From a virus: a stretch of DNA of 64,000 nucleotides. Under the pieces are notes generated by a model. The model was not told the DNA's origin, made no database searches, and saw nothing but the letters and a program-made list of their open reading frames with translations. A program made the position numbers and the translations under genes. The stretch lies in the IMG/VR virus record IMGVR_UViG_3300021356_000002; one strand, given 5' to 3'. Below, in pieces: positions 1 to 64,000 of the stretch (position 1 is its first letter; the number at the start of each line of letters is the position of its first letter).

Positions 1-201
1 CGATCCATAGATTAATGAGTTACTTTCAGAATACCCGTTGCGAAGACCCACACGTGTTTGTCTGTGATCGATATAAGATGCAACGGCGTATGAAGTAAAC
101 AGAGTTTTTTCTCTATTAGTCCACTCGTTAAAGTGTCTGAATTCAGCCTGTGCGGGTGATGACAGGCTGATCAGAAATGCTGTTAGAAGTATTTTAACCA
201 T
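1..201 (-). CDS. Exported hypothetical protein, truncated at the window edge
   Basis: Read manually: MVKILLTAFLISLSSPAQA|EFRHFNEW..., a Sec signal with an AQA cleavage site. Its ATG overlaps the end of 194..739 and the frame stays open to base 1. Confidence 0.7.
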   Translation of the reverse strand, partial: MVKILLTAFLISLSSPAQAEFRHFNEWTNREKTLFTSYAVASYIDHRQTRVGLRNGYSESNSLIYGS

Positions 202-739
202 CTGAGAGAGGATTGTCAAGTGCTTTTTGCAATGTGTCTCTCAAATCTTCATCAAGTTTGTCCATCTTATCATCGATGCGGTCTTCAAGGTTTCGCATCG
301 TGTCACGCACATCTTTCTCGGTCTCTCGGCTTAGATCAGAGACCTGACGCAAGCGAGTGTCAATTTCATCTTGAACGTTTTTCATTCGATTACTAGTTCG
401 ATCAGTGACAGTTTCGATTCGAATGATATCGTCTTTGAGACTATTCTTGATGTCGCGGGTGTACTCGATAGCATCGTCCAGCTTTCGTTCGATGGCTACG
501 TTTCGGGCTTCGACAGCCTCGAGGTCAAGCACCTCTAATTTCTCTGCCATTTCTTGAAACGCTTTGTACGTCTCAAAGCCACCGTAGAGAGAACCAAGCA
601 CAGCAGTCACGAGTGCAAATGCCGCACTGATCGTTGTCGGCGTCATGGTGATGCCAAACAACTTCATCTTAGTGTTCTTAAGATTCTCTACGCCTTCTTC
701 TATATTGTCTAGGGCATCTTCTAAATCTTTATCTGCCAT
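194..739 (-). CDS. Membrane-anchored coiled-coil protein
   Basis: One hydrophobic segment (ISAAFALVTAVLGSLYGGF) followed by a long charged heptad region. GAAGGA-type RBS. Confidence 0.75.
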   Translation of the reverse strand: MADKDLEDALDNIEEGVENLKNTKMKLFGITMTPTTISAAFALVTAVLGSLYGGFETYKAFQEMAEKLEVLDLEAVEARNVAIERKLDDAIEYTRDIKNSLKDDIIRIETVTDRTSNRMKNVQDEIDTRLRQVSDLSRETEKDVRDTMRNLEDRIDDKMDKLDEDLRDTLQKALDNPLSDG

Positions 740-854
740 TTAGAATTCCTTCTGCCACTTTTTTGCAAGTGGTTCTGATTATAATTTTGTTGTTCTCATC
801 ATATATCGTATATGTTTTCACACCAAGATCGTTACAACTTACGGTAGTCTTCAT
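729..854 (-). CDS. Small hypothetical protein (41 aa)
   Basis: Read manually: MKTTVSCNDLGVKTYTIYDENNKIIIRTTCKKVAEGILNGR. It fills the gap, overlaps both neighbours and has GGAG upstream. Confidence 0.5.
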   Translation of the reverse strand: MKTTVSCNDLGVKTYTIYDENNKIIIRTTCKKVAEGILNGR

Positions 855-1032
855 CTGTGATGTGCTCCATGTAGCAATTGTGATCTTGTGATCTAACCCA
901 ACTCAACTCTTGAATTATGCGGTTGTACCATTGCTTGTCGTATGCGTCTTTGGCTTTGTCCATGTCCGTCGAAAGTTGAGATATTCGAATATCAATATAC
1001 TCTCTGAAGTCATGTTTCTTTCCTCTTCTCAT
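832..1032 (-). CDS. Hypothetical protein
   Basis: 66-aa ORF with an ATGA overlap to the upstream gene. Confidence 0.65.
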   Translation of the reverse strand: MRRGKKHDFREYIDIRISQLSTDMDKAKDAYDKQWYNRIIQELSWVRSQDHNCYMEHITDEDYRKL

Positions 1033-1505
1033 CCTCGTGCACCTGCTATGATTGAAATGGTGCCGATGATAATTGTCAAGCTAACTACTGTGGCTACTGC
1101 AATCATACCGAAGTCTATCCAGAATGCTCTTTTTTCTGCGGCGGCTTGAGCGGCTTTAATTCGTGCGGCGCGAATAACTCTGCGTTCGCGCATCATGTCT
1201 TCGTAGAATTGCATTTGACCAGTGTAGATTAGGAACTCACGGAGTTCCTTCTCTAACTGCATCATCTTATGCTTTGCGGCAGTTACTTGAAGTGCCTGTG
1301 CTTCGACACTTTTGCCTGAGAATAGTTTACCCAACATCGATGGGTTGGATGCGGCTATGTTAGCCTCTGCGATTTGTTCCTTTGCGTCAAAAAATGATGA
1401 AAATGTTTGTGCTAGGTCTTGTACTTCACGACCTTGCTCAATCGCTCCTTTGATCATGTTGAAGGCAGAGCCAGCCATGCTGAGGGCGGCGGCGATTTCT
1501 ACCAT
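1029..1505 (-). CDS. Helical protein with a C-terminal transmembrane anchor
   Basis: C-terminal hydrophobic segment (FGMIAVATVVSLTIIIGTISIIAG). GGAG RBS. Confidence 0.75.
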   Translation of the reverse strand: MVEIAAALSMAGSAFNMIKGAIEQGREVQDLAQTFSSFFDAKEQIAEANIAASNPSMLGKLFSGKSVEAQALQVTAAKHKMMQLEKELREFLIYTGQMQFYEDMMRERRVIRAARIKAAQAAAEKRAFWIDFGMIAVATVVSLTIIIGTISIIAGARG

Positions 1506-1517
1506 TACTACACTCCA

Positions 1518-1967
1518 TTATTCGTTTTCGAATTTTAATGCCCTCAAATTTTCAATCTCTTGTCGGAGTCTCATAACTTCTAAACGCTTCTTTTCAAGTT
1601 CTAGCTGGTATAAAGTATTACAATTAAGGCGTTCTTTGGGGGCGCCAATTGGTATGGTTATTCTTCCATACACACCAACATCCCGAATGAACCGATCGTT
1701 ATTATATCGAAACGCACTACCAGGATCTACTTGCGCTAGGTTGTAAACTGGATCATCTTGATTCAGTATTCCAACTACGCCGAACTCGACGTTAGTTGAC
1801 GACCCTATCGCCATAGAGCATTCAATATCACCCGCTCTAATCCTGTCATTTTGAAAATTTGGTGATGTCTGTGGTATGGCTAGATTCAGCGATGAAGATT
1901 GACCCCATGCCGCACCTGACCAACATCCCACAATAAAGAACGTCACCAATAATAATAATCTTGTCAT
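1518..1967 (-). CDS. Exported protein with a Cys-bracketed amphipathic beta-hairpin and C-terminal coiled coil (putative oligomeric outer-membrane pore subunit)
   Basis: Signal peptide; two Cys flank alternating strands (NVEFGVVG...VGVYGRITIPIG); the C-terminal helix is charged. The function is inferred. Confidence 0.55.
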   Translation of the reverse strand: MTRLLLLVTFFIVGCWSGAAWGQSSSLNLAIPQTSPNFQNDRIRAGDIECSMAIGSSTNVEFGVVGILNQDDPVYNLAQVDPGSAFRYNNDRFIRDVGVYGRITIPIGAPKERLNCNTLYQLELEKKRLEVMRLRQEIENLRALKFENE

Positions 1968-2341
1968 TTTATTTTAGAACATATTTTAGACGATACCATC
2001 GTCAAACTGGTACCACTGCCTATTAATTTAGATTCAGAACAAATATACACTGCTCGCGTTTTATCTTTCTCGCGTATATGTATGTTCACCTTCTTTCGCT
2101 GTAAATGCTTCAACCTCACTATTTTCGATTCAGTGGCAAATGGAATTGCATTCCATTCGCGATCAAATACGCTAAACTCATAATACTCTACATCTGACCT
2201 CGCATTGAATAACACCATCTCCGTTGTCAGTATGCCCGGCACTGCATAGAAGGGCTTGAGACTTGGGTATGTAGGCGTTAGCTGGTGGGCACTCGCGTAC
2301 CCACCTAGCGTCATTAGTAAAGCACAAAGTATTAAACGCAC
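1964..2341 (-). CDS. Exported Ig-like protein resembling a single-domain fimbrial (PapD-N-like) chaperone
   Basis: Signal peptide ending ASA|HQLTPTYP, a 'LFNARSDVEYYEFSVFD' strand, an all-beta pattern and two C-terminal Cys. Confidence 0.5.
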   Translation of the reverse strand: MRLILCALLMTLGGYASAHQLTPTYPSLKPFYAVPGILTTEMVLFNARSDVEYYEFSVFDREWNAIPFATESKIVRLKHLQRKKVNIHIREKDKTRAVYICSESKLIGSGTSLTMVSSKICSKIK

Positions 2342-2347
2342 GTTTAT

Positions 2348-2845
2348 TTATATGGCAATGCACTCCGCACTTACAACAGTTCTGTAAGTTCCTGCGGGAA
2401 ATGCTTTGTCATAGCCATAGTCTGCTTCAGATGCAACTTTGAACCAAGTGCTACCTGCGATTGACAGATCAACCTCGGTTACGTTGTTGTACTCAATCTT
2501 GTCGGTGTCATATGCAGACATGCCTGCGTCTGACACTTCCGCGACTGAAGTGCTACCAGTCCAAGTCACTACATCATTCAAAGAAGGACTTTCTGAAAAC
2601 GAATTTGGATGAGTGATTCTTGCTTTGTAGTAGTCAGCGATGATTACATCATAGCGCACAATTGGCTCAACACCGCCATCGGCTCCGTCTGTAGACAGAA
2701 TGTTTGGCGTTGGGTTACCGTAGATGCCCACAGTGTCAGTTGTCACGAGACACTTAGACTCCACAGTTCCAGTGATGTTCACATCTTCAGCGATTGCTAC
2801 AGATGAAAAAACGGCAAGTACTGCCGCACTGATTTGCTTGATCAT
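2348..2845 (-). CDS. Exported fimbrial-subunit (pilin)-like protein
   Basis: Signal peptide ending AIA, N-terminal 'VNITGTVESKC' (like the FimA GxVxFxGxVxxxxC) and C-terminal 'AGTYRTVVSAECIAI' (like the pilin G-x-Y/F final strand). About 146 aa mature. AAGGAG RBS. Confidence 0.6.
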   Translation of the reverse strand: MIKQISAAVLAVFSSVAIAEDVNITGTVESKCLVTTDTVGIYGNPTPNILSTDGADGGVEPIVRYDVIIADYYKARITHPNSFSESPSLNDVVTWTGSTSVAEVSDAGMSAYDTDKIEYNNVTEVDLSIAGSTWFKVASEADYGYDKAFPAGTYRTVVSAECIAI

Positions 2846-2872
2846 TGAATGATCTCCTTCTGCTTTACTTAT

Positions 2873-3745
2873 TTACTTATTCTCATACTGTTGATTCACC
2901 ATTTTCTCATGAAGTATCTGTTGGGCAAACTCATTCCGTTTGCTGTTCTTATTGTCTGGCAAAGTACCACCGTCCAGTACAATTGTCTCTTCGTATACCC
3001 CTCCGGGTATGTTCTCATAATAGGTCTGAGGCATAAACTGCATTGCCATCAGTTCTGCGTGTTTGGTTTGATCGAGAACCGACATCACCGTAGTGTTGAC
3101 TGCGCCGAGCAACTTCTCTAGGCGCTCATCGATCTTCTTTTTACTAGCTACTTTTTTACGATCACGATCTTCTTGATCTTCTTCGTCCATGACTGCTTTA
3201 CGATCCAACTCGTCCTGCACGAACGTGTCATCTAATGGATCGACAACTTCGGGAGTTTCTAAAGAAGCGACGAAGGGATCTTTGTAGCCAGGACACGAAG
3301 GGTTTGTTTGCGGATCGAAACAAGGGTCGTATTGATACGTGTAGATCACGGAGGGATCAGTGACTTTGCCTTCGCCCTCTACTTCGATAGAGCCAGGACC
3401 CCATCGACTGATCGGAATGCCACCTACTGATACTGCTTTGTTGATAGTGTTGCCAGGAATGCCAGACCAATCGTCTGTCTCACGAAAGATGTAACCCGGA
3501 CCTTGTGCATCTTCGTTCTGCACGTGCACCAACATATCGTCTTCGGGATTCTTTATTGTGGTGTACTGATAGATTACGTTACCCACAGTCAAGCCTGCCT
3601 GCTGAGGCAGAACATTGGTCATCACCCAACTGAGACCATTGTTCGCGGCGTTCTGAGTTACACCGTAAACAACTTCATTAGAGTAAGAGTAAGAGGGCAA
3701 GCAAGCCAACAAGCCCAGCACCGCCCAACATCGTCTTCGTATCAT
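2873..3745 (-). CDS. Exported two-domain protein (N-terminal beta domain, CxxPxxxPxCPGY linker, charged helical C-terminus)
   Basis: Signal-like N-terminus and a DPCFDPQTNPSCPGY motif. The start codon is uncertain. Confidence 0.7.
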   Translation of the reverse strand: MIRRRCWAVLGLLACLPSYSYSNEVVYGVTQNAANNGLSWVMTNVLPQQAGLTVGNVIYQYTTIKNPEDDMLVHVQNEDAQGPGYIFRETDDWSGIPGNTINKAVSVGGIPISRWGPGSIEVEGEGKVTDPSVIYTYQYDPCFDPQTNPSCPGYKDPFVASLETPEVVDPLDDTFVQDELDRKAVMDEEDQEDRDRKKVASKKKIDERLEKLLGAVNTTVMSVLDQTKHAELMAMQFMPQTYYENIPGGVYEETIVLDGGTLPDNKNSKRNEFAQQILHEKMVNQQYENK

Positions 3746-4238
3746 TCGTCATCCCTTCTTTATTCTCTTCACCCGGTTTTGACTCCGGGTTTACTTCCCA
3801 TGCCGCTTTCGCTTCAGGACCTATAAGACCGTCATAAGGACACGGTGTGCCCGCATTCATCATGGCGTCAAAAACACGTCGGTCTTGACACATAACAGAT
3901 ACGGCTGCAACTTTCATACCCATGTCGTACAAGGTCTTAGCATTTTTTAATCTTTCACAATTATCGTCCGTGATTTGTGTGCCTGTAGAGATACCCAAGA
4001 TTTGAGTCTGTACAGCACCCGCAACACCAAACGTACATAGATCAGAGTTTGAAGTATTTATGGTAGGCGAGATCGCACTAGCAGGTGGTGACTTAAGTGT
4101 TGTCTCAGTTTTTCCCTCCGTTATTACCGTACTCGTTGTTACTGCTTCAGTTCGAATCACGTCATCTACTGGATCCTCTTGTGCAAAAATACTTGCAGAA
4201 AAAGTCAGTAAAAGACTAAAGAAAATTCCATAACGCAT
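3678..4238 (-). CDS. Exported Cys-rich protein with a C-terminal membrane anchor
   Basis: Signal peptide, four Cys (LCTFGV...NCERLK...MCQD...TPCPY) and a hydrophobic tail (GGAGLVGLLALLLLL). Confidence 0.8.
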   Translation of the reverse strand: MRYGIFFSLLLTFSASIFAQEDPVDDVIRTEAVTTSTVITEGKTETTLKSPPASAISPTINTSNSDLCTFGVAGAVQTQILGISTGTQITDDNCERLKNAKTLYDMGMKVAAVSVMCQDRRVFDAMMNAGTPCPYDGLIGPEAKAAWEVNPESKPGEENKEGMTNDTKTMLGGAGLVGLLALLLLL

Positions 4239-4284
4239 ATAAATATACTCCCGAAAATAATAATATATTACGAGAGTATTTATA
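4238..4284 (-). promoter_or_regulatory. T4-type late promoter TATAAATA (4277-4284) inside an RBS-sequestering hairpin
   Basis: Minus strand reads TATAAATACTCTCG-N17-CGGGAGTATATTTATATG, an inverted repeat covering the GGGAG RBS. Confidence 0.7.
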
Positions 4285-4323
4285 CTAAATTAGATTGGAA
4301 CTAAATACGCAAAAATGCGTATT

Positions 4324-4473
4324 TCAGAACTCGGCGTAAGCCTCGTCCTCAGGATAGATGCGCAGATTGTCTGCGCGACCCATCTCTTCCAACACCATGA
4401 GAGTTTCGGCAAGATTGCCGATGTCGCCAGTAGCGACGAACTCACCAGTTTTTACGTTAACGATAATACCCAT
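4324..4473 (-). CDS. Small hypothetical protein (49 aa)
   Basis: Read manually (MGIIVNVKTGEFVATGD...). AGGAG RBS and TAATG overlap with the HNH gene. Confidence 0.65.
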   Translation of the reverse strand: MGIIVNVKTGEFVATGDIGNLAETLMVLEEMGRADNLRIYPEDEAYAEF

Positions 4474-4913
4474 TAAGCAACTCCTAAAGTTTTACGACCT
4501 GCGGTAGCGTAGTCACGTGAATCACGAGTCTTGATGGCGTGACAGCACTTACACAAGGTTTGAATATTGTCAGCAGTGTTGACAGACGGATCACCGTTGA
4601 TGTGGTCAGCGTCTAACTGCCATTCGGGATCGACGATGTTAGTGGTGCAAGTAAAGCCGAGTCGACCATCGACATTCTCACAGTAATCTTTACGGTGGAT
4701 CTTGTATTCCCAGCCACCGAGACCGTGCTTGATTGAGTGGTGCTTGTTACAAGCGTAGCCCTCAGACTCAGGAAACTGTTCTTTCATCCACTTGGGACGC
4801 CGCCAGCGAATCTCGCCTCGCTTACCTGACGGTTGAGCAGTACGACCACAACCAGGGACCGAGCAGATAGGACGCTCGCTCATGGGGGGAAGAGTTACAA
4901 CGTTATCACACAT
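4473..4913 (-). CDS. HNH endonuclease with Zn-binding motifs
   Basis: DADHINGD...NTADNIQTLCKCCHAIKT (HNH core) plus an N-terminal CSVPGC...CNKH. Confidence 0.85.
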   Translation of the reverse strand: MCDNVVTLPPMSERPICSVPGCGRTAQPSGKRGEIRWRRPKWMKEQFPESEGYACNKHHSIKHGLGGWEYKIHRKDYCENVDGRLGFTCTTNIVDPEWQLDADHINGDPSVNTADNIQTLCKCCHAIKTRDSRDYATAGRKTLGVA

Positions 4914-4915
4914 AA

Positions 4916-5092
4916 TCAAACCTCAACAAAGGCGTAAGCAGGAACATCAAACTCAGCTTCGAACATACCGATTTCGTCGAAACCGTAAAGAACGTATCCT
5001 TTCATGGGATCACCACCTTTCTCAAAAACAACCAACTCGTGACCGTCAGGAATACGAGCGATGGGACCAGGACCAATCTCAACCATAATCAT
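4916..5092 (-). CDS. Small early protein (58 aa)
   Basis: Read manually (MIMVEIGPGPIARIPDGHELVVFEKG...). First gene after the promoter at 5126-5154, with a strong purine-rich RBS. Confidence 0.7.
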   Translation of the reverse strand: MIMVEIGPGPIARIPDGHELVVFEKGGDPMKGYVLYGFDEIGMFEAEFDVPAYAFVEV

Positions 5093-5125
5093 AACAACTC
5101 TCCTCTCTCTCTCAATTACAGGGTA

Positions 5126-5190
5126 ATTGTCTCATGATTTCGGAACATCGTCAACACTTTTTTGAGGTTTTTTTAGACTTTTTTGTTATA
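5126..5190 (-). promoter_or_regulatory. Early sigma70-type promoter plus upstream conserved box
   Basis: TTGACG-17-GACAAT with extended TG and an A-tract UP element. Box TTAGACTTTTTTGTTATA at 5173-5190 (plus-strand spelling). Confidence 0.75.
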
Positions 5191-5210
5191 AGAACATAAC
5201 GGAAAAGCAT

Positions 5211-5235
5211 AAAAAAAGGGAGCCTTGCGGCTCCC
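5211..5235 (-). terminator. Rho-independent terminator
   Basis: GGGAGCC-GCAA-GGCTCCC followed by T7, just after DUF932. Confidence 0.9.
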
Positions 5236-5244
5236 GATCGGACC

Positions 5245-6192
5245 TTATGCCGCCATTTCGACGGCTAGATTCATGGCTTTGACCTTCTTAGCCTGATTTG
5301 ACCCGAACCAAGCGGACTGCATACGAGTGTCAGCAGATCGACCCAGCTTGTGGTCAGTCAGGTAGGTCACCGCATTCACGGCATTCCACCAAGTACCCAT
5401 CGCCATGTCAGCACCAGGCTGAGTCTCAAGCACGTCGAAGGCTTGCTTCGCGGTACGGCTCAGATCAGCGTACTGGTCAACACCACGATTCTTAGAGTTA
5501 GCAACAGGGAAGACTTCGTTGAGGTAGATAACAACGTCCTCAGTCTTCGCAGGTCGCTTAGCCAAGAAGCGAGCCATCTCTTTGTACTGAGCGAACTTCT
5601 CGTGGGCGATACCCAGTTGCTCTTTCACCATGTCAGGATTGAACGCTCGACGGTGGTTCAGAGAAACTTCGTTCTTCGCCGTCTGGCTCAGTGACAAAGT
5701 GAGCGTGTTGTTGCACACCACACGGATGGGAGTGAAACGCACGTTCAGCGACTTGCCGTATTGATGCGGGTTAGAGAACAGCAGGTACGAATCGACCTGG
5801 TCGTCACCCAACACGTCAAACGACTCGTTGACTTTCGCTAGAGCCCAGACAATCTTGCCGTCAGCCAGCGAGCCAGCGGTGTGCATCTCCATGTCACCAG
5901 CCGCGCAGTACTCATTGAAGAAATCAAACGCTTCAACGTTCTGCACAGGCTCCCAGTTGTCACCAACAAAGGGCGCGAGTACACGATTATCAGTAGAGCG
6001 AATCAGCGCAGAAGCACCAGTTTCGACCTCTTCACCATTGACAGTTGCAAACGTGGGAGCTTTCTTGACTTCCCAGTCACAGCCAGCCTTTTGCATCATC
6101 TGACGCGGAGACAGATCAGCGGGGACTTTCGTACCAAGACCGTGCCAAGGGACTTCGCCCGCGTATGCCATCGTTTCTACCATATGTGCCAT
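5245..6192 (-). CDS. DUF932 family protein (phage/plasmid TIGR03299-like)
   Basis: MAHMVETMAYAGEVPWHGLG, TAGSL, and TPIRVVCNNTL signature. Confidence 0.92.
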   Translation of the reverse strand: MAHMVETMAYAGEVPWHGLGTKVPADLSPRQMMQKAGCDWEVKKAPTFATVNGEEVETGASALIRSTDNRVLAPFVGDNWEPVQNVEAFDFFNEYCAAGDMEMHTAGSLADGKIVWALAKVNESFDVLGDDQVDSYLLFSNPHQYGKSLNVRFTPIRVVCNNTLTLSLSQTAKNEVSLNHRRAFNPDMVKEQLGIAHEKFAQYKEMARFLAKRPAKTEDVVIYLNEVFPVANSKNRGVDQYADLSRTAKQAFDVLETQPGADMAMGTWWNAVNAVTYLTDHKLGRSADTRMQSAWFGSNQAKKVKAMNLAVEMAA

Positions 6193-6229
6193 AATGTTTT
6201 CCTCACAGTTAATCTCAAACTACTTAAGT

Positions 6230-6283
6230 AGTATACGATATTTTTAAAACGAATTCAACCTTTTTTTAGAACATTTTGCTATA
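6230..6283 (-). promoter_or_regulatory. Early sigma70-type promoter plus conserved box
   Basis: TTGAAT-17-TATACT with an A-tract. Box TTAGAACATTTTGCTATA at 6266-6283. Confidence 0.7.
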
Positions 6284-7640
6284 TTGCAAGCAGTTCCTTA
6301 TACTTCTCAAGCGACATCGATCCCATCTTGCGATTATGCTCGGTGCTAATCATCGCCAGATTATCATAGGTCGTAAGACCGCCATTGGCATGAGAGATGA
6401 TGTGCCCGCCTTGAGCATCATGCATGGTCAGAGGCTTACCGTCAACTGCACACTTGAAGCCTTGTTCAGCAAGTCGAGCCTCACGCCACTCGCGAGGAAA
6501 GAGTCGCTTCGGATCTTTCAGAGTGACAAGCGAGGTCATATCGATTCGCTCGATTAACCACATCAACGTGGTGAAGATTGCTTCACGATTTCGCTGTGAC
6601 TTGCCATGCTCGCCGAGAGAATCATTGAACTGCTGACCTCTAGTTTTATTTGCATCAAACGGCGAGGCTTCTTGCAGTGCTGGCTCTTGACTGTCATAGG
6701 GCTTGAAGAACTCAGCGGCTTGTTGAGCAACTGTCAGATAGAACTGCTCATTGTCATTGATTTTGAACGTGCCATACTCTTGCTCCATGTACATCCAAAT
6801 ACGAGTGAAGAGTGAAAACTCTTTCCCACTGAGTGCTGAGGTGTTATAACGCTTTCGGATAACAGCCATGTCTTCAAGAAAGTTAAGACACTTGGTGACC
6901 TTAGCAGTCAACTTCTTAACTTCTTCTTGACTCAGATTTGACTCGTACATTTCTTCAAGGGCTAGATCGTCAGACCGTCCCAGACCACCACCATCATAGT
7001 AGCGATAGTAGATGCGGGCTACAATCTCATCGATTCGAAGCCGCTTGTTGTCGAACTGCAAGTTGATAAAGTTGCGCGGTTTGCCCTCACGTTGCGTGTA
7101 CTCAAAGAGGCTGTGATACTTATTGTTGACACGAGCAACTGGACGCACCATCTCACGAATCGCATTCGCAATCGGAATGTTGCCGTACGAGTTAAGCATC
7201 TCTTGATGGTTCACGTCGGTCGTCTTATTGAGCGAACGGAAGATATAGCCAATGTCCCACACTTTCAGACTCGTGTAAATGCAGAAAGTAAGCTCCGTGT
7301 TCAGAAACATTTTTTTCTCTTCTTGAGTCAAGTCACGATAGAACTTGCCATCCACACGAAACTCGTCATTATAAAAAGCCTTGATATAACGCTTACGATG
7401 ACCACCATCGATGCTCTCGTACTTAAAGTCATCGCGCCAGACTTCGTGCAGGGTGATCTGACCGAGATCAATGCCTCGCAGTATCGAGCCAATGATTCCT
7501 TGGGCTTTCGTTTCGCGACTACCACTCTCAAGCGTCAGTTCGGTATCAAGACGTTGACCCACGGGCTGAACGTCGATGTTACGATAATACTCCTCGAGAA
7601 AATCGCGGATCGTCATTTGTTGCTTGTAATACTTGTACAC
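6279..7640 (-). CDS. DUF262 (ParB/Srx-like) plus C-terminal HNH protein, GmrSD-like
   Basis: SILRG, IDGGHR (a DGQQR variant) and IFRSLN in the N-terminus; GGHIISHANGGLTTYDNL...HN at the C-terminus. Confidence 0.8.
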   Translation of the reverse strand: MYKYYKQQMTIRDFLEEYYRNIDVQPVGQRLDTELTLESGSRETKAQGIIGSILRGIDLGQITLHEVWRDDFKYESIDGGHRKRYIKAFYNDEFRVDGKFYRDLTQEEKKMFLNTELTFCIYTSLKVWDIGYIFRSLNKTTDVNHQEMLNSYGNIPIANAIREMVRPVARVNNKYHSLFEYTQREGKPRNFINLQFDNKRLRIDEIVARIYYRYYDGGGLGRSDDLALEEMYESNLSQEEVKKLTAKVTKCLNFLEDMAVIRKRYNTSALSGKEFSLFTRIWMYMEQEYGTFKINDNEQFYLTVAQQAAEFFKPYDSQEPALQEASPFDANKTRGQQFNDSLGEHGKSQRNREAIFTTLMWLIERIDMTSLVTLKDPKRLFPREWREARLAEQGFKCAVDGKPLTMHDAQGGHIISHANGGLTTYDNLAMISTEHNRKMGSMSLEKYKELLAI

Positions 7641-7942
7641 TACATTTCCCTCAGTAAGGTTACTGCTAACATGAAACCAGATATTGCATTCAACATGATC
7701 AACGCTCGATCACGCCAGATGATCGACACCCATGTCCACAACAGAATGCCTAAGAAGCCGAACATCAAATCATACATTCGATACTCGACACCTGCGGATC
7801 GCATTGCAAGTGAAATTAAAATTAAAAACGATGCTACCCACTTGAGATACCAATCGAAGTTATCAGGATACCAGTTGCGATCTGGTTTCGTGCGTCCTTC
7901 TGCACGAACCATAGGATCACCTTTTGCTTTGGGAGGAGTCAT
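7640..7942 (-). CDS. Small three-helix membrane protein (DUF6552-like)
   Basis: DWYLKWVAS...WTWVSIIWRDRALIMLN with three hydrophobic segments. Confidence 0.75.
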   Translation of the reverse strand: MTPPKAKGDPMVRAEGRTKPDRNWYPDNFDWYLKWVASFLILISLAMRSAGVEYRMYDLMFGFLGILLWTWVSIIWRDRALIMLNAISGFMLAVTLLREM

Positions 7943-8538
7943 AGCTTGTCTCGCATTTTACTCATGCGGTCACGAGCCGCTTTCCATTGTTCGAACGTGA
8001 GTGGCTTACGTGCTTCGCCACATGCTAATTTAGCTTTCTTGAATTCTGCTTTCAGAATAGAAGCCGCCTCACGACCCATGAATCGGGACACCATCTTCAG
8101 CAAGCACTGACGGAACGAACGACCGTGGTGCATATGACCCAGACAGTGAGTCAACTCGTGAAGAAGAGTGTAGACGTTGAGACCGACTTTCAAATCGAGA
8201 GTGACGGTATGACCGTTAGTATGACCAGCAGTCCCTCGACCAGACGACCGTTGCTTGGCGATAATCGCAGGGTTAGAGGCAAAGATGCGAGTCACATCTC
8301 GATTGAAGCCTTCTGCCCACAGCTTTGACCAAGTCTTAGATTTGTAGATTCTCTTGGCGAACTTTTGAGCCTCAGCCAAGTCTTTGAATTCAGGCGTATC
8401 AAACTGACTCAGAAATGCCCACTCAGCGCGGTACGTTTTCAGGCGCTCGCTGTCTTGAGAACGATTCGCACCACGGTTCTGCTTCTTCTCGTGCTTCAGC
8501 AGATAGGTCTTATATTCGATTTCGTCATATGTACTCAT
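7939..8538 (-). CDS. HExxH zinc metallopeptidase-like protein
   Basis: TLLHELTHCLGHMHHGRSF motif. Start placed at the ATG after the AGGAG RBS. Confidence 0.8.
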   Translation of the reverse strand: MSTYDEIEYKTYLLKHEKKQNRGANRSQDSERLKTYRAEWAFLSQFDTPEFKDLAEAQKFAKRIYKSKTWSKLWAEGFNRDVTRIFASNPAIIAKQRSSGRGTAGHTNGHTVTLDLKVGLNVYTLLHELTHCLGHMHHGRSFRQCLLKMVSRFMGREAASILKAEFKKAKLACGEARKPLTFEQWKAARDRMSKMRDKL

Positions 8539-8566
8539 AAAAAACTCCTCTCTCAACTACAATACT

Positions 8567-8631
8567 ATCCTATCATAGTCGGAAGAGGAGTTCAAGCGTT
8601 TTTTGCGATGTTCTTAGAATATTTTGTTATA
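8567..8631 (-). promoter_or_regulatory. Early sigma70-type promoter plus conserved box
   Basis: TTGAAC-17-TAGGAT with extended TG. Box TTAGAATATTTTGTTATA at 8614-8631, with a degenerate second copy just beyond it. Confidence 0.72.
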
Positions 8632-8652
8632 TGCTTAGAACATTCCGGAATA

Positions 8653-9075
8653 TCAGTCGCACCAAGACTCTTTGGTGCCACCGTCATAAGGCTTCGCTAG
8701 TCCACGGTCGATCTGCATCTGAGCGAAGTTCTCGCCATTTACCATCACAATACCGTTGAAGCGACCGCCGTATTTGTCCCACTGAACGACTTCGATCTGG
8801 ACCGTGTCGCCAACTGAGATGACAGACTTAGCGAATTCAGTCGCCTTAGCACCCAGTTCAGCCTCAACCTCACACTGCGCACGACCACCTTTCTCGGGCG
8901 TATCGATGCCCATAATTCGAACGCCCATGGTGTCACCAAGTTCAGGCAGAACCCAGTCGCTCACATCTACGCGAATCGTGTCGCCATCCGTGACCTTCGT
9001 GACCACCATGTCATAGGGTTCTGCTTGTGCAGATACAGCACCCGTCAAAAGTAGTGCGCCAATAATCCTTTTCAT
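8653..9075 (-). CDS. Thermonuclease (SNase) family protein with signal peptide
   Basis: VTDGDTI, VRIMGIDTPE, DKYGGR and GLAKPY motifs. N-terminal MKRIIGALLLTGAVSAQA. Confidence 0.92.
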   Translation of the reverse strand: MKRIIGALLLTGAVSAQAEPYDMVVTKVTDGDTIRVDVSDWVLPELGDTMGVRIMGIDTPEKGGRAQCEVEAELGAKATEFAKSVISVGDTVQIEVVQWDKYGGRFNGIVMVNGENFAQMQIDRGLAKPYDGGTKESWCD

Positions 9076-9290
9076 ACGTTGTTTTCCTTAATTGCTTGAA
9101 GTTCTTTTTTGGTTAGATCGCGGAACTTTCTACGAGACGGAGACCAACACTTGCTGGGCGTTTTGAACCGATGCTCTTTCATTGAACCGCGGGGAACATA
9201 GCCGAGTAACGTTCGACCATTGGTAATATATATGTGATTCGGAGTATTGTCCGACCACTCAGTTATCTCTTGCCGATATCTCTCTGCCAT
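9072..9290 (-). CDS. Hypothetical protein
   Basis: 72-aa ORF in a tight operon with a GAGG RBS. Confidence 0.7.
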   Translation of the reverse strand: MAERYRQEITEWSDNTPNHIYITNGRTLLGYVPRGSMKEHRFKTPSKCWSPSRRKFRDLTKKELQAIKENNV

Positions 9291-9711
9291 AATCTACTTC
9301 CTCAATCAACACACGACCTTCGATGTAATACTTCGGATACAGTTCGTCCCAACCATCATTGTACAGAAACATGTACCCAACTTCACTCAGACGTTCATCA
9401 AGTTCTTCCTCTTCATGAACGTTGTTAAAGCCCTCGTAAGTAAAGCCTTGATAGCCTTCTTCGATATCATCAGTTGGCTCGACGTTGGTGAAGTATGAAA
9501 AGTCGAGCAGTCTGTTAGGACTTTCAGATTTCAAATGAGACTCAAGCAAATTTACTTCAGACTCATTATCGATTCTAACACAAACGCCACCCGCTTGCAA
9601 TACGTTCTCGATCAGAACGTATCGGTTTTCTTTATTAAAACAAAGAAACTCTGCAAGCGACTTTTTATAAATCGGCCGAATCTCATACTTCTTACCAACT
9701 TCGATCTTCAC
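9259..9711 (-). CDS. Acidic hypothetical protein
   Basis: Start reassigned to GTG 9711, which makes a GTGA overlap with 9708..9860. Confidence 0.6.
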   Translation of the reverse strand: MKIEVGKKYEIRPIYKKSLAEFLCFNKENRYVLIENVLQAGGVCVRIDNESEVNLLESHLKSESPNRLLDFSYFTNVEPTDDIEEGYQGFTYEGFNNVHEEEELDERLSEVGYMFLYNDGWDELYPKYYIEGRVLIEEVDYGREISARDN

Positions 9712-9860
9712 AGCATCGACACCCTTTTCTCTAGAATTTTGATCTCGCGATCTTTCCGCTTTTGCCACGCTTCTTGAGTGCGACCATTCTTCTCAAAGAA
9801 CTTAGACTCTTTGAGACGAGCAAGAGCGCCTTCGCGCCTATTCCGAAGATTCTTCTTCAT
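9708..9860 (-). CDS. Small basic protein (50 aa)
   Basis: Read manually (MKKNLRNRREGALARLKESKFFEK...). AAGGAG RBS. Confidence 0.65.
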   Translation of the reverse strand: MKKNLRNRREGALARLKESKFFEKNGRTQEAWQKRKDREIKILEKRVSML

Positions 9861-9963
9861 ACTCACATTTCTCCTTTACGTAAGGACATTCGTTGGTACG
9901 GTTTGGCATTTCTACCTCAACGTACGTCATCCATCCAGCCAAAACAATCACTGCTACCCACAT
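9838..9963 (-). CDS. Small membrane or exported peptide (41 aa)
   Basis: Read manually (MWVAVIVLAGWMTYVEVE...). GGAG RBS and TAATG overlap. Confidence 0.5.
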   Translation of the reverse strand: MWVAVIVLAGWMTYVEVEMPNRTNECPYVKEKCEYEEESSE

Positions 9964-10298
9964 TACTTACCCATCTCCGAAATTTCAGTTGCGTGTTTGG
10001 GATTGGTCACGGGTACCGCGTTAGACTTGTGCATCGTTGCGATGCCGATTACGTAGTCTCCCGTGTACTTTTGACTCTCGACCTTGTTGCCACTTCCAAG
10101 CGAGCGTCCAGCAGTGTCAGTCCGACTTGGGTATTGCTTTGCTTCTGCACGGCGAACATCTGCGTACGTCGGTTGCTTTGCTGTTGGCATCTCTGTAAAT
10201 TTCGGTGGCGTGTATTTGCCATAGACTTCTCCCTTCGGTTTAGATTTTTTTCTTCGACGACCAGCATAGTCGTGGTTTAACGAATAGTATCGCATCAA
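9963..10298 (-). CDS. Conserved T4-like phage hypothetical protein
   Basis: C-terminal YTGDYVIGIATMHKSNAVPV, a motif I recognise from marine T4-like phages. Confidence 0.75.
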   Translation of the reverse strand: MMRYYSLNHDYAGRRRKKSKPKGEVYGKYTPPKFTEMPTAKQPTYADVRRAEAKQYPSRTDTAGRSLGSGNKVESQKYTGDYVIGIATMHKSNAVPVTNPKHATEISEMGK

Positions 10299-10384
10299 CT
10301 TATCCTTCGTTTTCTAAATCCCACACACAGCGAACGGGCTCTCTAGATTTTGACTGAGTAAATCTAGTAGGCTCGTCCTCTGAA

Positions 10385-10951
10385 TTAGAACCCCGCAAGA
10401 CGGTGATTAACTTTAGAATGCTTTTCTTCATCATTTCGTACATGATAGATCATATCTCTGAGAGTCGCTCCCTCTGGCATATCGTAGTAATCTATTGCCA
10501 GTTGCGGAGCAGGTACATTTTCTATCGTCCCCGCATCGATAAGTTCAAGGTATTCAGTGTAAGACCTGACGGCTTCTTCTTCGAAGTAAGCGATCATTTT
10601 GTGTGCTGTATTAGGAGTTATTAGATACAGCACCAGATAAAAATGCCAAAAGATAAACTGTGCGAGCAAAACCAATCCTCGCTCAAACGCATTTGGCTTT
10701 GCTATCTCGATAAAGAACATCAAGTGCATTCGTTCATTTTCAGCCTCGGCTAGCAGTTCTCGTATCGTGGGACCGTAGCCAGTTTTCATTTTACGCAAAC
10801 TGCGTAAGTGAATCATCATGCCAGCAACCATCCCCGGCACACCTGCAATTGTTTCAAGAACAACAGCACGATGACCATACCTTTTGGCAAAGAATGTATC
10901 CGCAATGAAGCGAAAGAACTTGGTCATCGATTTTGCAAAAGCATTTCTCAT
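10385..10951 (-). CDS. aox: Alternative oxidase (ubiquinol oxidase, AOX family)
   Basis: All di-iron ligands are present: LETIAGVPGMV, EAENERMHL, FEEEAVRSYT and RNDEEKH. PAPQLAIDYY is an AOX-type rather than PTOX-type signature. Confidence 0.93.
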   Translation of the reverse strand: MRNAFAKSMTKFFRFIADTFFAKRYGHRAVVLETIAGVPGMVAGMMIHLRSLRKMKTGYGPTIRELLAEAENERMHLMFFIEIAKPNAFERGLVLLAQFIFWHFYLVLYLITPNTAHKMIAYFEEEAVRSYTEYLELIDAGTIENVPAPQLAIDYYDMPEGATLRDMIYHVRNDEEKHSKVNHRLAGF

Positions 10952-10963
10952 TCAGCCATTATC

Positions 10964-11425
10964 TCATATTTTCCAGCTGATTTCAATACGTGTGTTGCCA
11001 GTCTCGTCCCAGTGATAGTCGCACCCACACTCTTTGATAATAGGCAGAATGGCTTTCAGATTTTCGACGCCCTCTTTGTCGCCAGCGAAACAGAAGTAGC
11101 TGGAGAATTGTTGCTTAGGCGTATTGCAGATGAAACCAGAAACCGAAGTGTCATACTCAGAAATATCGAATCCTTCTTCGATTTCACCAGAGCCGAAACA
11201 TTCCATGCATTCATCATCGGTGTCGTGGTCGTAACCCTCGCCTTGGCAAGTTGGGCATTCTTCGCCTTCCATGTAGACTTCACAGTCTTGCGAGTGATTG
11301 AACAGCACCCTCGACAGATCATCATGCTCGACTTCAGCCCATGCGCAGGACTGACAACACGGCAGATTCCAACCGACAAACCAGCCCTCTTCACTCAACC
11401 GCTCTTGCAATACTTCAAACGACAT
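10964..11425 (-). CDS. Cys-rich protein with an inserted DnaJ-type zinc finger
   Basis: CCQSCAW, then CPTCQGEG...CMECFGSG. Confidence 0.7.
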   Translation of the reverse strand: MSFEVLQERLSEEGWFVGWNLPCCQSCAWAEVEHDDLSRVLFNHSQDCEVYMEGEECPTCQGEGYDHDTDDECMECFGSGEIEEGFDISEYDTSVSGFICNTPKQQFSSYFCFAGDKEGVENLKAILPIIKECGCDYHWDETGNTRIEISWKI

Positions 11426-11433
11426 AACTTCTC

Positions 11434-11865
11434 CTAGTTGTTAAACGGCAAGTGAAAGGGGAAACAAGTGTGAAACAATTCTGTCTCAAGGCGATACGCT
11501 TCTTTCTCCCAAGGCTGATTGTCATACTCATAGCCATCAGCGTTGCGACCCTTCCACTTCCAAGCGCCTTCTGCAACCAACTCACCACGCAAAAACTGGC
11601 GAGCATGAACCATCTCATGAGCCAGAGTGTGCATCATTTCTGTAAAGCCAAGTTTGCGACCAGTGACTGGACACTTCTTGGCGATAGTGATCTTGGCATA
11701 GTCGCGATCACCCTCGCAGAGACCGTAAGCGTCAAGCTTGTTAGCGAAATCGATCTCTAGCAGAGGCTTGCGCAACCGACTCAGCCCTAGGGCTTTGATC
11801 AAAGCAGGCACATAGTAATCAAGCACCGCTTCGTTTCTGACACGACCACCAATGGCATAAATCAT
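11434..11865 (-). CDS. HExxH metallopeptidase-like protein
   Basis: TLAHEMVHARQ...QPWEKEAY. Confidence 0.85.
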   Translation of the reverse strand: MIYAIGGRVRNEAVLDYYVPALIKALGLSRLRKPLLEIDFANKLDAYGLCEGDRDYAKITIAKKCPVTGRKLGFTEMMHTLAHEMVHARQFLRGELVAEGAWKWKGRNADGYEYDNQPWEKEAYRLETELFHTCFPFHLPFNN

Positions 11866-11889
11866 AGGAATCCTCTCACTGAAAATGCT

Positions 11890-11975
11890 ATCCTACCATA
11901 GAACAGCATCAGAGTCAACCACTTTTTTCATGAATTTTTTCTATTGTTTTCGGAACATTGATCGATTTTATCAAT
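11890..11975 (-). promoter_or_regulatory. Sigma70-type promoter with upstream LysR-like dyads
   Basis: TTGACT-17-TAGGAT at 11890-11918. Dyads ATGA-N7-CTAT (11930-11944) and ATCG-N7-CAAT (11961-11975). Confidence 0.6.
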
Positions 11976-11986
11976 AATGAATAAAA

Positions 11987-12400
11987 TCAACCACTTACGT
12001 TCACTACTCGCTGGCGGAGATCACTGGAGCTAAACCGATGATCCCGCTTGTTAAAGTACAATTGTATGTCGCGGCGACGGCAGATATCTTTGCCCGTAAA
12101 CTCACGGTCTCGATACTCATCGCCTAAAATTCGAACGTCGAGGTGATACAGTTCAAGGATGTCTTTGAGGTCTTCTTCTGTCTGGTACGGAATGATTTCG
12201 TCTACGTAACTGACAGCCTTGAGTTGTGTGTATCGCTCGACTAGGGTTTGAACGGGCGAGTTCTTTTCAGAACGATCCAGTGAAGGATCGACCTGAAGCC
12301 CGCAGATAAGATAGTCGCAATGCTGTTTAGCATCACGAAGCATTTGAACATGACCCGCGTGTAACAGGTCAAAAGTTGAACAGGTGAAACCGATCTTCAT
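11987..12400 (-). CDS. Cytidylyltransferase (TagD / glycerol-3-phosphate cytidylyltransferase-like)
   Basis: GFTCSTFDLLHAGH (HxGH motif) and RDHRFSSSDLR. Start placed at the ATGA overlap with the deaminase. Confidence 0.88.
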   Translation of the reverse strand: MKIGFTCSTFDLLHAGHVQMLRDAKQHCDYLICGLQVDPSLDRSEKNSPVQTLVERYTQLKAVSYVDEIIPYQTEEDLKDILELYHLDVRILGDEYRDREFTGKDICRRRDIQLYFNKRDHRFSSSDLRQRVVNVSG

Positions 12401-12864
12401 AATTTGATTACCGCCACTCCACATTGTTTCAAAAACTCTTTACCGCATCCTTTCGCGGCTTCATACTCTACATCATAATAGAGATGGGATATGCCACTTT
12501 GATAGATCAGTTTGGCACACTCGATACATGGCAGGTGTGTGCAGAACATTGTTGCGCCTTCGCACGACTCAGCACTTCTTGCCATCTTTGCAATGGCATT
12601 TGATTCTGCGTGTAACACTTCGGGCTTCGTTTTATATGCTCCATAAATCTCACGATCACCTTCGTGAACTTCGAAGTTAATACCGTCTAAAGGTTCCCAT
12701 TCTTCGCACTCGTTATTCCATCCGGCGGGCATGCCGTTGTATCCAATAGAAACGATACGATTGTCCTTCACGATGATCGCGCCGACTTTTGCTCGACGGG
12801 CTGTACTGAGTTCTGCGAATCGCTTCGCGGTGTCCATATACGCATCTAGAAATTTTTTCTTCAC
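12397..12864 (-). CDS. cd: dCMP deaminase
   Basis: VGAIIV, GYNG, HAESNAI and PCIEC zinc motifs. Confidence 0.93.
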   Translation of the reverse strand: MKKKFLDAYMDTAKRFAELSTARRAKVGAIIVKDNRIVSIGYNGMPAGWNNECEEWEPLDGINFEVHEGDREIYGAYKTKPEVLHAESNAIAKMARSAESCEGATMFCTHLPCIECAKLIYQSGISHLYYDVEYEAAKGCGKEFLKQCGVAVIKL

Positions 12865-12937
12865 GAGTCATCTTCACCTTTTACGACCAGCCAAGTCACG
12901 ATAACAAGGCTAGCGAATAATACAGTTACTAACAACA

Positions 12938-13150
12938 TCACTTAAACGCCATAACAAAAAGAATGAGTAGCAGTAGAACATTAGTGAAGAACAGTTCCAC
13001 CGCCAGTAACGTGTGATACCACACCCAACGTGCTTGATAGACTTTTTCTACTTCACCCTCTTGAGGCAGATTTTCAACAATCGCTTTGTCAATAGGATTT
13101 TCTTCGATAGGTCTCTCAAACACTTTTACAATTCGACTGAATACGCTCAA
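12938..13150 (-). CDS. Small membrane protein
   Basis: C-terminal transmembrane segment. Confidence 0.65.
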   Translation of the reverse strand: MSVFSRIVKVFERPIEENPIDKAIVENLPQEGEVEKVYQARWVWYHTLLAVELFFTNVLLLLILFVMAFK

Positions 13151-13359
13151 TGAATTTTTCGCACCTGATAGTTAAAAGCATCTTGAGTCTGCATCGTAAA
13201 TTTTTCGCCAGTAACCAAGATACCCACTAGATTGTTTTGATTGATCTTCTGAATTGATTTCATGTTGTATACCTGCCTTTTAGCAGGATCATGCCATACA
13301 ATTACTTCATACTCTTCAGTGAAAAGAGTTTTGAGCCAGCTCTTAATCTTTTGCATCAT
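13147..13359 (-). CDS. Hypothetical protein
   Basis: Likely start MMQKIK after GAGGA; the longer ORF overlaps the upstream gene heavily. Confidence 0.55.
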   Translation of the reverse strand: MMQKIKSWLKTLFTEEYEVIVWHDPAKRQVYNMKSIQKINQNNLVGILVTGEKFTMQTQDAFNYQVRKIH

Positions 13360-13609
13360 CCAAGTCCTCACGCTCTTTACGGAGGCTATGATATTCTTCG
13401 CAAACGTCATCAAACGAAGCCCATAATTTTTTAAACTTGACATCATAAACCTCCTTTAGTCCCAGGTATTTATTCATAATTGAATCTGCAATATCAGGAG
13501 GCAAATGCGCAAAATTTGGACTGTCAATGAAATGCGCAGTGATCATATCGAGATCCTCCGTGACATTCCAACAGGCTAAGATTTCTTGCTCAAGATCAAA
13601 AATTTTCAT
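13343..13609 (-). CDS. Hypothetical protein
   Basis: FDLEQEILACW motif; ATGA overlap. Confidence 0.7.
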   Translation of the reverse strand: MKIFDLEQEILACWNVTEDLDMITAHFIDSPNFAHLPPDIADSIMNKYLGLKEVYDVKFKKLWASFDDVCEEYHSLRKEREDLDDAKD

Positions 13610-13971
13610 AACTTGTGCCCTTGCGTACGTCGAACAATATCATCACCATCAAACTCAGCCCAGTATAACTCAAAAGCCACACCGTCTTCAATACCTACGA
13701 ATTGATGCCACTTGCCCGGCTCGACTTTGTAGTATTCACCCGCACGTAGAATCGTCTGATCACAAACAGTCGGACGAGAATCATTTGGTTGAGTACCATC
13801 AGGCCAAGTACGCACCATCAGAACACCAGACTCGACATAGAAACCATTCCACTTGGTCTTATGATAGTGTTCGCTACAGCAATGGTTTGCCATAAACTCG
13901 ATTCGGTGAAACTCAAACGTGCTATTGTGTTCGATGAGTTCCGTGTTACCCCATACCTTACCTGCTTTCAC
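13606..13971 (-). CDS. Cupin-fold protein (mannose-6-phosphate isomerase / sugar isomerase-like)
   Basis: KVWG, SEHYHKTKWNGFYVESG and PGKWHQF cupin motifs. Confidence 0.8.
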   Translation of the reverse strand: MKAGKVWGNTELIEHNSTFEFHRIEFMANHCCSEHYHKTKWNGFYVESGVLMVRTWPDGTQPNDSRPTVCDQTILRAGEYYKVEPGKWHQFVGIEDGVAFELYWAEFDGDDIVRRTQGHKL

Positions 13972-14216
13972 TACAATTCTCCTTCTACTAAAATCGCATC
14001 GTCTTTTGAGACGAAATTGATAAATCGCTTACCATAGACCTCATCTGGATCTTGTAGTGATTTATATTCTTTTTCTTCAACGGCTAGAAGCGGGACGCAC
14101 TGACCAACTTTGTTGGCGTACCACTTTCGAGGATCGCTACACTTCTGGATCAAAATCTTCATTAGGCACTCCATAGTATTCAAGTACTGTCGTAAACGCA
14201 CGAACATGTTCAACAA
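13971..14216 (-). CDS. Hypothetical protein (true start probably near MKILIQKC)
   Basis: Fills the gap in the operon. Confidence 0.5.
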   Translation of the reverse strand: MLNMFVRLRQYLNTMECLMKILIQKCSDPRKWYANKVGQCVPLLAVEEKEYKSLQDPDEVYGKRFINFVSKDDAILVEGEL

Positions 14217-14550
14217 GATAGTTTACATCTTTAACCGGATCACTGTCAAAGAAAGAAAGACCTTCACCGTTACTGCGCTCTTCAATGCTTTGCTCAAATC
14301 CAGCAATAGCATTTTTCAATTCTTGAATAACGATGGCATCGACCTGTTCGTCTACCATCTCGATCACCACTTTACTCATTTCTTTTTTCCTCAGAGTCCA
14401 AGACCCATTACCATTGTCTATCCATTCAATATCGTCGCCTTCTTTCCAGCCAAGCAACTCCATCTCTTCGTCAGGAAAGATCAGATATTGACCATCTGAA
14501 TCTTCTTGCACATCAAGCGTATACCTACGAGCGGTATCTGGTATTTGCAT
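14137..14550 (-). CDS. AbrB/MazE-like N-terminal domain protein
   Basis: YLIFPDEEMELLGWKEGDDIEW swapped-hairpin signature. Confidence 0.65.
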   Translation of the reverse strand: MQIPDTARRYTLDVQEDSDGQYLIFPDEEMELLGWKEGDDIEWIDNGNGSWTLRKKEMSKVVIEMVDEQVDAIVIQELKNAIAGFEQSIEERSNGEGLSFFDSDPVKDVNYLVEHVRAFTTVLEYYGVPNEDFDPEV

Positions 14551-15298
14551 CGATAGTATCCTTTAAGAACTGCACGTCGGCACCAGCCTCTTCGCCAAAC
14601 TTAGCAAAGGCTGCCATGTCTTTCGGAAAACAGTGCCCACCATAACCGAACGAGCCATCAGGACCTGGCACTTGCGTATGCGAGCGACCGATGCGAGGAT
14701 CAAGACAGAGACCATCGATCACAACGTCAAAGTCTTGACCACCACAGGCTTGAAAAATCTCGTGGGCTTGATTAAAGAATGTCACTTTGGTTGCAAGAAA
14801 ACAGTTCAGCAAATACTTAGCGAACGAGGCTTGCTCGGCTGTCATATAGCGAACTTGCTTCAGATTAGGCAAGACAGGTGCGAATATCTCGTGCCACCAG
14901 CGCATCGAACCACCACCATAAATCGCAAACTCTGAGTCAAGAAACTCTTGAGTTGGATTCGATCCAGTGGTGCCCTTCAGATACTCAGGGCTGAACGTAA
15001 TGTCCAGATGATCAAACTCACGCAGAAATATAGGGTTTGTGGTCGACTTGATCAGATACTTGGTGTCTCGGAACTTATTGAAAACATCTCGCACGTTATC
15101 AGTAAAACACGAGCCATCATCACCCATAGGCGTAGCGACACAGACAACGACTCCATCAACAGAGTCAGTCAGATTGTCTGGATAATTTGAGCCCTTGGCA
15201 GGATCATCAAAGAACAGATCAATGTCTGGATGCTTTTCAAGTGCGGTACCTACAGCAGTACCAACGGGACCAAGACCCGCAACAACAATGCGTGGCAT
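14525..15298 (-). CDS. UDP-glucose/GDP-mannose dehydrogenase-like protein lacking the C-terminal domain
   Basis: GLGPVG NAD-binding motif, CVATP, IKST, SPEYL, KY..N.FLATKVTF and catalytic YGGHCFPKD. Confidence 0.85.
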   Translation of the reverse strand: MPRIVVAGLGPVGTAVGTALEKHPDIDLFFDDPAKGSNYPDNLTDSVDGVVVCVATPMGDDGSCFTDNVRDVFNKFRDTKYLIKSTTNPIFLREFDHLDITFSPEYLKGTTGSNPTQEFLDSEFAIYGGGSMRWWHEIFAPVLPNLKQVRYMTAEQASFAKYLLNCFLATKVTFFNQAHEIFQACGGQDFDVVIDGLCLDPRIGRSHTQVPGPDGSFGYGGHCFPKDMAAFAKFGEEAGADVQFLKDTIDANTRYRS

Positions 15299-15508
15299 TC
15301 ACTTCTCCATAAATTTTTCAAGATAACTGCCGCCCACATCGTCAATGTAAGTGCAGAGGTCATAGAACTTTTCTACGACCAAATAAAAAATGTCCCAGAT
15401 CAAAACTGGAACAACAATCAATGATAACTTAAACGCACGTCGATAGTCAATATCCGACAGCGCGTCCGTTAATCTCTCCCCAAGTTTCGCTATCCACCCT
15501 TTCTTCAT
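15299..15508 (-). CDS. Small membrane protein
   Basis: Central hydrophobic segment. Confidence 0.55.
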   Translation of the reverse strand: MKKGWIAKLGERLTDALSDIDYRRAFKLSLIVVPVLIWDIFYLVVEKFYDLCTYIDDVGGSYLEKFMEK

Positions 15509-15659
15509 ATTCTGGATACTCCTCGCACAGATCGGATAAACGTTCGCAGATTTCTAACGACTGCTTTGAATAAATCATTTTCGGAACTTTTGGACTGGTG
15601 TCAGTCAACAGTTCTGTCACTAGCTTTTTATATAGCGACTTAAATTCCTCGTAACTCAT
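15447..15659 (-). CDS. Hypothetical protein
   Basis: AAGGA RBS; lies within the operon. Confidence 0.55.
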   Translation of the reverse strand: MSYEEFKSLYKKLVTELLTDTSPKVPKMIYSKQSLEICERLSDLCEEYPEYEERVDSETWGEINGRAVGY

Positions 15660-15817
15660 GACACGTCCTTTTCAACGATAGACCAAACACGATCAGGGTA
15701 CTCGGCTTGAAGCTCCTTCAGCGTGTACTCTGCCATAAAATACGAAGTCTCAGACCAAGTGTAAACGGACTCGGTCTGACCTTCGTAAGTAATCAAAAAA
15801 ATGTAGCAGTCTTCCAT
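15656..15817 (-). CDS. Small hypothetical protein (53 aa)
   Basis: Read manually (MEDCYIFLITYEGQTESVY...). TAATG and ATGA overlaps at its two ends. Confidence 0.6.
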   Translation of the reverse strand: MEDCYIFLITYEGQTESVYTWSETSYFMAEYTLKELQAEYPDRVWSIVEKDVS

Positions 15818-16089
15818 TACGAAATCACCTGAACACGACCATCGTAGTCGAAAGTAGTTTCGAAGGGAACGTAGCCGATGTCACCGATTCGCGAATCATC
15901 GTCCGTGTCAGCGCCAGTGATCTCGATGTGAAATCCTTCGAACATCGGAAACTTATGGAGAGGGTGAATCACAGTACCCTTCTTGATGACACGACCAACA
16001 ATAAAGTGCTCGTGACGACCCTCGATAGGTTCAAAGTCAAATGCTTTGATAACGTCACCGATCTCAGCAGTGTTTTCATACTTCAACAT
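15817..16089 (-). CDS. Hypothetical early protein
   Basis: GGAGG RBS; small beta-rich protein. Confidence 0.75.
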   Translation of the reverse strand: MLKYENTAEIGDVIKAFDFEPIEGRHEHFIVGRVIKKGTVIHPLHKFPMFEGFHIEITGADTDDDSRIGDIGYVPFETTFDYDGRVQVIS

Positions 16090-16091
16090 AA

Positions 16092-16475
16092 TTAAGCCTC
16101 CAGAACGTAAGGTTTGCCAAACTGACCAACGTTGATGTAGACATAGTGACTTCTGTGAAAGTAGTCAGTCATAATGTCATCGTTGCAGAAAAAGTCAGGA
16201 CCCTCAAGAGCGGCTTTGAGTTCGCTCAAAAACGCAACAACTTTAGGACAGTTGTAGTTCTCTTCGATCCAGTAAGGGTTGACCTGAATGTAGTCTCGAT
16301 CAAACTCGTTACCACCTTCAAGGGCACCAAGAACATCAAGCTTACCGCTCTTGATGTTGCAGACTAAGCCGCTGTGATGCTGAACCGCAAGAGTTCCCTT
16401 CATGCCGTACTTCTTGAGTACAGCCTTGATGCCGGGAGCTAACTTCTTCTTCATTTCTTGACTAACATACGCCAT
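16092..16475 (-). CDS. Conserved early phage protein
   Basis: MAYVSQE...NDDIMTDYFHRSHY; first gene after an early promoter. Confidence 0.8.
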   Translation of the reverse strand: MAYVSQEMKKKLAPGIKAVLKKYGMKGTLAVQHHSGLVCNIKSGKLDVLGALEGGNEFDRDYIQVNPYWIEENYNCPKVVAFLSELKAALEGPDFFCNDDIMTDYFHRSHYVYINVGQFGKPYVLEA

Positions 16476-16508
16476 AACAAACAACCTCTCATCTCAAATT
16501 ACATAGTA

Positions 16509-16573
16509 ATTATCGCAGGAATCCAAGAGGTCGTCAACACTTTTTTAAACTTTTTTTAGACTTTTTTGTTATA
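16509..16573 (-). promoter_or_regulatory. Early sigma70-type promoter plus conserved box
   Basis: TTGACG-17-GATAAT with extended TG and an A-tract. Box TTAGACTTTTTTGTTATA at 16556-16573. Confidence 0.78.
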
Positions 16574-16591
16574 AGCTTATAAATCAACGAC

Positions 16592-16801
16592 TTAGGAGGG
16601 TGGACGAAAACTGCGTTGACCAGTTTCTTCGTCTTCTTCAGCGGCTGGTGGAGGGCAGATTTGACCACGCGCATTACCGCTTGCTACGCCAGGAACGCCG
16701 CCATTGACAGAGACATTCCAGCAAGGGAGATTGGCGCACCCACTAACCGTGAGTAGCGCCAAGACACTAAAAGTAAGTTTCAAGCATTTCCAATCGATCA
16801 T
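16592..16801 (-). CDS. Small putative lipoprotein
   Basis: Lipobox-like LTVSG|C. The start is uncertain. Confidence 0.5.
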   Translation of the reverse strand: MIDWKCLKLTFSVLALLTVSGCANLPCWNVSVNGGVPGVASGNARGQICPPPAAEEDEETGQRSFRPPS

Positions 16802-16982
16802 GATATTCAGCCATCTTGCTCAGTTCAGTTTCAAGAGTTTCCATCATATCTGGGTGTTCTGCGACAGCCACAGAATGTTCCAGAATGAGTTCTGCATTCA
16901 TTCGATGTCTGTGAATGCTTGCTTCAAAATGCGCTTTCGCGGCTTCAATAATCTGTTCTCTAAATTCTCTTACGGGTTTCAT
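16767..16982 (-). CDS. Hypothetical protein
   Basis: Helical, with a VAVAEHPD motif; GAGG RBS. Confidence 0.7.
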   Translation of the reverse strand: MKPVREFREQIIEAAKAHFEASIHRHRMNAELILEHSVAVAEHPDMMETLETELSKMAEYHDRLEMLETYF

Positions 16983-16997
16983 GCAACGACCTCTTCT

Positions 16998-17267
16998 TTA
17001 TACGCGATGAGCAATCGCTGACGGATAACCTTCGTACCACTCAACGACGGTGTTTGTGCGGAAAGAGCGCCACGCATCTTTGTCGAGACACCAGACAGCA
17101 AAGTGTTCGCTGTTTGCGTCCATGTCTTGAACTGTGATGCTGGTGCCAGCAATCTCAGCGTTAAGGGTGCAAGGCATAACACGGATCTCGTCCGTATTAA
17201 TCTTTTTGAAAACAACAGTAGCAACGCCTTTCTTTACTGCGTCGATAAATTGTTGTGGATTCTGCAT
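16998..17267 (-). CDS. WYL_2/DUF2693-like SH3/Sm-fold protein
   Basis: VVFKKINTDEIRVMPCTL...VWCLDKDAWRSFR. Confidence 0.75.
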   Translation of the reverse strand: MQNPQQFIDAVKKGVATVVFKKINTDEIRVMPCTLNAEIAGTSITVQDMDANSEHFAVWCLDKDAWRSFRTNTVVEWYEGYPSAIAHRV

Positions 17268-17270
17268 TGG

Positions 17271-17798
17271 TTATCCTCCGAAGTAAGACAGAATGTTTTC
17301 AGGTGAAGTTACTTCGTAAGGGTCAGTCTCGCAGTTGTCCTCGCGACCTGGCTCTTCGAAGATTTTCATGATTACGCCATCGACAACGTGCATCGCATAA
17401 CGCCACGAACGCATACCAAAACCAAGATTGTCTTTAGCGACAAGCATTCCCATTTGCTCAGTGAAATCACCAGAGCCGTCAGGAATCACTTTGACGTTGA
17501 CTAATTTCTGATCTCTAGCCCACGCATTCATTACAAACGCATCGTTGACCGAAACACAGTAGATGTCATCGACGCCATAACTTTTAAACTGACCGTACAA
17601 CTTCTCAAAGTTGGGCAGTTGGTACGTAGAGCAAGTCGGTGTAAAAGCACCGGGAAGAGAAAAGACAATCACAGACTTGCCCATAAACAAGTCTTCGGTA
17701 GTTACGTCTTCCCATCGATACGGATTTGCACCGGGGATTGAATTATCACGGACCCGAGTTTTGAACACAACGTCAGGCACTTTCACAGGGCTAGTCAT
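17271..17798 (-). CDS. Peroxiredoxin (Prx5-like)
   Basis: SLPGAFTPTCST, SVNDAFVMNAW and GFGMRSWRYAM. Confidence 0.93.
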   Translation of the reverse strand: MTSPVKVPDVVFKTRVRDNSIPGANPYRWEDVTTEDLFMGKSVIVFSLPGAFTPTCSTYQLPNFEKLYGQFKSYGVDDIYCVSVNDAFVMNAWARDQKLVNVKVIPDGSGDFTEQMGMLVAKDNLGFGMRSWRYAMHVVDGVIMKIFEEPGREDNCETDPYEVTSPENILSYFGG

Positions 17799-18010
17799 TT
17801 GTTTCTCCTATTAAAGAATGATATCACAAAATATTTTCGAACGCAAGCGACGACGAAAAATATGGAAGTAAAAAGTAAAGTCATCAACTCCGCAGTCAAA
17901 CTAAGCGGTAAGAACATTTTGAGAAGAATGTAGTTGAGAACTAAATTAATTGGTGTTGCTACGATTGTATCACTTACAGCCGTCTTAGCGGCCTTCATGT
18001 TAAATGTCAT
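17795..18010 (-). CDS. Small two-helix membrane protein
   Basis: Two hydrophobic segments. Confidence 0.65.
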   Translation of the reverse strand: MTFNMKAAKTAVSDTIVATPINLVLNYILLKMFLPLSLTAELMTLLFTSIFFVVACVRKYFVISFFNRRNK

Positions 18011-18256
18011 TCACTTTCCAGTATAGATGTCGTCGATATAGTCCCTAAACTGATCAACTTTATCCAGACGATTGGGCCAATAGATATAGTCCTTCTCTGG
18101 ATTCTTTCTCAGATTATCCAACAATGGTTGAATAGCATTATACAACTTATCGAGCCGACTTTCAACCGCATCTTTTTCAGTCGAAGATTTCTGAACAACC
18201 TCCAACTCTTCTTCAGTTACGGCTGTAAAGCCAAAATCGAAAATGTCTTCTGTCAT
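18011..18256 (-). CDS. Conserved hypothetical protein of marine T4-like phages
   Basis: FDFGFTAV...NPEKDYIYWPNR. Confidence 0.75.
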   Translation of the reverse strand: MTEDIFDFGFTAVTEEELEVVQKSSTEKDAVESRLDKLYNAIQPLLDNLRKNPEKDYIYWPNRLDKVDQFRDYIDDIYTGK

Positions 18257-18720
18257 ACCTTGAGTCCGTCTACGTTAAATTTGACATCATACTCAGGATA
18301 ATCAGTGAGGTCCACTTTCACGTCACTTTCAACGTTGATTGATGGATACGAAATTGTATCTACTGTGAGTGGACCTAGACCAAGTTCTTCCTTTGAAGGC
18401 GCATGTCTCCAATCGATATCTGGAACGTTGATAGTCACCGTAGGATTCAGTCGGTCGTGTTCGTACAATGCAAGCAGTGCATAGTGCAGAATCTTCATCA
18501 GGTCTTTGCGGTGGTCGTCAGCAGAACCTTTCTTGCCATATCGACCGTTGTATTTATCAACATTACCAAGAAAGAAGCCGAGACCATGCCCTCGATCAAC
18601 AATCACTTCACTCGATTGAAATCCACCGTGACCATAGTGACCGCTGTACGTAGCGTCAATGTAGTCTTTGAATTCTTGGATCAATTCGTCTTCACGAAAC
18701 TTATATTCAATAGCCATCAA
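18253..18720 (-). CDS. DUF3310-like protein
   Basis: ATYSGHY...GFFLGNVDKYNGRYGKKG...DLMKILHY. Confidence 0.75.
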   Translation of the reverse strand: MMAIEYKFREDELIQEFKDYIDATYSGHYGHGGFQSSEVIVDRGHGLGFFLGNVDKYNGRYGKKGSADDHRKDLMKILHYALLALYEHDRLNPTVTINVPDIDWRHAPSKEELGLGPLTVDTISYPSINVESDVKVDLTDYPEYDVKFNVDGLKV

Positions 18721-18920
18721 TTCACCTTTCGTTCGGCACCGCTTTTATCGGTGACAATCATTTCTTCATCTTCATTAATAACGATAGACTTAGCATCAAA
18801 GACTGTAAGCAAAGCAGACCATACATCGATCAAGCCGTCTTTGTAACCATAATGTCTACCAGCCCAATACGAGCCAAACATCAGCCCTACTGCAATAAGA
18901 GTATGAGTGTAGGGATCCAT
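18717..18920 (-). CDS. Small membrane protein
   Basis: N-terminal transmembrane segment; GGAGG RBS. Confidence 0.65.
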   Translation of the reverse strand: MDPYTHTLIAVGLMFGSYWAGRHYGYKDGLIDVWSALLTVFDAKSIVINEDEEMIVTDKSGAERKVN

Positions 18921-18930
18921 AACGCACCTC

Positions 18931-20310
18931 CTAGAAGATTTTTATGTTTTTGAGTTTTTCGCCCGAAGCCGATTTGTCAAAAACGGGTATATCATCATCA
19001 ACAAGGTCTTGTTGTGTCTCATCTACATCATATAGTTTCATCTTACTTCGATCCACGCCAATCACAAATCTCTTATCGACGTTAGGATCGTTGTAACGAT
19101 TCTTTAACTGCTTCACCATTATCTGTCCAAGACTATTTAGCTCATCATTGGACACAAGAGCGAACATTAGGTCAGCCGTTGCAGGAAGACCGAAAGACTC
19201 AGATGTGTCTTCTAGTCCAGGATCAGAATTGCCATACCCCGACCGAGTCGTTTGTGTTGCTGACACAATGGGCACATCAAACTCTACAGCAAGCCCGCGT
19301 ATTTCTTCAGCGATGGCTTTGACATAGGTGTAAGAGTTGATTGCACCGCCCATGGCTTTCATTCTAGACGATGCACATATATTCAAATAGTCAATGAATA
19401 TAATCTCAGGAACAAACTTCTTCTTCAGTTTGAGTTCCATCAGCAACGCCCGGAAGTGACTGCTATGAGCCTGTCCAGTCGGGTACTCCTTGATGATCAG
19501 CTTACCGTTTGTGCTATCCGCAATTTGACGCACACGGTCAGTGAACATATTCTGTGACATGTTCTCTAACTGATCGATTGGCACATTCAGCAGATTTGCG
19601 TCAATGCGTTCAGCAATGCGCTCCTCTGCCATCTCCATCGTAATGTACAAGACATTACGACCCTGCGAAAGGGCACTAGCCGCAACGTGACACATGAACA
19701 ATGACTTACCAACACCTGTGCCTGCCAAGGCGATGTTTAGCGTCTTATTTGGCAGTCCACCCTTTGTGATCCGATTGAAGTAGTCAAGATCAAAGGGGAT
19801 GCGCTCTTCTTGCTCATGATAAAAGGCGTATCGTTCATCTACGTTTTCAAGGTAATCATGACCTACGTTCGTGTCAAACGATACGGCTAGTGCATTCTGT
19901 AGGATGTCAGGCAGTGCGTTCTTAGAAAGTTTCTCGTGCTTGCCGTCGATGATTGTAATCGACTCCATAATAGCACGATAGACCGCACGATCTTGACACC
20001 ACTTTTCTGTTGTATCTAACAGCCACGTATCATTCTCTTCTTTCACCTCAAAGATGTTGGGAAGAATGTCCATGGCATGAGTGTACATCTGATCAGTCAA
20101 CTTGTCGGACTGATCCAATTCAATCTTAAAAGATTCTAGCGTCGGCAACTTGTTATACTTGCCAACAAACTTCGTCACCTCAGTGAACAGATGTTGGTAC
20201 ACACCTTCGAAGTATTCTTTCTTAATGAAAGGAATGACCTTACGCATGTAAGGCTCATTTGTCAAAATGTTTCGAATGATTGTTTGTTCTAAATCAATCT
20301 TCACTGTCAT
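18931..20310 (-). CDS. 41: Replicative DNA helicase (T4 gp41, DnaB-like)
   Basis: AGTGVGKS Walker A, ITMEMAEERI, FIDYLNI, SATQTTR and KQLKNRY. Confidence 0.97.
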   Translation of the reverse strand: MTVKIDLEQTIIRNILTNEPYMRKVIPFIKKEYFEGVYQHLFTEVTKFVGKYNKLPTLESFKIELDQSDKLTDQMYTHAMDILPNIFEVKEENDTWLLDTTEKWCQDRAVYRAIMESITIIDGKHEKLSKNALPDILQNALAVSFDTNVGHDYLENVDERYAFYHEQEERIPFDLDYFNRITKGGLPNKTLNIALAGTGVGKSLFMCHVAASALSQGRNVLYITMEMAEERIAERIDANLLNVPIDQLENMSQNMFTDRVRQIADSTNGKLIIKEYPTGQAHSSHFRALLMELKLKKKFVPEIIFIDYLNICASSRMKAMGGAINSYTYVKAIAEEIRGLAVEFDVPIVSATQTTRSGYGNSDPGLEDTSESFGLPATADLMFALVSNDELNSLGQIMVKQLKNRYNDPNVDKRFVIGVDRSKMKLYDVDETQQDLVDDDIPVFDKSASGEKLKNIKIF

Positions 20311-20620
20311 CTTCAGGATTGCCTAATTGTAAACTACCAGTGTGTGCCGCTTCTTCAAGAACAGACGCAAGAACTTCTGCGGCTCTGTCTTGAAGGGCAA
20401 CGTTGTCTTCTGTCAATTCAGTATCAGGTGTTGATACTAACATAAAATTAAAGTTTAAGCAATCATTTTCTCCATCAAAGGCGATGTTACCGAACCGTAA
20501 AACAGATTCAGTAAACTCGCCCTTAAGAATGCGAATGTCCCATGACTGATCATTCTCGTTGTCAGTGGCGGGAATCAACTCGTAGTCAACTCCCTCTTTC
20601 GCAGTGCCGATACCCATCAT
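20294..20620 (-). CDS. Hypothetical protein in the uvsX-41 interval
   Basis: Acidic 108-aa ORF at the position of T4 gene 40. Confidence 0.7.
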   Translation of the reverse strand: MMGIGTAKEGVDYELIPATDNENDQSWDIRILKGEFTESVLRFGNIAFDGENDCLNFNFMLVSTPDTELTEDNVALQDRAAEVLASVLEEAAHTGSLQLGNPEDDSED

Positions 20621-21666
20621 TCAACTTCCATTTCTAAGTCAAGATCAATCGATGCGCCAGCACCAATCTTGTACTGCTTTTCAATGAACGACTGGAAGTC
20701 TTCATCTTCTAGTAGTCCTTCCCAGAAAGAATACGCGAGCGTGTCTTTCTCTCTGACCTTTCCACCAACCAGTTGTCCATTAGATTTATCAACCAGTTGA
20801 TACCAGCCGTTACTAGGCTTAATAACAAAACCACCAGCAAGAGCAACATCCAAAAGCCCACTATAAGACTCAATCCCACCTTCCCAAGAAACTCGGATAG
20901 GAATCTTCGACTTCTCTTTAACAAATCGAGACTTTTCGACGTTGATGATGAAGTCATAACCAGTTACCTCAGTGCCAGTTTTGTTCTGCCGACGACCGAG
21001 AATCCAGATGTTATCAGCAGAGTAGTAGATACCAGTACCACCGCCAACAATATCTTTCGGGAACAAGCCAATCTCTTTGTACGTATGATTGATCGCAAGA
21101 AGAGGAATGTTCTTCATCGTCAGATAAGGTGTTGTCATTCTGAACAAGCCCTTGAGTGCTTTTGCACGTGACATATCAGCCACAGACTTTTCGTTGATAG
21201 CGTCTTCAAGTTCTTTCTTAGACGCTAGATTACCAATAGAGTCAATCACTACGATAACTTTATCGGCTTTGTCCAGATTCTCAAGCTGGTTGATCAAATC
21301 AAACTTCAGTTCTTCGACATTAGTGATAGGCGTGTGGAGCACACGATTCACATCAATACCAAACGTTTCGAAGTAAGACTGTGGCGAACCAAACTCAGAA
21401 TCATAGAACAGCATTACTGCGTCTGGGTCAGACTTCAGAAACTCAGCCGCCATTTTCAGTGCGAACGAAGTCTTGAAGTGCTTAGATGGACCAGCGAGAA
21501 CAGTAAGTCCTGACGCCAGTCCACCCTTCAGACTACCAGACAGTGCGACATTCAACATAGGAACGTCAAGGGTTGTAATCTCACGCTCTTGAAAAAACTC
21601 TGACTCGGACAGCACAGAGGTGTGTGCCACTTTAGAGTTTTTCTTCAGCTTGTTCATTACTGACAT
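20617..21666 (-). CDS. uvsX: RecA-like recombinase UvsX
   Basis: AGPSKHFKTSF, FYDSEFG and IDSIGNLASKKE. Confidence 0.97.
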   Translation of the reverse strand: MSVMNKLKKNSKVAHTSVLSESEFFQEREITTLDVPMLNVALSGSLKGGLASGLTVLAGPSKHFKTSFALKMAAEFLKSDPDAVMLFYDSEFGSPQSYFETFGIDVNRVLHTPITNVEELKFDLINQLENLDKADKVIVVIDSIGNLASKKELEDAINEKSVADMSRAKALKGLFRMTTPYLTMKNIPLLAINHTYKEIGLFPKDIVGGGTGIYYSADNIWILGRRQNKTGTEVTGYDFIINVEKSRFVKEKSKIPIRVSWEGGIESYSGLLDVALAGGFVIKPSNGWYQLVDKSNGQLVGGKVREKDTLAYSFWEGLLEDEDFQSFIEKQYKIGAGASIDLDLEMEVE

Positions 21667-21669
21667 ATA

Positions 21670-22626
21670 TTAGTCCTTCAGATTTTTAAAGTTAATGCAC
21701 TCATCAATCAGTGGTAGTTTATCAGACAGACCCGCAAGTGCGCGTACATCGTGATTCAAAAACTCGCCAGCATATCCACGCGCTTCTTTGTAACTGACAG
21801 AATCGTCAGTCTTCGCACGAACAAATGTAGGAACCATGACACTCTTGTCTGCAATGTCAGGCGCTTGCTCCATCATGCGACGAACAATTGTTGGATTTGC
21901 ATTCTTGACATCAAGAATCGTATCATACAACTGATTGAAAAAAGTTTGCTTGACTGCTTTAAAGCCAGCAAGACCTAGTTTAGCATAAATTACTTCCCAA
22001 ATGCTACCAGTGGTAACAGCCGACGCAGAAAAGTGGCTCGCGTGTTGCAGAAGTTGCAATAGCGATTGTCGTGGCTTTTCTTCACCACCAATCATATGGT
22101 AGTCACTGATAAGAATGTCAGCCATGCTAGTGCAATCAGACAACTCAGGGAAGTAACAAAGCTTCGCTTGAAACACATCATAACCAAGAGTCGCAATCAA
22201 GCGATTGGTCGTTTCAATGTTCAGCGTTGATCGAATACAGATTGCGCACTCGGTCTGCTTGAACAGTTTATTAACTGCATTCAAAAAGTCTGCGTCATCG
22301 AACGTGTCGTTCTTCAACAAAGGAATCTCTTCACAGACAAACACGATGGTTGGCTTTGATTCAATCAACGCATCAACATCTGCGAACGATTCACATCGAA
22401 CAAATTCGGCCGCTTTCGTATTAAACGCAACCGCTGTTGCATCTGCAAGGGTGTTCTTACCAATGACGCCTACACGAAGCGTCTGCAACATAGACTCTTC
22501 TTGACCAGTGGGCGGTGCTTGAATAACTTCACAACCCTCTTCGTCTACTCGTACGGTAGTTCCATCGGCTGCCATTTGAGGTTCGCTCAGTTTTGGCGCG
22601 ATATCAGTTACATTATCACTCATCAT
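21670..22626 (-). CDS. Degenerate UDP-glucose dehydrogenase-like protein
   Basis: IRSTL, YFPE, IGG and AKL...FKAVKQTFFNQLY are retained, but the GxGxxG motif and catalytic Cys are lost (YAGEFL). Confidence 0.65.
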   Translation of the reverse strand: MMSDNVTDIAPKLSEPQMAADGTTVRVDEEGCEVIQAPPTGQEESMLQTLRVGVIGKNTLADATAVAFNTKAAEFVRCESFADVDALIESKPTIVFVCEEIPLLKNDTFDDADFLNAVNKLFKQTECAICIRSTLNIETTNRLIATLGYDVFQAKLCYFPELSDCTSMADILISDYHMIGGEEKPRQSLLQLLQHASHFSASAVTTGSIWEVIYAKLGLAGFKAVKQTFFNQLYDTILDVKNANPTIVRRMMEQAPDIADKSVMVPTFVRAKTDDSVSYKEARGYAGEFLNHDVRALAGLSDKLPLIDECINFKNLKD

Positions 22627-22632
22627 TTGCTC

Positions 22633-23556
22633 CTAGTTATTGCGATAGGCATATTCGACTGCCCTATCAGCTTCTTTCTCTAGTGGTCGATTAGTATACC
22701 ACATTCCATTTTCATTGTCAAATTGTCTACACAACTCTGCGATTTGTTTCGCAGTGATGGGATAGCCGTTCTTAATGGCATTACCCGCGGTAGCAACCAT
22801 AATACGATACATCGTGTGATACCATCCGGTATTCGTTATTGTTTGGTACTGCATAGAAAGTTTCTTTGGCCAAAACGGGCAATCACGATAGCTGGACCAA
22901 GAAACGTTGGTGTTATCTAGTGCTTGCTTACGATGCTCAAGCACTGCTTTCTGTAACTCGGGCGGCAGACGATCTAAAAAGTTTTTACCCTCTTTCTCTT
23001 TGTAGGGATGTTTAGCCTTTAGATAGTCTGGATCAATAGGATCGCCGTGATTAGAAAACATAAAATTATGAGCGTCGAAATACTGAGCAGGAACGTAGTA
23101 CATACGACTAAGATCCTTTGTCTGAGCATCGCCGATTTCACCAAGTTCTGTGTTGAGGGCATGCCAGAAGTGTCGAATTTCGTCTCGCTCGACGTTTCGT
23201 GTAAGTTCAAATACAAGTCGGAATTTAGGTGTATCGACTGTGCTACTTGCAGTAGAATAACACACAAAGTTCCAATGCCCATACCTACTATGAAGCTCAT
23301 TTGTTAGTGGCTCCTCAAAAGTGACATCATCAACATCGACAGCCGCCCATCGACCCCAATACTCAACGTTGTCATTTGATCTTGTTGTACCTTCAGTATA
23401 AATTGCAGGACTAATTAGCGAAGCAGTTTTCTTCGACTCGGGTATACTAGACAAACCAGACAGCAACTCAGTAAACTCTAACCAATTATTCATGGTCATT
23501 CGTTTATGAGTCTTGTTGTCATAACGATTTTTGAACAGCGTCAGTTCTAGTTTCAT
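22633..23556 (-). CDS. Primase/PrimPol-like protein of marine T4-like phages
   Basis: AVDVDD, YSTASS...PKFRLV and QTKDLSRMYYVP, followed by a PriCT-like helical C-terminus. Confidence 0.7.
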   Translation of the reverse strand: MKLELTLFKNRYDNKTHKRMTMNNWLEFTELLSGLSSIPESKKTASLISPAIYTEGTTRSNDNVEYWGRWAAVDVDDVTFEEPLTNELHSRYGHWNFVCYSTASSTVDTPKFRLVFELTRNVERDEIRHFWHALNTELGEIGDAQTKDLSRMYYVPAQYFDAHNFMFSNHGDPIDPDYLKAKHPYKEKEGKNFLDRLPPELQKAVLEHRKQALDNTNVSWSSYRDCPFWPKKLSMQYQTITNTGWYHTMYRIMVATAGNAIKNGYPITAKQIAELCRQFDNENGMWYTNRPLEKEADRAVEYAYRNN

Positions 23557-23562
23557 TCAGAA

Positions 23563-23592
23563 ATTATAACAAATTAAGTTGTGGGCTGTCAA
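23563..23592 (-). promoter_or_regulatory. Consensus sigma70 promoter embedded in the end of the upstream gene
   Basis: TTGACA-18-TATAAT. Confidence 0.75.
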
Positions 23593-24169
23593 CCTTTACC
23601 AGTGCTAATTGATTTGTCTTACGTCTACCTTTGAACGTTTGCTCGTAGTAGAACTTTTTTATCAACTTTAGTTCGTGATGGTCTGCGAATGCATCGCGAA
23701 CAGGAACCAACTCAAAGTTATCGATCAGCATAGCCTTGATGCCAAGATCGATACACATAGTCATATCATGTGATGCGGCATTATAAGTGTGTCCGCCATC
23801 TATCAGTGCGAAGTCATAATCGTAGATAGAAATTTCGTCTATCATTTGATGTGCTTTGCCAGGAATCCATCGCCACTTATTTCGATACATCTTCGATAGT
23901 TTTATAGCGGCAAGCCATCGTGCCGCAGGATTGATTCTATCGTCTGCTTTGCCGTTTCGATCTTCGTAAGGCGAGCAAGAAATCATCTTTTCAAGGTCTT
24001 TGTATATCTCAAGTTGATATGTGGTCGAATGACCAAGATGAAAACCGATCTCTAAAACTCGCTTTGGCTTGTAGAGTTTTTGTGCCCACTCAAACGCTCT
24101 AAAAACTTCTTCAGTCGGTGGCATGTAGCCCCACCCAATATCAGGAAAATCTAAGTGGTCTGTGTTCAT
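23564..24169 (-). CDS. Class I SAM-dependent methyltransferase (Methyltransf_24-like)
   Basis: [12 protein letters not shown] and [11 protein letters not shown]. Confidence 0.85.
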
Positions 24170-26601
24170 CCAAAAAAGTCCTCAAGCGTTGCCCTTGGCT
24201 CTGCTGACCAGCCCACGGCGGCGAGAATTGGCTCAAGCGGATCAAGGAATGTTTTAACGAACATCATATCATAATCTACTGATACGTGCAAGCCAAGTTC
24301 TTTGGGCAACTGCATTGGAAAAGATATCACGTTCTCTTTGATTTTGTTCGGCTGGCGGAGGTACAGAAACTTAATTTTTTCGCCATCTTGAATCATCTCG
24401 TACTTGTCTTTCAAGCCGGCTTGATTCACATAATGATTATATAGCAGAGAGCCACGAACATGGATCGGTGTGCCTTTGCCGTAGATAGTCTGTCGATCTT
24501 TCCACTTGGTCACTTCAGAGACTCCGCGTGGAAACGCAATCGCTTCGGGCTCTAGGTTCTTAAACTCAGCCTTGAAGTTGGCAATAAATCGTTGCGTGTC
24601 AGACTCAGTGCCTTCGATGATTACTTTGAACGTCTCTTTCATTTTGTCACGGACAATCTGTGGCGTACTGGACTTGATCGCTTCGATGCCCATCATCTTA
24701 AGTTTCGGTTGAGCGTATCGCACACCCTCGTTGTCGTGGACGTTTAGAATGTATCGCTTCTTAGCCATCCAGATACCGCGATCAGCAATCGCCTCACGCT
24801 TCATCACCATACGATTTTCGTACGCGCTCGTTTCTTCAGCTAGTTTCGCATAGGCTTCTGCAATTTTAGTTTCGAAATGTTCTGCGACTTTACTACAGAA
24901 GTTGACGGGATTGACAGGCTTATGTAACTCGACCAGCGGCGCGAAGTTGATATACACAGAGTCGGTGTCGATTGCAATCACGTAGTCATCTTTGGTGCCA
25001 AGAATCTCTTGCATTTCATCGTTCACTGCTTTCTCGGCACACTTGATCGCTCGCTGACCATTTGTGGTCACACCCTCAGCAATCTTCTGATCGAAGTAGC
25101 GGAAGTATTTGTTGGCGAGTGCACCATAGAGAGAGTTCATTAGAATCTTGATCGCCATCTGCTGATTGTCCATCGTAGCAATTTCGTTTTCAAGCTTCTT
25201 GGTGGGTGCTTCTTCGTACTTCTGTTTGGCTTTGAGCATGTTGCCCTTGATCGACACACGGTCGTCGTAGAACTTACGAATCACATTAGGAATGATGCCC
25301 TCAAAATCTTTTCGGAACATGGCTCCATTCGCGCACTTCGTAGTGTCAACTTTCTCATCGTAGCACATAGTCTCGGGCGACATGTTATACTGCACAATGA
25401 TGTTCGGATACAGAGAGTTAAGATCGAACGACACAACCCAGTCATGTGCACCGACAAATGGATCTTTTACATAGCCGCCGACGATCTTACCAGCGTCATG
25501 GTCGATGGGTGGCTTACCAGGAATTACCACGTTCTTGTGTAGCAACTGATTGTAGATAATCGAATCCCAGATTGCAGTGGTGCCAAACGTATCTTGATAG
25601 TTAGTCTTGGCTTGATATGCCATCGTCATAGCCAGCGAGATCAAGCCCATCTTTTCTTCGAACCGATCAACCAACTCAACGTCTTTGATGTTGTAGTCGA
25701 TAAACTTTTGGTAGTCGTACTTGTACAGCGAGTGAAGCGAACCGTATTCTTCGTACGACAGTTTACGCTCGCCAAGCACCACGTGAGCCACATGATCAAG
25801 CTTGTATGATTCTTGCTCGCCCCACGTTTGCTTACCGAACTTCTTAAACAGATCAAGGTAGTCCATCTGAGACACACCCTCGATCTCGTATGCAATCTCG
25901 ACTGTGTTCATCATGCGAATCTCACGCTCGCGTACGAGACCCCATGGCGAGAACTTCTTTACAGCCTCAGCATGGAGAACTTGTTGAGTGCGGCGCACCA
26001 GATATGGAATATCAAAGAGTTTGGAGTTCCAGCCAGTCAGCACGTCTGGGCAGTTGCCCTGCCACCAGCCAAGAAACGCAGTGAGTAGATTGTATTCATT
26101 CTCACAACGAAAGTAGGTGACATCGCAATCGTTTAGCGATTCGTCGTAATCGTCCATGCCCCACACGTAATAGGTGTTGGATTGATTTGACTTGGCGGCA
26201 ATAGAGATGATCGGATGCGCGGCTTCTCTGGGGTGAGGAAAGCCTTGATCAGACGCGACCTCGATGTCGATGGTCAGTACGTTGATCAGATCACGATCAA
26301 ACTTGATGTCGTTAGGGAAAGTGTCGCCGATGAATTGAGTGACGTAGTTCGTCTGTCCGTGTACGGAGAAGTTGGGCACGTTCTCGTACTGCTTCATAAA
26401 GTCAGAGGCTTCTGACATACTGCCGAACTGCATAGGCTCGACGGCTTTACCGTACAACGTTTTGAACTTACCAGAGGCGCGATTGCTTTCGACAAACAAC
26501 GTAGGAGTGTAAGGGATTCTGCGCTCGACGCGAGAACCACTTTCGTAACCACGATAAAGTATTTTGTTGCCCGCGCGGACAACATTCGTATAAAATTTCA
26601 T
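24166..26601 (-). CDS. 43: Family B DNA polymerase (T4 gp43)
   Basis: DIEV (Exo I), [21 protein letters not shown] and KKRY. Confidence 0.98.
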
Positions 26602-26607
26602 GTATGT

Positions 26608-26637
26608 ATTATACTAAAGTTATGTCGGGGTTGTCAA
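26608..26637 (-). promoter_or_regulatory. Consensus sigma70 promoter for gp43
   Basis: TTGACA-18-TATAAT. Confidence 0.75.
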
Positions 26638-27373
26638 CCTCTGCCGACAAATCAACGAAATGAAAATTAGGATGCGTGTCCTGATTGTAAAAGTTTTTTA
26701 CTTGAGACTCTGGTCTGTCGATCACTGTTGTTCCTAGACTTGTATCGATCAATTGAGTAACTGGTGCTTCTATAACAACTTGAGGCTTTCTATGTGCTTT
26801 GGTTACATTGTTCGAAATGCCAGTTTTGTTGTCTTTGCCTAACTTCGGCCAATACACAGCACGAACTTGAAGATTGTTCTTTTTTACCCAAAAATCTGTG
26901 ACAGTATGTAGAATACCCATAGGACCAGTCATTTTGGTATTCTTGTCGTTTTCTACAGCCTCACAGAATAGCTTTGAAATCTGGCGCTTACACGTATAGC
27001 ATTCCATAGCAATGCCAATGTTGAGAGTAATCATCTGCTCCCACTTAGACATGATCATGCGAAACAGTTCTTGTTGATCGGGTCTTAGATATGCATCATG
27101 CTCCATGATGAAGAAACGATCCATCGGTTTTTCGTCAGACGTTTGAGACATGCGCTTGTGCATTCTGTATTGAGAACACAAGGAAGCTTTTTCTTGAGGG
27201 GATCTTCTTTTGTCTTCCGAGAAAGGAAGATCGAGAAGCGTATCAGGTGTGACACACTGCACTACATTTATTTTGAAAATGTCTGATACGCACTCAAAAG
27301 ATTTTAATGCGACTTCATGATATTTAACTGCAAGCGGATCGTTCAGATCAACCTGCATGTACCCTTCAATCAT
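26609..27373 (-). CDS. Glycosyltransferase family 25-like protein
   Basis: [13 protein letters not shown] (compare ExGCxxSH), [10 protein letters not shown] (compare lIlEDD) and MECY. Divergent. Confidence 0.6.
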
Positions 27374-27382
27374 ATTAAAATC

Positions 27383-27499
27383 CTATACAATAGCTAGAAG
27401 TACGATAACGCCGAGAACTCCGATGGTAGTCCATCCTGCTTGCGCGTGGGTAAGACCCATAAAGAAATCTTTCACCCAGTCTCCAATTGCCCTAATCAT
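27383..27499 (-). CDS. Small membrane peptide (38 aa)
   Basis: Read manually: MIRAIGDWVKDFFMGLTHAQAGWTTIGVLGVIVLLAIV. AAGGAG RBS. Confidence 0.7.
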   Translation of the reverse strand: MIRAIGDWVKDFFMGLTHAQAGWTTIGVLGVIVLLAIV

Positions 27500-27556
27500 A
27501 ATTAGCTCCTTATATAAGGCGGAGTTTTATTTAAACGGAACTCCGCAAACCGTTAT

Positions 27557-27564
27557 TATTTATA
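27557..27564 (-). promoter_or_regulatory. Late promoter TATAAATA
   Basis: Exact T4 late consensus in an intergenic region. Confidence 0.75.
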
Positions 27565-27571
27565 CATCGAG

Positions 27572-27859
27572 TTAATCGACACTGAAGAATGTTTTCACGG
27601 CGTCTGCAATAGCTTCGTTGATAGATTTATCAACATCAACTTTTACAGTTTGACCGTATTCATCAGTATAGCCAATGTAGTGCCAAGTGTCAAGTCTTTC
27701 GTCGTATTCGTGCAACAACGCAACATTTGTCAGACCGGCTCTCATAGTATAGCCTGAGTTGTCGATCTTTGTTGCATACACTTTTACTTCTTCGATATCA
27801 TTGGCGCTAACACTAGCAGATAAACCCAATGCAAGTACGAGGGCTAAAATTCTTTTCAT
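27572..27859 (-). CDS. Small exported protein with a TonB-box-like N-terminus
   Basis: Signal peptide ending SVSA, then NDIEEVKVYATK. Confidence 0.7.
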   Translation of the reverse strand: MKRILALVLALGLSASVSANDIEEVKVYATKIDNSGYTMRAGLTNVALLHEYDERLDTWHYIGYTDEYGQTVKVDVDKSINEAIADAVKTFFSVD

Positions 27860-28125
27860 GCCTCTCCTTCTTTGGAACCAACCTGAGCAAGCATCTGCTT
27901 GTCAAGTGGCTCAAGAGTGACAGGGTCAGAAACTTCATACCCACGCTCACGCCACTCCTCGAGTGTACGGCACTTGGTACGCCAAGTAACGCCAACTCCA
28001 ACAGCCTGTTGCTTGATACGTGCGCAGAATTTGCCTTCGTCGTTTGCCTTTGCAGTGTAAGACTCATCAGCAATAGTGTTTTGTGCGGCAGCCAGGAGAC
28101 CTGCCAACAGTAGTACCTTTTTCAT
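27856..28125 (-). CDS. Small exported protein with one predicted disulfide
   Basis: Signal peptide; KFCAR...KCRTLEEW. Confidence 0.7.
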   Translation of the reverse strand: MKKVLLLAGLLAAAQNTIADESYTAKANDEGKFCARIKQQAVGVGVTWRTKCRTLEEWRERGYEVSDPVTLEPLDKQMLAQVGSKEGEA

Positions 28126-28138
28126 TGTATTACGTCCT

Positions 28139-28567
28139 TTAAGAAGAGATTGAGATTTTTCTTGGACGCTTCTCTTCTGGAACCTCTACCCTCAAGTTAA
28201 TGACGAGTAATCCGTCCACGAAGTCTGCTCCATCAACAACAACATGTTCTGACAGTCTAAAGGTGCGAGTAAACTTCTTACCGGAGATTCCACGATGCAG
28301 GTACTCTCTATCTTCGTCTTCGCTAACTCGGTTGTCGCCAGAAATCACAAGAAGAGCGTTGCCTTCTTTCACTTCAATTTCTAGGTTGTCTCTGCTATAA
28401 CCAGCCAGTGCAAGTTCAATTGAAAACGTCGATTCGTCATGCTTGACTACGTTGTGAGGCGGATAGAGTTTGTTGTCAGACATTTCTGAAAGACGCTCAA
28501 TCTCAGACCAAACGTGATCAAAGCCAATAAAATGCGAACGCGGAAAGGTAAATGCTTTAGTTACCAT
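28139..28567 (-). CDS. hsp20: Small heat-shock protein (Hsp20/IbpA-like)
   Basis: FIGFD, YPPHNV, IELALAG, YLHRGIS, GLLVINL and PEEKRPRKISI. Confidence 0.96.
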   Translation of the reverse strand: MVTKAFTFPRSHFIGFDHVWSEIERLSEMSDNKLYPPHNVVKHDESTFSIELALAGYSRDNLEIEVKEGNALLVISGDNRVSEDEDREYLHRGISGKKFTRTFRLSEHVVVDGADFVDGLLVINLRVEVPEEKRPRKISISS

Positions 28568-28575
28568 AAACGGTA

Positions 28576-28631
28576 CCTCCTAATTAATTAAGCAAGGTTG
28601 TGTTGTATATGTGACCCTATAAAGGCATCAC
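28576..28631 (-). promoter_or_regulatory. ROSE-like RNA thermometer in the hsp20 5'UTR
   Basis: CCUUGCU-N9-AGGAGG, with a bulged G opposite the SD, preceded by a GUGAUGCC...GGGUCAC hairpin. Confidence 0.7.
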
Positions 28632-28636
28632 GCGGT

Positions 28637-28644
28637 TATTTATA
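28637..28644 (-). promoter_or_regulatory. Late promoter TATAAATA for hsp20
   Basis: Exact consensus just upstream of the structured leader. Confidence 0.75.
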
Positions 28645-28886
28645 CGCGAGAAGTTTGCTTTTGGTTCTCTTGTATAAAATTTTTTATGAAGTGTCTAACT
28701 TCACGAGATGCGCTTGTATCCAATTCTTTACACAGCGCGATAAATTCTTTCTTATCTTCCTTGTTGATTTTCACAAGAAGATTGTCATCTTTTTTCATGG
28801 TCTAAGTCCAAAAACCTATATATAAGGTATATACAGTGTAATAAAAATGTAACAATACCTACGCCGTGAGGCGACTGGAGGCAAAT

Positions 28887-29171
28887 ATGAAAAACATCAT
28901 CCTCGTACTACTTATGTTACCGCTAATCTCATTCGCTAATGAGAGTGTTGTCACTGCCAATCTTACTCCGATTGTTAAGTTTGATACGTCTCAAGACACA
29001 ATTCAGATCAAAGACAAGCAAGGTAATAAGTACACTATCAAAACAGACTGCAAGTATGACGTTGAAGAAATTACTGAGTTTCGAATTCGTTCGCGTCAAG
29101 TCAGAGAAGGAACACCAATCAAGTTTTCACGCAAGAAGACTTGTCAGGTCGAGTCTATTGCTCGGAGCTAG
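28887..29171 (+). CDS. Small exported protein
   Basis: GGAGG RBS, signal peptide ending SFA and two Cys. One of only two credible plus-strand genes. Confidence 0.75.
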   Translation: MKNIILVLLMLPLISFANESVVTANLTPIVKFDTSQDTIQIKDKQGNKYTIKTDCKYDVEEITEFRIRSRQVREGTPIKFSRKKTCQVESIARS

Positions 29172-29508
29172 GTGATTCCCAGCCCACATCTCTGTAATCT
29201 GATAAGACAGGCTCTTCTCCATCTTTGATGCTACACCACATGTTAGTAATCTTGGTGGAGAAAGCATTGTCTTTCACATCGTATCCAAACCAAGAAAACG
29301 GTTTTGCACAAGCAGGTGGTTCACATCTTAAAGCCACAAGCCGGCTAGTCTTAGAAGTCTTTTCTACCTCTGACAATTGTATTCGTTTTGTATACCACTC
29401 GCTCTCAATAGTTTCAAGACACAAATCCATGTGCTGTTGAAAGATACTGGGTTTTGCCGCATAAGCATTTGCCCCCAGCAAAAGGGTTAGTATAATGATA
29501 CGCTTCAT
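29155..29508 (-). CDS. Small exported protein with four Cys
   Basis: Signal peptide MKRIIILTLLLGANAYA. Confidence 0.7.
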   Translation of the reverse strand: MKRIIILTLLLGANAYAAKPSIFQQHMDLCLETIESEWYTKRIQLSEVEKTSKTSRLVALRCEPPACAKPFSWFGYDVKDNAFSTKITNMWCSIKDGEEPVLSDYRDVGWESPSSEQ

Positions 29509-29633
29509 TAGGCAACCCAGTGATTCTTACCATCTCTACTAAAATGGTAGTATCGATACATCTTCACGTAAAACTCAAACTTCTTTGGTTCGTTGTGTGG
29601 ATTGGGTAGTCTGTCGCCGAAAATTTTTTTCAT
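29508..29633 (-). CDS. Small conserved phage protein (41 aa)
   Basis: Read manually (MKKIFGDRLPNPHNEPKKFEFYVKMYRYY...). TAATG overlap with the next gene. Confidence 0.6.
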   Translation of the reverse strand: MKKIFGDRLPNPHNEPKKFEFYVKMYRYYHFSRDGKNHWVA

Positions 29634-29656
29634 TCTATAATAATGCTCTTCGGGCG

Positions 29657-30064
29657 TCAAGCCTTATTGCCGATGTTATACTTTGGACACAACTCCCACT
29701 GGTCTTTATCCTTGTGAGAAATGATCTTCACTTGTCGCAGTGGCGCACACTCTGCTACCTGAGCCTTATCGACAATCTGCACGAGTCCCCAATCCGCTAG
29801 TAACGTAGCGATGGTGTTTCGTCTCAGAACATCAGCCTCTTCTAGATTAGACTTCTTGCCGTCAAGCAGAAACAACTCTTTGAAGTGCACGATAAAGTAT
29901 CGACCTTGCTTGTGCAAGATATGGCATGACTGAAACAGTTTGTTTTCACGTCGAGATGCTACACCCATTCTTGTCAGAGTCTCGCGAACCTTGAGAAAAT
30001 CGTCAGGTTCGTTCAACGTCACTTCCAGCATATCTGCTGGTTTCCAAATTCTATTTTCTTCCAC
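29657..30064 (-). CDS. regA: Translational repressor RegA
   Basis: DDFLKVRETLTRMGVASR, QSCHILHKQGRYFIVHFKELF. Confidence 0.97.
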   Translation of the reverse strand: MEENRIWKPADMLEVTLNEPDDFLKVRETLTRMGVASRRENKLFQSCHILHKQGRYFIVHFKELFLLDGKKSNLEEADVLRRNTIATLLADWGLVQIVDKAQVAECAPLRQVKIISHKDKDQWELCPKYNIGNKA

Positions 30065-30431
30065 CTTTGTAGATCCTTGTTCTTATTTCATTAATTTGAT
30101 CAGGTGAAAGGAGGGATAAAGCCGAACGTGCTTTTTCGTTGCTGTATCCATAATACTCCTTTACCGCTTCCACGTCATCGAAAGTCTCTTGTTTCTCCCA
30201 CTTAGAGAATCGCTTTCGCTTTCTTACTATATTTAGTAAAAAATGAAATTGTAACTTGTTATCCAAGTGGTGAAACTGATTCATAACGTTAGCCGCGGCA
30301 ACGGTATCAGGAAAATAACTCAGTGATCGATTCGTCAGAAAAGAGTTATAGGCTTTCTCTTTCAAATCATCGTCCATGATGTCTTGCTTGCCATGATTAA
30401 TAGCAGTCACATAGTCAAACGGATTCATCAC
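30051..30431 (-). CDS. 62: Clamp loader small subunit (gp62)
   Basis: FLTNRSLS, RKRKRFSKW and KEYYGYS; syntenic position. Confidence 0.93.
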   Translation of the reverse strand: MMNPFDYVTAINHGKQDIMDDDLKEKAYNSFLTNRSLSYFPDTVAAANVMNQFHHLDNKLQFHFLLNIVRKRKRFSKWEKQETFDDVEAVKEYYGYSNEKARSALSLLSPDQINEIRTRIYKGGRK

Positions 30432-31366
30432 TTAAACTCCACGTTTGCCATGATCTCAGTCATACATGCAACGATGTTCAACTCGTGGTCAGCAACGAAG
30501 GCATTCTTGTACTGGTAGTCAGCAAGAATCAACACCAGTTGTGGAATCGAAGATGCGTCCACTTTCTCGTACATGTTGTCATAGATTTGACGAAAGATTG
30601 CAGACACATCAACGTCTACGTTCTGAGCGACCCAACTACGCATCTTTTTAAAGTCTTTGTCTTTGAGAGACTTGAAAAGAGAATCGTAGTTGCCACTTGC
30701 GTCATTGTTGAGAACTGTAGATTCTAGTTGACCACCAATCGAGTATCGCTGGCACTCGTTGATCACACGCCGCCAGTCAGGGGCGTACTTCATAATCAGT
30801 TGCGCAAGTAGGTCTTTGTTAAATGCGACTTGCTCAGACTCAAGGATGTGAATCAATCGCACAAAGAAATCAGCACAAAGAGTCTGCATTTCTTTCTTAG
30901 TCGTATTAAATTCATACACGCCACACCGAGAGTGTAGCGGCTCGATGATTCGATTCTTGAAGTTGCAAGTCAGAATGAATCGACAGTTATCAGAAAACTC
31001 TTCGATGAATCCACGAAGAGCGGGCTGTGTCGATTGAGGATTTAGATAATCAGCCTCATCTAGAATGACGACCTTAACATCGCCACCTAGAGAGACGGAG
31101 GATGCAAAACGCTTGATTTTGCCACGTAGCGTATCGATGTTGCCCTCTTCAGAACCATTGATGACAATGTAGTCATAGCCAAGTTCGTCACAGATTGCTC
31201 GTGCTACGGTAGTCTTACCAAGACCAGCAGTGCCGGTGAAAAGCATGTTGGGCAATTCACCAGACTGCACGATCTTTGTAAAAACATCTTTCAGTTTTTT
31301 TGGTAGAATAGAATCTTCTACCTTGCGAGGACGATACTTCTCAACCCAGAGAAAATCTTTAGACAT
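30428..31366 (-). CDS. 44: Clamp loader large subunit (gp44)
   Basis: LWVEKYRP, GLGKTT, DEAD and SRC motifs. Confidence 0.97.
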   Translation of the reverse strand: MSKDFLWVEKYRPRKVEDSILPKKLKDVFTKIVQSGELPNMLFTGTAGLGKTTVARAICDELGYDYIVINGSEEGNIDTLRGKIKRFASSVSLGGDVKVVILDEADYLNPQSTQPALRGFIEEFSDNCRFILTCNFKNRIIEPLHSRCGVYEFNTTKKEMQTLCADFFVRLIHILESEQVAFNKDLLAQLIMKYAPDWRRVINECQRYSIGGQLESTVLNNDASGNYDSLFKSLKDKDFKKMRSWVAQNVDVDVSAIFRQIYDNMYEKVDASSIPQLVLILADYQYKNAFVADHELNIVACMTEIMANVEFK

Positions 31367-31570
31367 AAATTACTCCGCACCATAATAAAGTTACCAATTG
31401 TGAACGATGTTTGCCATAATCATACAGGCACATACCACATTAATTACAACAACAAGCGTTCGGATGACCGCGACATGATTATCATAGTCAGCAGTCTTGT
31501 CATCACTGAAACTACCGATTGCATACTTCCAGATAGTCCACAGCTTTTTCATAGGAGCATTATATCAGAT

Positions 31571-31777
31571 TTATTCGCCAGATTCACCTTGCATTTGTTC
31601 AACAAGCTGGATCAGTTGAATAGATTGATCTCGCAACTGACCAATCGTCGAGAGTTCTTCACCGCGAAAACCACCACGTCCGGTCACGGTATCAATTACA
31701 GCGACAGTACTGCGGGTCACGCGATTAGCGAGTTCCATCAGTTGCTCGACGCTTTCGTTCGTTTCATTCTTAGCCAT
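31571..31777 (-). CDS. Small helical hypothetical protein
   Basis: GGAG RBS; RSTVAVIDT...GGFRGEELSTIGQLRDQ. Confidence 0.7.
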   Translation of the reverse strand: MAKNETNESVEQLMELANRVTRSTVAVIDTVTGRGGFRGEELSTIGQLRDQSIQLIQLVEQMQGESGE

Positions 31778-31781
31778 AGCA

Positions 31782-32456
31782 TTATTCTCCGTAAGTGCTA
31801 GTTTTTTCAAGTGCTACCCAGTATTGGATACCGCTAATCTCATTGACAAAATGAGAAATCAATTTAGATGAGATATCGACGCGATAATCATCATCAACCA
31901 TCTTCAAGTTCGCAATGTTGAATACGAAGTTGAAATTAGGATCTTTGTATTCACCATCAACATCGATAGAGAACACGTTAGAAGTTTTGTCGTTCTGATC
32001 AATCACAGACAATTGTAGAACATCGTTCACAACAGATAGAGACATCTCAGTGTGACCGAGAACAGATGCCGCTCGCTTCACACGAGTCAACGTCTCGCGA
32101 TCCAGAGCAAACGATACTTCACACTCTGGCATCACAATGTCTTTGCTGGGAACAGTAAGCATATCTATATCAGAGTAAAAGTACTTGATACGAGTGCGCC
32201 CGCTACCATCACTGATCAAAAAGTTGTTGTCTTCGAACGTCAGGCGAGGCGAGTCAACGAGAGACAACACGCTCAGAAATTCACTCAGATCATAGATGCC
32301 GACCTGCTTGGGAAATTCTACATCAACCTCAGCAGAACTAAGAACATTCTTAGCCTCAGAGATCGTCTTGATCACGTTGCCGTTGTTGATGACAACGTTA
32401 GGGTTGATCGTTGCATAGTTCTTCAGAACAGTCAACGTCTTTTCAGTTAGTTCCAT
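31782..32456 (-). CDS. 45: Sliding clamp (gp45)
   Basis: LKNYATIN, GIYDLSEFL and YWVALE. Confidence 0.95.
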   Translation of the reverse strand: MELTEKTLTVLKNYATINPNVVINNGNVIKTISEAKNVLSSAEVDVEFPKQVGIYDLSEFLSVLSLVDSPRLTFEDNNFLISDGSGRTRIKYFYSDIDMLTVPSKDIVMPECEVSFALDRETLTRVKRAASVLGHTEMSLSVVNDVLQLSVIDQNDKTSNVFSIDVDGEYKDPNFNFVFNIANLKMVDDDYRVDISSKLISHFVNEISGIQYWVALEKTSTYGE

Positions 32457-32493
32457 AATATCCTCGCACTTTTATGCACGTTAATTTCAATAG

Positions 32494-32522
32494 ATTATAC
32501 ACTTTTCTGCGCTTGAGGTCAA
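32494..32522 (-). promoter_or_regulatory. Sigma70-type promoter for gp45
   Basis: TTGACC-17-TATAAT. Confidence 0.7.
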
Positions 32523-34225
32523 GCGACTTTACTAAAGTTTTTCGATTTAACGAATTCGATCTTTTCATCAAACTTACCGTCTAGCATTTCTCCTTTGTGT
32601 GAAATAACAAATACGCAGGTGTCTTCGTCTAGTGTCTCAAGAATCTTCGACAGATTATCCACACCGTCTGCGTCCAAACTACTATCAAACGTTTCGTCAA
32701 GAATCAGTAGATTCGTGGCTACGCTGTTTTTCATCTTAGCGACCATGCGCCATGTAAACAGCAAAGCCAAATCGATTCGCTGTTTCTCACCCTCACTGAA
32801 TGAGTCGTAAGAAAAGTCATCACGATAACGTGACCGAATCGATTCTTTGAATGTATCGTCCAGATGAAACGACACAAAGAAGTCCAACACTTGCAGATAC
32901 TTGTTGACCAGATTGTTGATCACAGGCAAATACTGTTTGATGATCTTGGTCTTGATGCCAGTATCTTTCAGCAGTTCTGTAATGACGGTATTGTACGCGC
33001 CCTCTTCGGACAGTTGGCGTCTGTCTTTAGTTAGGGCTTGCTCTTCTTTGGTGTAAATCTCTAACTGCGAAAGTGAATCTTCTACAGAGTCAGTCTCGGT
33101 CTCAACTTTATCAACCTCTCGCTGTAACTGCTCGATTCGTTTTTGAGCCTGTGCGATCTGTGTGTTAATCTCAAACTCACGATTCAACTGCTCTTGAATC
33201 TTCGCAATGTTTTCTTCTACACTTCGATGTCGACCTGAGAGTGAGGAGATTTGGGCTGCGGCTTGGTGTCTGGCTTCTTCGAATTCGTCCCACTTTCTAG
33301 CCGCTGTTTCAGTCTTTGCTTGCTTAACCTCTGGCTCGATACCTTGGTCACAGGTGGGACAAGTGGAGTTATTTTCATAAAACTTAATCTCTTTGTTCAG
33401 TGCCTTTTGCTTCGTAGAGAATTGTGTGTCGAACTTCTCGACCTCACGAATCTTACTATTTAGCTCATCCATCTGACTCTTCAGATTCTTCATCTGATCT
33501 TCAGACACGGAGACACGTCCCAGACCAAGAGTTGTGATAGACTCTTGCAGTACAGCAATTTCTTTCAGACGCTCAGTCTTCTGTTCTCGGCTGAGTTTTT
33601 CTAGTTTAGCAACATAGTCACGTTGCGTCTTGATCTTTTCTTCAATCAGTTCTAACGCAACTTTATTAGCTCGCTCTTGCTCTCGCAGAATAGAGATGCG
33701 TTCTTTGAGAATGGTGTTCATCTTAGAGAACACGTTGATGTCAAGCAAGTCTTCGATCACCTCACGGCGATGCTGTGCAGGTAGTTGCATGAACGGAATG
33801 AAAGATGAACTGCCGAGCACCACAATCTGGTGAAATGATTTGTGATTTAGTTTCAGAATGTTCTGCTCAAGAATTTTCTGATACTCTTTGTTGTGGCTGT
33901 CTTGATTGATCAGCACATCGTCTTTCCAGATTTCGAACTTGTTGGGCTTGACGCCACGAACGATCTTATAATTCGACGGACCAATTTTAAACTCGACCTC
34001 GACGACCATTGCTTTGCCGTTGATCGAGTTGACCAGTTGACCCTTGTTGATGTTTCGATGTGCTTTGCCAAAAAGGGCAAACGACAACGCATCAAGCATT
34101 GTCGATTTGCCAGCGCCGTTTTGTCCAACGACTAGAGTAGACCTAGCACGATCTAAAGAAATGTCAGTAAAGTGATCGCCCGTAGACAAAAAGTTACGGT
34201 AACGCAAATTTGTAAATTTAATCAT
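32519..34225 (-). CDS. 46: Recombination endonuclease ATPase subunit (gp46, Rad50/SbcC-like)
   Basis: GQNGAGKST, CPTC zinc hook, FSEGEK and LILDE. Confidence 0.97.
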   Translation of the reverse strand: MIKFTNLRYRNFLSTGDHFTDISLDRARSTLVVGQNGAGKSTMLDALSFALFGKAHRNINKGQLVNSINGKAMVVEVEFKIGPSNYKIVRGVKPNKFEIWKDDVLINQDSHNKEYQKILEQNILKLNHKSFHQIVVLGSSSFIPFMQLPAQHRREVIEDLLDINVFSKMNTILKERISILREQERANKVALELIEEKIKTQRDYVAKLEKLSREQKTERLKEIAVLQESITTLGLGRVSVSEDQMKNLKSQMDELNSKIREVEKFDTQFSTKQKALNKEIKFYENNSTCPTCDQGIEPEVKQAKTETAARKWDEFEEARHQAAAQISSLSGRHRSVEENIAKIQEQLNREFEINTQIAQAQKRIEQLQREVDKVETETDSVEDSLSQLEIYTKEEQALTKDRRQLSEEGAYNTVITELLKDTGIKTKIIKQYLPVINNLVNKYLQVLDFFVSFHLDDTFKESIRSRYRDDFSYDSFSEGEKQRIDLALLFTWRMVAKMKNSVATNLLILDETFDSSLDADGVDNLSKILETLDEDTCVFVISHKGEMLDGKFDEKIEFVKSKNFSKVA

Positions 34226-34231
34226 ATGTGT

Positions 34232-34261
34232 ACTATATCATACCGAAAAGTAGTGTGTCAA
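34232..34261 (-). promoter_or_regulatory. Sigma70-type promoter for gp46
   Basis: TTGACA-18-TATAGT. Confidence 0.65.
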
Positions 34262-34298
34262 GCATCACCAGACCTCTGGTAATACGGCAGGTGCGTTT

Positions 34299-35372
34299 CT
34301 ATACGATATCTGCTGTCTGTGCTTCTATCATTAACTCATGGACAAGTTTTTTGATGTGATTCTTGTCTAGAGGCGTTTCAACGGCATCGATGTAACTACT
34401 CAGTAGTTGCTCAGTCGATTCAACAGATACTCGATCATCTTCAACAGAAGAGCCAACGAACTCTTCGAAGTTCTCTGCGATCTTCAGTTCATGGATACGC
34501 TTCGATTGAATACGATCAAGCCAGTGTTCAAACAGTTTTGGATTAGACTTGTTAGCCACAACCACTTTGACAAACTTGTCGGTAATGTCAGGCAGTTTGC
34601 CCGTACGATACTTGTACTCAGCCTTCTCTACTGTATCATCGTAGTACAGCCGATGAAAGAGTGTGACGGTGTTTTGTACAGGTGTCAGTTCACGAGTCTT
34701 GGTGTCGAAGATGTGAAAGTACTTCGGATCGTGTGCGTCAGACCAAAAGAACTCCATCTGTGAGCCAAGATAGTGGATGTTGCCGTGATTCGATTTCGTA
34801 TGAAAGTGACCAGTGAGTACTGTGTCAAATCTTTTGAAATCATCTGCACTCATACCATGCGTACATGGAATGCCTGCTTGCATCTCAAAGCCTTCTAACT
34901 CTAAGTGAGCGCCGACGATAGACGCTTTGCACGTCTTCAGAAACTTTTCGGTCTCTGCCTCGTTCTCATCATTGATCCATGGCACGAGTGCAACGGGCGT
35001 ACCATCATACTCAACGACAGTTGGCTTTTCGATAATACGAACTTCAGCCATGTAATGACCGAGTAGTTCTTTCAGCGAACTCAGATCGTTCGTGTTCTTA
35101 TAGAATACGTCATGGTTACCAGGAATGATGTCCATGTGTATCTTATGTTCACGCAACTTCTCAAGGAAGATTTTACGATTGTGTTCAAGGGCTTTGAAGT
35201 TAATAAACTTTCGATTATCGTAGTAGTCACCAAGGTGTAGAATCTTGGTGATGTTGTTCTCTAGCAGATAAGGAAAGAATACTTCAGAATAGAATTTCTC
35301 TTGATACTTCATCATGATATCCGATGAATTGCGGATGCCACAATGCGTATCGTTCAGCAATGCTATTTTCAT
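34299..35372 (-). CDS. 47: Recombination endonuclease nuclease subunit (gp47, Mre11/SbcD-like)
   Basis: DTHCG, GDYYD, GNHD and GHFH. Confidence 0.97.
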   Translation of the reverse strand: MKIALLNDTHCGIRNSSDIMMKYQEKFYSEVFFPYLLENNITKILHLGDYYDNRKFINFKALEHNRKIFLEKLREHKIHMDIIPGNHDVFYKNTNDLSSLKELLGHYMAEVRIIEKPTVVEYDGTPVALVPWINDENEAETEKFLKTCKASIVGAHLELEGFEMQAGIPCTHGMSADDFKRFDTVLTGHFHTKSNHGNIHYLGSQMEFFWSDAHDPKYFHIFDTKTRELTPVQNTVTLFHRLYYDDTVEKAEYKYRTGKLPDITDKFVKVVVANKSNPKLFEHWLDRIQSKRIHELKIAENFEEFVGSSVEDDRVSVESTEQLLSSYIDAVETPLDKNHIKKLVHELMIEAQTADIV

Positions 35373-35508
35373 ATTAGTCCGTAAACTTACCGTCCTCGAT
35401 CAGATGATGCAAACGGTGAGTAAAGATAGTCCATAACAAAGCAAGTAGGCTCGTCTCTGTGTACGTGCCCGACTTACACTCATACTTCCACATACAAGTA
35501 TACTCCAT

Positions 35509-36087
35509 TTATAACCACTGTGTCAAGTCTGAATCAGTTTTAGCCTTACGTCTTCGTTTTTCTTTTGAGGCATATTCTTTGAACATTCGGTCGCTTTCTT
35601 TCACTGCGTCAATTCGATAGCGCAATTCTTCAATGAAAGAGAATGTGGTATCATCACTGTGATCCATTTCACCGCTGTGATCTAGAAACTCTTGAATGTC
35701 TGCCTCAGCAATGAACTTGAGTTTAACGTCCTGTTGCTTTTTCTCTTTCTCGATGCGGCGCAGAAATGCGTACCATGCAATCTGCGTGAAGTATGCGAAT
35801 GCGTTGGGCTTGCCTGTTCGCGTAGCAGTTTCAAGATTGTAGTTCTCGATGGCTTTGAGACAGTTTTCTACGGCGTCCATGACCATCTCTTCACGATACG
35901 TGTATCGCACAAAGTTGGCCTTATGAGACAAGCCTTCTGCGATTTTCAGAAAACATTCTGCAACGTAGTGCGGCACGATGGGTTTGGGATTGCCTGCTGA
36001 AACTTCAGCGTTGGCGTGTCTTACGTACTCGACAACAGCCTCAGAAAACTGAGCATTGTTGACGTAGTGTGGTTTGTTTTCTTTCAT
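35509..36087 (-). CDS. 55: Late-transcription sigma factor (gp55)
   Basis: HYVNN, NFVRYTYREEMVMDAVENC and NAFAYFTQI. Confidence 0.96.
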   Translation of the reverse strand: MKENKPHYVNNAQFSEAVVEYVRHANAEVSAGNPKPIVPHYVAECFLKIAEGLSHKANFVRYTYREEMVMDAVENCLKAIENYNLETATRTGKPNAFAYFTQIAWYAFLRRIEKEKKQQDVKLKFIAEADIQEFLDHSGEMDHSDDTTFSFIEELRYRIDAVKESDRMFKEYASKEKRRRKAKTDSDLTQWL

Positions 36088-36141
36088 AAATCAGTACTCA
36101 CAGTTTGCATGTTGTTACCATTATAAACTAAAATTAATTAT

Positions 36142-36179
36142 AAAAAAAGCTTGACAGATCAAAAAAATCGTGTTAAAAT
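36142..36179 (+). promoter_or_regulatory. Strong sigma70-type promoter on the plus strand with no downstream sense gene
   Basis: A-tract, then TTGACA-17-TAAAAT with extended TG. Confidence 0.65.
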
Positions 36180-36209
36180 CTATTTCCCAGCGCAGGGCGA
36201 CAGAATATA

Positions 36210-36665
36210 CTAATGCAGTATGTCATTGCGCTTAGGAAATGGTAGCACGTTTGATAAGATTCCAGTAGAATCATTTTCAATCATTTTTACCATGGCGTTC
36301 TGCAATCTTTCAAAGGCTTCAAGTTCTTGCTGTTTTGCCGCTAAATCTCTTTGCTTTCTGTGCTTATGCATTTCACCCACAGCATACTTATACTCTTCTT
36401 GAAGATGTACACTTGGACGATTTGTACTCACAACATGAAGAGTATTTACTAAAATATATTCATCGTTCGCTTCTAAGTAATGCGCCCATGGTCGAAACAT
36501 GTAAACTCTATCGCCGTCTTGATCTTCACCCATAATGATCGACATCGCATTTCTAACAATGATATCTTCAGATTTATTCTGTGGCCACTCCATCACTTCA
36601 CACACAACTTCTTGTCCGTTACTAAACTTAAACTGCGCTAGGTTTTCGAATTGCATGTTATACAC
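36210..36665 (-). CDS. Conserved Sm-like-fold protein between uvsW and gp55
   Basis: QFKFSNGQEVVCEV...FRPW; syntenic position in T4-like phages. Confidence 0.75.
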   Translation of the reverse strand: MYNMQFENLAQFKFSNGQEVVCEVMEWPQNKSEDIIVRNAMSIIMGEDQDGDRVYMFRPWAHYLEANDEYILVNTLHVVSTNRPSVHLQEEYKYAVGEMHKHRKQRDLAAKQQELEAFERLQNAMVKMIENDSTGILSNVLPFPKRNDILH

Positions 36666-38139
36666 CTATTTGTGTTATCTTGTAAGGAAATTTTTCGTTA
36701 TTGTAAATTTTAATTCTCTCAGCACTATGTAGCAGTGTGAAATTCTTTCGTGACTTCCAGTGTAAGTCATCGGCAATGTCAAACAAATGTGTGTCTGTGC
36801 CGTCATCAGATTTTCTTAATCCTCTTCCGATTGATTGTAAGACGCGGATCTGGCTTTTTGAAGGAGACGCAAATATAATGTTATGAATATTTTTGATGTT
36901 AATGCCAGTGGAGAAAGTACCCAGACTAGCGAGTATAATAGAATTCTTTTGCTTCTCCACAATATTCCTGATCTGTTCTCTGTCGCTGGTTTTGGTTTCG
37001 CCAGAAACGTAAAAGAGTCTTTGTCCATCTTTTAACTTTGTTTCGATCAAATCCCGCAACACCTTGCCATGACGATCCACCAAGTTAAATAAAACCAACG
37101 TATTTCCGTTCCGATCGACCGCAAGGTTTGAAATGAATTTGTTTCGTCGCTCGTTTGAGACGATGAAGTCAATTTCTTCTTGATAGGTCTTGCCCTCCAT
37201 TTCTTTACACTGTTCTTTAGAATACTGAAGCAATAGTATATCTATATCAAGTTTAGCCAGTGTGTCTTTCTGCTGAAGTTCATGCGTTGTAGTCACACGA
37301 TGAACAGGACCAAATAAACCCTCAAGCACCAATTTGTGCACTTGTGTGCCGTCAAGTGTGCCCGTTGTGCCGAATCGATACTCAGCGTTTACAGCCTTAT
37401 TCATAATCGATGAGAGCGATTTCGATTTGAATCCGTGCACTTCATCACCAAAGATACAGCCAAATTCATGGAACCACACAGGGTGCAGTTTATAGATGGA
37501 CTGCCACGTTGTTATGACTATATCTTTGTCTGTCTCTTTGTCTTTGCCACTGTAGATTCTATGGCAATTATTGTCAACATCAAACCCATAATCTTTGAAG
37601 TCTGAGTACATCTGCTCTACAAGAGATGTTGTAGGAACAATCAGCAGAATCTTTTTACCCGCCTGTCGATTCTCTAAGTACCATCGCATCAACATGTAAA
37701 TGATAAAAGACTTACCAGAGCCAGTAGGTGACAACAGAATCGCTCGACGATACTTGATTGCATGTGTGAGTGCTTCGTACTGATAGTCACGTGGCTTGTA
37801 AGGCATATCGAGCGAGTCAAGCCACTCAATTGTTTTGAGGTGATTTACTTTGTTGGTCGCGTATGGATAGCCGTATGGACCTTCTTCGACCTTAATACCA
37901 TAGCCGCGCTCCATCGCAAACTTTTTGATTGCCCAGTACAAGCCCGCATTGATTTGCCCAGTAGTTCGATCAAGCATACGAATCTTGCCGTCCCAAACTC
38001 TGCGCTTGACAGCAGGCATGAACTTAGCGCCGGGCACTTCGAATGTGAAATGCTCGGACAGTTCAGTGACTATGTGTGGCGAACACTCCGTCAATTGAAG
38101 CATCGCATAGTCTTTCATTCGTAACTTAATTACTTCCAC
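36658..38139 (-). CDS. uvsW: SF2 DNA helicase UvsW
   Basis: PRDYQ, SPTGSGKS, DEVH, TGT and QSIGRGLR. Confidence 0.96.
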   Translation of the reverse strand: MEVIKLRMKDYAMLQLTECSPHIVTELSEHFTFEVPGAKFMPAVKRRVWDGKIRMLDRTTGQINAGLYWAIKKFAMERGYGIKVEEGPYGYPYATNKVNHLKTIEWLDSLDMPYKPRDYQYEALTHAIKYRRAILLSPTGSGKSFIIYMLMRWYLENRQAGKKILLIVPTTSLVEQMYSDFKDYGFDVDNNCHRIYSGKDKETDKDIVITTWQSIYKLHPVWFHEFGCIFGDEVHGFKSKSLSSIMNKAVNAEYRFGTTGTLDGTQVHKLVLEGLFGPVHRVTTTHELQQKDTLAKLDIDILLLQYSKEQCKEMEGKTYQEEIDFIVSNERRNKFISNLAVDRNGNTLVLFNLVDRHGKVLRDLIETKLKDGQRLFYVSGETKTSDREQIRNIVEKQKNSIILASLGTFSTGINIKNIHNIIFASPSKSQIRVLQSIGRGLRKSDDGTDTHLFDIADDLHWKSRKNFTLLHSAERIKIYNNEKFPYKITQIGV

Positions 38140-38405
38140 AGGTGCGGATTTTTCTCTGCGTCACGGAATGTTATTGCAGTGATGAAGAACGCACCAAGTA
38201 GCACAAGATGCCCGGCAACACTGTAGATGCCGTAATAAATTGTCCAGCCTGCCCAGAATGTAAACGCCACTGTCCACATCACAGACAGATAGAACATGAG
38301 AATGAACTGAGTCAACTCGTTCGGTATGTGTCTCAGTGGATTTATTTTCAAATTAAAAAAGAACTCGTACAAGTCTCTTACCGCATAACCAATCTTACTG
38401 ATCAT
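38130..38405 (-). CDS. Small membrane protein
   Basis: Two transmembrane segments; NPLRHIP motif. Confidence 0.7.
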   Translation of the reverse strand: MISKIGYAVRDLYEFFFNLKINPLRHIPNELTQFILMFYLSVMWTVAFTFWAGWTIYYGIYSVAGHLVLLGAFFITAITFRDAEKNPHLWK

Positions 38406-38537
38406 TTTTCCATCCTTGCTTTCGCCATCGATCCAATGTTTCTTGGTGGATCTCGTTCTGTGAATAATACATTGTTATGCCACCGAATACCATCGGGCAC
38501 ATAAACACTGCAAGTAGTCCTAGTAGTCCTACGTCCA

Positions 38538-38990
38538 TTAGAATCCTGCCTCAAACTTTTTCCAGTCAATCATATTTTTGATGGTTGAGTGGCGCCACTT
38601 GACATGATCTAATATTTCTTTGAGAGTATCCACTACCTCTTTTATATATGCTATCTTTCCCTCGCTGGCTATGATCTCTGGATCACTGTTGTAGTAGTAA
38701 TCCATCTCGCCTTTGAGAATTTTTAGACCGTCAAACGGATCAGGATTCCAGCCCTTTTCGATAACAGTCTCTACTGGCATTTTACCGTTGTAATAAAGCC
38801 ACTTGTCTTTCAGCAAAATCTTCTGTTTAAACTCAGCGTCTTTGAGTTTCAATTTTGCGTTAGAATATAACTCAAGATACTTCGCATGAAGTCTTGGCGT
38901 TTCTTGCGAAGAGACATCAAGTTTGTTATACTCTAGTTGTGAATCTTGCTTCCACTCTTGTAGAATCGATTCTAAATTCATAATATACAC
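38538..38990 (-). CDS. uvsY: Recombination mediator UvsY
   Basis: LHAKYL and IKNMIDWKKFEAG; syntenic position. Confidence 0.92.
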   Translation of the reverse strand: MYIMNLESILQEWKQDSQLEYNKLDVSSQETPRLHAKYLELYSNAKLKLKDAEFKQKILLKDKWLYYNGKMPVETVIEKGWNPDPFDGLKILKGEMDYYYNSDPEIIASEGKIAYIKEVVDTLKEILDHVKWRHSTIKNMIDWKKFEAGF

Positions 38991-39024
38991 CTACTGTATG
39001 ATAAGATACACGAAGTGTATTATA

Positions 39025-39534
39025 TCACACTAGCTCAAAATAATCAAATCGGAAAGATGCAGGAAATGTGATATATTGTCCGTCTTGGGTTGCGGCAAAC
39101 GTCACATCTCCTAGACTAGTCGGCAATGCGTTTGTGTACCGAATTGTTCTTGAAATATTGTTATGGCTTGTCAGCACTGAGATTCGAATGTCGCAGTACG
39201 AGGCTTGAGCGTCTGCGTCGGTCGTGCGCATTCTACCAGTATTTGCTTTGTGTTCTTCTTCAACCAGTCGCTTCATCCAGTCGTAGATTTCTTGATAAAC
39301 GTTCATGTTCTCGTCCATCAGAATGTCCATAGACACAGTGCCGAATGACAGCGTATCACCTGGCGTGACAATATTGCCCACTCTTCGATAAGGCACCTCA
39401 GTCGCATTCATGTCCATAGAAGGGTGTTGCACCTGCTGTGCAAAAAACTGAATGTTTGGATAGTTCTTTCGATCAAGCGCGACTTTAAAGCCTGTCGGCG
39501 CAAGATACGTAGGATCACATGTGAAGTCAGCCAT
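39025..39534 (-). CDS. 3: Tail completion / tube terminator (T4 gp3-like)
   Basis: YLAPTGFK, PGDTLSF, DENMNVY, PTSL and FRFDYFE; has a late promoter. Confidence 0.8.
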   Translation of the reverse strand: MADFTCDPTYLAPTGFKVALDRKNYPNIQFFAQQVQHPSMDMNATEVPYRRVGNIVTPGDTLSFGTVSMDILMDENMNVYQEIYDWMKRLVEEEHKANTGRMRTTDADAQASYCDIRISVLTSHNNISRTIRYTNALPTSLGDVTFAATQDGQYITFPASFRFDYFELV

Positions 39535-39564
39535 CGGTATTCCCAAGTAGTTTATAAGCCTTAC

Positions 39565-39578
39565 TATTTATATAAATA
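39565..39578. promoter_or_regulatory. Back-to-back late promoters (TATTTATATAAATA)
   Basis: Perfect palindrome giving TATAAATA on both strands between divergent genes. Confidence 0.8.
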
Positions 39579-39650
39579 ATATCGACCGCACAAGGATAAA
39601 GCGTGAGTGATATGGCAGCTAGGAACGCCGGGGTCAAATGAGGAACTATT

Positions 39651-40034
39651 ATGTTCAAATACTTGTTCGCGTTAATCGCACTAACGCCGCTCACCGTGCT
39701 TAGTGCTACAGTTATTAACTACGATGATGGTTCAACATACACTCTTGAAGATAATCAAGAGATTTATATCAGCACGCCGAACAGTGCTTTGTTTAAGCGT
39801 TCTATTATGAAAAACAAAGACACTTTTTTTCGTGTTCAAGAGCCTTGGACAAAACGTGACTATGTACCAGATCCGGACGGAACTGATACTATGGTCGTAG
39901 GCTCTCATGAGTGGTGCAAAGCTTATGTACCGTGGCATGAAGGTCTAACTTTTGATATGATTGCATGGCAACGTTTCTGTGACACCGATAATGATGGTGA
40001 CTATGACGAAGACGATGATCGTTGGGATGAATAA
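39651..40034 (+). CDS. Exported protein with a C-terminal DxDxDG Ca-binding-like motif
   Basis: GAGGA RBS, signal peptide, VINYDDGSTYTLE and CDTDNDGDYDEDD. Confidence 0.8.
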   Translation: MFKYLFALIALTPLTVLSATVINYDDGSTYTLEDNQEIYISTPNSALFKRSIMKNKDTFFRVQEPWTKRDYVPDPDGTDTMVVGSHEWCKAYVPWHEGLTFDMIAWQRFCDTDNDGDYDEDDDRWDE

Positions 40035-40036
40035 GT

Positions 40037-40059
40037 AAAGGGGCGAAAGCCCCTTTTTT
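40037..40059. terminator. Bidirectional rho-independent terminator
   Basis: AAAGGGGC-GAAA-GCCCCTTTTTT between convergent genes. Confidence 0.9.
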
Positions 40060-40060
40060 A

Positions 40061-40405
40061 TTATCCAGAGCAAGTCCCACCGAAGCCAAGTTCATCACAT
40101 GGCTGTGTTTCTTCTTCAGGTTCTTCTTTTGGAGGACAAGAAACATGACCAAAGCCTAAGCCCGTTTCGCACTGATCAATTTCAGTTTGAGTAGGTCCAG
40201 TGTAATCTCTTTTTGACCATGGTTTCAATCGTTTGATTGATAGCCAGTTGTTGAGACCACCTGTGGCTTTGAACACTCCTTTATTAGAAATGTAAACTTC
40301 TTGCCCGGTTTCTAGTGTGTAGGTTGATCCGTCATCATAATAGATCACAGTATCAGCCGCAACATTTATGGATGCAAACATAGCAAATGCTAAAACATAT
40401 TTCAT
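40061..40405 (-). CDS. Exported protein, paralog of 39651..40034
   Basis: AGGAG RBS, signal peptide, VIYYDDGSTYTLE and two C-x(3)-LGFG-x(2-3)-C repeats. Confidence 0.8.
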   Translation of the reverse strand: MKYVLAFAMFASINVAADTVIYYDDGSTYTLETGQEVYISNKGVFKATGGLNNWLSIKRLKPWSKRDYTGPTQTEIDQCETGLGFGHVSCPPKEEPEEETQPCDELGFGGTCSG

Positions 40406-40476
40406 GCGTTCATCTCCTATTGAGTTAGCCTCTCCATGAGATGATGTCACCATCCGTGGCATTCGTATTTATGCAT

Positions 40477-40502
40477 AAAAAAAAGGGAGCCTTGCGGCTC
40501 CC
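40477..40502 (-). terminator. Rho-independent terminator after gp23
   Basis: GGGAGCC-GCAA-GGCTCCC followed by T8; same hairpin as 5218-5235. Confidence 0.9.
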
Positions 40503-40537
40503 CAAAAATGATCTCTTGAGAGATTCTTTTTATTGTA

Positions 40538-41896
40538 TCAGGCGAGGATGTTGTCCACGCGGAAGATACGGTAGTACTGGTTAGTACGGTTAGACGCAAG
40601 ACCGTCTGCAGGCGAGCTACCCACGAATGGGTTAGAAGCCATGCCGTAACGAGTCTTAAAGCCGATCCGTGGCTGGAAGTCATTCTCGCCAACCGCACGT
40701 ACCATCTGGAGAGGTACGTATGGGCAGTAGAATACGCCAGCGTCATATGGGTTAGTACCCTTGTAGCCAACAGTTACGTAGTCAGCAACGGCATACGGAT
40801 CGATGTAGACGCGAGTACGTCCGTTCAGTACACCAGCGAAGGTGTTACCAGTGTCATCGACTTGCAGGTTAGTGCTGAGTGCAGGAGCGTAGTCGAGCAT
40901 ACCAGCCGCAACAAGTGCAGTAGCAACATCAGAAGAACAAACGATGATGTTGCCCTTACCGCGACGAGTTTCTTTCGCGATTACGTTCGCTTCGCGCTCA
41001 AGTTGAACCAACAGACCCTTGAACTTCTCAACAGACCAACGACCATCTGCGTCAGTGCTAAGATCGAAGATACCAGCAGTCTGGAGACCAGCTTGTCGGC
41101 AACCAATCTTGGCTTGAGCATTGATAGTACGGATGATCTCGCGGTTGATTTCGGCGAGGATCTCAGTAGACAGAATGTTAGCCAGCTCTGTCTCAGCGTC
41201 AAGACCGTGAATTGCCTTCAAGTCTTGAGCCAGTTCAAGGCTGTATTCTGCTTTCAGCGCACGAGACTTTGCAGTCACGGTTGCCTTCTCGATGGTGAAG
41301 CCCATCTCTGCAAATGCAGAACCGGTAGAACCGAGTGCTTCAGCATCAGCAGTTGGCATAGCACCGCCAACGCTTGGTACGTAAGACGAACCAGAGTCAA
41401 CGATAGAAGAGTCATCGTCCGTATCGCTTACGCCAGACAGACCAGAAGGACCGCCAGACTGAGATACAGAAGAGTCGCCTGAGAACGGAGTGATTGCTTC
41501 GTTGAACAATGCTTCGTCACCAGTCGTTGCACCACCACGAGTAGTCTTGTAGTTGCTCTTCATAGCGAAGATCAAACCAGTAGGACCAGTCATGGGCTGA
41601 ACGCCTGCGAGATCGTAAGCCATGAGGTTAGGCATAGCGCGACGAACCAGAGCGATCAGTACGGGGTTCCAGTTAGCACCAGTTACGCCAGCCGCGGCGC
41701 CAGTTGCGCTGAAGTTGGTGTTAGTGGGTGCTTCGTTAATGATTCCGGCTTCTTCACGGAATGCTTGCTCTTGGTTCTCAAGAACAGCCGCCGTTACAGC
41801 CTTACGGTGATGATCTTGGATCTCACCAGCAGACGTTTCCTCGAGAACTGGGCTCCACTTCTCGATGAGTTTGTCATAAGATACTTGAACAGTCAT
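40538..41896 (-). CDS. 23: Major capsid protein (gp23)
   Basis: GVQPMTGPTGLIFAM, KSRALKAEYSLELAQDLKAIHGLDAE and FQPRIGFKTRYG. Confidence 0.99.
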   Translation of the reverse strand: MTVQVSYDKLIEKWSPVLEETSAGEIQDHHRKAVTAAVLENQEQAFREEAGIINEAPTNTNFSATGAAAGVTGANWNPVLIALVRRAMPNLMAYDLAGVQPMTGPTGLIFAMKSNYKTTRGGATTGDEALFNEAITPFSGDSSVSQSGGPSGLSGVSDTDDDSSIVDSGSSYVPSVGGAMPTADAEALGSTGSAFAEMGFTIEKATVTAKSRALKAEYSLELAQDLKAIHGLDAETELANILSTEILAEINREIIRTINAQAKIGCRQAGLQTAGIFDLSTDADGRWSVEKFKGLLVQLEREANVIAKETRRGKGNIIVCSSDVATALVAAGMLDYAPALSTNLQVDDTGNTFAGVLNGRTRVYIDPYAVADYVTVGYKGTNPYDAGVFYCPYVPLQMVRAVGENDFQPRIGFKTRYGMASNPFVGSSPADGLASNRTNQYYRIFRVDNILA

Positions 41897-41907
41897 CTTA
41901 GTACTCC

Positions 41908-42945
41908 TTACTTATTAGATTTTTTGATGGCGGAAAGGTACATGTCCATCACAGAAGAAACTTCTTGTGTGCTTGTACCCCAGTCTTCAACAATCTCTTC
42001 TTCAGTCGCAGAAACTTCCTTCTTAAAGTAAGACTCCTTAACAGTCTTAACCTTCTGAGAGAAAGAATCTTCGTCTTCGAAATCAAGAGAATCTACCAAA
42101 GACTTTAGCTTTTCTACTTGAGTCTCAGCGAGATCACGAGAGGCTTCACGAATGATTGCCTCACGCTGATAAGTCTCAACGCGCTCAGACATTTCAAGCA
42201 TTGATGCAGTTTGAGTGTTAAGCTTTTCTTCAAGCTCTTCAACAGACTGCGCGAGTTCATCAACTAGGTCAACTTTAGACTCAGGAACTTCGATGTAAGA
42301 CTCAAGGAACAGATCCTTCAGTTTGCCCATGAAATCTTCAGCGATTTCAGTGCGCAAGCCAGTCTCAACAGCGAGTTTGTTTTCCTGCATCCAGTTCTCA
42401 ACAACGTAGTTGAGGTAGCTATCAACCTTCTCAACGAGGTCGGTGCGAGTAGCATCGAGTTCTTCGTCAAGTCGAGTTTGATATTCATCTTCTAAGCGTT
42501 CGATTTCCTCGGACAGCTTAGAACGAATAGCAGTTTCAAAGATCACAGCAGTTTTCGCTTTAAACTCATCAGACAAAGTTGCTTCGCTTTCTACAAGAGA
42601 GTCGAGTTCATCGGTGTACGAAAATTCGGGCAATTCAATTGCTTCGCCATCTTCGTCCACTTCAACACCTTCCATCTTGCTGTACACAGCATGAAGGTCT
42701 GCTTTTTTCATTGCAGACAGTTTGCCGTACATAGCGTTTAGCATTCCTGCTTTGGTCTTAGGCATCGGATCCTGCTTAGATTGATCCCCTTTACGAGCGG
42801 GAGCCTTCTTAACAGGAGCGTCAGTCTTATCTACAGACGCAATAGATTCGTCTTCTGTACCAACAGGCATCTTCTGAGCACTTGCTTCCTCGATTTGGTT
42901 GTCCTCATCGATAGGAAGCTCAACATTTTGGTCTAGATCAGACAT
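41908..42945 (-). CDS. 22: Prohead core scaffold (gp22)
   Basis: LSDEFKAKTAVIFETA and VDSYLNYVVENW; syntenic position. Confidence 0.93.
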   Translation of the reverse strand: MSDLDQNVELPIDEDNQIEEASAQKMPVGTEDESIASVDKTDAPVKKAPARKGDQSKQDPMPKTKAGMLNAMYGKLSAMKKADLHAVYSKMEGVEVDEDGEAIELPEFSYTDELDSLVESEATLSDEFKAKTAVIFETAIRSKLSEEIERLEDEYQTRLDEELDATRTDLVEKVDSYLNYVVENWMQENKLAVETGLRTEIAEDFMGKLKDLFLESYIEVPESKVDLVDELAQSVEELEEKLNTQTASMLEMSERVETYQREAIIREASRDLAETQVEKLKSLVDSLDFEDEDSFSQKVKTVKESYFKKEVSATEEEIVEDWGTSTQEVSSVMDMYLSAIKKSNK

Positions 42946-42950
42946 ATGTT

Positions 42951-43616
42951 TTACTCCTTAAAGTTTGATTTGAGCAACGAGAGGAAATTTTTGTACTCAC
43001 GAACTTGCGTCTCATAGAGATGCTTTGTCGGAGCCGATTTAATTTCAGTCTCCATTTTTTCAATTTCTTGTGCTTGAATAACACCGTTTTCCCAAACCCA
43101 CTCGACGCCTTCCATAATACCATTAACGAAGGCTGCCGGCGCAGACGGATCTTGTACGATATCGACAGTATTTAAAATAAAGTCTTCTCGTACGTACATA
43201 GTGCCATTCTTTTGCTCAAGACTACCCATGCCACGAGTTGACACGCCTAGTTGAACGCCACCATCAAGCAATCCCTTAACGATCTTGCCCATTGGAGTAT
43301 CCAATATTTGTGCCTTTCCTACCACATCATTGCCTTCGAATCGAAGATCAGTGATGAGGTGAGAAACTTTATCCAAGTTAACAGTAGGACCTTCGGGATG
43401 ATTCAGTTCACCCACAGCCCGCTTCTTGTTAACTTGTGTATCAACGTACGTTTTTACAGCTTTTTCCATAATGGGTCGAGGGTAAACACGTCCGTTTCTA
43501 TTTTTCTGTTCTGCTTGCGCGAAGATACCTTCAATCATATAAGACTTTTCTCCGCTCTCGTTCTTCTCAACAAGACACGTCAAATCGTTTTCATGATATT
43601 CGGTAATAAGTTTCAT
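42951..43616 (-). CDS. 21: Prohead protease (gp21)
   Basis: NRNGRVYP, GELNHP, GVSTRGMGS and DIVQDPSAP. Confidence 0.96.
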   Translation of the reverse strand: MKLITEYHENDLTCLVEKNESGEKSYMIEGIFAQAEQKNRNGRVYPRPIMEKAVKTYVDTQVNKKRAVGELNHPEGPTVNLDKVSHLITDLRFEGNDVVGKAQILDTPMGKIVKGLLDGGVQLGVSTRGMGSLEQKNGTMYVREDFILNTVDIVQDPSAPAAFVNGIMEGVEWVWENGVIQAQEIEKMETEIKSAPTKHLYETQVREYKNFLSLLKSNFKE

Positions 43617-43823
43617 TTACATTTCCTTAGCGAAAGCTACACCCATCTTCTCAGCTTCTTTCTGAGAACGATAAGTGTCTAGTTTGTCACCGTCAATATA
43701 GACAGTGAATCCTTTTTTATCTTTGTGAATCATCACCGTGTGGCGATTCACTTTCTTATCGAAGACATGCTCACCTGCTGGCATTTTTTTCTTCGCTTCG
43801 CGGATGCTCTTAAACGTCTTCAT
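43617..43823 (-). CDS. Small head-cluster protein
   Basis: Start MKTFKSIREA at an ATGA overlap; phage FxxIxE cleavage-type N-terminus. Confidence 0.65.
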   Translation of the reverse strand: MKTFKSIREAKKKMPAGEHVFDKKVNRHTVMIHKDKKGFTVYIDGDKLDTYRSQKEAEKMGVAFAKEM

Positions 43824-44464
43824 AAGTTTTCCAGTTTTATCAGAAACATATTCCATTCGCCTGAGATTTTGATTCTTCGTTCGGCTGTCTTGGTCAACCA
43901 AGCCCATTGCTCTTTTGACCAGTTGCCGTCTGACTCAACAATAATCGCACGTTTTGCGTATGGTTTAAATTTCTTCAACACCTCTTCTGTTCTGTGATGT
44001 GTATCCGCTTGATACACAGGAAAAAACCTATCTAAAATAACATGATCAAAATACGTTTTACAATTGCGTATTTCAAAATCATCACTTAAAATGTCATTAC
44101 ATCTGTAACTGATTTGAATGCCAAGCATGTCTCGTATCTTTTCACAGCACTCATATTGATAATCCCATTCGCATGAACTGATCGTCAACTGTTCGTGGTT
44201 CAATTTATTAGCATACTCTAAATGACCACATGCTGTTCCCATGTTCAAAAACGCTTCGGACTTTCCGACGTATTCTATGATACTTCTTACGATCATCTCT
44301 TTTAATTTGAGTTGATCTACATGTCCTCTTGCATTCATATATTGGACTGTGCTAAAATTGGCAGGCTTATCAATGTATCTGCCTTTGTTTCCCATCACTT
44401 CATAGAGATGGGCGTTAGCAACTTTTTCCAATAATTTAATTACTTTATCAGTTACCTTTGACAT
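43820..44464 (-). CDS. SAM-dependent methyltransferase-like protein inserted in the head operon
   Basis: FLNMGTACGHLE (motif I), SSCEW and FDHVIL; visibly AT-richer than its flanks. Confidence 0.6.
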   Translation of the reverse strand: MSKVTDKVIKLLEKVANAHLYEVMGNKGRYIDKPANFSTVQYMNARGHVDQLKLKEMIVRSIIEYVGKSEAFLNMGTACGHLEYANKLNHEQLTISSCEWDYQYECCEKIRDMLGIQISYRCNDILSDDFEIRNCKTYFDHVILDRFFPVYQADTHHRTEEVLKKFKPYAKRAIIVESDGNWSKEQWAWLTKTAERRIKISGEWNMFLIKLENL

Positions 44465-44480
44465 TTTGTCTCGTGTTATT

Positions 44481-44488
44481 TATTTATA
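44481..44488 (-). promoter_or_regulatory. Late promoter TATAAATA
   Basis: Exact consensus in an intergenic region. Confidence 0.75.
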
Positions 44489-44500
44489 AAATAATGATTT

Positions 44501-44860
44501 TTAAACAGGCGCAACGAGGTCTTCCTCGTCATCGTCTTCCACTTCAAGTTCTTCCTCATCATCGATTTCTAAGTCTAAATCGTCGAGACTAACTTCTTCG
44601 TCATCAAGTTCTAATTCAGGCTCTTCTACTTCTTCAGCCTCCTCTGACTCCTCTGGCTCTTGACCAAGAGACGCCGCAATTCTTGCTTTGGCTTGATCCA
44701 AAGTATCTTGCAAACGATCACCGACCATATCATTAAACTGTCGCTCAGCCTGAGTGAAGTTTTGATCTTCAATCGCTTTCAAAAAATCTTCAACTGGCTT
44801 AGAGTCAGTTTCAATAGGTTCTGCTTGCAGTTCATCAACTACTACATCTTCGTCAGACAT
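44501..44860 (-). CDS. Acidic prohead core protein (gp67-like)
   Basis: Very acidic; directly downstream of the portal gene. Confidence 0.7.
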   Translation of the reverse strand: MSDEDVVVDELQAEPIETDSKPVEDFLKAIEDQNFTQAERQFNDMVGDRLQDTLDQAKARIAASLGQEPEESEEAEEVEEPELELDDEEVSLDDLDLEIDDEEELEVEDDDEEDLVAPV

Positions 44861-46446
44861 TATTTTTCCTCATCTTTTGGTTCATCGGGAACAACTTGAA
44901 CAGGTACAGGCTTAGGCGCCTCGGGTTCTTGTTGTTCTTCGTCATCTTTATCTTCAATTTCGCCGTCTTTGGTTTCTTGATCGATCTCTTTTTTCATCGC
45001 TTCTAGATCATCGTCGGTCATACGTAAGACGTTACGCATAACCCATTCTTTCGAATAGTACTCACCAACAAACTGAGTAATTTCATTCATAATGCCGATG
45101 CGTTCGCGAAGAATCTCCATTTCTTTCAGTTCGGTAAAGTGGTTGTCTTTTACGAAGTCAACATAGATGTTGTCTTTCCACTCTTCCCAATCTTGCTCAG
45201 TGATAATACCTTTGAGCATGAGTTGTTTCTTGAGAATACCCAAGAATACCCAAGAGAATCGTCTGCGAAGCCGATCAATGAATTTTTGGAACTTAACCTC
45301 ATCTCTAGAAATTTCAGTCGATCTGCCGAGCGAGAACTGTGCTTCTTGCTCTAAACGATTCACTGGGACATTCAGAGAGCGATACAGTCGCTTCTGGAAA
45401 TAGATGATGTCATCTATCTGTCCCAGATTCTCGCCGCCTGGCAGTGTTGTGATCTCTGTTCCACGTCCGTTCTCTCGGCGTGGCAGCCAGAAGTCTTCAA
45501 GCATTGACATGTGCTTGCGATCATCTTTGATCTGACCAGTGTTTGCATCGTACACTAATTTGTTTCGATACTTCGACATGATGTCAGACATATACTGCTC
45601 GGCTTTACCACGAGGCAGAGAGCCTACATCAATGTAAAAGATTCGACGTTCGGGTGCACGTGCGAGACGATAGATGACCAACGAGTCTTCCATCATGCGC
45701 AACTGGTTAATAGGCTTCAGTGCCTTATGAAGATGCGAAACAACTTTCTTTTTTGTCTCATCCAACAGACCACTAGTGACATAACTGATCGAGTCATTAG
45801 ACAGTTTTACACCAGTTTGCGTGTTGCCTGGCTTGTCTTCGTAGATGTAGTATTCATCAACTTTGTCTACGACCTTAACGCCAGTTGCTGGATCTTTCTT
45901 GTACTTGACTTCACGCACTTTTCGAATGCGAGTTGAGTCGATGTTTCGAATCTCTTGAATGCCTGCTTTTGGCTGTGCGTCATTGACAAGAAGGTGATGA
46001 TAAATGCGACCGTCTACGTACCAAGACCTAAAGATTTCGTGACCGATCTCATTGAATCGGAGCATACCGATAATGTTTTCAAACTCTTCACGAATCTGCT
46101 CTTTGATCTTTTCACCAGCTTCAATGTCATCAAGTGAAATTTCTACAGAAGATGATAGTTCAGAAGCAGAAATGCCTTCGTTGACGATTTCGTCAATTGC
46201 CATATCTACTTCAGGATGCATGGCTACACCACGATAGCGCAAAACGAGATGATGGTTGTCTTTCGACTCATCTCCATCCATATTAATGTACTGACCAAAA
46301 TGACCCGCCGTCGCAGTTACATAACCCGCGCCGTCAGCGTCAGTTGGAGGGACAATAGACTGTAACTTCTCTTTGTCCTTTTCGTCTTTTTTGGCTCGCT
46401 TAATTTCGAAGCCAAAAATTTTCAATGTGTTTACGTTATCTGCCAT
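44860..46446 (-). CDS. 20: Portal protein (gp20)
   Basis: WYVDGR, RAPERRIFYIDVG and MLEDFWLPRRENGRGTEITTLPGG. Confidence 0.98.
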   Translation of the reverse strand: MADNVNTLKIFGFEIKRAKKDEKDKEKLQSIVPPTDADGAGYVTATAGHFGQYINMDGDESKDNHHLVLRYRGVAMHPEVDMAIDEIVNEGISASELSSSVEISLDDIEAGEKIKEQIREEFENIIGMLRFNEIGHEIFRSWYVDGRIYHHLLVNDAQPKAGIQEIRNIDSTRIRKVREVKYKKDPATGVKVVDKVDEYYIYEDKPGNTQTGVKLSNDSISYVTSGLLDETKKKVVSHLHKALKPINQLRMMEDSLVIYRLARAPERRIFYIDVGSLPRGKAEQYMSDIMSKYRNKLVYDANTGQIKDDRKHMSMLEDFWLPRRENGRGTEITTLPGGENLGQIDDIIYFQKRLYRSLNVPVNRLEQEAQFSLGRSTEISRDEVKFQKFIDRLRRRFSWVFLGILKKQLMLKGIITEQDWEEWKDNIYVDFVKDNHFTELKEMEILRERIGIMNEITQFVGEYYSKEWVMRNVLRMTDDDLEAMKKEIDQETKDGEIEDKDDEEQQEPEAPKPVPVQVVPDEPKDEEK

Positions 46447-46463
46447 ACGTATTCCTAAAAAAT

Positions 46464-46499
46464 TATATAAGGGAGCCCGAAGACTCCCTTATATTTAGT
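46464..46499 (-). terminator. Hairpin after gp19, overlapping a late-promoter variant (ACTAAATA)
   Basis: ATAAGGGAG-N-CTCCCTTAT stem followed by an AT-rich run. Confidence 0.55.
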
Positions 46500-46505
46500 A
46501 CACCA

Positions 46506-47033
46506 TTAAGATGTCGTATTGCTTTCCCAATACTGATACGAGAACGTGATATCAAACGTTTCGATCTGATCTCTCTGATCGTAGTCAAGAGTGATTGGTC
46601 CAACAACCGTTGGAAATGCACCTCTAAACGTGTAACGCTTGATTACAGACTCATCACGATCCAACTGATCTACAAGCAGGTCTGCTTGATAGTCAACTGG
46701 ATTCGTCAAGCCAGTATTTGCACTGTGCGCGTTGATGCCGTTCATCCATCGCTCAAACGAATCACGAATGGTAAAGTCAGTATCGTTAATGATAGTAACA
46801 GTCCAATCTTCGAATGTGCGATCACCCGCAACCTTTAGTTCACGACCGCGAAACGGTACTGCAAACGAGTTGGTTGAAGACTGAGGCAACTGCGCAGTTT
46901 TGCAAAGAAACGATGTCAATTCGACATCGCCTCCTGCGTACGCTGGAAAGTTGAGTGTCGCCTTGAACAGATTTGGTCTAGCGCCACCACCTCTCAGCTT
47001 TGACTTGAAGTCATCTACTCCTAAAATAGCCAT
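46506..47033 (-). CDS. 19: Tail tube protein (gp19)
   Basis: GGARPNLF, FRGRELKVAGDRTFEDWTVT and YQYW. Confidence 0.96.
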   Translation of the reverse strand: MAILGVDDFKSKLRGGGARPNLFKATLNFPAYAGGDVELTSFLCKTAQLPQSSTNSFAVPFRGRELKVAGDRTFEDWTVTIINDTDFTIRDSFERWMNGINAHSANTGLTNPVDYQADLLVDQLDRDESVIKRYTFRGAFPTVVGPITLDYDQRDQIETFDITFSYQYWESNTTS

Positions 47034-47051
47034 TAGTTATTCTCCTTGCGC

Positions 47052-48794
47052 TTAAACCAGTCCAACGACTTCATCAAAGTCTACACCAGTTCTAACTGCT
47101 ACGAAGTTCAGTGTTACGTAGTTGATAGAACGTGCAGGCTTAATAAAGACCGATGCGACAAATTGATTGTTATCAATGATGTTTGGAGTGTTGTTTGTTT
47201 CGTCACACACCACTCTAAAATCAGTGATACCCCGTCGACCCTTAATCTCTCTCAAGAAAGGCTCGATAATATTAACGAATTCCGCACGAGTGAATTCATC
47301 ATTGAATTCGAACATAACGTTCTGTGCGGCGCCTTTGATTGCTCGCTCGATCACCAAGAAGAGGCGACGAACGTTGATGCGATCAAATGCTGAAGGACGA
47401 CCTAACTTAGTCTTATCTCCGTACAACAAGATTCCTTGACCTGGCAAGTTAACAATTGGGTTAACACTGGCTTTATACAAAGTATCTCTTTGAGCCTTAG
47501 CGGGATTGTACGCTAGAGAAGTTACTCCGAAGTATTGTCCTCTCCTAGAGCCTGCTGGCGAGAACCACGGATCTGCATTCAGATCAGTAGATGCCATCAC
47601 ACCCGCTGTTGCGGCTGCGGCAGGAATGTTTACATACTCATCGTTATACTTATCGTATACTTTCAAGTAGTTGCCATCGACAATCAGGTAAGAAGAAGCA
47701 TTTAGCGTATTTGCCCAAGCCGCAGTTGCAGTAGCAATTACACTGGTATTTGAGCCTTGTCCTGTCACAATCGATGAAGGTGGTGAAGTCACAACAACAC
47801 AATCTTTACGTGTTACCGCTTGTGCAGTCAATGTGTTAGCCATTGTTCTACAGTCAGCACTGTCAACAACTTCTGGTGCAACTAAGAAATCCACTTGAAT
47901 TACGTCAGGATCGTTATACTCACCAAAACTGATCAGATAATTGTTTATATCTGGATTAGCCGCTCTACCGCGATCAAGAGAGTAAGTACCAACTTGACCT
48001 GACGCTGAGCCTGTGAACGATGCCGCACTCGTAATTCCTGGGAACGCATCTGACAAGTTAGGTGCCCAAACATACTCGGACTGATTGTTCAGAACGTTTT
48101 GAATAAAGTTAGTTGAACCATTGTCAGTTTTAGCGTCCGTTGCCAGAGAAAGATAAGAATACTTTTCTAGCACTGTTCCTGGCGTTCCTGTGATTTTACC
48201 ATCCTCATCGAGAATGATACAGTGAACTTCGTCGCCAACTTCAGAGTCAGCCGCAAAGCCGTAGCCTGCTACGTTAGCAGATGATCTTGGCGGACCATCA
48301 AACAGTGTAGAGATATCAGCGCCGTCAACAGTCCAGTTGTTAAACGCACTATCAGCTTCGCTATATGGGCACATTGAAATCTTAAGGCTGTTACCTAAAG
48401 TGCCAGGATATTTTGCGATAACATAGTTGTTTAGAGTGGTAATGCTACGCGCATCCCAATCATCACGATTTTTAATCAACACCTGATCAGCACCAGCCGC
48501 GATTGCGTTTTGTGCTGAATCGTCTACGGTACGTGTTACGTACGCGCTACTTGAATACTTCAAAAACATTGAAGCAGAGAGAAAATCCGATACTGCCGCC
48601 GCAGAATCGTTAGAAGGAGATCCAAATTGCGAAGCCAATTCTGCTTCAGTACTTACCAGAATAGGCTGATCGGCTGGACCCCAGTTAAAGTCTCCTACAA
48701 ACGCTCCCGTTGAAGAAGTAACTGCCGGCACTACACCAGACAGATCGAATTCCTTCACGGTAATGTTGGGAGACTCAGATGGTAGTAATGCCAT
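47052..48794 (-). CDS. 18: Tail sheath protein (gp18)
   Basis: SPNITVKEFDLS, PWFSPAG, FDRINVRRLF and IKPARSINY. Confidence 0.97.
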   Translation of the reverse strand: MALLPSESPNITVKEFDLSGVVPAVTSSTGAFVGDFNWGPADQPILVSTEAELASQFGSPSNDSAAAVSDFLSASMFLKYSSSAYVTRTVDDSAQNAIAAGADQVLIKNRDDWDARSITTLNNYVIAKYPGTLGNSLKISMCPYSEADSAFNNWTVDGADISTLFDGPPRSSANVAGYGFAADSEVGDEVHCIILDEDGKITGTPGTVLEKYSYLSLATDAKTDNGSTNFIQNVLNNQSEYVWAPNLSDAFPGITSAASFTGSASGQVGTYSLDRGRAANPDINNYLISFGEYNDPDVIQVDFLVAPEVVDSADCRTMANTLTAQAVTRKDCVVVTSPPSSIVTGQGSNTSVIATATAAWANTLNASSYLIVDGNYLKVYDKYNDEYVNIPAAAATAGVMASTDLNADPWFSPAGSRRGQYFGVTSLAYNPAKAQRDTLYKASVNPIVNLPGQGILLYGDKTKLGRPSAFDRINVRRLFLVIERAIKGAAQNVMFEFNDEFTRAEFVNIIEPFLREIKGRRGITDFRVVCDETNNTPNIIDNNQFVASVFIKPARSINYVTLNFVAVRTGVDFDEVVGLV

Positions 48795-48858
48795 GGTCGT
48801 GTCCTTTTTTTCGTTAATATATGATAAGAGAACATAATACGGATAATTTCAATGTATT

Positions 48859-48866
48859 TATTTATA
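48859..48866 (-). promoter_or_regulatory. Late promoter TATAAATA for gp18
   Basis: Exact consensus. Confidence 0.8.
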
Positions 48867-48879
48867 AATTACCTGTTTT

Positions 48880-50484
48880 TCAGTACGGTTCGTCCCATGT
48901 TAACTGCCAGGGTTCGTACTTCATACGTTCTCTGTCTTCGATCTCTTGAATGGCACTAGACCCATCATCAACAAATCCAAACGGCACTACATCTTCTTCG
49001 ATACGTCTCATCTGCTGTTCAAACATCATCTGCTTAAGATTGATGTCTGTCATGTCTGAGAACATCTGTGTCGATATAAAGTAACCGAGCATCACTAAGT
49101 TCATCATCAAATCGTCATGATTGCCATCAGCGGCTTCGTAAGACTGTCCTTTTGAAACAAACGTAGAAATCTCTAAGATAGTATCATCGTCAACGATATC
49201 TAATTTGTTGTTTTCAAGAAGGTCTTTGATGCCAGAACAACCAAGACGTTTTGTCTTTCGTGTCATTTCAATGCCAACAGCATTTGCTTTGACTGTTGAC
49301 TCCACGTGAACATTTTCGTATTCTAGATCATAATACAAACCTCTACAAACTACGCTACCCTGGTCATTTGATTCAACGATCACATATGCGTTGTTGTAGA
49401 CTTTCGCAAACTTATAGATAATGTCTGGGAAGAGTATTGGAGAAATAGTATTGTTCCGATACACAGCGACCTGTTTGAAGGGTCGCACAGATATATCGAT
49501 TACGTTAAACGTCGAATAGTCCTGTCCTCTTCCTTTTGCTACGTCGACCATCATGAGATATTCGTGATTCTTTGATGTTTCTTCGTAGATTTTTACATCA
49601 CCGCCCTCAAGCATTTTGAGTGGTGGCATTGATCTTAGATTAAGCAGTGTTTCTGCATTGATCAGTGTATCGCCCGTTCCGAAAAACGTATTGCCAAATT
49701 CTTGATCGAACTGCATCTGTGACGTGTTCGAAATTGTCTGCTTCTTCCACTCTTCATCACGTCCTGGCACGTCCCACCAATTAACTGTAAAGGCTTGATA
49801 TTCGTTGATCTTTTGTACAGCGCCTTCCCAGATTTTGTGAAACGTATTACCGATACCGTTAGCGGTAGATGTTATGATAACTTTTGTATCTTTACCAGCA
49901 GAGATTACCGGATATGTCGAGGTATAAAACTCACTAGCTCTTTCAACAAAAGCAAACTCGTCAAGAAACAGTAGATTGACAGACATACCACGAATAGAAC
50001 TGCCTGAAGTAGCAGAAGCAATAATGCGAGAATTATTTGAAAACTCAATACTACCTTTGTTGAGAGCGCGGCAGCCAGGTTGTAAAAAGAAGGGTAAGTT
50101 TTCAAGAGCCAACGTGACCCGTGCAAGCATTTCTCTTGCAGTTGCGCCTTTGTTGGCAAGCACCGCAATCGTTTTCTCAGGATGGAATATAGCGTACCAA
50201 AGTAAGTAAACAACTGACGAAATACTTTTACCAGACTGACGACAAGCCAAGACGATAGAAAACCGATTATCGTTAAAATGGTTGAACATTTTTTCTTGAT
50301 ATGGGTATAGGTCAAAGTTGACAAGTCCTTTATCAAGTGATATAATCTTTACGTAAGTCTTTGCAAAATATGCAGGATCTTTCATGCACTTCGCGTACTC
50401 TAGCACTTCATGCTGAGTCCACTCTTGCTGTACTCCATCACGTTTTACATTGACATTACCTAGATAATGTTCATGGTCACTCAT
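48880..50484 (-). CDS. 17: Terminase large subunit (gp17)
   Basis: RQSGKS, LFLDEFAF, STANG, DVAKG and HDDLMM. Confidence 0.98.
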   Translation of the reverse strand: MSDHEHYLGNVNVKRDGVQQEWTQHEVLEYAKCMKDPAYFAKTYVKIISLDKGLVNFDLYPYQEKMFNHFNDNRFSIVLACRQSGKSISSVVYLLWYAIFHPEKTIAVLANKGATAREMLARVTLALENLPFFLQPGCRALNKGSIEFSNNSRIIASATSGSSIRGMSVNLLFLDEFAFVERASEFYTSTYPVISAGKDTKVIITSTANGIGNTFHKIWEGAVQKINEYQAFTVNWWDVPGRDEEWKKQTISNTSQMQFDQEFGNTFFGTGDTLINAETLLNLRSMPPLKMLEGGDVKIYEETSKNHEYLMMVDVAKGRGQDYSTFNVIDISVRPFKQVAVYRNNTISPILFPDIIYKFAKVYNNAYVIVESNDQGSVVCRGLYYDLEYENVHVESTVKANAVGIEMTRKTKRLGCSGIKDLLENNKLDIVDDDTILEISTFVSKGQSYEAADGNHDDLMMNLVMLGYFISTQMFSDMTDINLKQMMFEQQMRRIEEDVVPFGFVDDGSSAIQEIEDRERMKYEPWQLTWDEPY

Positions 50485-50827
50485 TCGATGGGCTAACATC
50501 AATCACCTTTTCATCTTCGCTTTGTTGCAACAAACGTTGCAGATCAGTAGTACTTCCTATAAAAACATTATTATTGGTAATTGCTTTAGGCTCTTCTTTT
50601 TCTTGCGTTATGTCTTTGGTCTTCTTATTTAGTTCCATCAATTTATCGTTGACATCTGAGATGTTTTTGATCATGTTCGACAGAACTTCAAAAGCTCTAG
50701 GATGTTCAGACTCACGAGCAACCTCAATCATCAGATCGAGTGATTCTCTTCCCTTATCAATCAACTCGTAATAAGTTGAGCGAGAATAATCGTAGTCCGA
50801 TTTAATATTAGGATCATCTTTTTTCAT
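50477..50827 (-). CDS. 16: Terminase small subunit (gp16)
   Basis: DYDYSR, EHPRAFEV and NNNVFIGSTTDLQ. Confidence 0.95.
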   Translation of the reverse strand: MKKDDPNIKSDYDYSRSTYYELIDKGRESLDLMIEVARESEHPRAFEVLSNMIKNISDVNDKLMELNKKTKDITQEKEEPKAITNNNVFIGSTTDLQRLLQQSEDEKVIDVSPSNE

Positions 50828-50840
50828 ACTACGGCCCTAT

Positions 50841-53800
50841 TCAAGCTGGATTCACGTCAATATCAGTTCCAACATACTCAAGTTCTGAGAAGTACGCAAT
50901 ACTTTGAGTGTCGGTGTTTGTCGGATCAGCATCATCAGTTATTGTAAACGATACAAGCATACTCGCTAAACGACTAGTCGGTTGACGTGCAGATGCAATG
51001 AGATCAAATTGTTGAGTACTAGACAGTGATAAGTTTGTTCCGTAACTTCCCACTGCTACACCACCATCGCTTGGAACTCCAGCGCCTTGAATTGTTGCTG
51101 TAATCGTAAAGTTACCAGTCGTTGTCGCCGCTTGATGCCACGTCCCAAGTTTAATGTATTGATCTGGAAGTGGTGTTCCTGGAATAACATTACCTTCACC
51201 GTAGATGCCACCATCAGAACGGAACTGCAATCCAGACACCGCGGTGTTAAGTATCTCATTAGTGTATGCTTTTATGGTCTGTACAGCCCACGTAGTGAAG
51301 GCAGGTTCAAGCTGGAAGTTTACAACAGATTCGTTGCCACCAACAGTGGTATCAGTGATTGTAAATCCTACACTTGCTACTGGAGATGCTGGGCGCGCTT
51401 GATCGTATACAGCCATCGTATACGTGTCATCAATCGTATCATCGTTCGTAGCTGTGACAGTAGTGAATCCACCAACGTTATTGGTCATGGTAAATGTTCT
51501 TTCAGAGCCTGCATCGAAATCTGCTACAGTTTCAGAACTGCCAAACACTAGTCTTGTGTTCTGAACATTTGCTGTTAAGTTTTCACTCATATTAATTTGA
51601 TAGTACAGTATAGAATCACCTAGTGTTACTGCAAATTTACCAGTAACAGTTCCTGGTACATTCGCGTCATTGACGCAAACACTGCCGTTCGGAATATTAA
51701 GGGCTTCTGGATCACTCGTTCTAATTGCAGACTGACCTGAACCAGAGCCACTGCCATCTGTCACAACTACATCGTAGTCTGTGAGATTTGCATAGTACGT
51801 TCCATTAGGAATATTTGTGCCACCAACAGTCCACGTAATTGTATCGCCTTCATCTACAGTTGTGCTAGGTGAAGCGGTAAGCGTCCACGTAGCGGGCGCA
51901 TCTAGTACAGAGAACGTCATTGTGTCAAGCACGTCACCACCGTTACTTGCAAAATCGTTTCGTGATAGATACGCTACACCAAATTGCTCGCCTTCGTATG
52001 TGCCATCAAATATTGGTCTGTTAAAGTCTGCACCACCTTGTGTCGTGAACAAAGTTTTTAACACTTGAGATGCTGGATCAGTTTCAGCAAACGGAACATA
52101 TATCTGTGCGTTGTTTATCCATTTGCTAGACCAAGGACTACCGAGAGCATCTGACTTTTGCAATTCAAAATACAAGTTTTCGTCAACTGCCGCATTCGTC
52201 GTAAAGTTTAATACAAGACTCTCAGTACCTTCTGTAACAGCACTATCACGCACTCCTTCTTGCTCAACAACATACAGGTTATAATCAGTTGCACTAGCAT
52301 CTAGAATTCTTACAGATGCGGACTGAGCGAGTGTTACACCTGAACTGTTCTTAACAATTGCCCAGAAATCTTGTTCGTCTGAATCTTCGTCTTGACCATC
52401 ATCACGAATTAGCAACGAGAACGTTCCTGTTCCACCAGAAACTACCATTCCATTTCCTGTTGATGCTTCATCTCCGTATGGCAATTGCGAAGCGGAATAC
52501 AGTCCTACATTTGTAGGCTCATCGACATCCCACTCGCCTGTGGTGGGATTTAGTTTACCAAAGTCATTTGGCGTTAAGCCTCGTAATCCATCAAAAGTTA
52601 AGAAAGTGTCGAACGTTTGTACTTGCCAATCGAATATTCCATCAGCGCCAGTCGTTGTAAATGTAAACGTTAAAGTCTCACCTTCTGGAACACGTGTTTT
52701 GTTCGGAGTAAGAGTGTAAGTAGCCGCGGCTCCACCACGAATCTGATTTAATGAAGAAACAAGCGGATCGAACACTACAGGATCTGAATGAAGATACGCA
52801 TAAAAAGATTCGTCAGCAGTTTCGGAACTGTCAGCAAAAGCAAGAGATGAACTTGTTCCACTATTGTTTGTTACCGTAATTGAAGCACGTGAGTTTAATC
52901 CTTGTCCAGGAGCTCCTCCATTGCCGGCATACGTTAAGAAATCTAAATTATTTGTGCCGACATTGCCAATCTGAAGATAATAAGTGCCGTCAGCAATGTT
53001 GCTTCCAGACACATCGAATGTAACAGTATCACCTTCATTCGCGGTTGTAGGATTCATCGTAAGATTGTAAATTGGATTTTGATCGAACACGTTGAAACCA
53101 GAAGATGTTGCTACGAGAGCAGGACTGTACTTACTATTTGTAACTTGAAGGAATCCTCCAGTTACACCTCGTCGAATAGTATCAGCCCGAACTTGAATGC
53201 TAAAAGTAGTTGAAGTGCCTGAGTTAAGTGTAAATGATCCAGAAGTTGCAAGCGGACGTGGATCACTAGCTAAAGCGCCAGTAAATTGCCATGTGACTGT
53301 ATCGCCACCATCTTGCGAACTATGATTGATTGTAAATGAAAGAGTATCACCTTCAGTATAGCTCGCCGCGCTCGGTGTAACAGTGAACGTAGCCGCCGTG
53401 TTGTTAATCGCAACAGTTACAGAGTCTTTCTTAATTCCTTCGAACGTCTGAAGTATCACAGCGAAATGTTCTGTGCTTTCTGATACCGTGTCGCCACGAA
53501 TCGGAATAATAATATCACCATCTGAGTAAGACAGGACGTTAGGAGGAGTTGAAGCACCAAGAGTAGGTCTAATATTTACAGGTTGTGGATTATTTGAGTC
53601 GGGCAACGGCGTGACAAAATCAGAGTCAGTTGTCGAAATATGTTTGCCGTACCAGTACAGTGTTGTGCTATTCCACGCTTTTGTGTTAGGGTTACCATTA
53701 TAAAGTGAACCTGAACCATGCGATGCAACAATCAAAAGATCATCACCTTCATCAATAGGATCAAATGGAATCAACTGATATTCTGTAATTACATCATTCA

Positions 53801-54920
53801 ACACTACGCGATCAGACGCAATGGTTCTTTCACCAACATCTTCAACGAATACAGTAAACGCTTCTTGTCCTTCGGTTTCAACACTATCAATGCCTGTTGG
53901 TATTGTAAAGTAACCAAACGCAGGTCCTAACGGACTGTCTTGCTGTAACTGCAAAAATGCTTTACTGCTTCTAAGAGGCACTTCGTACGGTGGCGTATAG
54001 TTGAACGCACCCGCTGAATCGAAATTGTAGAAATCATCTGTTGACGTATCGCTCGCAAGATCGCCACCAGCAGGATCAACGAAATAACGAACCGTTCCTG
54101 TGCCAGCTGGAATGTTCGTGCCGCTAATCTTGTATCTAAAGATTGTTCCTTCTGGAACACTGTCGATATTGCCTGTCAGCGTATTGTATACAGGATCACC
54201 GATGTAGCCTTCACGATAACGTCCCGCACTATCAAGAAAACGAGTTAACTCCCAAACAGGAGAAGGTCGTTGACTTACAGCAGAGTCTTGCATGACAGCG
54301 TTAATTGCTGGAGTAATCACATCGTCAATCGACACTTCAGCGCCGAGATACATGCCTGCTGGATGAGCAAACAGTTTGAAAATATCACGCCATTTCGAAA
54401 TGGGCACGCCGACTCGTATCAACAGAGCGAACGTCTGATACAATTTGTCGTTGGTCAGATATCTCAGTGAATCAGGACCGATTTGCGAAGAGGTGTTGTT
54501 TAATGTGAAAACGTTTTCTTTTGGATAAATTACGTCTGCGTCGAGACCATAGAATGATCTAAAGAACCACTCGATAGCAAACTTGGTACCCTTTGATCTG
54601 AACAGCGTATTCGAAAAGTTAGCCGCCGCTCTTTTCTCAAAGTCTTCTGTGCCGAAGCCTTCGAAGTATGCTTCACCCAAAAGAAACTCGTCCTCAATAA
54701 ACGAGAGAAGAGTGATGTCAGTTTCGTTAATATCACGGACAGCAAAGAGATGATTTAACAACTCATTCGGATCGTTCTGATCTTGCCACTCATAATAATT
54801 TTTTAATAGGTCGATGAACTTAGGATAGAACTGAGCAAAATGTTCAGGCAATACGTTCTCGACCTGCATTTCACGCAGATTAAGTAGTCTTCTTCTTTTA
54901 TCTAAAAATCCATTATGCAT
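50841..54920 (-). CDS. Large virion protein: gp7-like baseplate-wedge N-terminus plus tandem Ig-like (Calx-beta-like) repeats
   Basis: RSKGTKFAIEWFFRSFYG and HPAGMYLGAE in the N-terminus; repeated 'xxEGDTxTF' beta modules follow. Confidence 0.75.
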   Translation of the reverse strand: MHNGFLDKRRRLLNLREMQVENVLPEHFAQFYPKFIDLLKNYYEWQDQNDPNELLNHLFAVRDINETDITLLSFIEDEFLLGEAYFEGFGTEDFEKRAAANFSNTLFRSKGTKFAIEWFFRSFYGLDADVIYPKENVFTLNNTSSQIGPDSLRYLTNDKLYQTFALLIRVGVPISKWRDIFKLFAHPAGMYLGAEVSIDDVITPAINAVMQDSAVSQRPSPVWELTRFLDSAGRYREGYIGDPVYNTLTGNIDSVPEGTIFRYKISGTNIPAGTGTVRYFVDPAGGDLASDTSTDDFYNFDSAGAFNYTPPYEVPLRSSKAFLQLQQDSPLGPAFGYFTIPTGIDSVETEGQEAFTVFVEDVGERTIASDRVVLNDVITEYQLIPFDPIDEGDDLLIVASHGSGSLYNGNPNTKAWNSTTLYWYGKHISTTDSDFVTPLPDSNNPQPVNIRPTLGASTPPNVLSYSDGDIIIPIRGDTVSESTEHFAVILQTFEGIKKDSVTVAINNTAATFTVTPSAASYTEGDTLSFTINHSSQDGGDTVTWQFTGALASDPRPLATSGSFTLNSGTSTTFSIQVRADTIRRGVTGGFLQVTNSKYSPALVATSSGFNVFDQNPIYNLTMNPTTANEGDTVTFDVSGSNIADGTYYLQIGNVGTNNLDFLTYAGNGGAPGQGLNSRASITVTNNSGTSSSLAFADSSETADESFYAYLHSDPVVFDPLVSSLNQIRGGAAATYTLTPNKTRVPEGETLTFTFTTTGADGIFDWQVQTFDTFLTFDGLRGLTPNDFGKLNPTTGEWDVDEPTNVGLYSASQLPYGDEASTGNGMVVSGGTGTFSLLIRDDGQDEDSDEQDFWAIVKNSSGVTLAQSASVRILDASATDYNLYVVEQEGVRDSAVTEGTESLVLNFTTNAAVDENLYFELQKSDALGSPWSSKWINNAQIYVPFAETDPASQVLKTLFTTQGGADFNRPIFDGTYEGEQFGVAYLSRNDFASNGGDVLDTMTFSVLDAPATWTLTASPSTTVDEGDTITWTVGGTNIPNGTYYANLTDYDVVVTDGSGSGSGQSAIRTSDPEALNIPNGSVCVNDANVPGTVTGKFAVTLGDSILYYQINMSENLTANVQNTRLVFGSSETVADFDAGSERTFTMTNNVGGFTTVTATNDDTIDDTYTMAVYDQARPASPVASVGFTITDTTVGGNESVVNFQLEPAFTTWAVQTIKAYTNEILNTAVSGLQFRSDGGIYGEGNVIPGTPLPDQYIKLGTWHQAATTTGNFTITATIQGAGVPSDGGVAVGSYGTNLSLSSTQQFDLIASARQPTSRLASMLVSFTITDDADPTNTDTQSIAYFSELEYVGTDIDVNPA

Positions 54921-57900
54921 TTAACTGTAAGCACCTGTGAAAGTCGATGTGAACGTGCCGATGTATCCTTCTAGACTAATACCGGCATAATCACCCACAT
55001 AGCTTGTAGCCCCGGCAGATACAATATTTATAGTGCCTACCATTCCGCTATGGAATTGACAGATATAGTACAACGTGCTTGGCGCTGAAGAGTCTACTGC
55101 AAACGTCAACGTACCTGTTTGTGCACCATTGTTAGTCACACCAGTATTGAACTGATCACCAGTTCCAGTATTTGGTGCTGTCTTAATCCAGAACGGATGA
55201 CCGCTTACGCTTAAGTTGAATGTGTATGTGGTGCCTCTTTCAAGTGTCAACGTTGGATTCGACGCACTATCAATAATGTAGTTAGAAGCACCATTGTTGG
55301 TTACGTTCATCGAAGTGTTCGATCCGCCAACATAAGTTGCACCTGCATAAGTTGCACCGGTATAGTTGCCTACGTAAGTCTGAACAAAGGTGCCTATGTA
55401 GTCTCCCGCATATATGTTAGGCGAACCTTCACCCACAAATTCATCAGTAAATGAAGTTGCATATTCTCCAATGTAACTGACTGTGTAAGTTTGATTATAG
55501 CTTCCCGCCCCACCGCTGAGATATGATGGTACATAAGATCCAAGATAAGTCGTTTGTATAATATCTCCGCCACCACTATCGATAGATTGATAATCGGCAA
55601 CGTAGGCAAGTGGCGCACCTCCTACGTAGGTCGCGGCACTGTCGCCCGTATAGGAAAGTACTTCATAATTAGTTAGATAAGAGCCATCGTAAGCGCCTAA
55701 ATAGATAGAGGCATATAATTCAGTTCCAGCTTTCACATAGGATGTCTCATATGTTACCTCGCCACTGTAATCTGCTTGCAGGCCTGGAAACTCAGGATCT
55801 GGCGGGTCCAATGGACCCTCGTAATTCAAAGTTGTGGTGTAACCTGCCAAATAATCTTGCGTATATGTACTCGACGCAGAATCAACATACACAGCCGCGA
55901 AAGCGCCGGTGTAAGAACCATCATAAGCAGTAGTGTATGATGTTTCACCGCTAATGTAGTTACTGAGATATGATGTTAGAGTACCGGAGTCAGCGGTCTC
56001 TGATATGTAAGCGCCTACATATGGCGCGGCCGTAAACGCTGTTCCTGCACTATCACCGCCAGTGTATCCAGATACGTAATCGCCAATATAATTTCCTGCA
56101 TATGCGGCTATGAAGTCACCTATATACCCACCGAGATATGCTGGCGAATAGTCTAGACCACTGCTGTCGTTGATATATGTTTCAACGGTTGTATAATCAG
56201 CGGCGCCAGTGTATGTCAGCAATGCTTCAGCAGGCGCTTCAATAGGCGGTGCTGAAGGATAAAGCACGTCTCCTATGCTTCTTCTTGTTTTAACAACTCT
56301 AGTTCTTGGCCAAATTAAACCTGAAGTTGGTCTTTCTTTGTCATTAACTTTTGGAACTGTAACACCCGATACGTATCGCTCTTCTTTGTAGCGAAGATAA
56401 TAGTTAGGCGTGTTTTTTAAATCCGTTGTCAGTGCTTGCAAAGCTGGATAACTATAAGTGGTAACATCACCCCAGTCCAGAGATGAATCAAACATTATGT
56501 CTTTAAAAGCATTACCTTGAAGATACGCTTTTGCTTCGGCTTGCGTTAAATCAGGATTGTTTTGCAAAGCACAAGCGAGTGCACCTGTGACTTGTGGTGA
56601 CGCCATGCTTGTACCGCTAATCTTGGCTAGCCAAGCACTTCCTATTGCTCGGTCGTCGCCGATAGTATCATCGTAAATGCCATCAAAACGAACCGAACTC
56701 ATAATTTCGTTGCCGGGTGCAAAAATGTCTGTCCGCGGACCAAAACTACTTGAAAAGTCTCTCTGATTGTTTGAGTAAATTGATGCATTACCCACACAGA
56801 TAGATGCGATACCAGGCGGTGAACCTCGATGATAAAAGACCGCAGAGTCTCCGCCCTGATAGTATGCGCGTACACCGCCTAAAGTCTTGTCTTTAAGATA
56901 GTATTTGTTATTATAATCTGGTCCATTTTCAGAGTCTAGATATTGACTATTGTTACCAGCAGAAGACACCACAATGATGCCATCTTCAATACAATCCAAA
57001 GTCTGCTGTTTCGGCGATTCGAACATCCAACTAACATTCGATGTACGTGCGTCAGGAATTCCTGCTCTGTCATTTAGCGATAGCCCAGCATCACGAAAAG
57101 CGCGTGTGAGTGCCCAGTAAGCGGGCAAGCCAAGGTTATATACTTGCGCGTCTGTAAAAGGTGCGCTATACTCTGTGCCGCGATATACAATTCTTTCAAT
57201 CTCATTCGAATAGTCTGAAATTGTACCGCCATAACTACCATAGTTATAGCCCCAACTGTTGTTGATGATTGTGGGATTTTTGCGACCAGTTTCTGGATTA
57301 ACTGCCTTGTTTCTGTGAAATGCACGTACGTAATCTAACACATAACTAGAACTGATACCAGTTGATGACCAGTTGTAATTAGTACTATAAGGACTGATCG
57401 AATAAAGATTGGCTTTTCTTGCCCAGCCTTGTCTATTACCGGCAACAGTACCCATCACGTGTGTACCGTGATTGTTATTCGACGAATCACCTAAGACATT
57501 TGTAGTGTAGTCGTAAGTACCGTTAGAATAAGTGCCGCCAGTAACTGAGTCAGTATGCTGAAACCAGTTATATTGAATAATTCGCGATCCACCAGAACCA
57601 TCAGTATTGACAGCAAATTCTGGATGATCGAGGCTGGGAATACCATCAACGACAACGACATCAACGTTAACGCCTTCTGCATTAAGTGTTACTGTGCCTG
57701 AGTCAGCATACGTGGCTGTACTAGTAAAATTAGATAGAGGAACACCAGAACTTGACGTTACTGACTGACTTTGCGTAGATTGCCATAAGCCCCAGTTTCT
57801 TTGAGTAAAAGAAGCGGCGCTTCGATCTTTTCGCCAGTATGAACTGGTTTGTTCCCAATGAGGCTCGGCAACAATGTTATGTTGCTCAAGTGCAGGCTCA

Positions 57901-58109
57901 ACAACTCTAACGCGAGGGTCTTGTCTTACTTCTTCTGCTTCTTCGTCTGTTAACCGATATGCGGTAACTTTACTGAAAGGAAGCCTTGCTTCGTAATCAA
58001 CCGCGCGATCTGGTATGTGAAGATAGCCACCGGGCGTCTCCATGTCCGCATAGAATGCATCCAGATCCTCTGTACGATGCAATATGACGTGATAGACTTT
58101 CAATGTCAT
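54921..58109 (-). CDS. Virion-associated subtilisin (S8) protease with a Tyr-periodic stalk and cupredoxin-like domain
   Basis: Catalytic motifs VDVVVVDG, HGTHVMGTVAG, SAGN and SGTSMASP. Yxxx repeats. GHPFW...YYICQFHSGM. Confidence 0.85.
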   Translation of the reverse strand: MTLKVYHVILHRTEDLDAFYADMETPGGYLHIPDRAVDYEARLPFSKVTAYRLTDEEAEEVRQDPRVRVVEPALEQHNIVAEPHWEQTSSYWRKDRSAASFTQRNWGLWQSTQSQSVTSSSGVPLSNFTSTATYADSGTVTLNAEGVNVDVVVVDGIPSLDHPEFAVNTDGSGGSRIIQYNWFQHTDSVTGGTYSNGTYDYTTNVLGDSSNNNHGTHVMGTVAGNRQGWARKANLYSISPYSTNYNWSSTGISSSYVLDYVRAFHRNKAVNPETGRKNPTIINNSWGYNYGSYGGTISDYSNEIERIVYRGTEYSAPFTDAQVYNLGLPAYWALTRAFRDAGLSLNDRAGIPDARTSNVSWMFESPKQQTLDCIEDGIIVVSSAGNNSQYLDSENGPDYNNKYYLKDKTLGGVRAYYQGGDSAVFYHRGSPPGIASICVGNASIYSNNQRDFSSSFGPRTDIFAPGNEIMSSVRFDGIYDDTIGDDRAIGSAWLAKISGTSMASPQVTGALACALQNNPDLTQAEAKAYLQGNAFKDIMFDSSLDWGDVTTYSYPALQALTTDLKNTPNYYLRYKEERYVSGVTVPKVNDKERPTSGLIWPRTRVVKTRRSIGDVLYPSAPPIEAPAEALLTYTGAADYTTVETYINDSSGLDYSPAYLGGYIGDFIAAYAGNYIGDYVSGYTGGDSAGTAFTAAPYVGAYISETADSGTLTSYLSNYISGETSYTTAYDGSYTGAFAAVYVDSASSTYTQDYLAGYTTTLNYEGPLDPPDPEFPGLQADYSGEVTYETSYVKAGTELYASIYLGAYDGSYLTNYEVLSYTGDSAATYVGGAPLAYVADYQSIDSGGGDIIQTTYLGSYVPSYLSGGAGSYNQTYTVSYIGEYATSFTDEFVGEGSPNIYAGDYIGTFVQTYVGNYTGATYAGATYVGGSNTSMNVTNNGASNYIIDSASNPTLTLERGTTYTFNLSVSGHPFWIKTAPNTGTGDQFNTGVTNNGAQTGTLTFAVDSSAPSTLYYICQFHSGMVGTINIVSAGATSYVGDYAGISLEGYIGTFTSTFTGAYS

Positions 58110-58116
58110 ACTTCAT

Positions 58117-59640
58117 TTAGCCTTCAAGTTGTAGTGCCGTAAGTGTAACGTCGACCGCAGTTGTTCCTCCACTTAGATTTACGACCTTGATGGGAATAGT
58201 GTCTGTGACAGGAGATGAATTATTGAAACCCGTAGGAGCAGGAGCCAAGTTGATTGTTTCCGCACCCGATGTAATTACTTCAGTCACAACACCAGAACCT
58301 GGCGTTGGATCTTCTGATTGAAGACGACCAAGATCAGCAGTGCGTGAAGCCGAGTCAGTATAAACTCTAACCCATGCCGCAACGTCTGTTTCTATCTTGA
58401 ACAGAGAATAGCCTTTAAATGCGCCAGTGATGTTTACATCTACTGAGTCGCCATCACTTAACGAAGTAGTAACAGTATTGAACGTGTCGCGTGATTGAAG
58501 ACCAGTAGGTTTAGGAACTGTTACCCAGCCCGCACCGTTGTAAGTTATGATATCATTGAATGCGGCAAGACTTGTGTTAACATCAGTCAGATCATTTAAC
58601 GCAACAGATCCACCAGCACCAACAGAGTCAGCCGCATTTACCCAGTTAGCCCCATTATACTTTAGAACTTGATTTACAGAAGGCGCTGAAATTGTTACGT
58701 CTGTCAAATCGTTGAGTGCACCCGAAGCACCGCCAACAGAGTCAGCGGCATTTACCCACTGTGAACCGTTATATTTAATAACTTGATTCGTTGTTGGCGC
58801 AGTGATTGCTACACCAGAAAGCGTGTTTAAATTTACAGATGAACTGACAAGTTGCAACGTCAACGCACTGTCAAGCCCACCGCCGCCACCGCCGCCACCT
58901 GATCCACCAGAATCATTAGCATTAGCCCACTTAGTTCCGTTCCACTTAAGAACTTGTCCAACCGTAAGAGGATTTGCAGAAAGTGCAGAGTCGATAAAGA
59001 TGTCATCCAACTCATAAAGATTAGTTGGACCGGCTGAGTCAGTTGCGTTTACCCAATAAGCACCGTTGTACTTAAGAATTTGTCCGTCAGACAAACTAGA
59101 AATCAAAACATCATCGAGTTCTACAAGATTTTCTTTACCCGCAGAATCTACGCCGTTAATCCAGTTTGAGCCATCATACTTAAGTACTTCACCGTTAAGT
59201 GGCGTGACGATACTAACATCTGTCAACGCATTAAGCGTAACTGGTAGCGTAGCAGAGTCGTAAAGGTCTTGCAAGAAATAATCAAGATAATCGATAACAG
59301 CCGCCGCAGTAGGCAACGCGCCGTTACTATCGTGATTCTCAATACCTGTGCCAATAAATCGAAGTGCAGTGATGCCACCAGTAACGTCAGTCAATGAACC
59401 AAACGAGACATCGCCCGTTGCATCGATGTCACCACCAACGATTAGATCGTTGTTAACTTTTAAGTCTTGCTTTGCAACTGCGTTGTTGGCTGAGTCAAAA
59501 ACGTTTCGTGTAATGCCTACAAGAAAACGATCACGTGTAATCTTTTTAGTGGTAGCCGCAGTAATATCATTGATCACAAGAACGTCACTGTCTTGAACGT
59601 TGATCAATTCCTGTAATTCTGAGATTCTAATATCTGCCAT
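58117..59640 (-). CDS. Tail/neck fibre protein with LxxLxDV...LKYNGxxWVN repeats
   Basis: Six ~35-45-aa repeats; shared ISEL...TKKI N-terminus. Confidence 0.8.
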   Translation of the reverse strand: MADIRISELQELINVQDSDVLVINDITAATTKKITRDRFLVGITRNVFDSANNAVAKQDLKVNNDLIVGGDIDATGDVSFGSLTDVTGGITALRFIGTGIENHDSNGALPTAAAVIDYLDYFLQDLYDSATLPVTLNALTDVSIVTPLNGEVLKYDGSNWINGVDSAGKENLVELDDVLISSLSDGQILKYNGAYWVNATDSAGPTNLYELDDIFIDSALSANPLTVGQVLKWNGTKWANANDSGGSGGGGGGGGLDSALTLQLVSSSVNLNTLSGVAITAPTTNQVIKYNGSQWVNAADSVGGASGALNDLTDVTISAPSVNQVLKYNGANWVNAADSVGAGGSVALNDLTDVNTSLAAFNDIITYNGAGWVTVPKPTGLQSRDTFNTVTTSLSDGDSVDVNITGAFKGYSLFKIETDVAAWVRVYTDSASRTADLGRLQSEDPTPGSGVVTEVITSGAETINLAPAPTGFNNSSPVTDTIPIKVVNLSGGTTAVDVTLTALQLEG

Positions 59641-59670
59641 TTTATTTCCTCAATACTTTGCGGCTGTCAC

Positions 59671-59678
59671 TATTTATA
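59671..59678 (-). promoter_or_regulatory. Late promoter TATAAATA
   Basis: Exact consensus overlapping the stop of the upstream gene. Confidence 0.65.
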
Positions 59679-61164
59679 TCGTCGCACTTTGAGTCAGTGA
59701 GCCTGTAATGGCTAGATCACCATTCTCAGAAAGACTCATCTGCTTAGTGCCATTATGAGCGAACGTTAAATTACCAGCACTCTCATAAACTTCCCACTCA
59801 CCTGTATCGAAGATTGTAGCAGAAAGTCTGCCTCTCAATGGGTTATAGGTAAGATTCGTGTTTACGTTTACGTTATCGTTACCAGAAGTTGTACTACCAA
59901 TGTGTACGTAATATTGCGCACTATCACCAACAGTTGTTATGGCAACGTTTTCTGCGTTCGTTGCATCAATCGCAGTGACGTTAGTTAAGTTCGAACCATC
60001 ACCCGAGAATGAGTTTGCGCTGAGTGTAAATGTTGAGGGATCATATGTAAGAAGTGCAGTAGTACTTACACTATCGTAACCTAGCTCTGTTGTACGCAAC
60101 ATGACATAGTGTTTGCCCGCAGAGTCAATAGCCTTCGCGTCTGTTTGTTCTGTCGAAGTTGCAACTGCTGTACTTGTAATGTTCGTTAAGCCAGAACCAT
60201 TTCCGTAGAAAATACCACCAACACTTCGAATGTCGCCCTGTACAATCAGGTCACTATCTACTTTTAAATCACCTAGTGCCCTTGATCCACGAGTTGGATA
60301 AACTGTTCCGCCAGAATCGATAAAGTTGCCTAAACGTCTCGCTTCTTCTGCTATTTCAGCCAAGACTGCATTTGATGCATTGATTGCACTGTCAGCAGTG
60401 ATTGCGTTTTCTGCTGTTAGTGCAGTATTTGCAAACGTAGCATTGACAGCACTATCCGCAGTTTCAGCATTACCAGCAGTTGTTGCAAAATTAGCGTTAG
60501 TTGCAAAGTCTGCACTATCTGCATCGATAGCACGAAGTGCTGTCAAAGCGGTATTTGCTAAAGTCGCGTTAACTGCACTGTCTGCTTCGGTTGCTCGGTC
60601 GGCAGTAATTGCTGAAGTTGCTCTATTCGCACTGTCAGCACCAAATGCAAAGTTTGCAGTTGTTGCAAACACAGCATTGGTCGCGTTTGTTGCACTGTCT
60701 GCTCGCTCGGCTGAAATTGCTTGGGTTGCAAAGTCGGCACTGTCAGCAGTTGTAGCCGCATTCGCAAATAATGCTCGCTCGGCTTCAATAGCAGTGGTCG
60801 CTCTTGCGGCACTGTCAGCGAGTACGCCTGTTAATCCAGCGCCATTACCAACAAAGAATCCAGCGGTAAGTGTATTCGTAAGAGCGTTGTAGAATAAATC
60901 GGTGTCTACTTTTGCTGAGTCTGCCGCCGGCGTGCCAGGTGCGTTAGGAAACAAGGCTGGATAAAACGTGACATCCGCGTCTGTCGCTTCGATTAAAAGT
61001 TTGTCAGCAGTGCCAGCAGAAGCCGCCGCACTTGCTGGCTCAAGCAAATTTTCAACAGTGATAAACTTAGTAGAATTTGTATCAAGATCGACAATGACGA
61101 GAACGTCATCATCGGCAGGCGCCTGTGCTAATTCTTCTAACTCTGTAATCTTTACGCCTGGCAT
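59674..61164 (-). CDS. Fibre protein with an Ala-rich ADSA repeat shaft
   Basis: Axx-periodic repeats and GNGAGLT/GDGSNLT fibre motifs; shared N-terminus. Confidence 0.8.
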   Translation of the reverse strand: MPGVKITELEELAQAPADDDVLVIVDLDTNSTKFITVENLLEPASAAASAGTADKLLIEATDADVTFYPALFPNAPGTPAADSAKVDTDLFYNALTNTLTAGFFVGNGAGLTGVLADSAARATTAIEAERALFANAATTADSADFATQAISAERADSATNATNAVFATTANFAFGADSANRATSAITADRATEADSAVNATLANTALTALRAIDADSADFATNANFATTAGNAETADSAVNATFANTALTAENAITADSAINASNAVLAEIAEEARRLGNFIDSGGTVYPTRGSRALGDLKVDSDLIVQGDIRSVGGIFYGNGSGLTNITSTAVATSTEQTDAKAIDSAGKHYVMLRTTELGYDSVSTTALLTYDPSTFTLSANSFSGDGSNLTNVTAIDATNAENVAITTVGDSAQYYVHIGSTTSGNDNVNVNTNLTYNPLRGRLSATIFDTGEWEVYESAGNLTFAHNGTKQMSLSENGDLAITGSLTQSATI

Positions 61165-61167
61165 TGT

Positions 61168-61881
61168 TTAGCTCCTAAGTTCTTCAATCTGTTTTGACAA
61201 CTCTTGAATAGCAGTAATCAAAATAGGTACCAATTTATGATAGTTAATTTTTTGATAGTTAGGCTTGCCATCATTGTGTACAGCATCTTTTTCGCCAAGC
61301 ACAACATAAGGAACAACCTCTTGTACTTCGTGTGCGATTAACGAATCGAAAATGCCTTCTTCTAAAGCCCCTATCTCTTTGACATATTCTGTTTGGTAGA
61401 CTTTTAATTGATTGACAAGACTCAGGGCATCTTCTGTTTCACCATGCACAATTTTTGCACGATGATCAGATACAGCGCCATCTACGTAATCTTTAACAGC
61501 CGCAGATGTAGGAATAGATGTGTCATCATCATTTGAAGCAATACCATCAGCTTCGTCTACAAGTTTCGTAATAATAATATTTTCAACAGCATCTTTTAGC
61601 GTGTCAAAAGTGATCGTGCCATTAACGGTAAGGTCCGCACCCATAGTAGTTGAGCCGTTGATAGCCGCGTCTACGTTTACATCGAGGGAGTTGCACGTGA
61701 GCGTTTGAATGAACGCGCCATTCTCTCCAGAATCTCTTACGTTCGTAGAGTTCCGAAGAAAATTTTCCCTACTAATCTTTTTAGTAGTGGTCGTGCTAAA
61801 GTCATTGATGACGATGTAATCGTTATCTTCAGCAGTAATTAACTCGCGAAGACTCGATATTTTTACGCCTGCAATTGCCAT
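61168..61881 (-). CDS. Short fibre protein with a C-terminal intramolecular chaperone (peptidase S74-like)
   Basis: LIAHEVQEVVPYVV...INYHKLVPILITAIQEL; PTSAAVKDYVD motif. Confidence 0.8.
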   Translation of the reverse strand: MAIAGVKISSLRELITAEDNDYIVINDFSTTTTKKISRENFLRNSTNVRDSGENGAFIQTLTCNSLDVNVDAAINGSTTMGADLTVNGTITFDTLKDAVENIIITKLVDEADGIASNDDDTSIPTSAAVKDYVDGAVSDHRAKIVHGETEDALSLVNQLKVYQTEYVKEIGALEEGIFDSLIAHEVQEVVPYVVLGEKDAVHNDGKPNYQKINYHKLVPILITAIQELSKQIEELRS

Positions 61882-61910
61882 TTTAAATCCTCAATTAAAA
61901 ATCTTTCTCT

Positions 61911-61918
61911 TATTTATA
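61911..61918 (-). promoter_or_regulatory. Late promoter TATAAATA
   Basis: Exact consensus in an intergenic region. Confidence 0.75.
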
Positions 61919-61922
61919 TGGG

Positions 61923-62663
61923 TTATGCGCCAGTACCGCCATTCAATGTTCTAACAACAAGTGCCAATCTATCTAAGGCACTATCTACCGTTGTTGGCGG
62001 TGAAACACTCCAGAGGGCAGCACTGTCAGTAGAATAAGCGTTCAAATTTATTTTCAAATGATCAATTGCACTGTCAACGAATACAGGTACGTTATCCCAG
62101 ATAGTATCTAAAGCTCTTTGATCATAATATGCCTGCTGTGCCTTGGCAGCAAAATCTGTAACTATCGCTGAGGCGGCTCGGGCTGAACTGTCAGAGCGTA
62201 AGGCAAAAGTTGCGTTACCAACACTATCTAACGTTAAGTAATCCGCTCTGAGTGCAAAAGCGGCTGTTGTGGCGCTGTCGGCAGTTTCAGCCCGTTGAGC
62301 ATAATTAGCGAAAGTTGCGTTTGTCGCACTGTCAGCACTGTTTGCCCTTAGAGCAAGGATTGCATTCGTTGCATTTGTTGCACTGTCAGCGGCGTCAGCA
62401 GTTAATGCATTAGCGGCAACTGCAACACTATCAGCCACAAACGCTCTATTTGCTACAACTGCAAATCTAGCGTCAAGTGCGCTATCAGCAAAGGTAGCTT
62501 GAATGGCAAGTGTCGCATTTGCAACGCTATCGACTGCTGATAACAGGTCACTGATCAGAATTTTTTTCGTTTCTGAAAGGCTGGCATCAACGATTGCAAT
62601 AAAATCATCGCTATCAGGAGGACCGACTAATTGTGCCAGTTGCGATATTTTTACGGTTGCCAT
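61923..62663 (-). CDS. Short fibre protein with ADSA repeats
   Basis: Shared KISQL...TKKI N-terminus; Axx repeats. Confidence 0.78.
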   Translation of the reverse strand: MATVKISQLAQLVGPPDSDDFIAIVDASLSETKKILISDLLSAVDSVANATLAIQATFADSALDARFAVVANRAFVADSVAVAANALTADAADSATNATNAILALRANSADSATNATFANYAQRAETADSATTAAFALRADYLTLDSVGNATFALRSDSSARAASAIVTDFAAKAQQAYYDQRALDTIWDNVPVFVDSAIDHLKINLNAYSTDSAALWSVSPPTTVDSALDRLALVVRTLNGGTGA

Positions 62664-62675
62664 TTCTATTCCTCG

Positions 62676-64000
62676 TTATTGTTCTAGTTCTATGATGTCA
62701 TCAGACGCTTGTTCGATTGTTAAGAGTTCGCCCGTCTCGGCTGCCATAATGTTGGCTGTTGAAATTACTGTAATAGAGACGATGCCTACTTCCGACTTAC
62801 CGCCAGCGGGCGTTGCTCTATAAACAAAACTGTCTACGCCATCAAAGCCTGCATCTGGTATATATTTAAATTCTCCAGTATTTGCGTTAGTTACTGATAA
62901 AGAACCATGATTTGGATATCCGCCAGCGGCAATAGAATATGTCACACCGCCAGTCGTTTCGAATTGATCAGTTGTTCCCACAAAGATATCAAGAAACTGT
63001 TCGCCCAGACCAACGTTAAGCAATTCAGATTGGTCGAATGTGTCGCGTTCAGTCGGACTCACAACAACGGTAACTGTACGCTCTACGCTACCACCACCAG
63101 TGATGTTAGCACGAATTGTAAATGTATCAGTGCCGTGCCAATCAGCGTTCGGTGTATAAGACCACGAACCGTTCGCAGTAATGCGCCCAGTTGTAGTCGT
63201 TGTATTTGATGTCAACGATGCTGTTGCTGTACCATTTTGTGGATCTGAAGATACTTCTATTGAAGTGATTTCTCTTGGTGCAAATCGAATCTTAAAGTTA
63301 TTGTTAGTTATCGTGCCACCGTCTTCTGCAATTTTTCCGTTCAAACCTTCTGTCGTAAACGAATCGAGAACAACAGAAGATAGAATATCGGTCGTACCAA
63401 GTTCGTAAAAATCCACCTGCGCTTGCGTAATGACAGAGCTGGAAGAAGAAACGTTTTTAAAAAGGCTCAACTTCATTTCAAAGTCAAGTGTGTAGATGAT
63501 TGTTCTACGCGCCTCTAGAGGTCCATCGTAATCGTCTTGGAATGTGATTCCAGTCAGCGTGATTGGCGTATCTTCTTTTGTGTCGAAGTCGGAAAGAGGC
63601 TTTACTGTAACAGTATACTGCGGTGTAAAGTAAGGCAATATTTGTTCTACAATTTGCAACGCATCATCTTGTGACTTAGCATATACATTCAACTGAAAGC
63701 CAATTGAGTACGGTACTGGTGTGTAAATTTCTTGTGCACTTCCCGAAAAATTATCAGGAAACGTTACGCACTTATTCATCTTAGGCAACTGTCGAGTCGG
63801 ATCATAATTCATCGACAGAATCTCAAAAGACATTCTAGGCAGTTTGATTGCGATCTGACGCTCGGCTTCTTCGCCATTGTTCATTGCGTCGATTCTGGCT
63901 ATAAAGTCTCTCTTAGGTGCATAAGACAAAGGCACCTTGACTTGACTGATAATGTCACCAGCGGCATTTGTTCTGAGAACATTTAAGTTATTAAAGAGTG
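62676..64000 (-). CDS. 15: Tail sheath stabiliser/terminator (gp15) with two C-terminal Ig-like (Big_9/cadherin-like) domains; 5' end outside the window
   Basis: VPLSYAPK, LPRMSFE, QIVEQILPYF and RRTIIYTLDF; YTPNADWHGTDTF and YIPDAGFDGVDSFVY repeats. The frame is open to base 64000. Confidence 0.9.
   Translation of the reverse strand, partial: LFNNLNVLRTNAAGDIISQVKVPLSYAPKRDFIARIDAMNNGEEAERQIAIKLPRMSFEILSMNYDPTRQLPKMNKCVTFPDNFSGSAQEIYTPVPYSIGFQLNVYAKSQDDALQIVEQILPYFTPQYTVTVKPLSDFDTKEDTPITLTGITFQDDYDGPLEARRTIIYTLDFEMKLSLFKNVSSSSSVITQAQVDFYELGTTDILSSVVLDSFTTEGLNGKIAEDGGTITNNNFKIRFAPREITSIEVSSDPQNGTATASLTSNTTTTTGRITANGSWSYTPNADWHGTDTFTIRANITGGGSVERTVTVVVSPTERDTFDQSELLNVGLGEQFLDIFVGTTDQFETTGGVTYSIAAGGYPNHGSLSVTNANTGEFKYIPDAGFDGVDSFVYRATPAGGKSEVGIVSITVISTANIMAAETGELLTIEQASDDIIELEQ

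Follow-up and report, generated by a model that had tools for sequence, protein, structure and literature searches.

A late, two-module cassette of predicted exported proteins in an uncultured marine T4-like phage

The minus-strand block from 4238 to 1 of the window (the whole 64-kb stretch of viral DNA analysed here) consists of ten tightly packed genes, P1 to P10, of a T4-like myovirus, and the available evidence supports reading this block as a late, phage-borne and co-inherited set of proteins with predicted export signals or anchors. Judged from gene content across phages, the cassette is a composite of two modules that are separately mobile elsewhere, namely module A (P1, P2, P9 and sometimes P6) and module B (P3, P4 and P5). 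This modularity is a new observation; the block matches no described system, and a literature search found no description of the cassette. As for function, we tentatively propose a phage-specific envelope cassette in which the two modules form a short envelope-bound assembly that masks an envelope component late in infection, a reading with a real chance of being right that nevertheless falls short of even odds.

The source is an uncultured marine T4-like phage (myovirus), and the same window encodes a T4-like portal, major capsid protein, tail sheath and DNA polymerase. Intergenic spacing across the cassette ranges from -68 to +27 nt, with overlaps of 4 to 68 nt between genes. An earlier note on this DNA had described nine tightly coupled genes behind a late promoter; the tight coupling stands, and the count becomes ten. 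The T4-type late promoter motif TATAAATA lies on the minus strand at 4277..4284, 39 nt upstream of the P1 start, and doubles as the 5' arm of an inverted repeat extending to the ribosome-binding site. Its 12 copies in the window (1.8 expected) are located mostly ahead of structural genes, and 13 of 33 distinct relatives have it 36-46 nt ahead of P1 (background 0.009). This enrichment in the window, together with retention upstream of P1 in relatives, agrees with the proposed late promoter. In addition, the order P1-P2-P3-P4-P5-(variable)-P9 is retained in about 60 IMG/VR contigs at 33-87% identity, so that the gene-neighbourhood comparison suggested in the earlier note does reveal conserved co-occurrence. 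The "bacterial" matches are all phage contigs binned into MAGs.

Signal-peptide-like N-termini with small residues at -3/-1 are found in P1, P2, P3, P4, P5 and P10 and are kept in homologues, the weakest h-region being that of P2; the earlier note had likewise counted six Sec-like signals, and their conservation favors predicted export. Three membrane anchors are predicted, at the C-terminus of P1 (169-186), at the C-terminus of P6 (127-157) and in P9 (34-55). Every exported product has an even number of Cys residues in its mature region (four in P1 and two each in P2, P3, P4 and P5). Comparison of homologues reveals no conserved lipobox Cys in any cassette member; the signal-region Cys residues of P5 and P2 are not conserved, and therefore neither protein is taken to be a lipoprotein. 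Overall, the signals, anchors, promoter motif and conserved order bear out the idea of a late operon of exported proteins.

Within module A, P1 (3678..4238, minus strand, as for all genes below; 186 aa) has a signal peptide, a Thr/Ser-rich stretch, a very highly conserved periplasmic domain with four Cys residues and a hydrophobic tail anchor at its C-terminus, in keeping with the four-Cys anchored protein noticed before. It belongs to phrog_20531 and has homologues in pelagiphages, roseophages, N4-like phages and Ralstonia phages. The first 68 nt of P2 (2873..3745; 290 aa) overlap the P1 tail-anchor coding region in a different frame. P2 has a weak signal peptide and a beta-rich N-terminal domain, followed by one Cys-Cys 'CPGY' repeat unit, a helical linker that is acidic and rich in Lys and Glu, and a conserved C-terminal domain whose last residues are QY. 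The family also has long forms, with 7-14 CPGY repeats and variable heads, and P2 represents the short form. P9 (194..739; 181 aa) is predicted to be a bitopic inner-membrane protein, in which a short acidic N-terminus in the cytoplasm is followed by a single transmembrane helix and, on the periplasmic side, by a highly charged coiled coil; the earlier note had listed an inner-membrane coiled-coil protein of this kind.

The remaining genes are accessory. P6 (1029..1505; 158 aa) is predicted to be cytoplasmic and helical with its C-terminal membrane anchor; it is limited to some relatives and adjoins P9 also in loci with module A only. P7 (832..1032; 66 aa) is small, soluble, without a signal peptide and present in few relatives, and P8 (729..854; 41 aa) likewise lacks a signal peptide. 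P10 (1..219), which has a signal peptide, is cut by the window edge; its full length in the same phage is 126 aa with an aromatic C-terminus (...WQVAF), and it is found in a subset of relatives.

The two modules travel apart in other phages, and the single system envisaged in the earlier note has to be given up in favor of this arrangement. Module A occurs by itself, with a long repeat-rich P2, in the pelagiphage HTVC115P, in Mosig and in many MAG-binned or uncultured phage contigs. Module B occurs by itself in 179-183 Vibrio phage records (about 180 cultured genomes) and in one jumbo phage, and the P3-P4-P5 order is strictly kept, including in distant trio loci. T4-like, T5-like, podo- and jumbo phages have parts of the cassette in common. 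Three unrelated lineages of Vibrio siphophages carry module B directly 3' of a gene for a 770-861-aa protein without a signal peptide (phrog_10818; 25-31% identity to one another), and this gene adjoins a tail-fibre-assembly-like gene or sits within the structural module. It is probably a tail-fibre gene; no tail-fibre gene adjoins the cassette in the window or in T4-like relatives. This distribution bears on the view that the genes are unrelated secreted 'morons', merely clustered and without joint function. Such a view would accommodate the lack of family annotations and the coming and going of P6-P8 and P10. However, six core genes remain in fixed order in about 60 contigs even where identity drops to about 33%, both sub-modules move as blocks into unrelated phage families, and the genes overlap one another by 4 to 68 nt, so that this already disfavored explanation is highly improbable.

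In module B, P4 (1964..2341; 125 aa) is predicted to comprise a signal peptide and a single PapD-like/MSP-like Ig domain. Its mature N-terminal His is usually retained, and the flexible loop ahead of the last strand lies between Cys101 and Cys121; FGL chaperones have a disulfide at the position matching this Cys pair. With the P4 model (pLDDT 90), Foldseek retrieves DraB (4.3e-5) and then FaeE, SafB, PapD, Caf1M, CfaA and FimC, at TMq 0.56-0.63. VIA-align gives SafB (Z 10.3; rmsd 3.1, 103 aligned), FimC (Z 10.2), CfaA (Z 9.8) and PapD (Z 9.0), and these chaperone scores (Z about 10) grade into those of other Ig-like sandwiches (Z 7-10), with MSP domains at 9.7 and one glycosidase Ig domain at 10.4. 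P4 is modelled with confidence as a PapD-like Ig fold, a match of fold and not a proof of homology. No Pfam family matches P4 at E<=1, and its hhalign probability is 1% when compared with the N-domains of seven E. coli chaperones, with no sequence link to PapD_N. An exhaustive profile search of the P4 family returns 173 representatives, and all but one are either fragments or proteins with a single domain, at most about 180 aa long, the sole exception being a 2258-aa repeat protein. The earlier description of P4 as a single Ig-like protein resembling a PapD-N chaperone holds for the fold and for the single domain; a sequence link to PapD is absent.

The neighboring P3 (2348..2845; 165 aa, mature about 146 aa) has a signal peptide, an N-terminal strand motif and a beta-sandwich, and its family numbers more than 2,000 clusters at 90% identity. 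The motif (hydrophobic-x-G-x-V-x-x-x-C) is conserved even in distant relatives, with G26, V28 and C32 invariant, and the invariant Cys32 and Cys162 presumably form a disulfide. The monomer model has an overall pLDDT of 86.7; residues 21-30 are unstructured at 61, and the remainder appears as a complete beta-sandwich at pLDDT >90 with no donated strand. Its top structural matches are MSCRAMM, integrin and CBM2-type sandwiches (Z 6-7.7), the 50 best by Z include no chaperone-usher pilin, and Foldseek yields weak rows only for CfaB and the PapG pilin domain (TMq 0.38-0.40, E>1e-3). A Pfam search (E<=1) and a profile search of PDB sequences found nothing for P3. Sequence membership of P3 in a fimbrial family (Fimbrial, SCPU or CS1-type) is not supported: the hhalign probability against 15 E. 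coli fimbrial subunits collapses from 82.6% with signal peptides to 7.2% without them, and there is no Pfam match. On its model, P3 would be a generic beta-sandwich whose likeness to pilins, as it recalls them, is confined to the conserved, unmodelled N-terminal strand motif. Of the fimbrial-subunit hallmarks reported earlier, this motif is borne out as a conserved feature.

P5 (1518..1967; 149 aa, mature 127 aa) belongs to phrog_37374, one of its clusters having 1,228 members. Behind the signal peptide, the invariant Cys50 and Cys116 enclose Gly-rich amphipathic beta-strands, with period-2 hydrophobicity in the strand at residues 97-107, and an amphipathic helix forms the C-terminus; these features, which the first reading gave as a Cys-bracketed amphipathic beta-hairpin plus coiled coil, are real. 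CsgG is a lipoprotein of about 260 aa. A CsgG-like channel, as had been suggested for P5, finds no support, given its mature length, the lack of a match to Pfam or of a conserved lipobox, and a poor Atlas model (pLDDT 0.61), whose good structural neighbors are its own viral relatives only.

These three proteins could in principle build a pilus or surface fibre without an usher, in which P3 would polymerise by donor-strand exchange, P4 would act as chaperone and a P5 oligomer would serve as outer-membrane pore or anchor, the fibre being displayed by the infected cell. The PapD-like fold of P4 with FGL-type chaperones heading its list, the P3 motif that is conserved in distant relatives and unmodelled in the monomer, the strict P3-P4-P5 order, and the period-2 hydrophobic strand and oligomerisation-type helix of P5 are all consistent with such a structure. 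However, P4 has no second chaperone domain, P3 has no pilin among its 50 best structural matches, loses its profile similarity once the signal peptide is removed and is modelled as an already complete sandwich, and the poor model lends no support to a P5 barrel. The usher itself, an outer-membrane protein of about 800 aa (Pfam PF00577), is also missing, as the earlier note had remarked for this part of the operon: the window has no usher and no usher-sized ORF in or beside the cassette, and PF00577 is absent from four cassette-bearing T4-like contigs (85% and 91% complete ones among them) and from the complete pVp-1 genome, with a positive E. coli control. The phage-built fibre is not supported by these results, and we regard it as distinctly unlikely.

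A role as an accessory to lysis is unlikely as well, although it deserves more credence than the fibre. An envelope-spanning assembly might aid or time destruction of the cell, either by holin regulation like that of T4 RI/T or by weakening of the outer membrane or its wall links beside the spanins. The late promoter, the coiled coils in P2, P5 and P9, and the topology of P9 (N-in, with a single transmembrane helix and a large periplasmic domain), which matches that of i-spanins and class III holins, would suit this role, and in pVp-1 the trio, genes 077-079, lies just upstream of the holin and endolysin genes (about 0.6 kb), a position that fits lysis as well as masking. However, in two other Vibrio phage lineages the trio precedes head-tail connector or HNH genes and not lysis genes, and the cassette has no lipoprotein. 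Profile comparison links P9 neither to i-spanins (hhalign probability 0.4-11% against three of phrog_739) nor to a T-type holin, and cassette-bearing relatives carry a canonical i-/o-spanin pair elsewhere (a phrog_739 gene with an overlapping lipoprotein gene), spanins being present also in pVp-1.

For the masking assembly that we tentatively prefer, the contacts, location and role of the proteins, as we infer them, would be as follows. The products would be exported via Sec and then oxidised in the periplasm. Module A would provide an inner-membrane-anchored periplasmic scaffold made of tail-anchored P1, bitopic coiled-coil P9 and modular soluble P2, in which the variable head, Cys repeats and linker would be followed by the conserved C-terminal domain as a docking domain. 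Module B would supply a subunit (P3), a half-chaperone (P4) and a small oligomeriser (P5). P4 might hold P3 by beta-strand complementation, through the free N-terminal strand of P3 or an exposed sheet edge, and P5 might oligomerise by its C-terminal helix, with its amphipathic Gly-rich hairpins facing the outer membrane or cell wall. Together with the P2 and P9 coiled coils, P3-P4-P5 would give a short envelope-bound assembly and not a long usher-secreted pilus, and this assembly could occupy or mask an envelope component at the end of infection, sparing progeny or superinfecting phage from infected cells and debris. It is solely the gene position in Vibrio siphophages that suggests the masking role. 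A more specific version seems to us rather unlikely: lytic phages from several families would have a minimal form of donor-strand assembly that needs no usher, in which P4, as a one-domain PapD-like chaperone, passes P3 to P5, a small oligomeric partner at the outer membrane or cell wall, and a short polymer or cap arises within the dying cell's envelope, docked on P1-P2-P9 or, in Vibrio phages, alone.

Virion proteins of tailed phages assemble in the cytoplasm, and most of the late phage proteins known to be exported act in lysis; the cassette would represent an additional class of late envelope functions. Aquatic phages carry it very commonly, and it is built solely from proteins without families. 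Should receptor masking, lysis timing or a fibre prove true, the release and spread of marine phage progeny would be affected. Since about 180 genomes of cultured Vibrio phages contain the P3-P4-P5 trio, the question of its function can be addressed in bench work.

Finally, the cassette can be compared with three kinds of known system. It resembles the chaperone-usher systems (Caf1M-Caf1, SafB-SafA, DraB, FimC-FimA) in that P4 has the predicted fold of chaperone domain 1, in that its neighbor P3 is a beta-sandwich of ~146 aa with an N-terminal alternating strand ending in Cys, and in that both are predicted to be periplasmic and have paired Cys residues. Unlike those systems, it has no usher, no second chaperone domain in P4 and no sequence relationship, the P3 fold is not specifically pilin-like, its Cys pair is on the first and last strands instead of A-B as in chaperone-usher pilins, and the cassette is carried by lytic phages with late expression. 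With the spanins (lambda Rz/Rz1, T4 PseT.3/PseT.2), it shares late expression, overlapping genes and an inner-membrane protein, P9, with a periplasmic coiled coil and small exported partners; it differs from them in having no outer-membrane lipoprotein. Receptor blockers and exclusion genes can lie near tail-fibre genes, as T5 llp does beside the receptor-binding protein gene, and include cor of T1/phi80 and lambda lom. Each of them encodes one lipoprotein or outer-membrane protein, in most cases expressed early or from a prophage, T5 Llp and Cor being single lipoproteins made early. The cassette is unlike them in being late, in comprising three to six proteins without a lipobox and, in this window, in lying away from tail-fibre genes, but it is like them in encoding what are predicted to be exported phage proteins without a virion role and, for the Vibrio trio, in directly following a probable tail-fibre gene.

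The window belongs to a T4-like myovirus. Minus-strand genes recognised by PHROG profiles encode its portal, major capsid protein, scaffold, tail sheath, DNA polymerase and tail-fibre-type proteins, and the closest cultured capsid proteins are those of Phage C48C1 (67%) and the Methylophilales phage Melnitz (62%), both Kyanoviridae. The cassette consists of ten minus-strand genes, one more than an earlier note had counted, running from 4238 to the window edge with overlaps of up to 68 nt and gaps of at most 27 nt. N-terminal segments resembling signal peptides, with small residues at −3/−1, occur on P1 (3678-4238), P2 (2873-3745), P3 (2348-2845), P4 (1964-2341), P5 (1518-1967) and P10 (1-219, cut by the window edge), and homologues keep them. 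Membrane anchors are located at the C-termini of P1 and P6 (1029-1505) and at residues 34-55 of P9 (194-739); P7 (832-1032) and P8 (729-854) are the remaining genes. Mature P1, P2, P3, P4 and P5 contain 4, 2, 2, 2 and 2 Cys residues, respectively, and these pairs are as expected for putative periplasmic disulfides, judging from the sequences. P5 and P2 were also considered as lipoproteins, but the candidate Cys residues in their signal regions are not conserved.

A perfect TATAAATA lies 39 nt upstream of P1. Across the window this motif shows a six- to seven-fold enrichment, with copies in front of structural genes, and 13 of 33 distinct relatives also have it 36-46 nt upstream of P1. The late operon of exported proteins proposed in the earlier note is therefore borne out by the signals, anchors, Cys pairs and promoter motif. 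A second perfect TATAAATA at 2345-2352 (minus strand) overlaps the stop codon of P3 and lies 10-12 nt ahead of the first P4 codon; because just 4 of 32 relatives keep this copy and the P4 start is too close, it is probably not a working promoter. At 4241-4284 (minus strand), an inverted repeat (AAATACTCTCG ... CGGGAGTATATTT), with the late-promoter motif as one of its arms, spans the P1 ribosome-binding site.

Several details of the coding layout deserve mention. The 68 nt at 3678-3745 (minus strand) are read in two frames, as the final 22 codons of P1, which specify its hydrophobic tail anchor, and as the opening 22 codons of P2, which specify its signal peptide; an overlap of 68-74 nt is present in all five relatives checked by coordinates. 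In public gene calls on L067, a contig carrying the same phage, P2 begins at an internal TTG (giving 279 aa) and P4 at an internal ATG (giving 116 aa); these starts remove the signal peptides, and automated annotation would therefore miss export. P10, of which window positions 1-219 are the start, is full length at L067:10539-10919 and terminates in ...GVSWQVAF. Outer-membrane beta-barrel proteins typically finish with alternating hydrophobic residues and a terminal Phe, and P10, found in only some relatives, is the sole cassette member with such an ending.

Neighbourhood conservation in IMG/VR, suggested earlier as a check, is clear: a scan with P3 yielded 61 loci, nearly all of which keep the order P1-P2-P3-P4-P5-P9 at identities down to about 33% (tblastn), while P6, P7, P8 and P10 occur in subsets. 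That the cassette is a mere run of unrelated genes is thus very improbable in our estimation. The families are large and anonymous, with more than 2,060 unnamed P3 clusters at 90% identity, 173 P4 representatives at 50% identity, and one ESM Atlas P5 cluster of 1,228 members, 90% of them viral; the ESM Atlas search with P5 returned viral relatives only. Scanning the ten proteins against Pfam and NCBIfam produced no meaningful match apart from coiled-coil noise for P9, and PHROGs returned unknown-function families only. DNA searches found a short P1 match in pelagiphages alone among phages and none among plasmids, tblastn of P3 against phages gave no match, and neither did PDB profile searches with P3 and P4. 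ESM Atlas neighbours of P2 resembling TspB were set aside because their scores (0.77-0.78) fall below the tool's own chance level.

A scan for P1 across 185,579 species genomes gave 30 loci, all in MAG or SAG contigs, with highly varied assigned taxa that include archaea. The bins holding cassette contigs (L086-L115) are labelled Melainabacteria, Opitutales, Aquiluna, Bacteroides, Bifidobacterium and Methanobacteriota. These loci are clearly binned phage DNA contaminating the bins, and not bacterial genes. One P1 locus lies in the single-cell genome AG-910-K03, from an uncultured alphaproteobacterium, which may point to a host for a phage with P1, P2 and P9. Overall, the cassette is late, confined to phages and co-inherited, and its products are periplasmic and membrane proteins. 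It is also accessory, since P1 and P5 are both missing from C48C1 and Melnitz.

Two mobile modules make up the cassette: P1-P2-P9, sometimes with P6 (module A), and the trio P3-P4-P5 (module B). Half of the 30 P1 loci carry the full cassette, and the remainder have P1, one long gene and P9, sometimes with P6. In profile searches, Pelagibacter podophage HTVC115P has P1, P9 and a counterpart to the C-terminal half of P2, and myophage Mosig has P1 together with genes weakly resembling P9; the P1 domain is further shared by roseophages, N4-like Achromobacter phages and Ralstonia phage RSP15. The long gene codes for a P2 relative of 460-880 aa with a signal peptide and a variable head domain, followed by 7-14 tandem copies of a roughly 22-aa, two-Cys unit (C...NPLY...CPGY), of which the window P2 has one, and then by a Ser/Thr/Pro-rich linker that is long in places, a Lys/Glu-rich helix and a conserved C-terminal domain ending in QY. 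Such forms occur in MAG-binned phage contigs at L101:6348-8450, L111:6519-8657 and L108:766-3195. Pfam gave no match on the long forms; the head motif WDDSY..VPL.F.FPFYGR of some recalls NIDO domains.

Module B alone is carried by cultured Vibrio phages, in which P1 was not found. P5 matches 183 Vibrio phage records (tblastn), and genes 077, 078 and 079 of the T5-like phage pVp-1 are P3-, P4- and P5-like, each with a signal peptide; its P3-like and P4-like proteins each occur in 179 records. At least three lineages are represented, namely 111-128 kb T5-like phages, 82-84 kb phages and Queuovirinae of about 60 kb, and in the jumbo Vibrio phage 2.275.O all three genes are present, with their order changed. 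In other metagenomes, distant relatives of P4 likewise lie between P3-like and P5-like genes. Directly ahead of the trio in all three siphophage lineages is a phrog_10818 protein of 770-861 aa, lacking a signal peptide and with a mutual identity of 25-31%, which is probably a tail-fibre gene product. In pVp-1 it is preceded by a tail-fibre-assembly-like gene and by another large phrog_10818-related protein, gp075, which has a collagen-like motif, and in vB_VhaS-tm head-tail connector genes follow.

The trio had been read as a minimal pilin, chaperone and pore system. For P4, the chaperone-like part of this reading stands at the level of fold. A model built with 25 sequences (pLDDT 90) matched chaperone-usher chaperones first in a Foldseek search of the PDB (DraB 4.3e-5, then FaeE, SafB, PapD, Caf1M, CfaA and FimC, TMq about 0.6), with MSP domains also among the matches, and an independent structural search gave SafB Z 10.3, FimC Z 10.2, CfaA Z 9.8 and MSP Z 9.7. 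A single glycosidase Ig domain reaches Z 10.4, and Ig-like folds form a continuum down to Z 7. These rankings therefore identify modelled P4 as a PapD-like/MSP-type domain at the fold level. The sequence link did not emerge: P4 has one domain only, an exhaustive profile search of 1.84 billion representatives gave no link to any two-domain chaperone, and hhalign against the N-domains of E. coli PapD-type chaperones gave no signal. Mature P4 begins with His in nearly all relatives (AH-x-x-T/S-P..., residues 19-26; P0355-P0390), with another residue in the Vibrio siphophage versions, and a role in metal or N-terminal contact is possible.

P3, the proposed pilin, fares less well. Its model (pLDDT 86.7) is a beta-sandwich with one helix, in which residues 21-30 (pLDDT 61) include the invariant G26 and V28 just ahead of C32. 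The neighbour of the PapD-like domain is a sandwich whose conserved N-terminal strand is free. Structure searches (Foldseek on the PDB, VIA-wide, VIA re-rank, BFVD) found generic sandwiches and no specific relative, the best Z being 7.7, with MSCRAMM N3, integrin and CBM2-type domains at 6-7 and no chaperone-usher pilin among the top 50. Recurring CBM2/chitin-binding-domain rows at Z 6-7 fall in the tool's stated noise range, and glycan binding is therefore not claimed. An hhalign match to 15 E. coli fimbrial subunits is a signal-peptide artefact, dropping from 82.6% with signal peptides to 7.2% without them. Because neither search gave a relative, the pilin likeness rests on the conserved N-terminal motif, which is shifted by one residue relative to Cys in comparison with FimA, together with size and gene position.

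An usher had not been visible, and the same holds more widely: PF00577, which matched E. coli in the control, had no match in four T4-like contigs with the cassette (two of them 91% and 85% complete) or in the complete pVp-1 genome. The large proteins beside the Vibrio trio were rejected as ushers because they lack a signal peptide and look fibre-like. A true surface fibre, as first envisaged, would suit the pairing of P4 with P3, but a pore is missing and P3 looks like a complete sandwich, and we consider such a fibre improbable.

Spanins are separate from the cassette. The phrog_739 i-spanin is present in four of five related contigs, followed in both contigs inspected by an overlapping lipobox lipoprotein gene, several kb from the cassette; no spanin homologue was found in the window or within the next 10 kb, and P9 shows no hhalign profile similarity to phrog_739 i-spanins or a T-type holin. 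The T-holin families PF11031 and phrog_860 had no match in related contigs, an uninformative result because the controls had none either. A lysis accessory would fit the holin and endolysin genes close downstream of the trio in pVp-1, but this proximity is seen in that phage only and spanins are separate in relatives, including the annotated spanins of pVp-1, so that we regard this role as rather unlikely.

With no pore and an apparently complete P3, a short envelope-bound assembly is preferred over a secreted pilus. In such an assembly, P4 would bind P3 by strand complementation, and P5, whose positions 97, 99, 103, 105 and 107 are hydrophobic family-wide, may oligomerise through its helix and present an amphipathic Gly-rich hairpin; P1 and P9 would tether the assembly to the inner membrane, and P2 would form a long modular arm. 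In three Vibrio lineages the trio keeps its place directly after a probable tail-fibre gene, and the P2 head is variable; on these two grounds we lean tentatively toward a masking or exclusion role, with a small margin over a lysis-related one.

A full-text literature search found no description of the cassette. Its two-module make-up, the long repeat-bearing P2 family and the signal-peptide artefact in the pilin profile match are new, as are the cultured Vibrio phage carriers of the trio and its position beside the tail-fibre gene.
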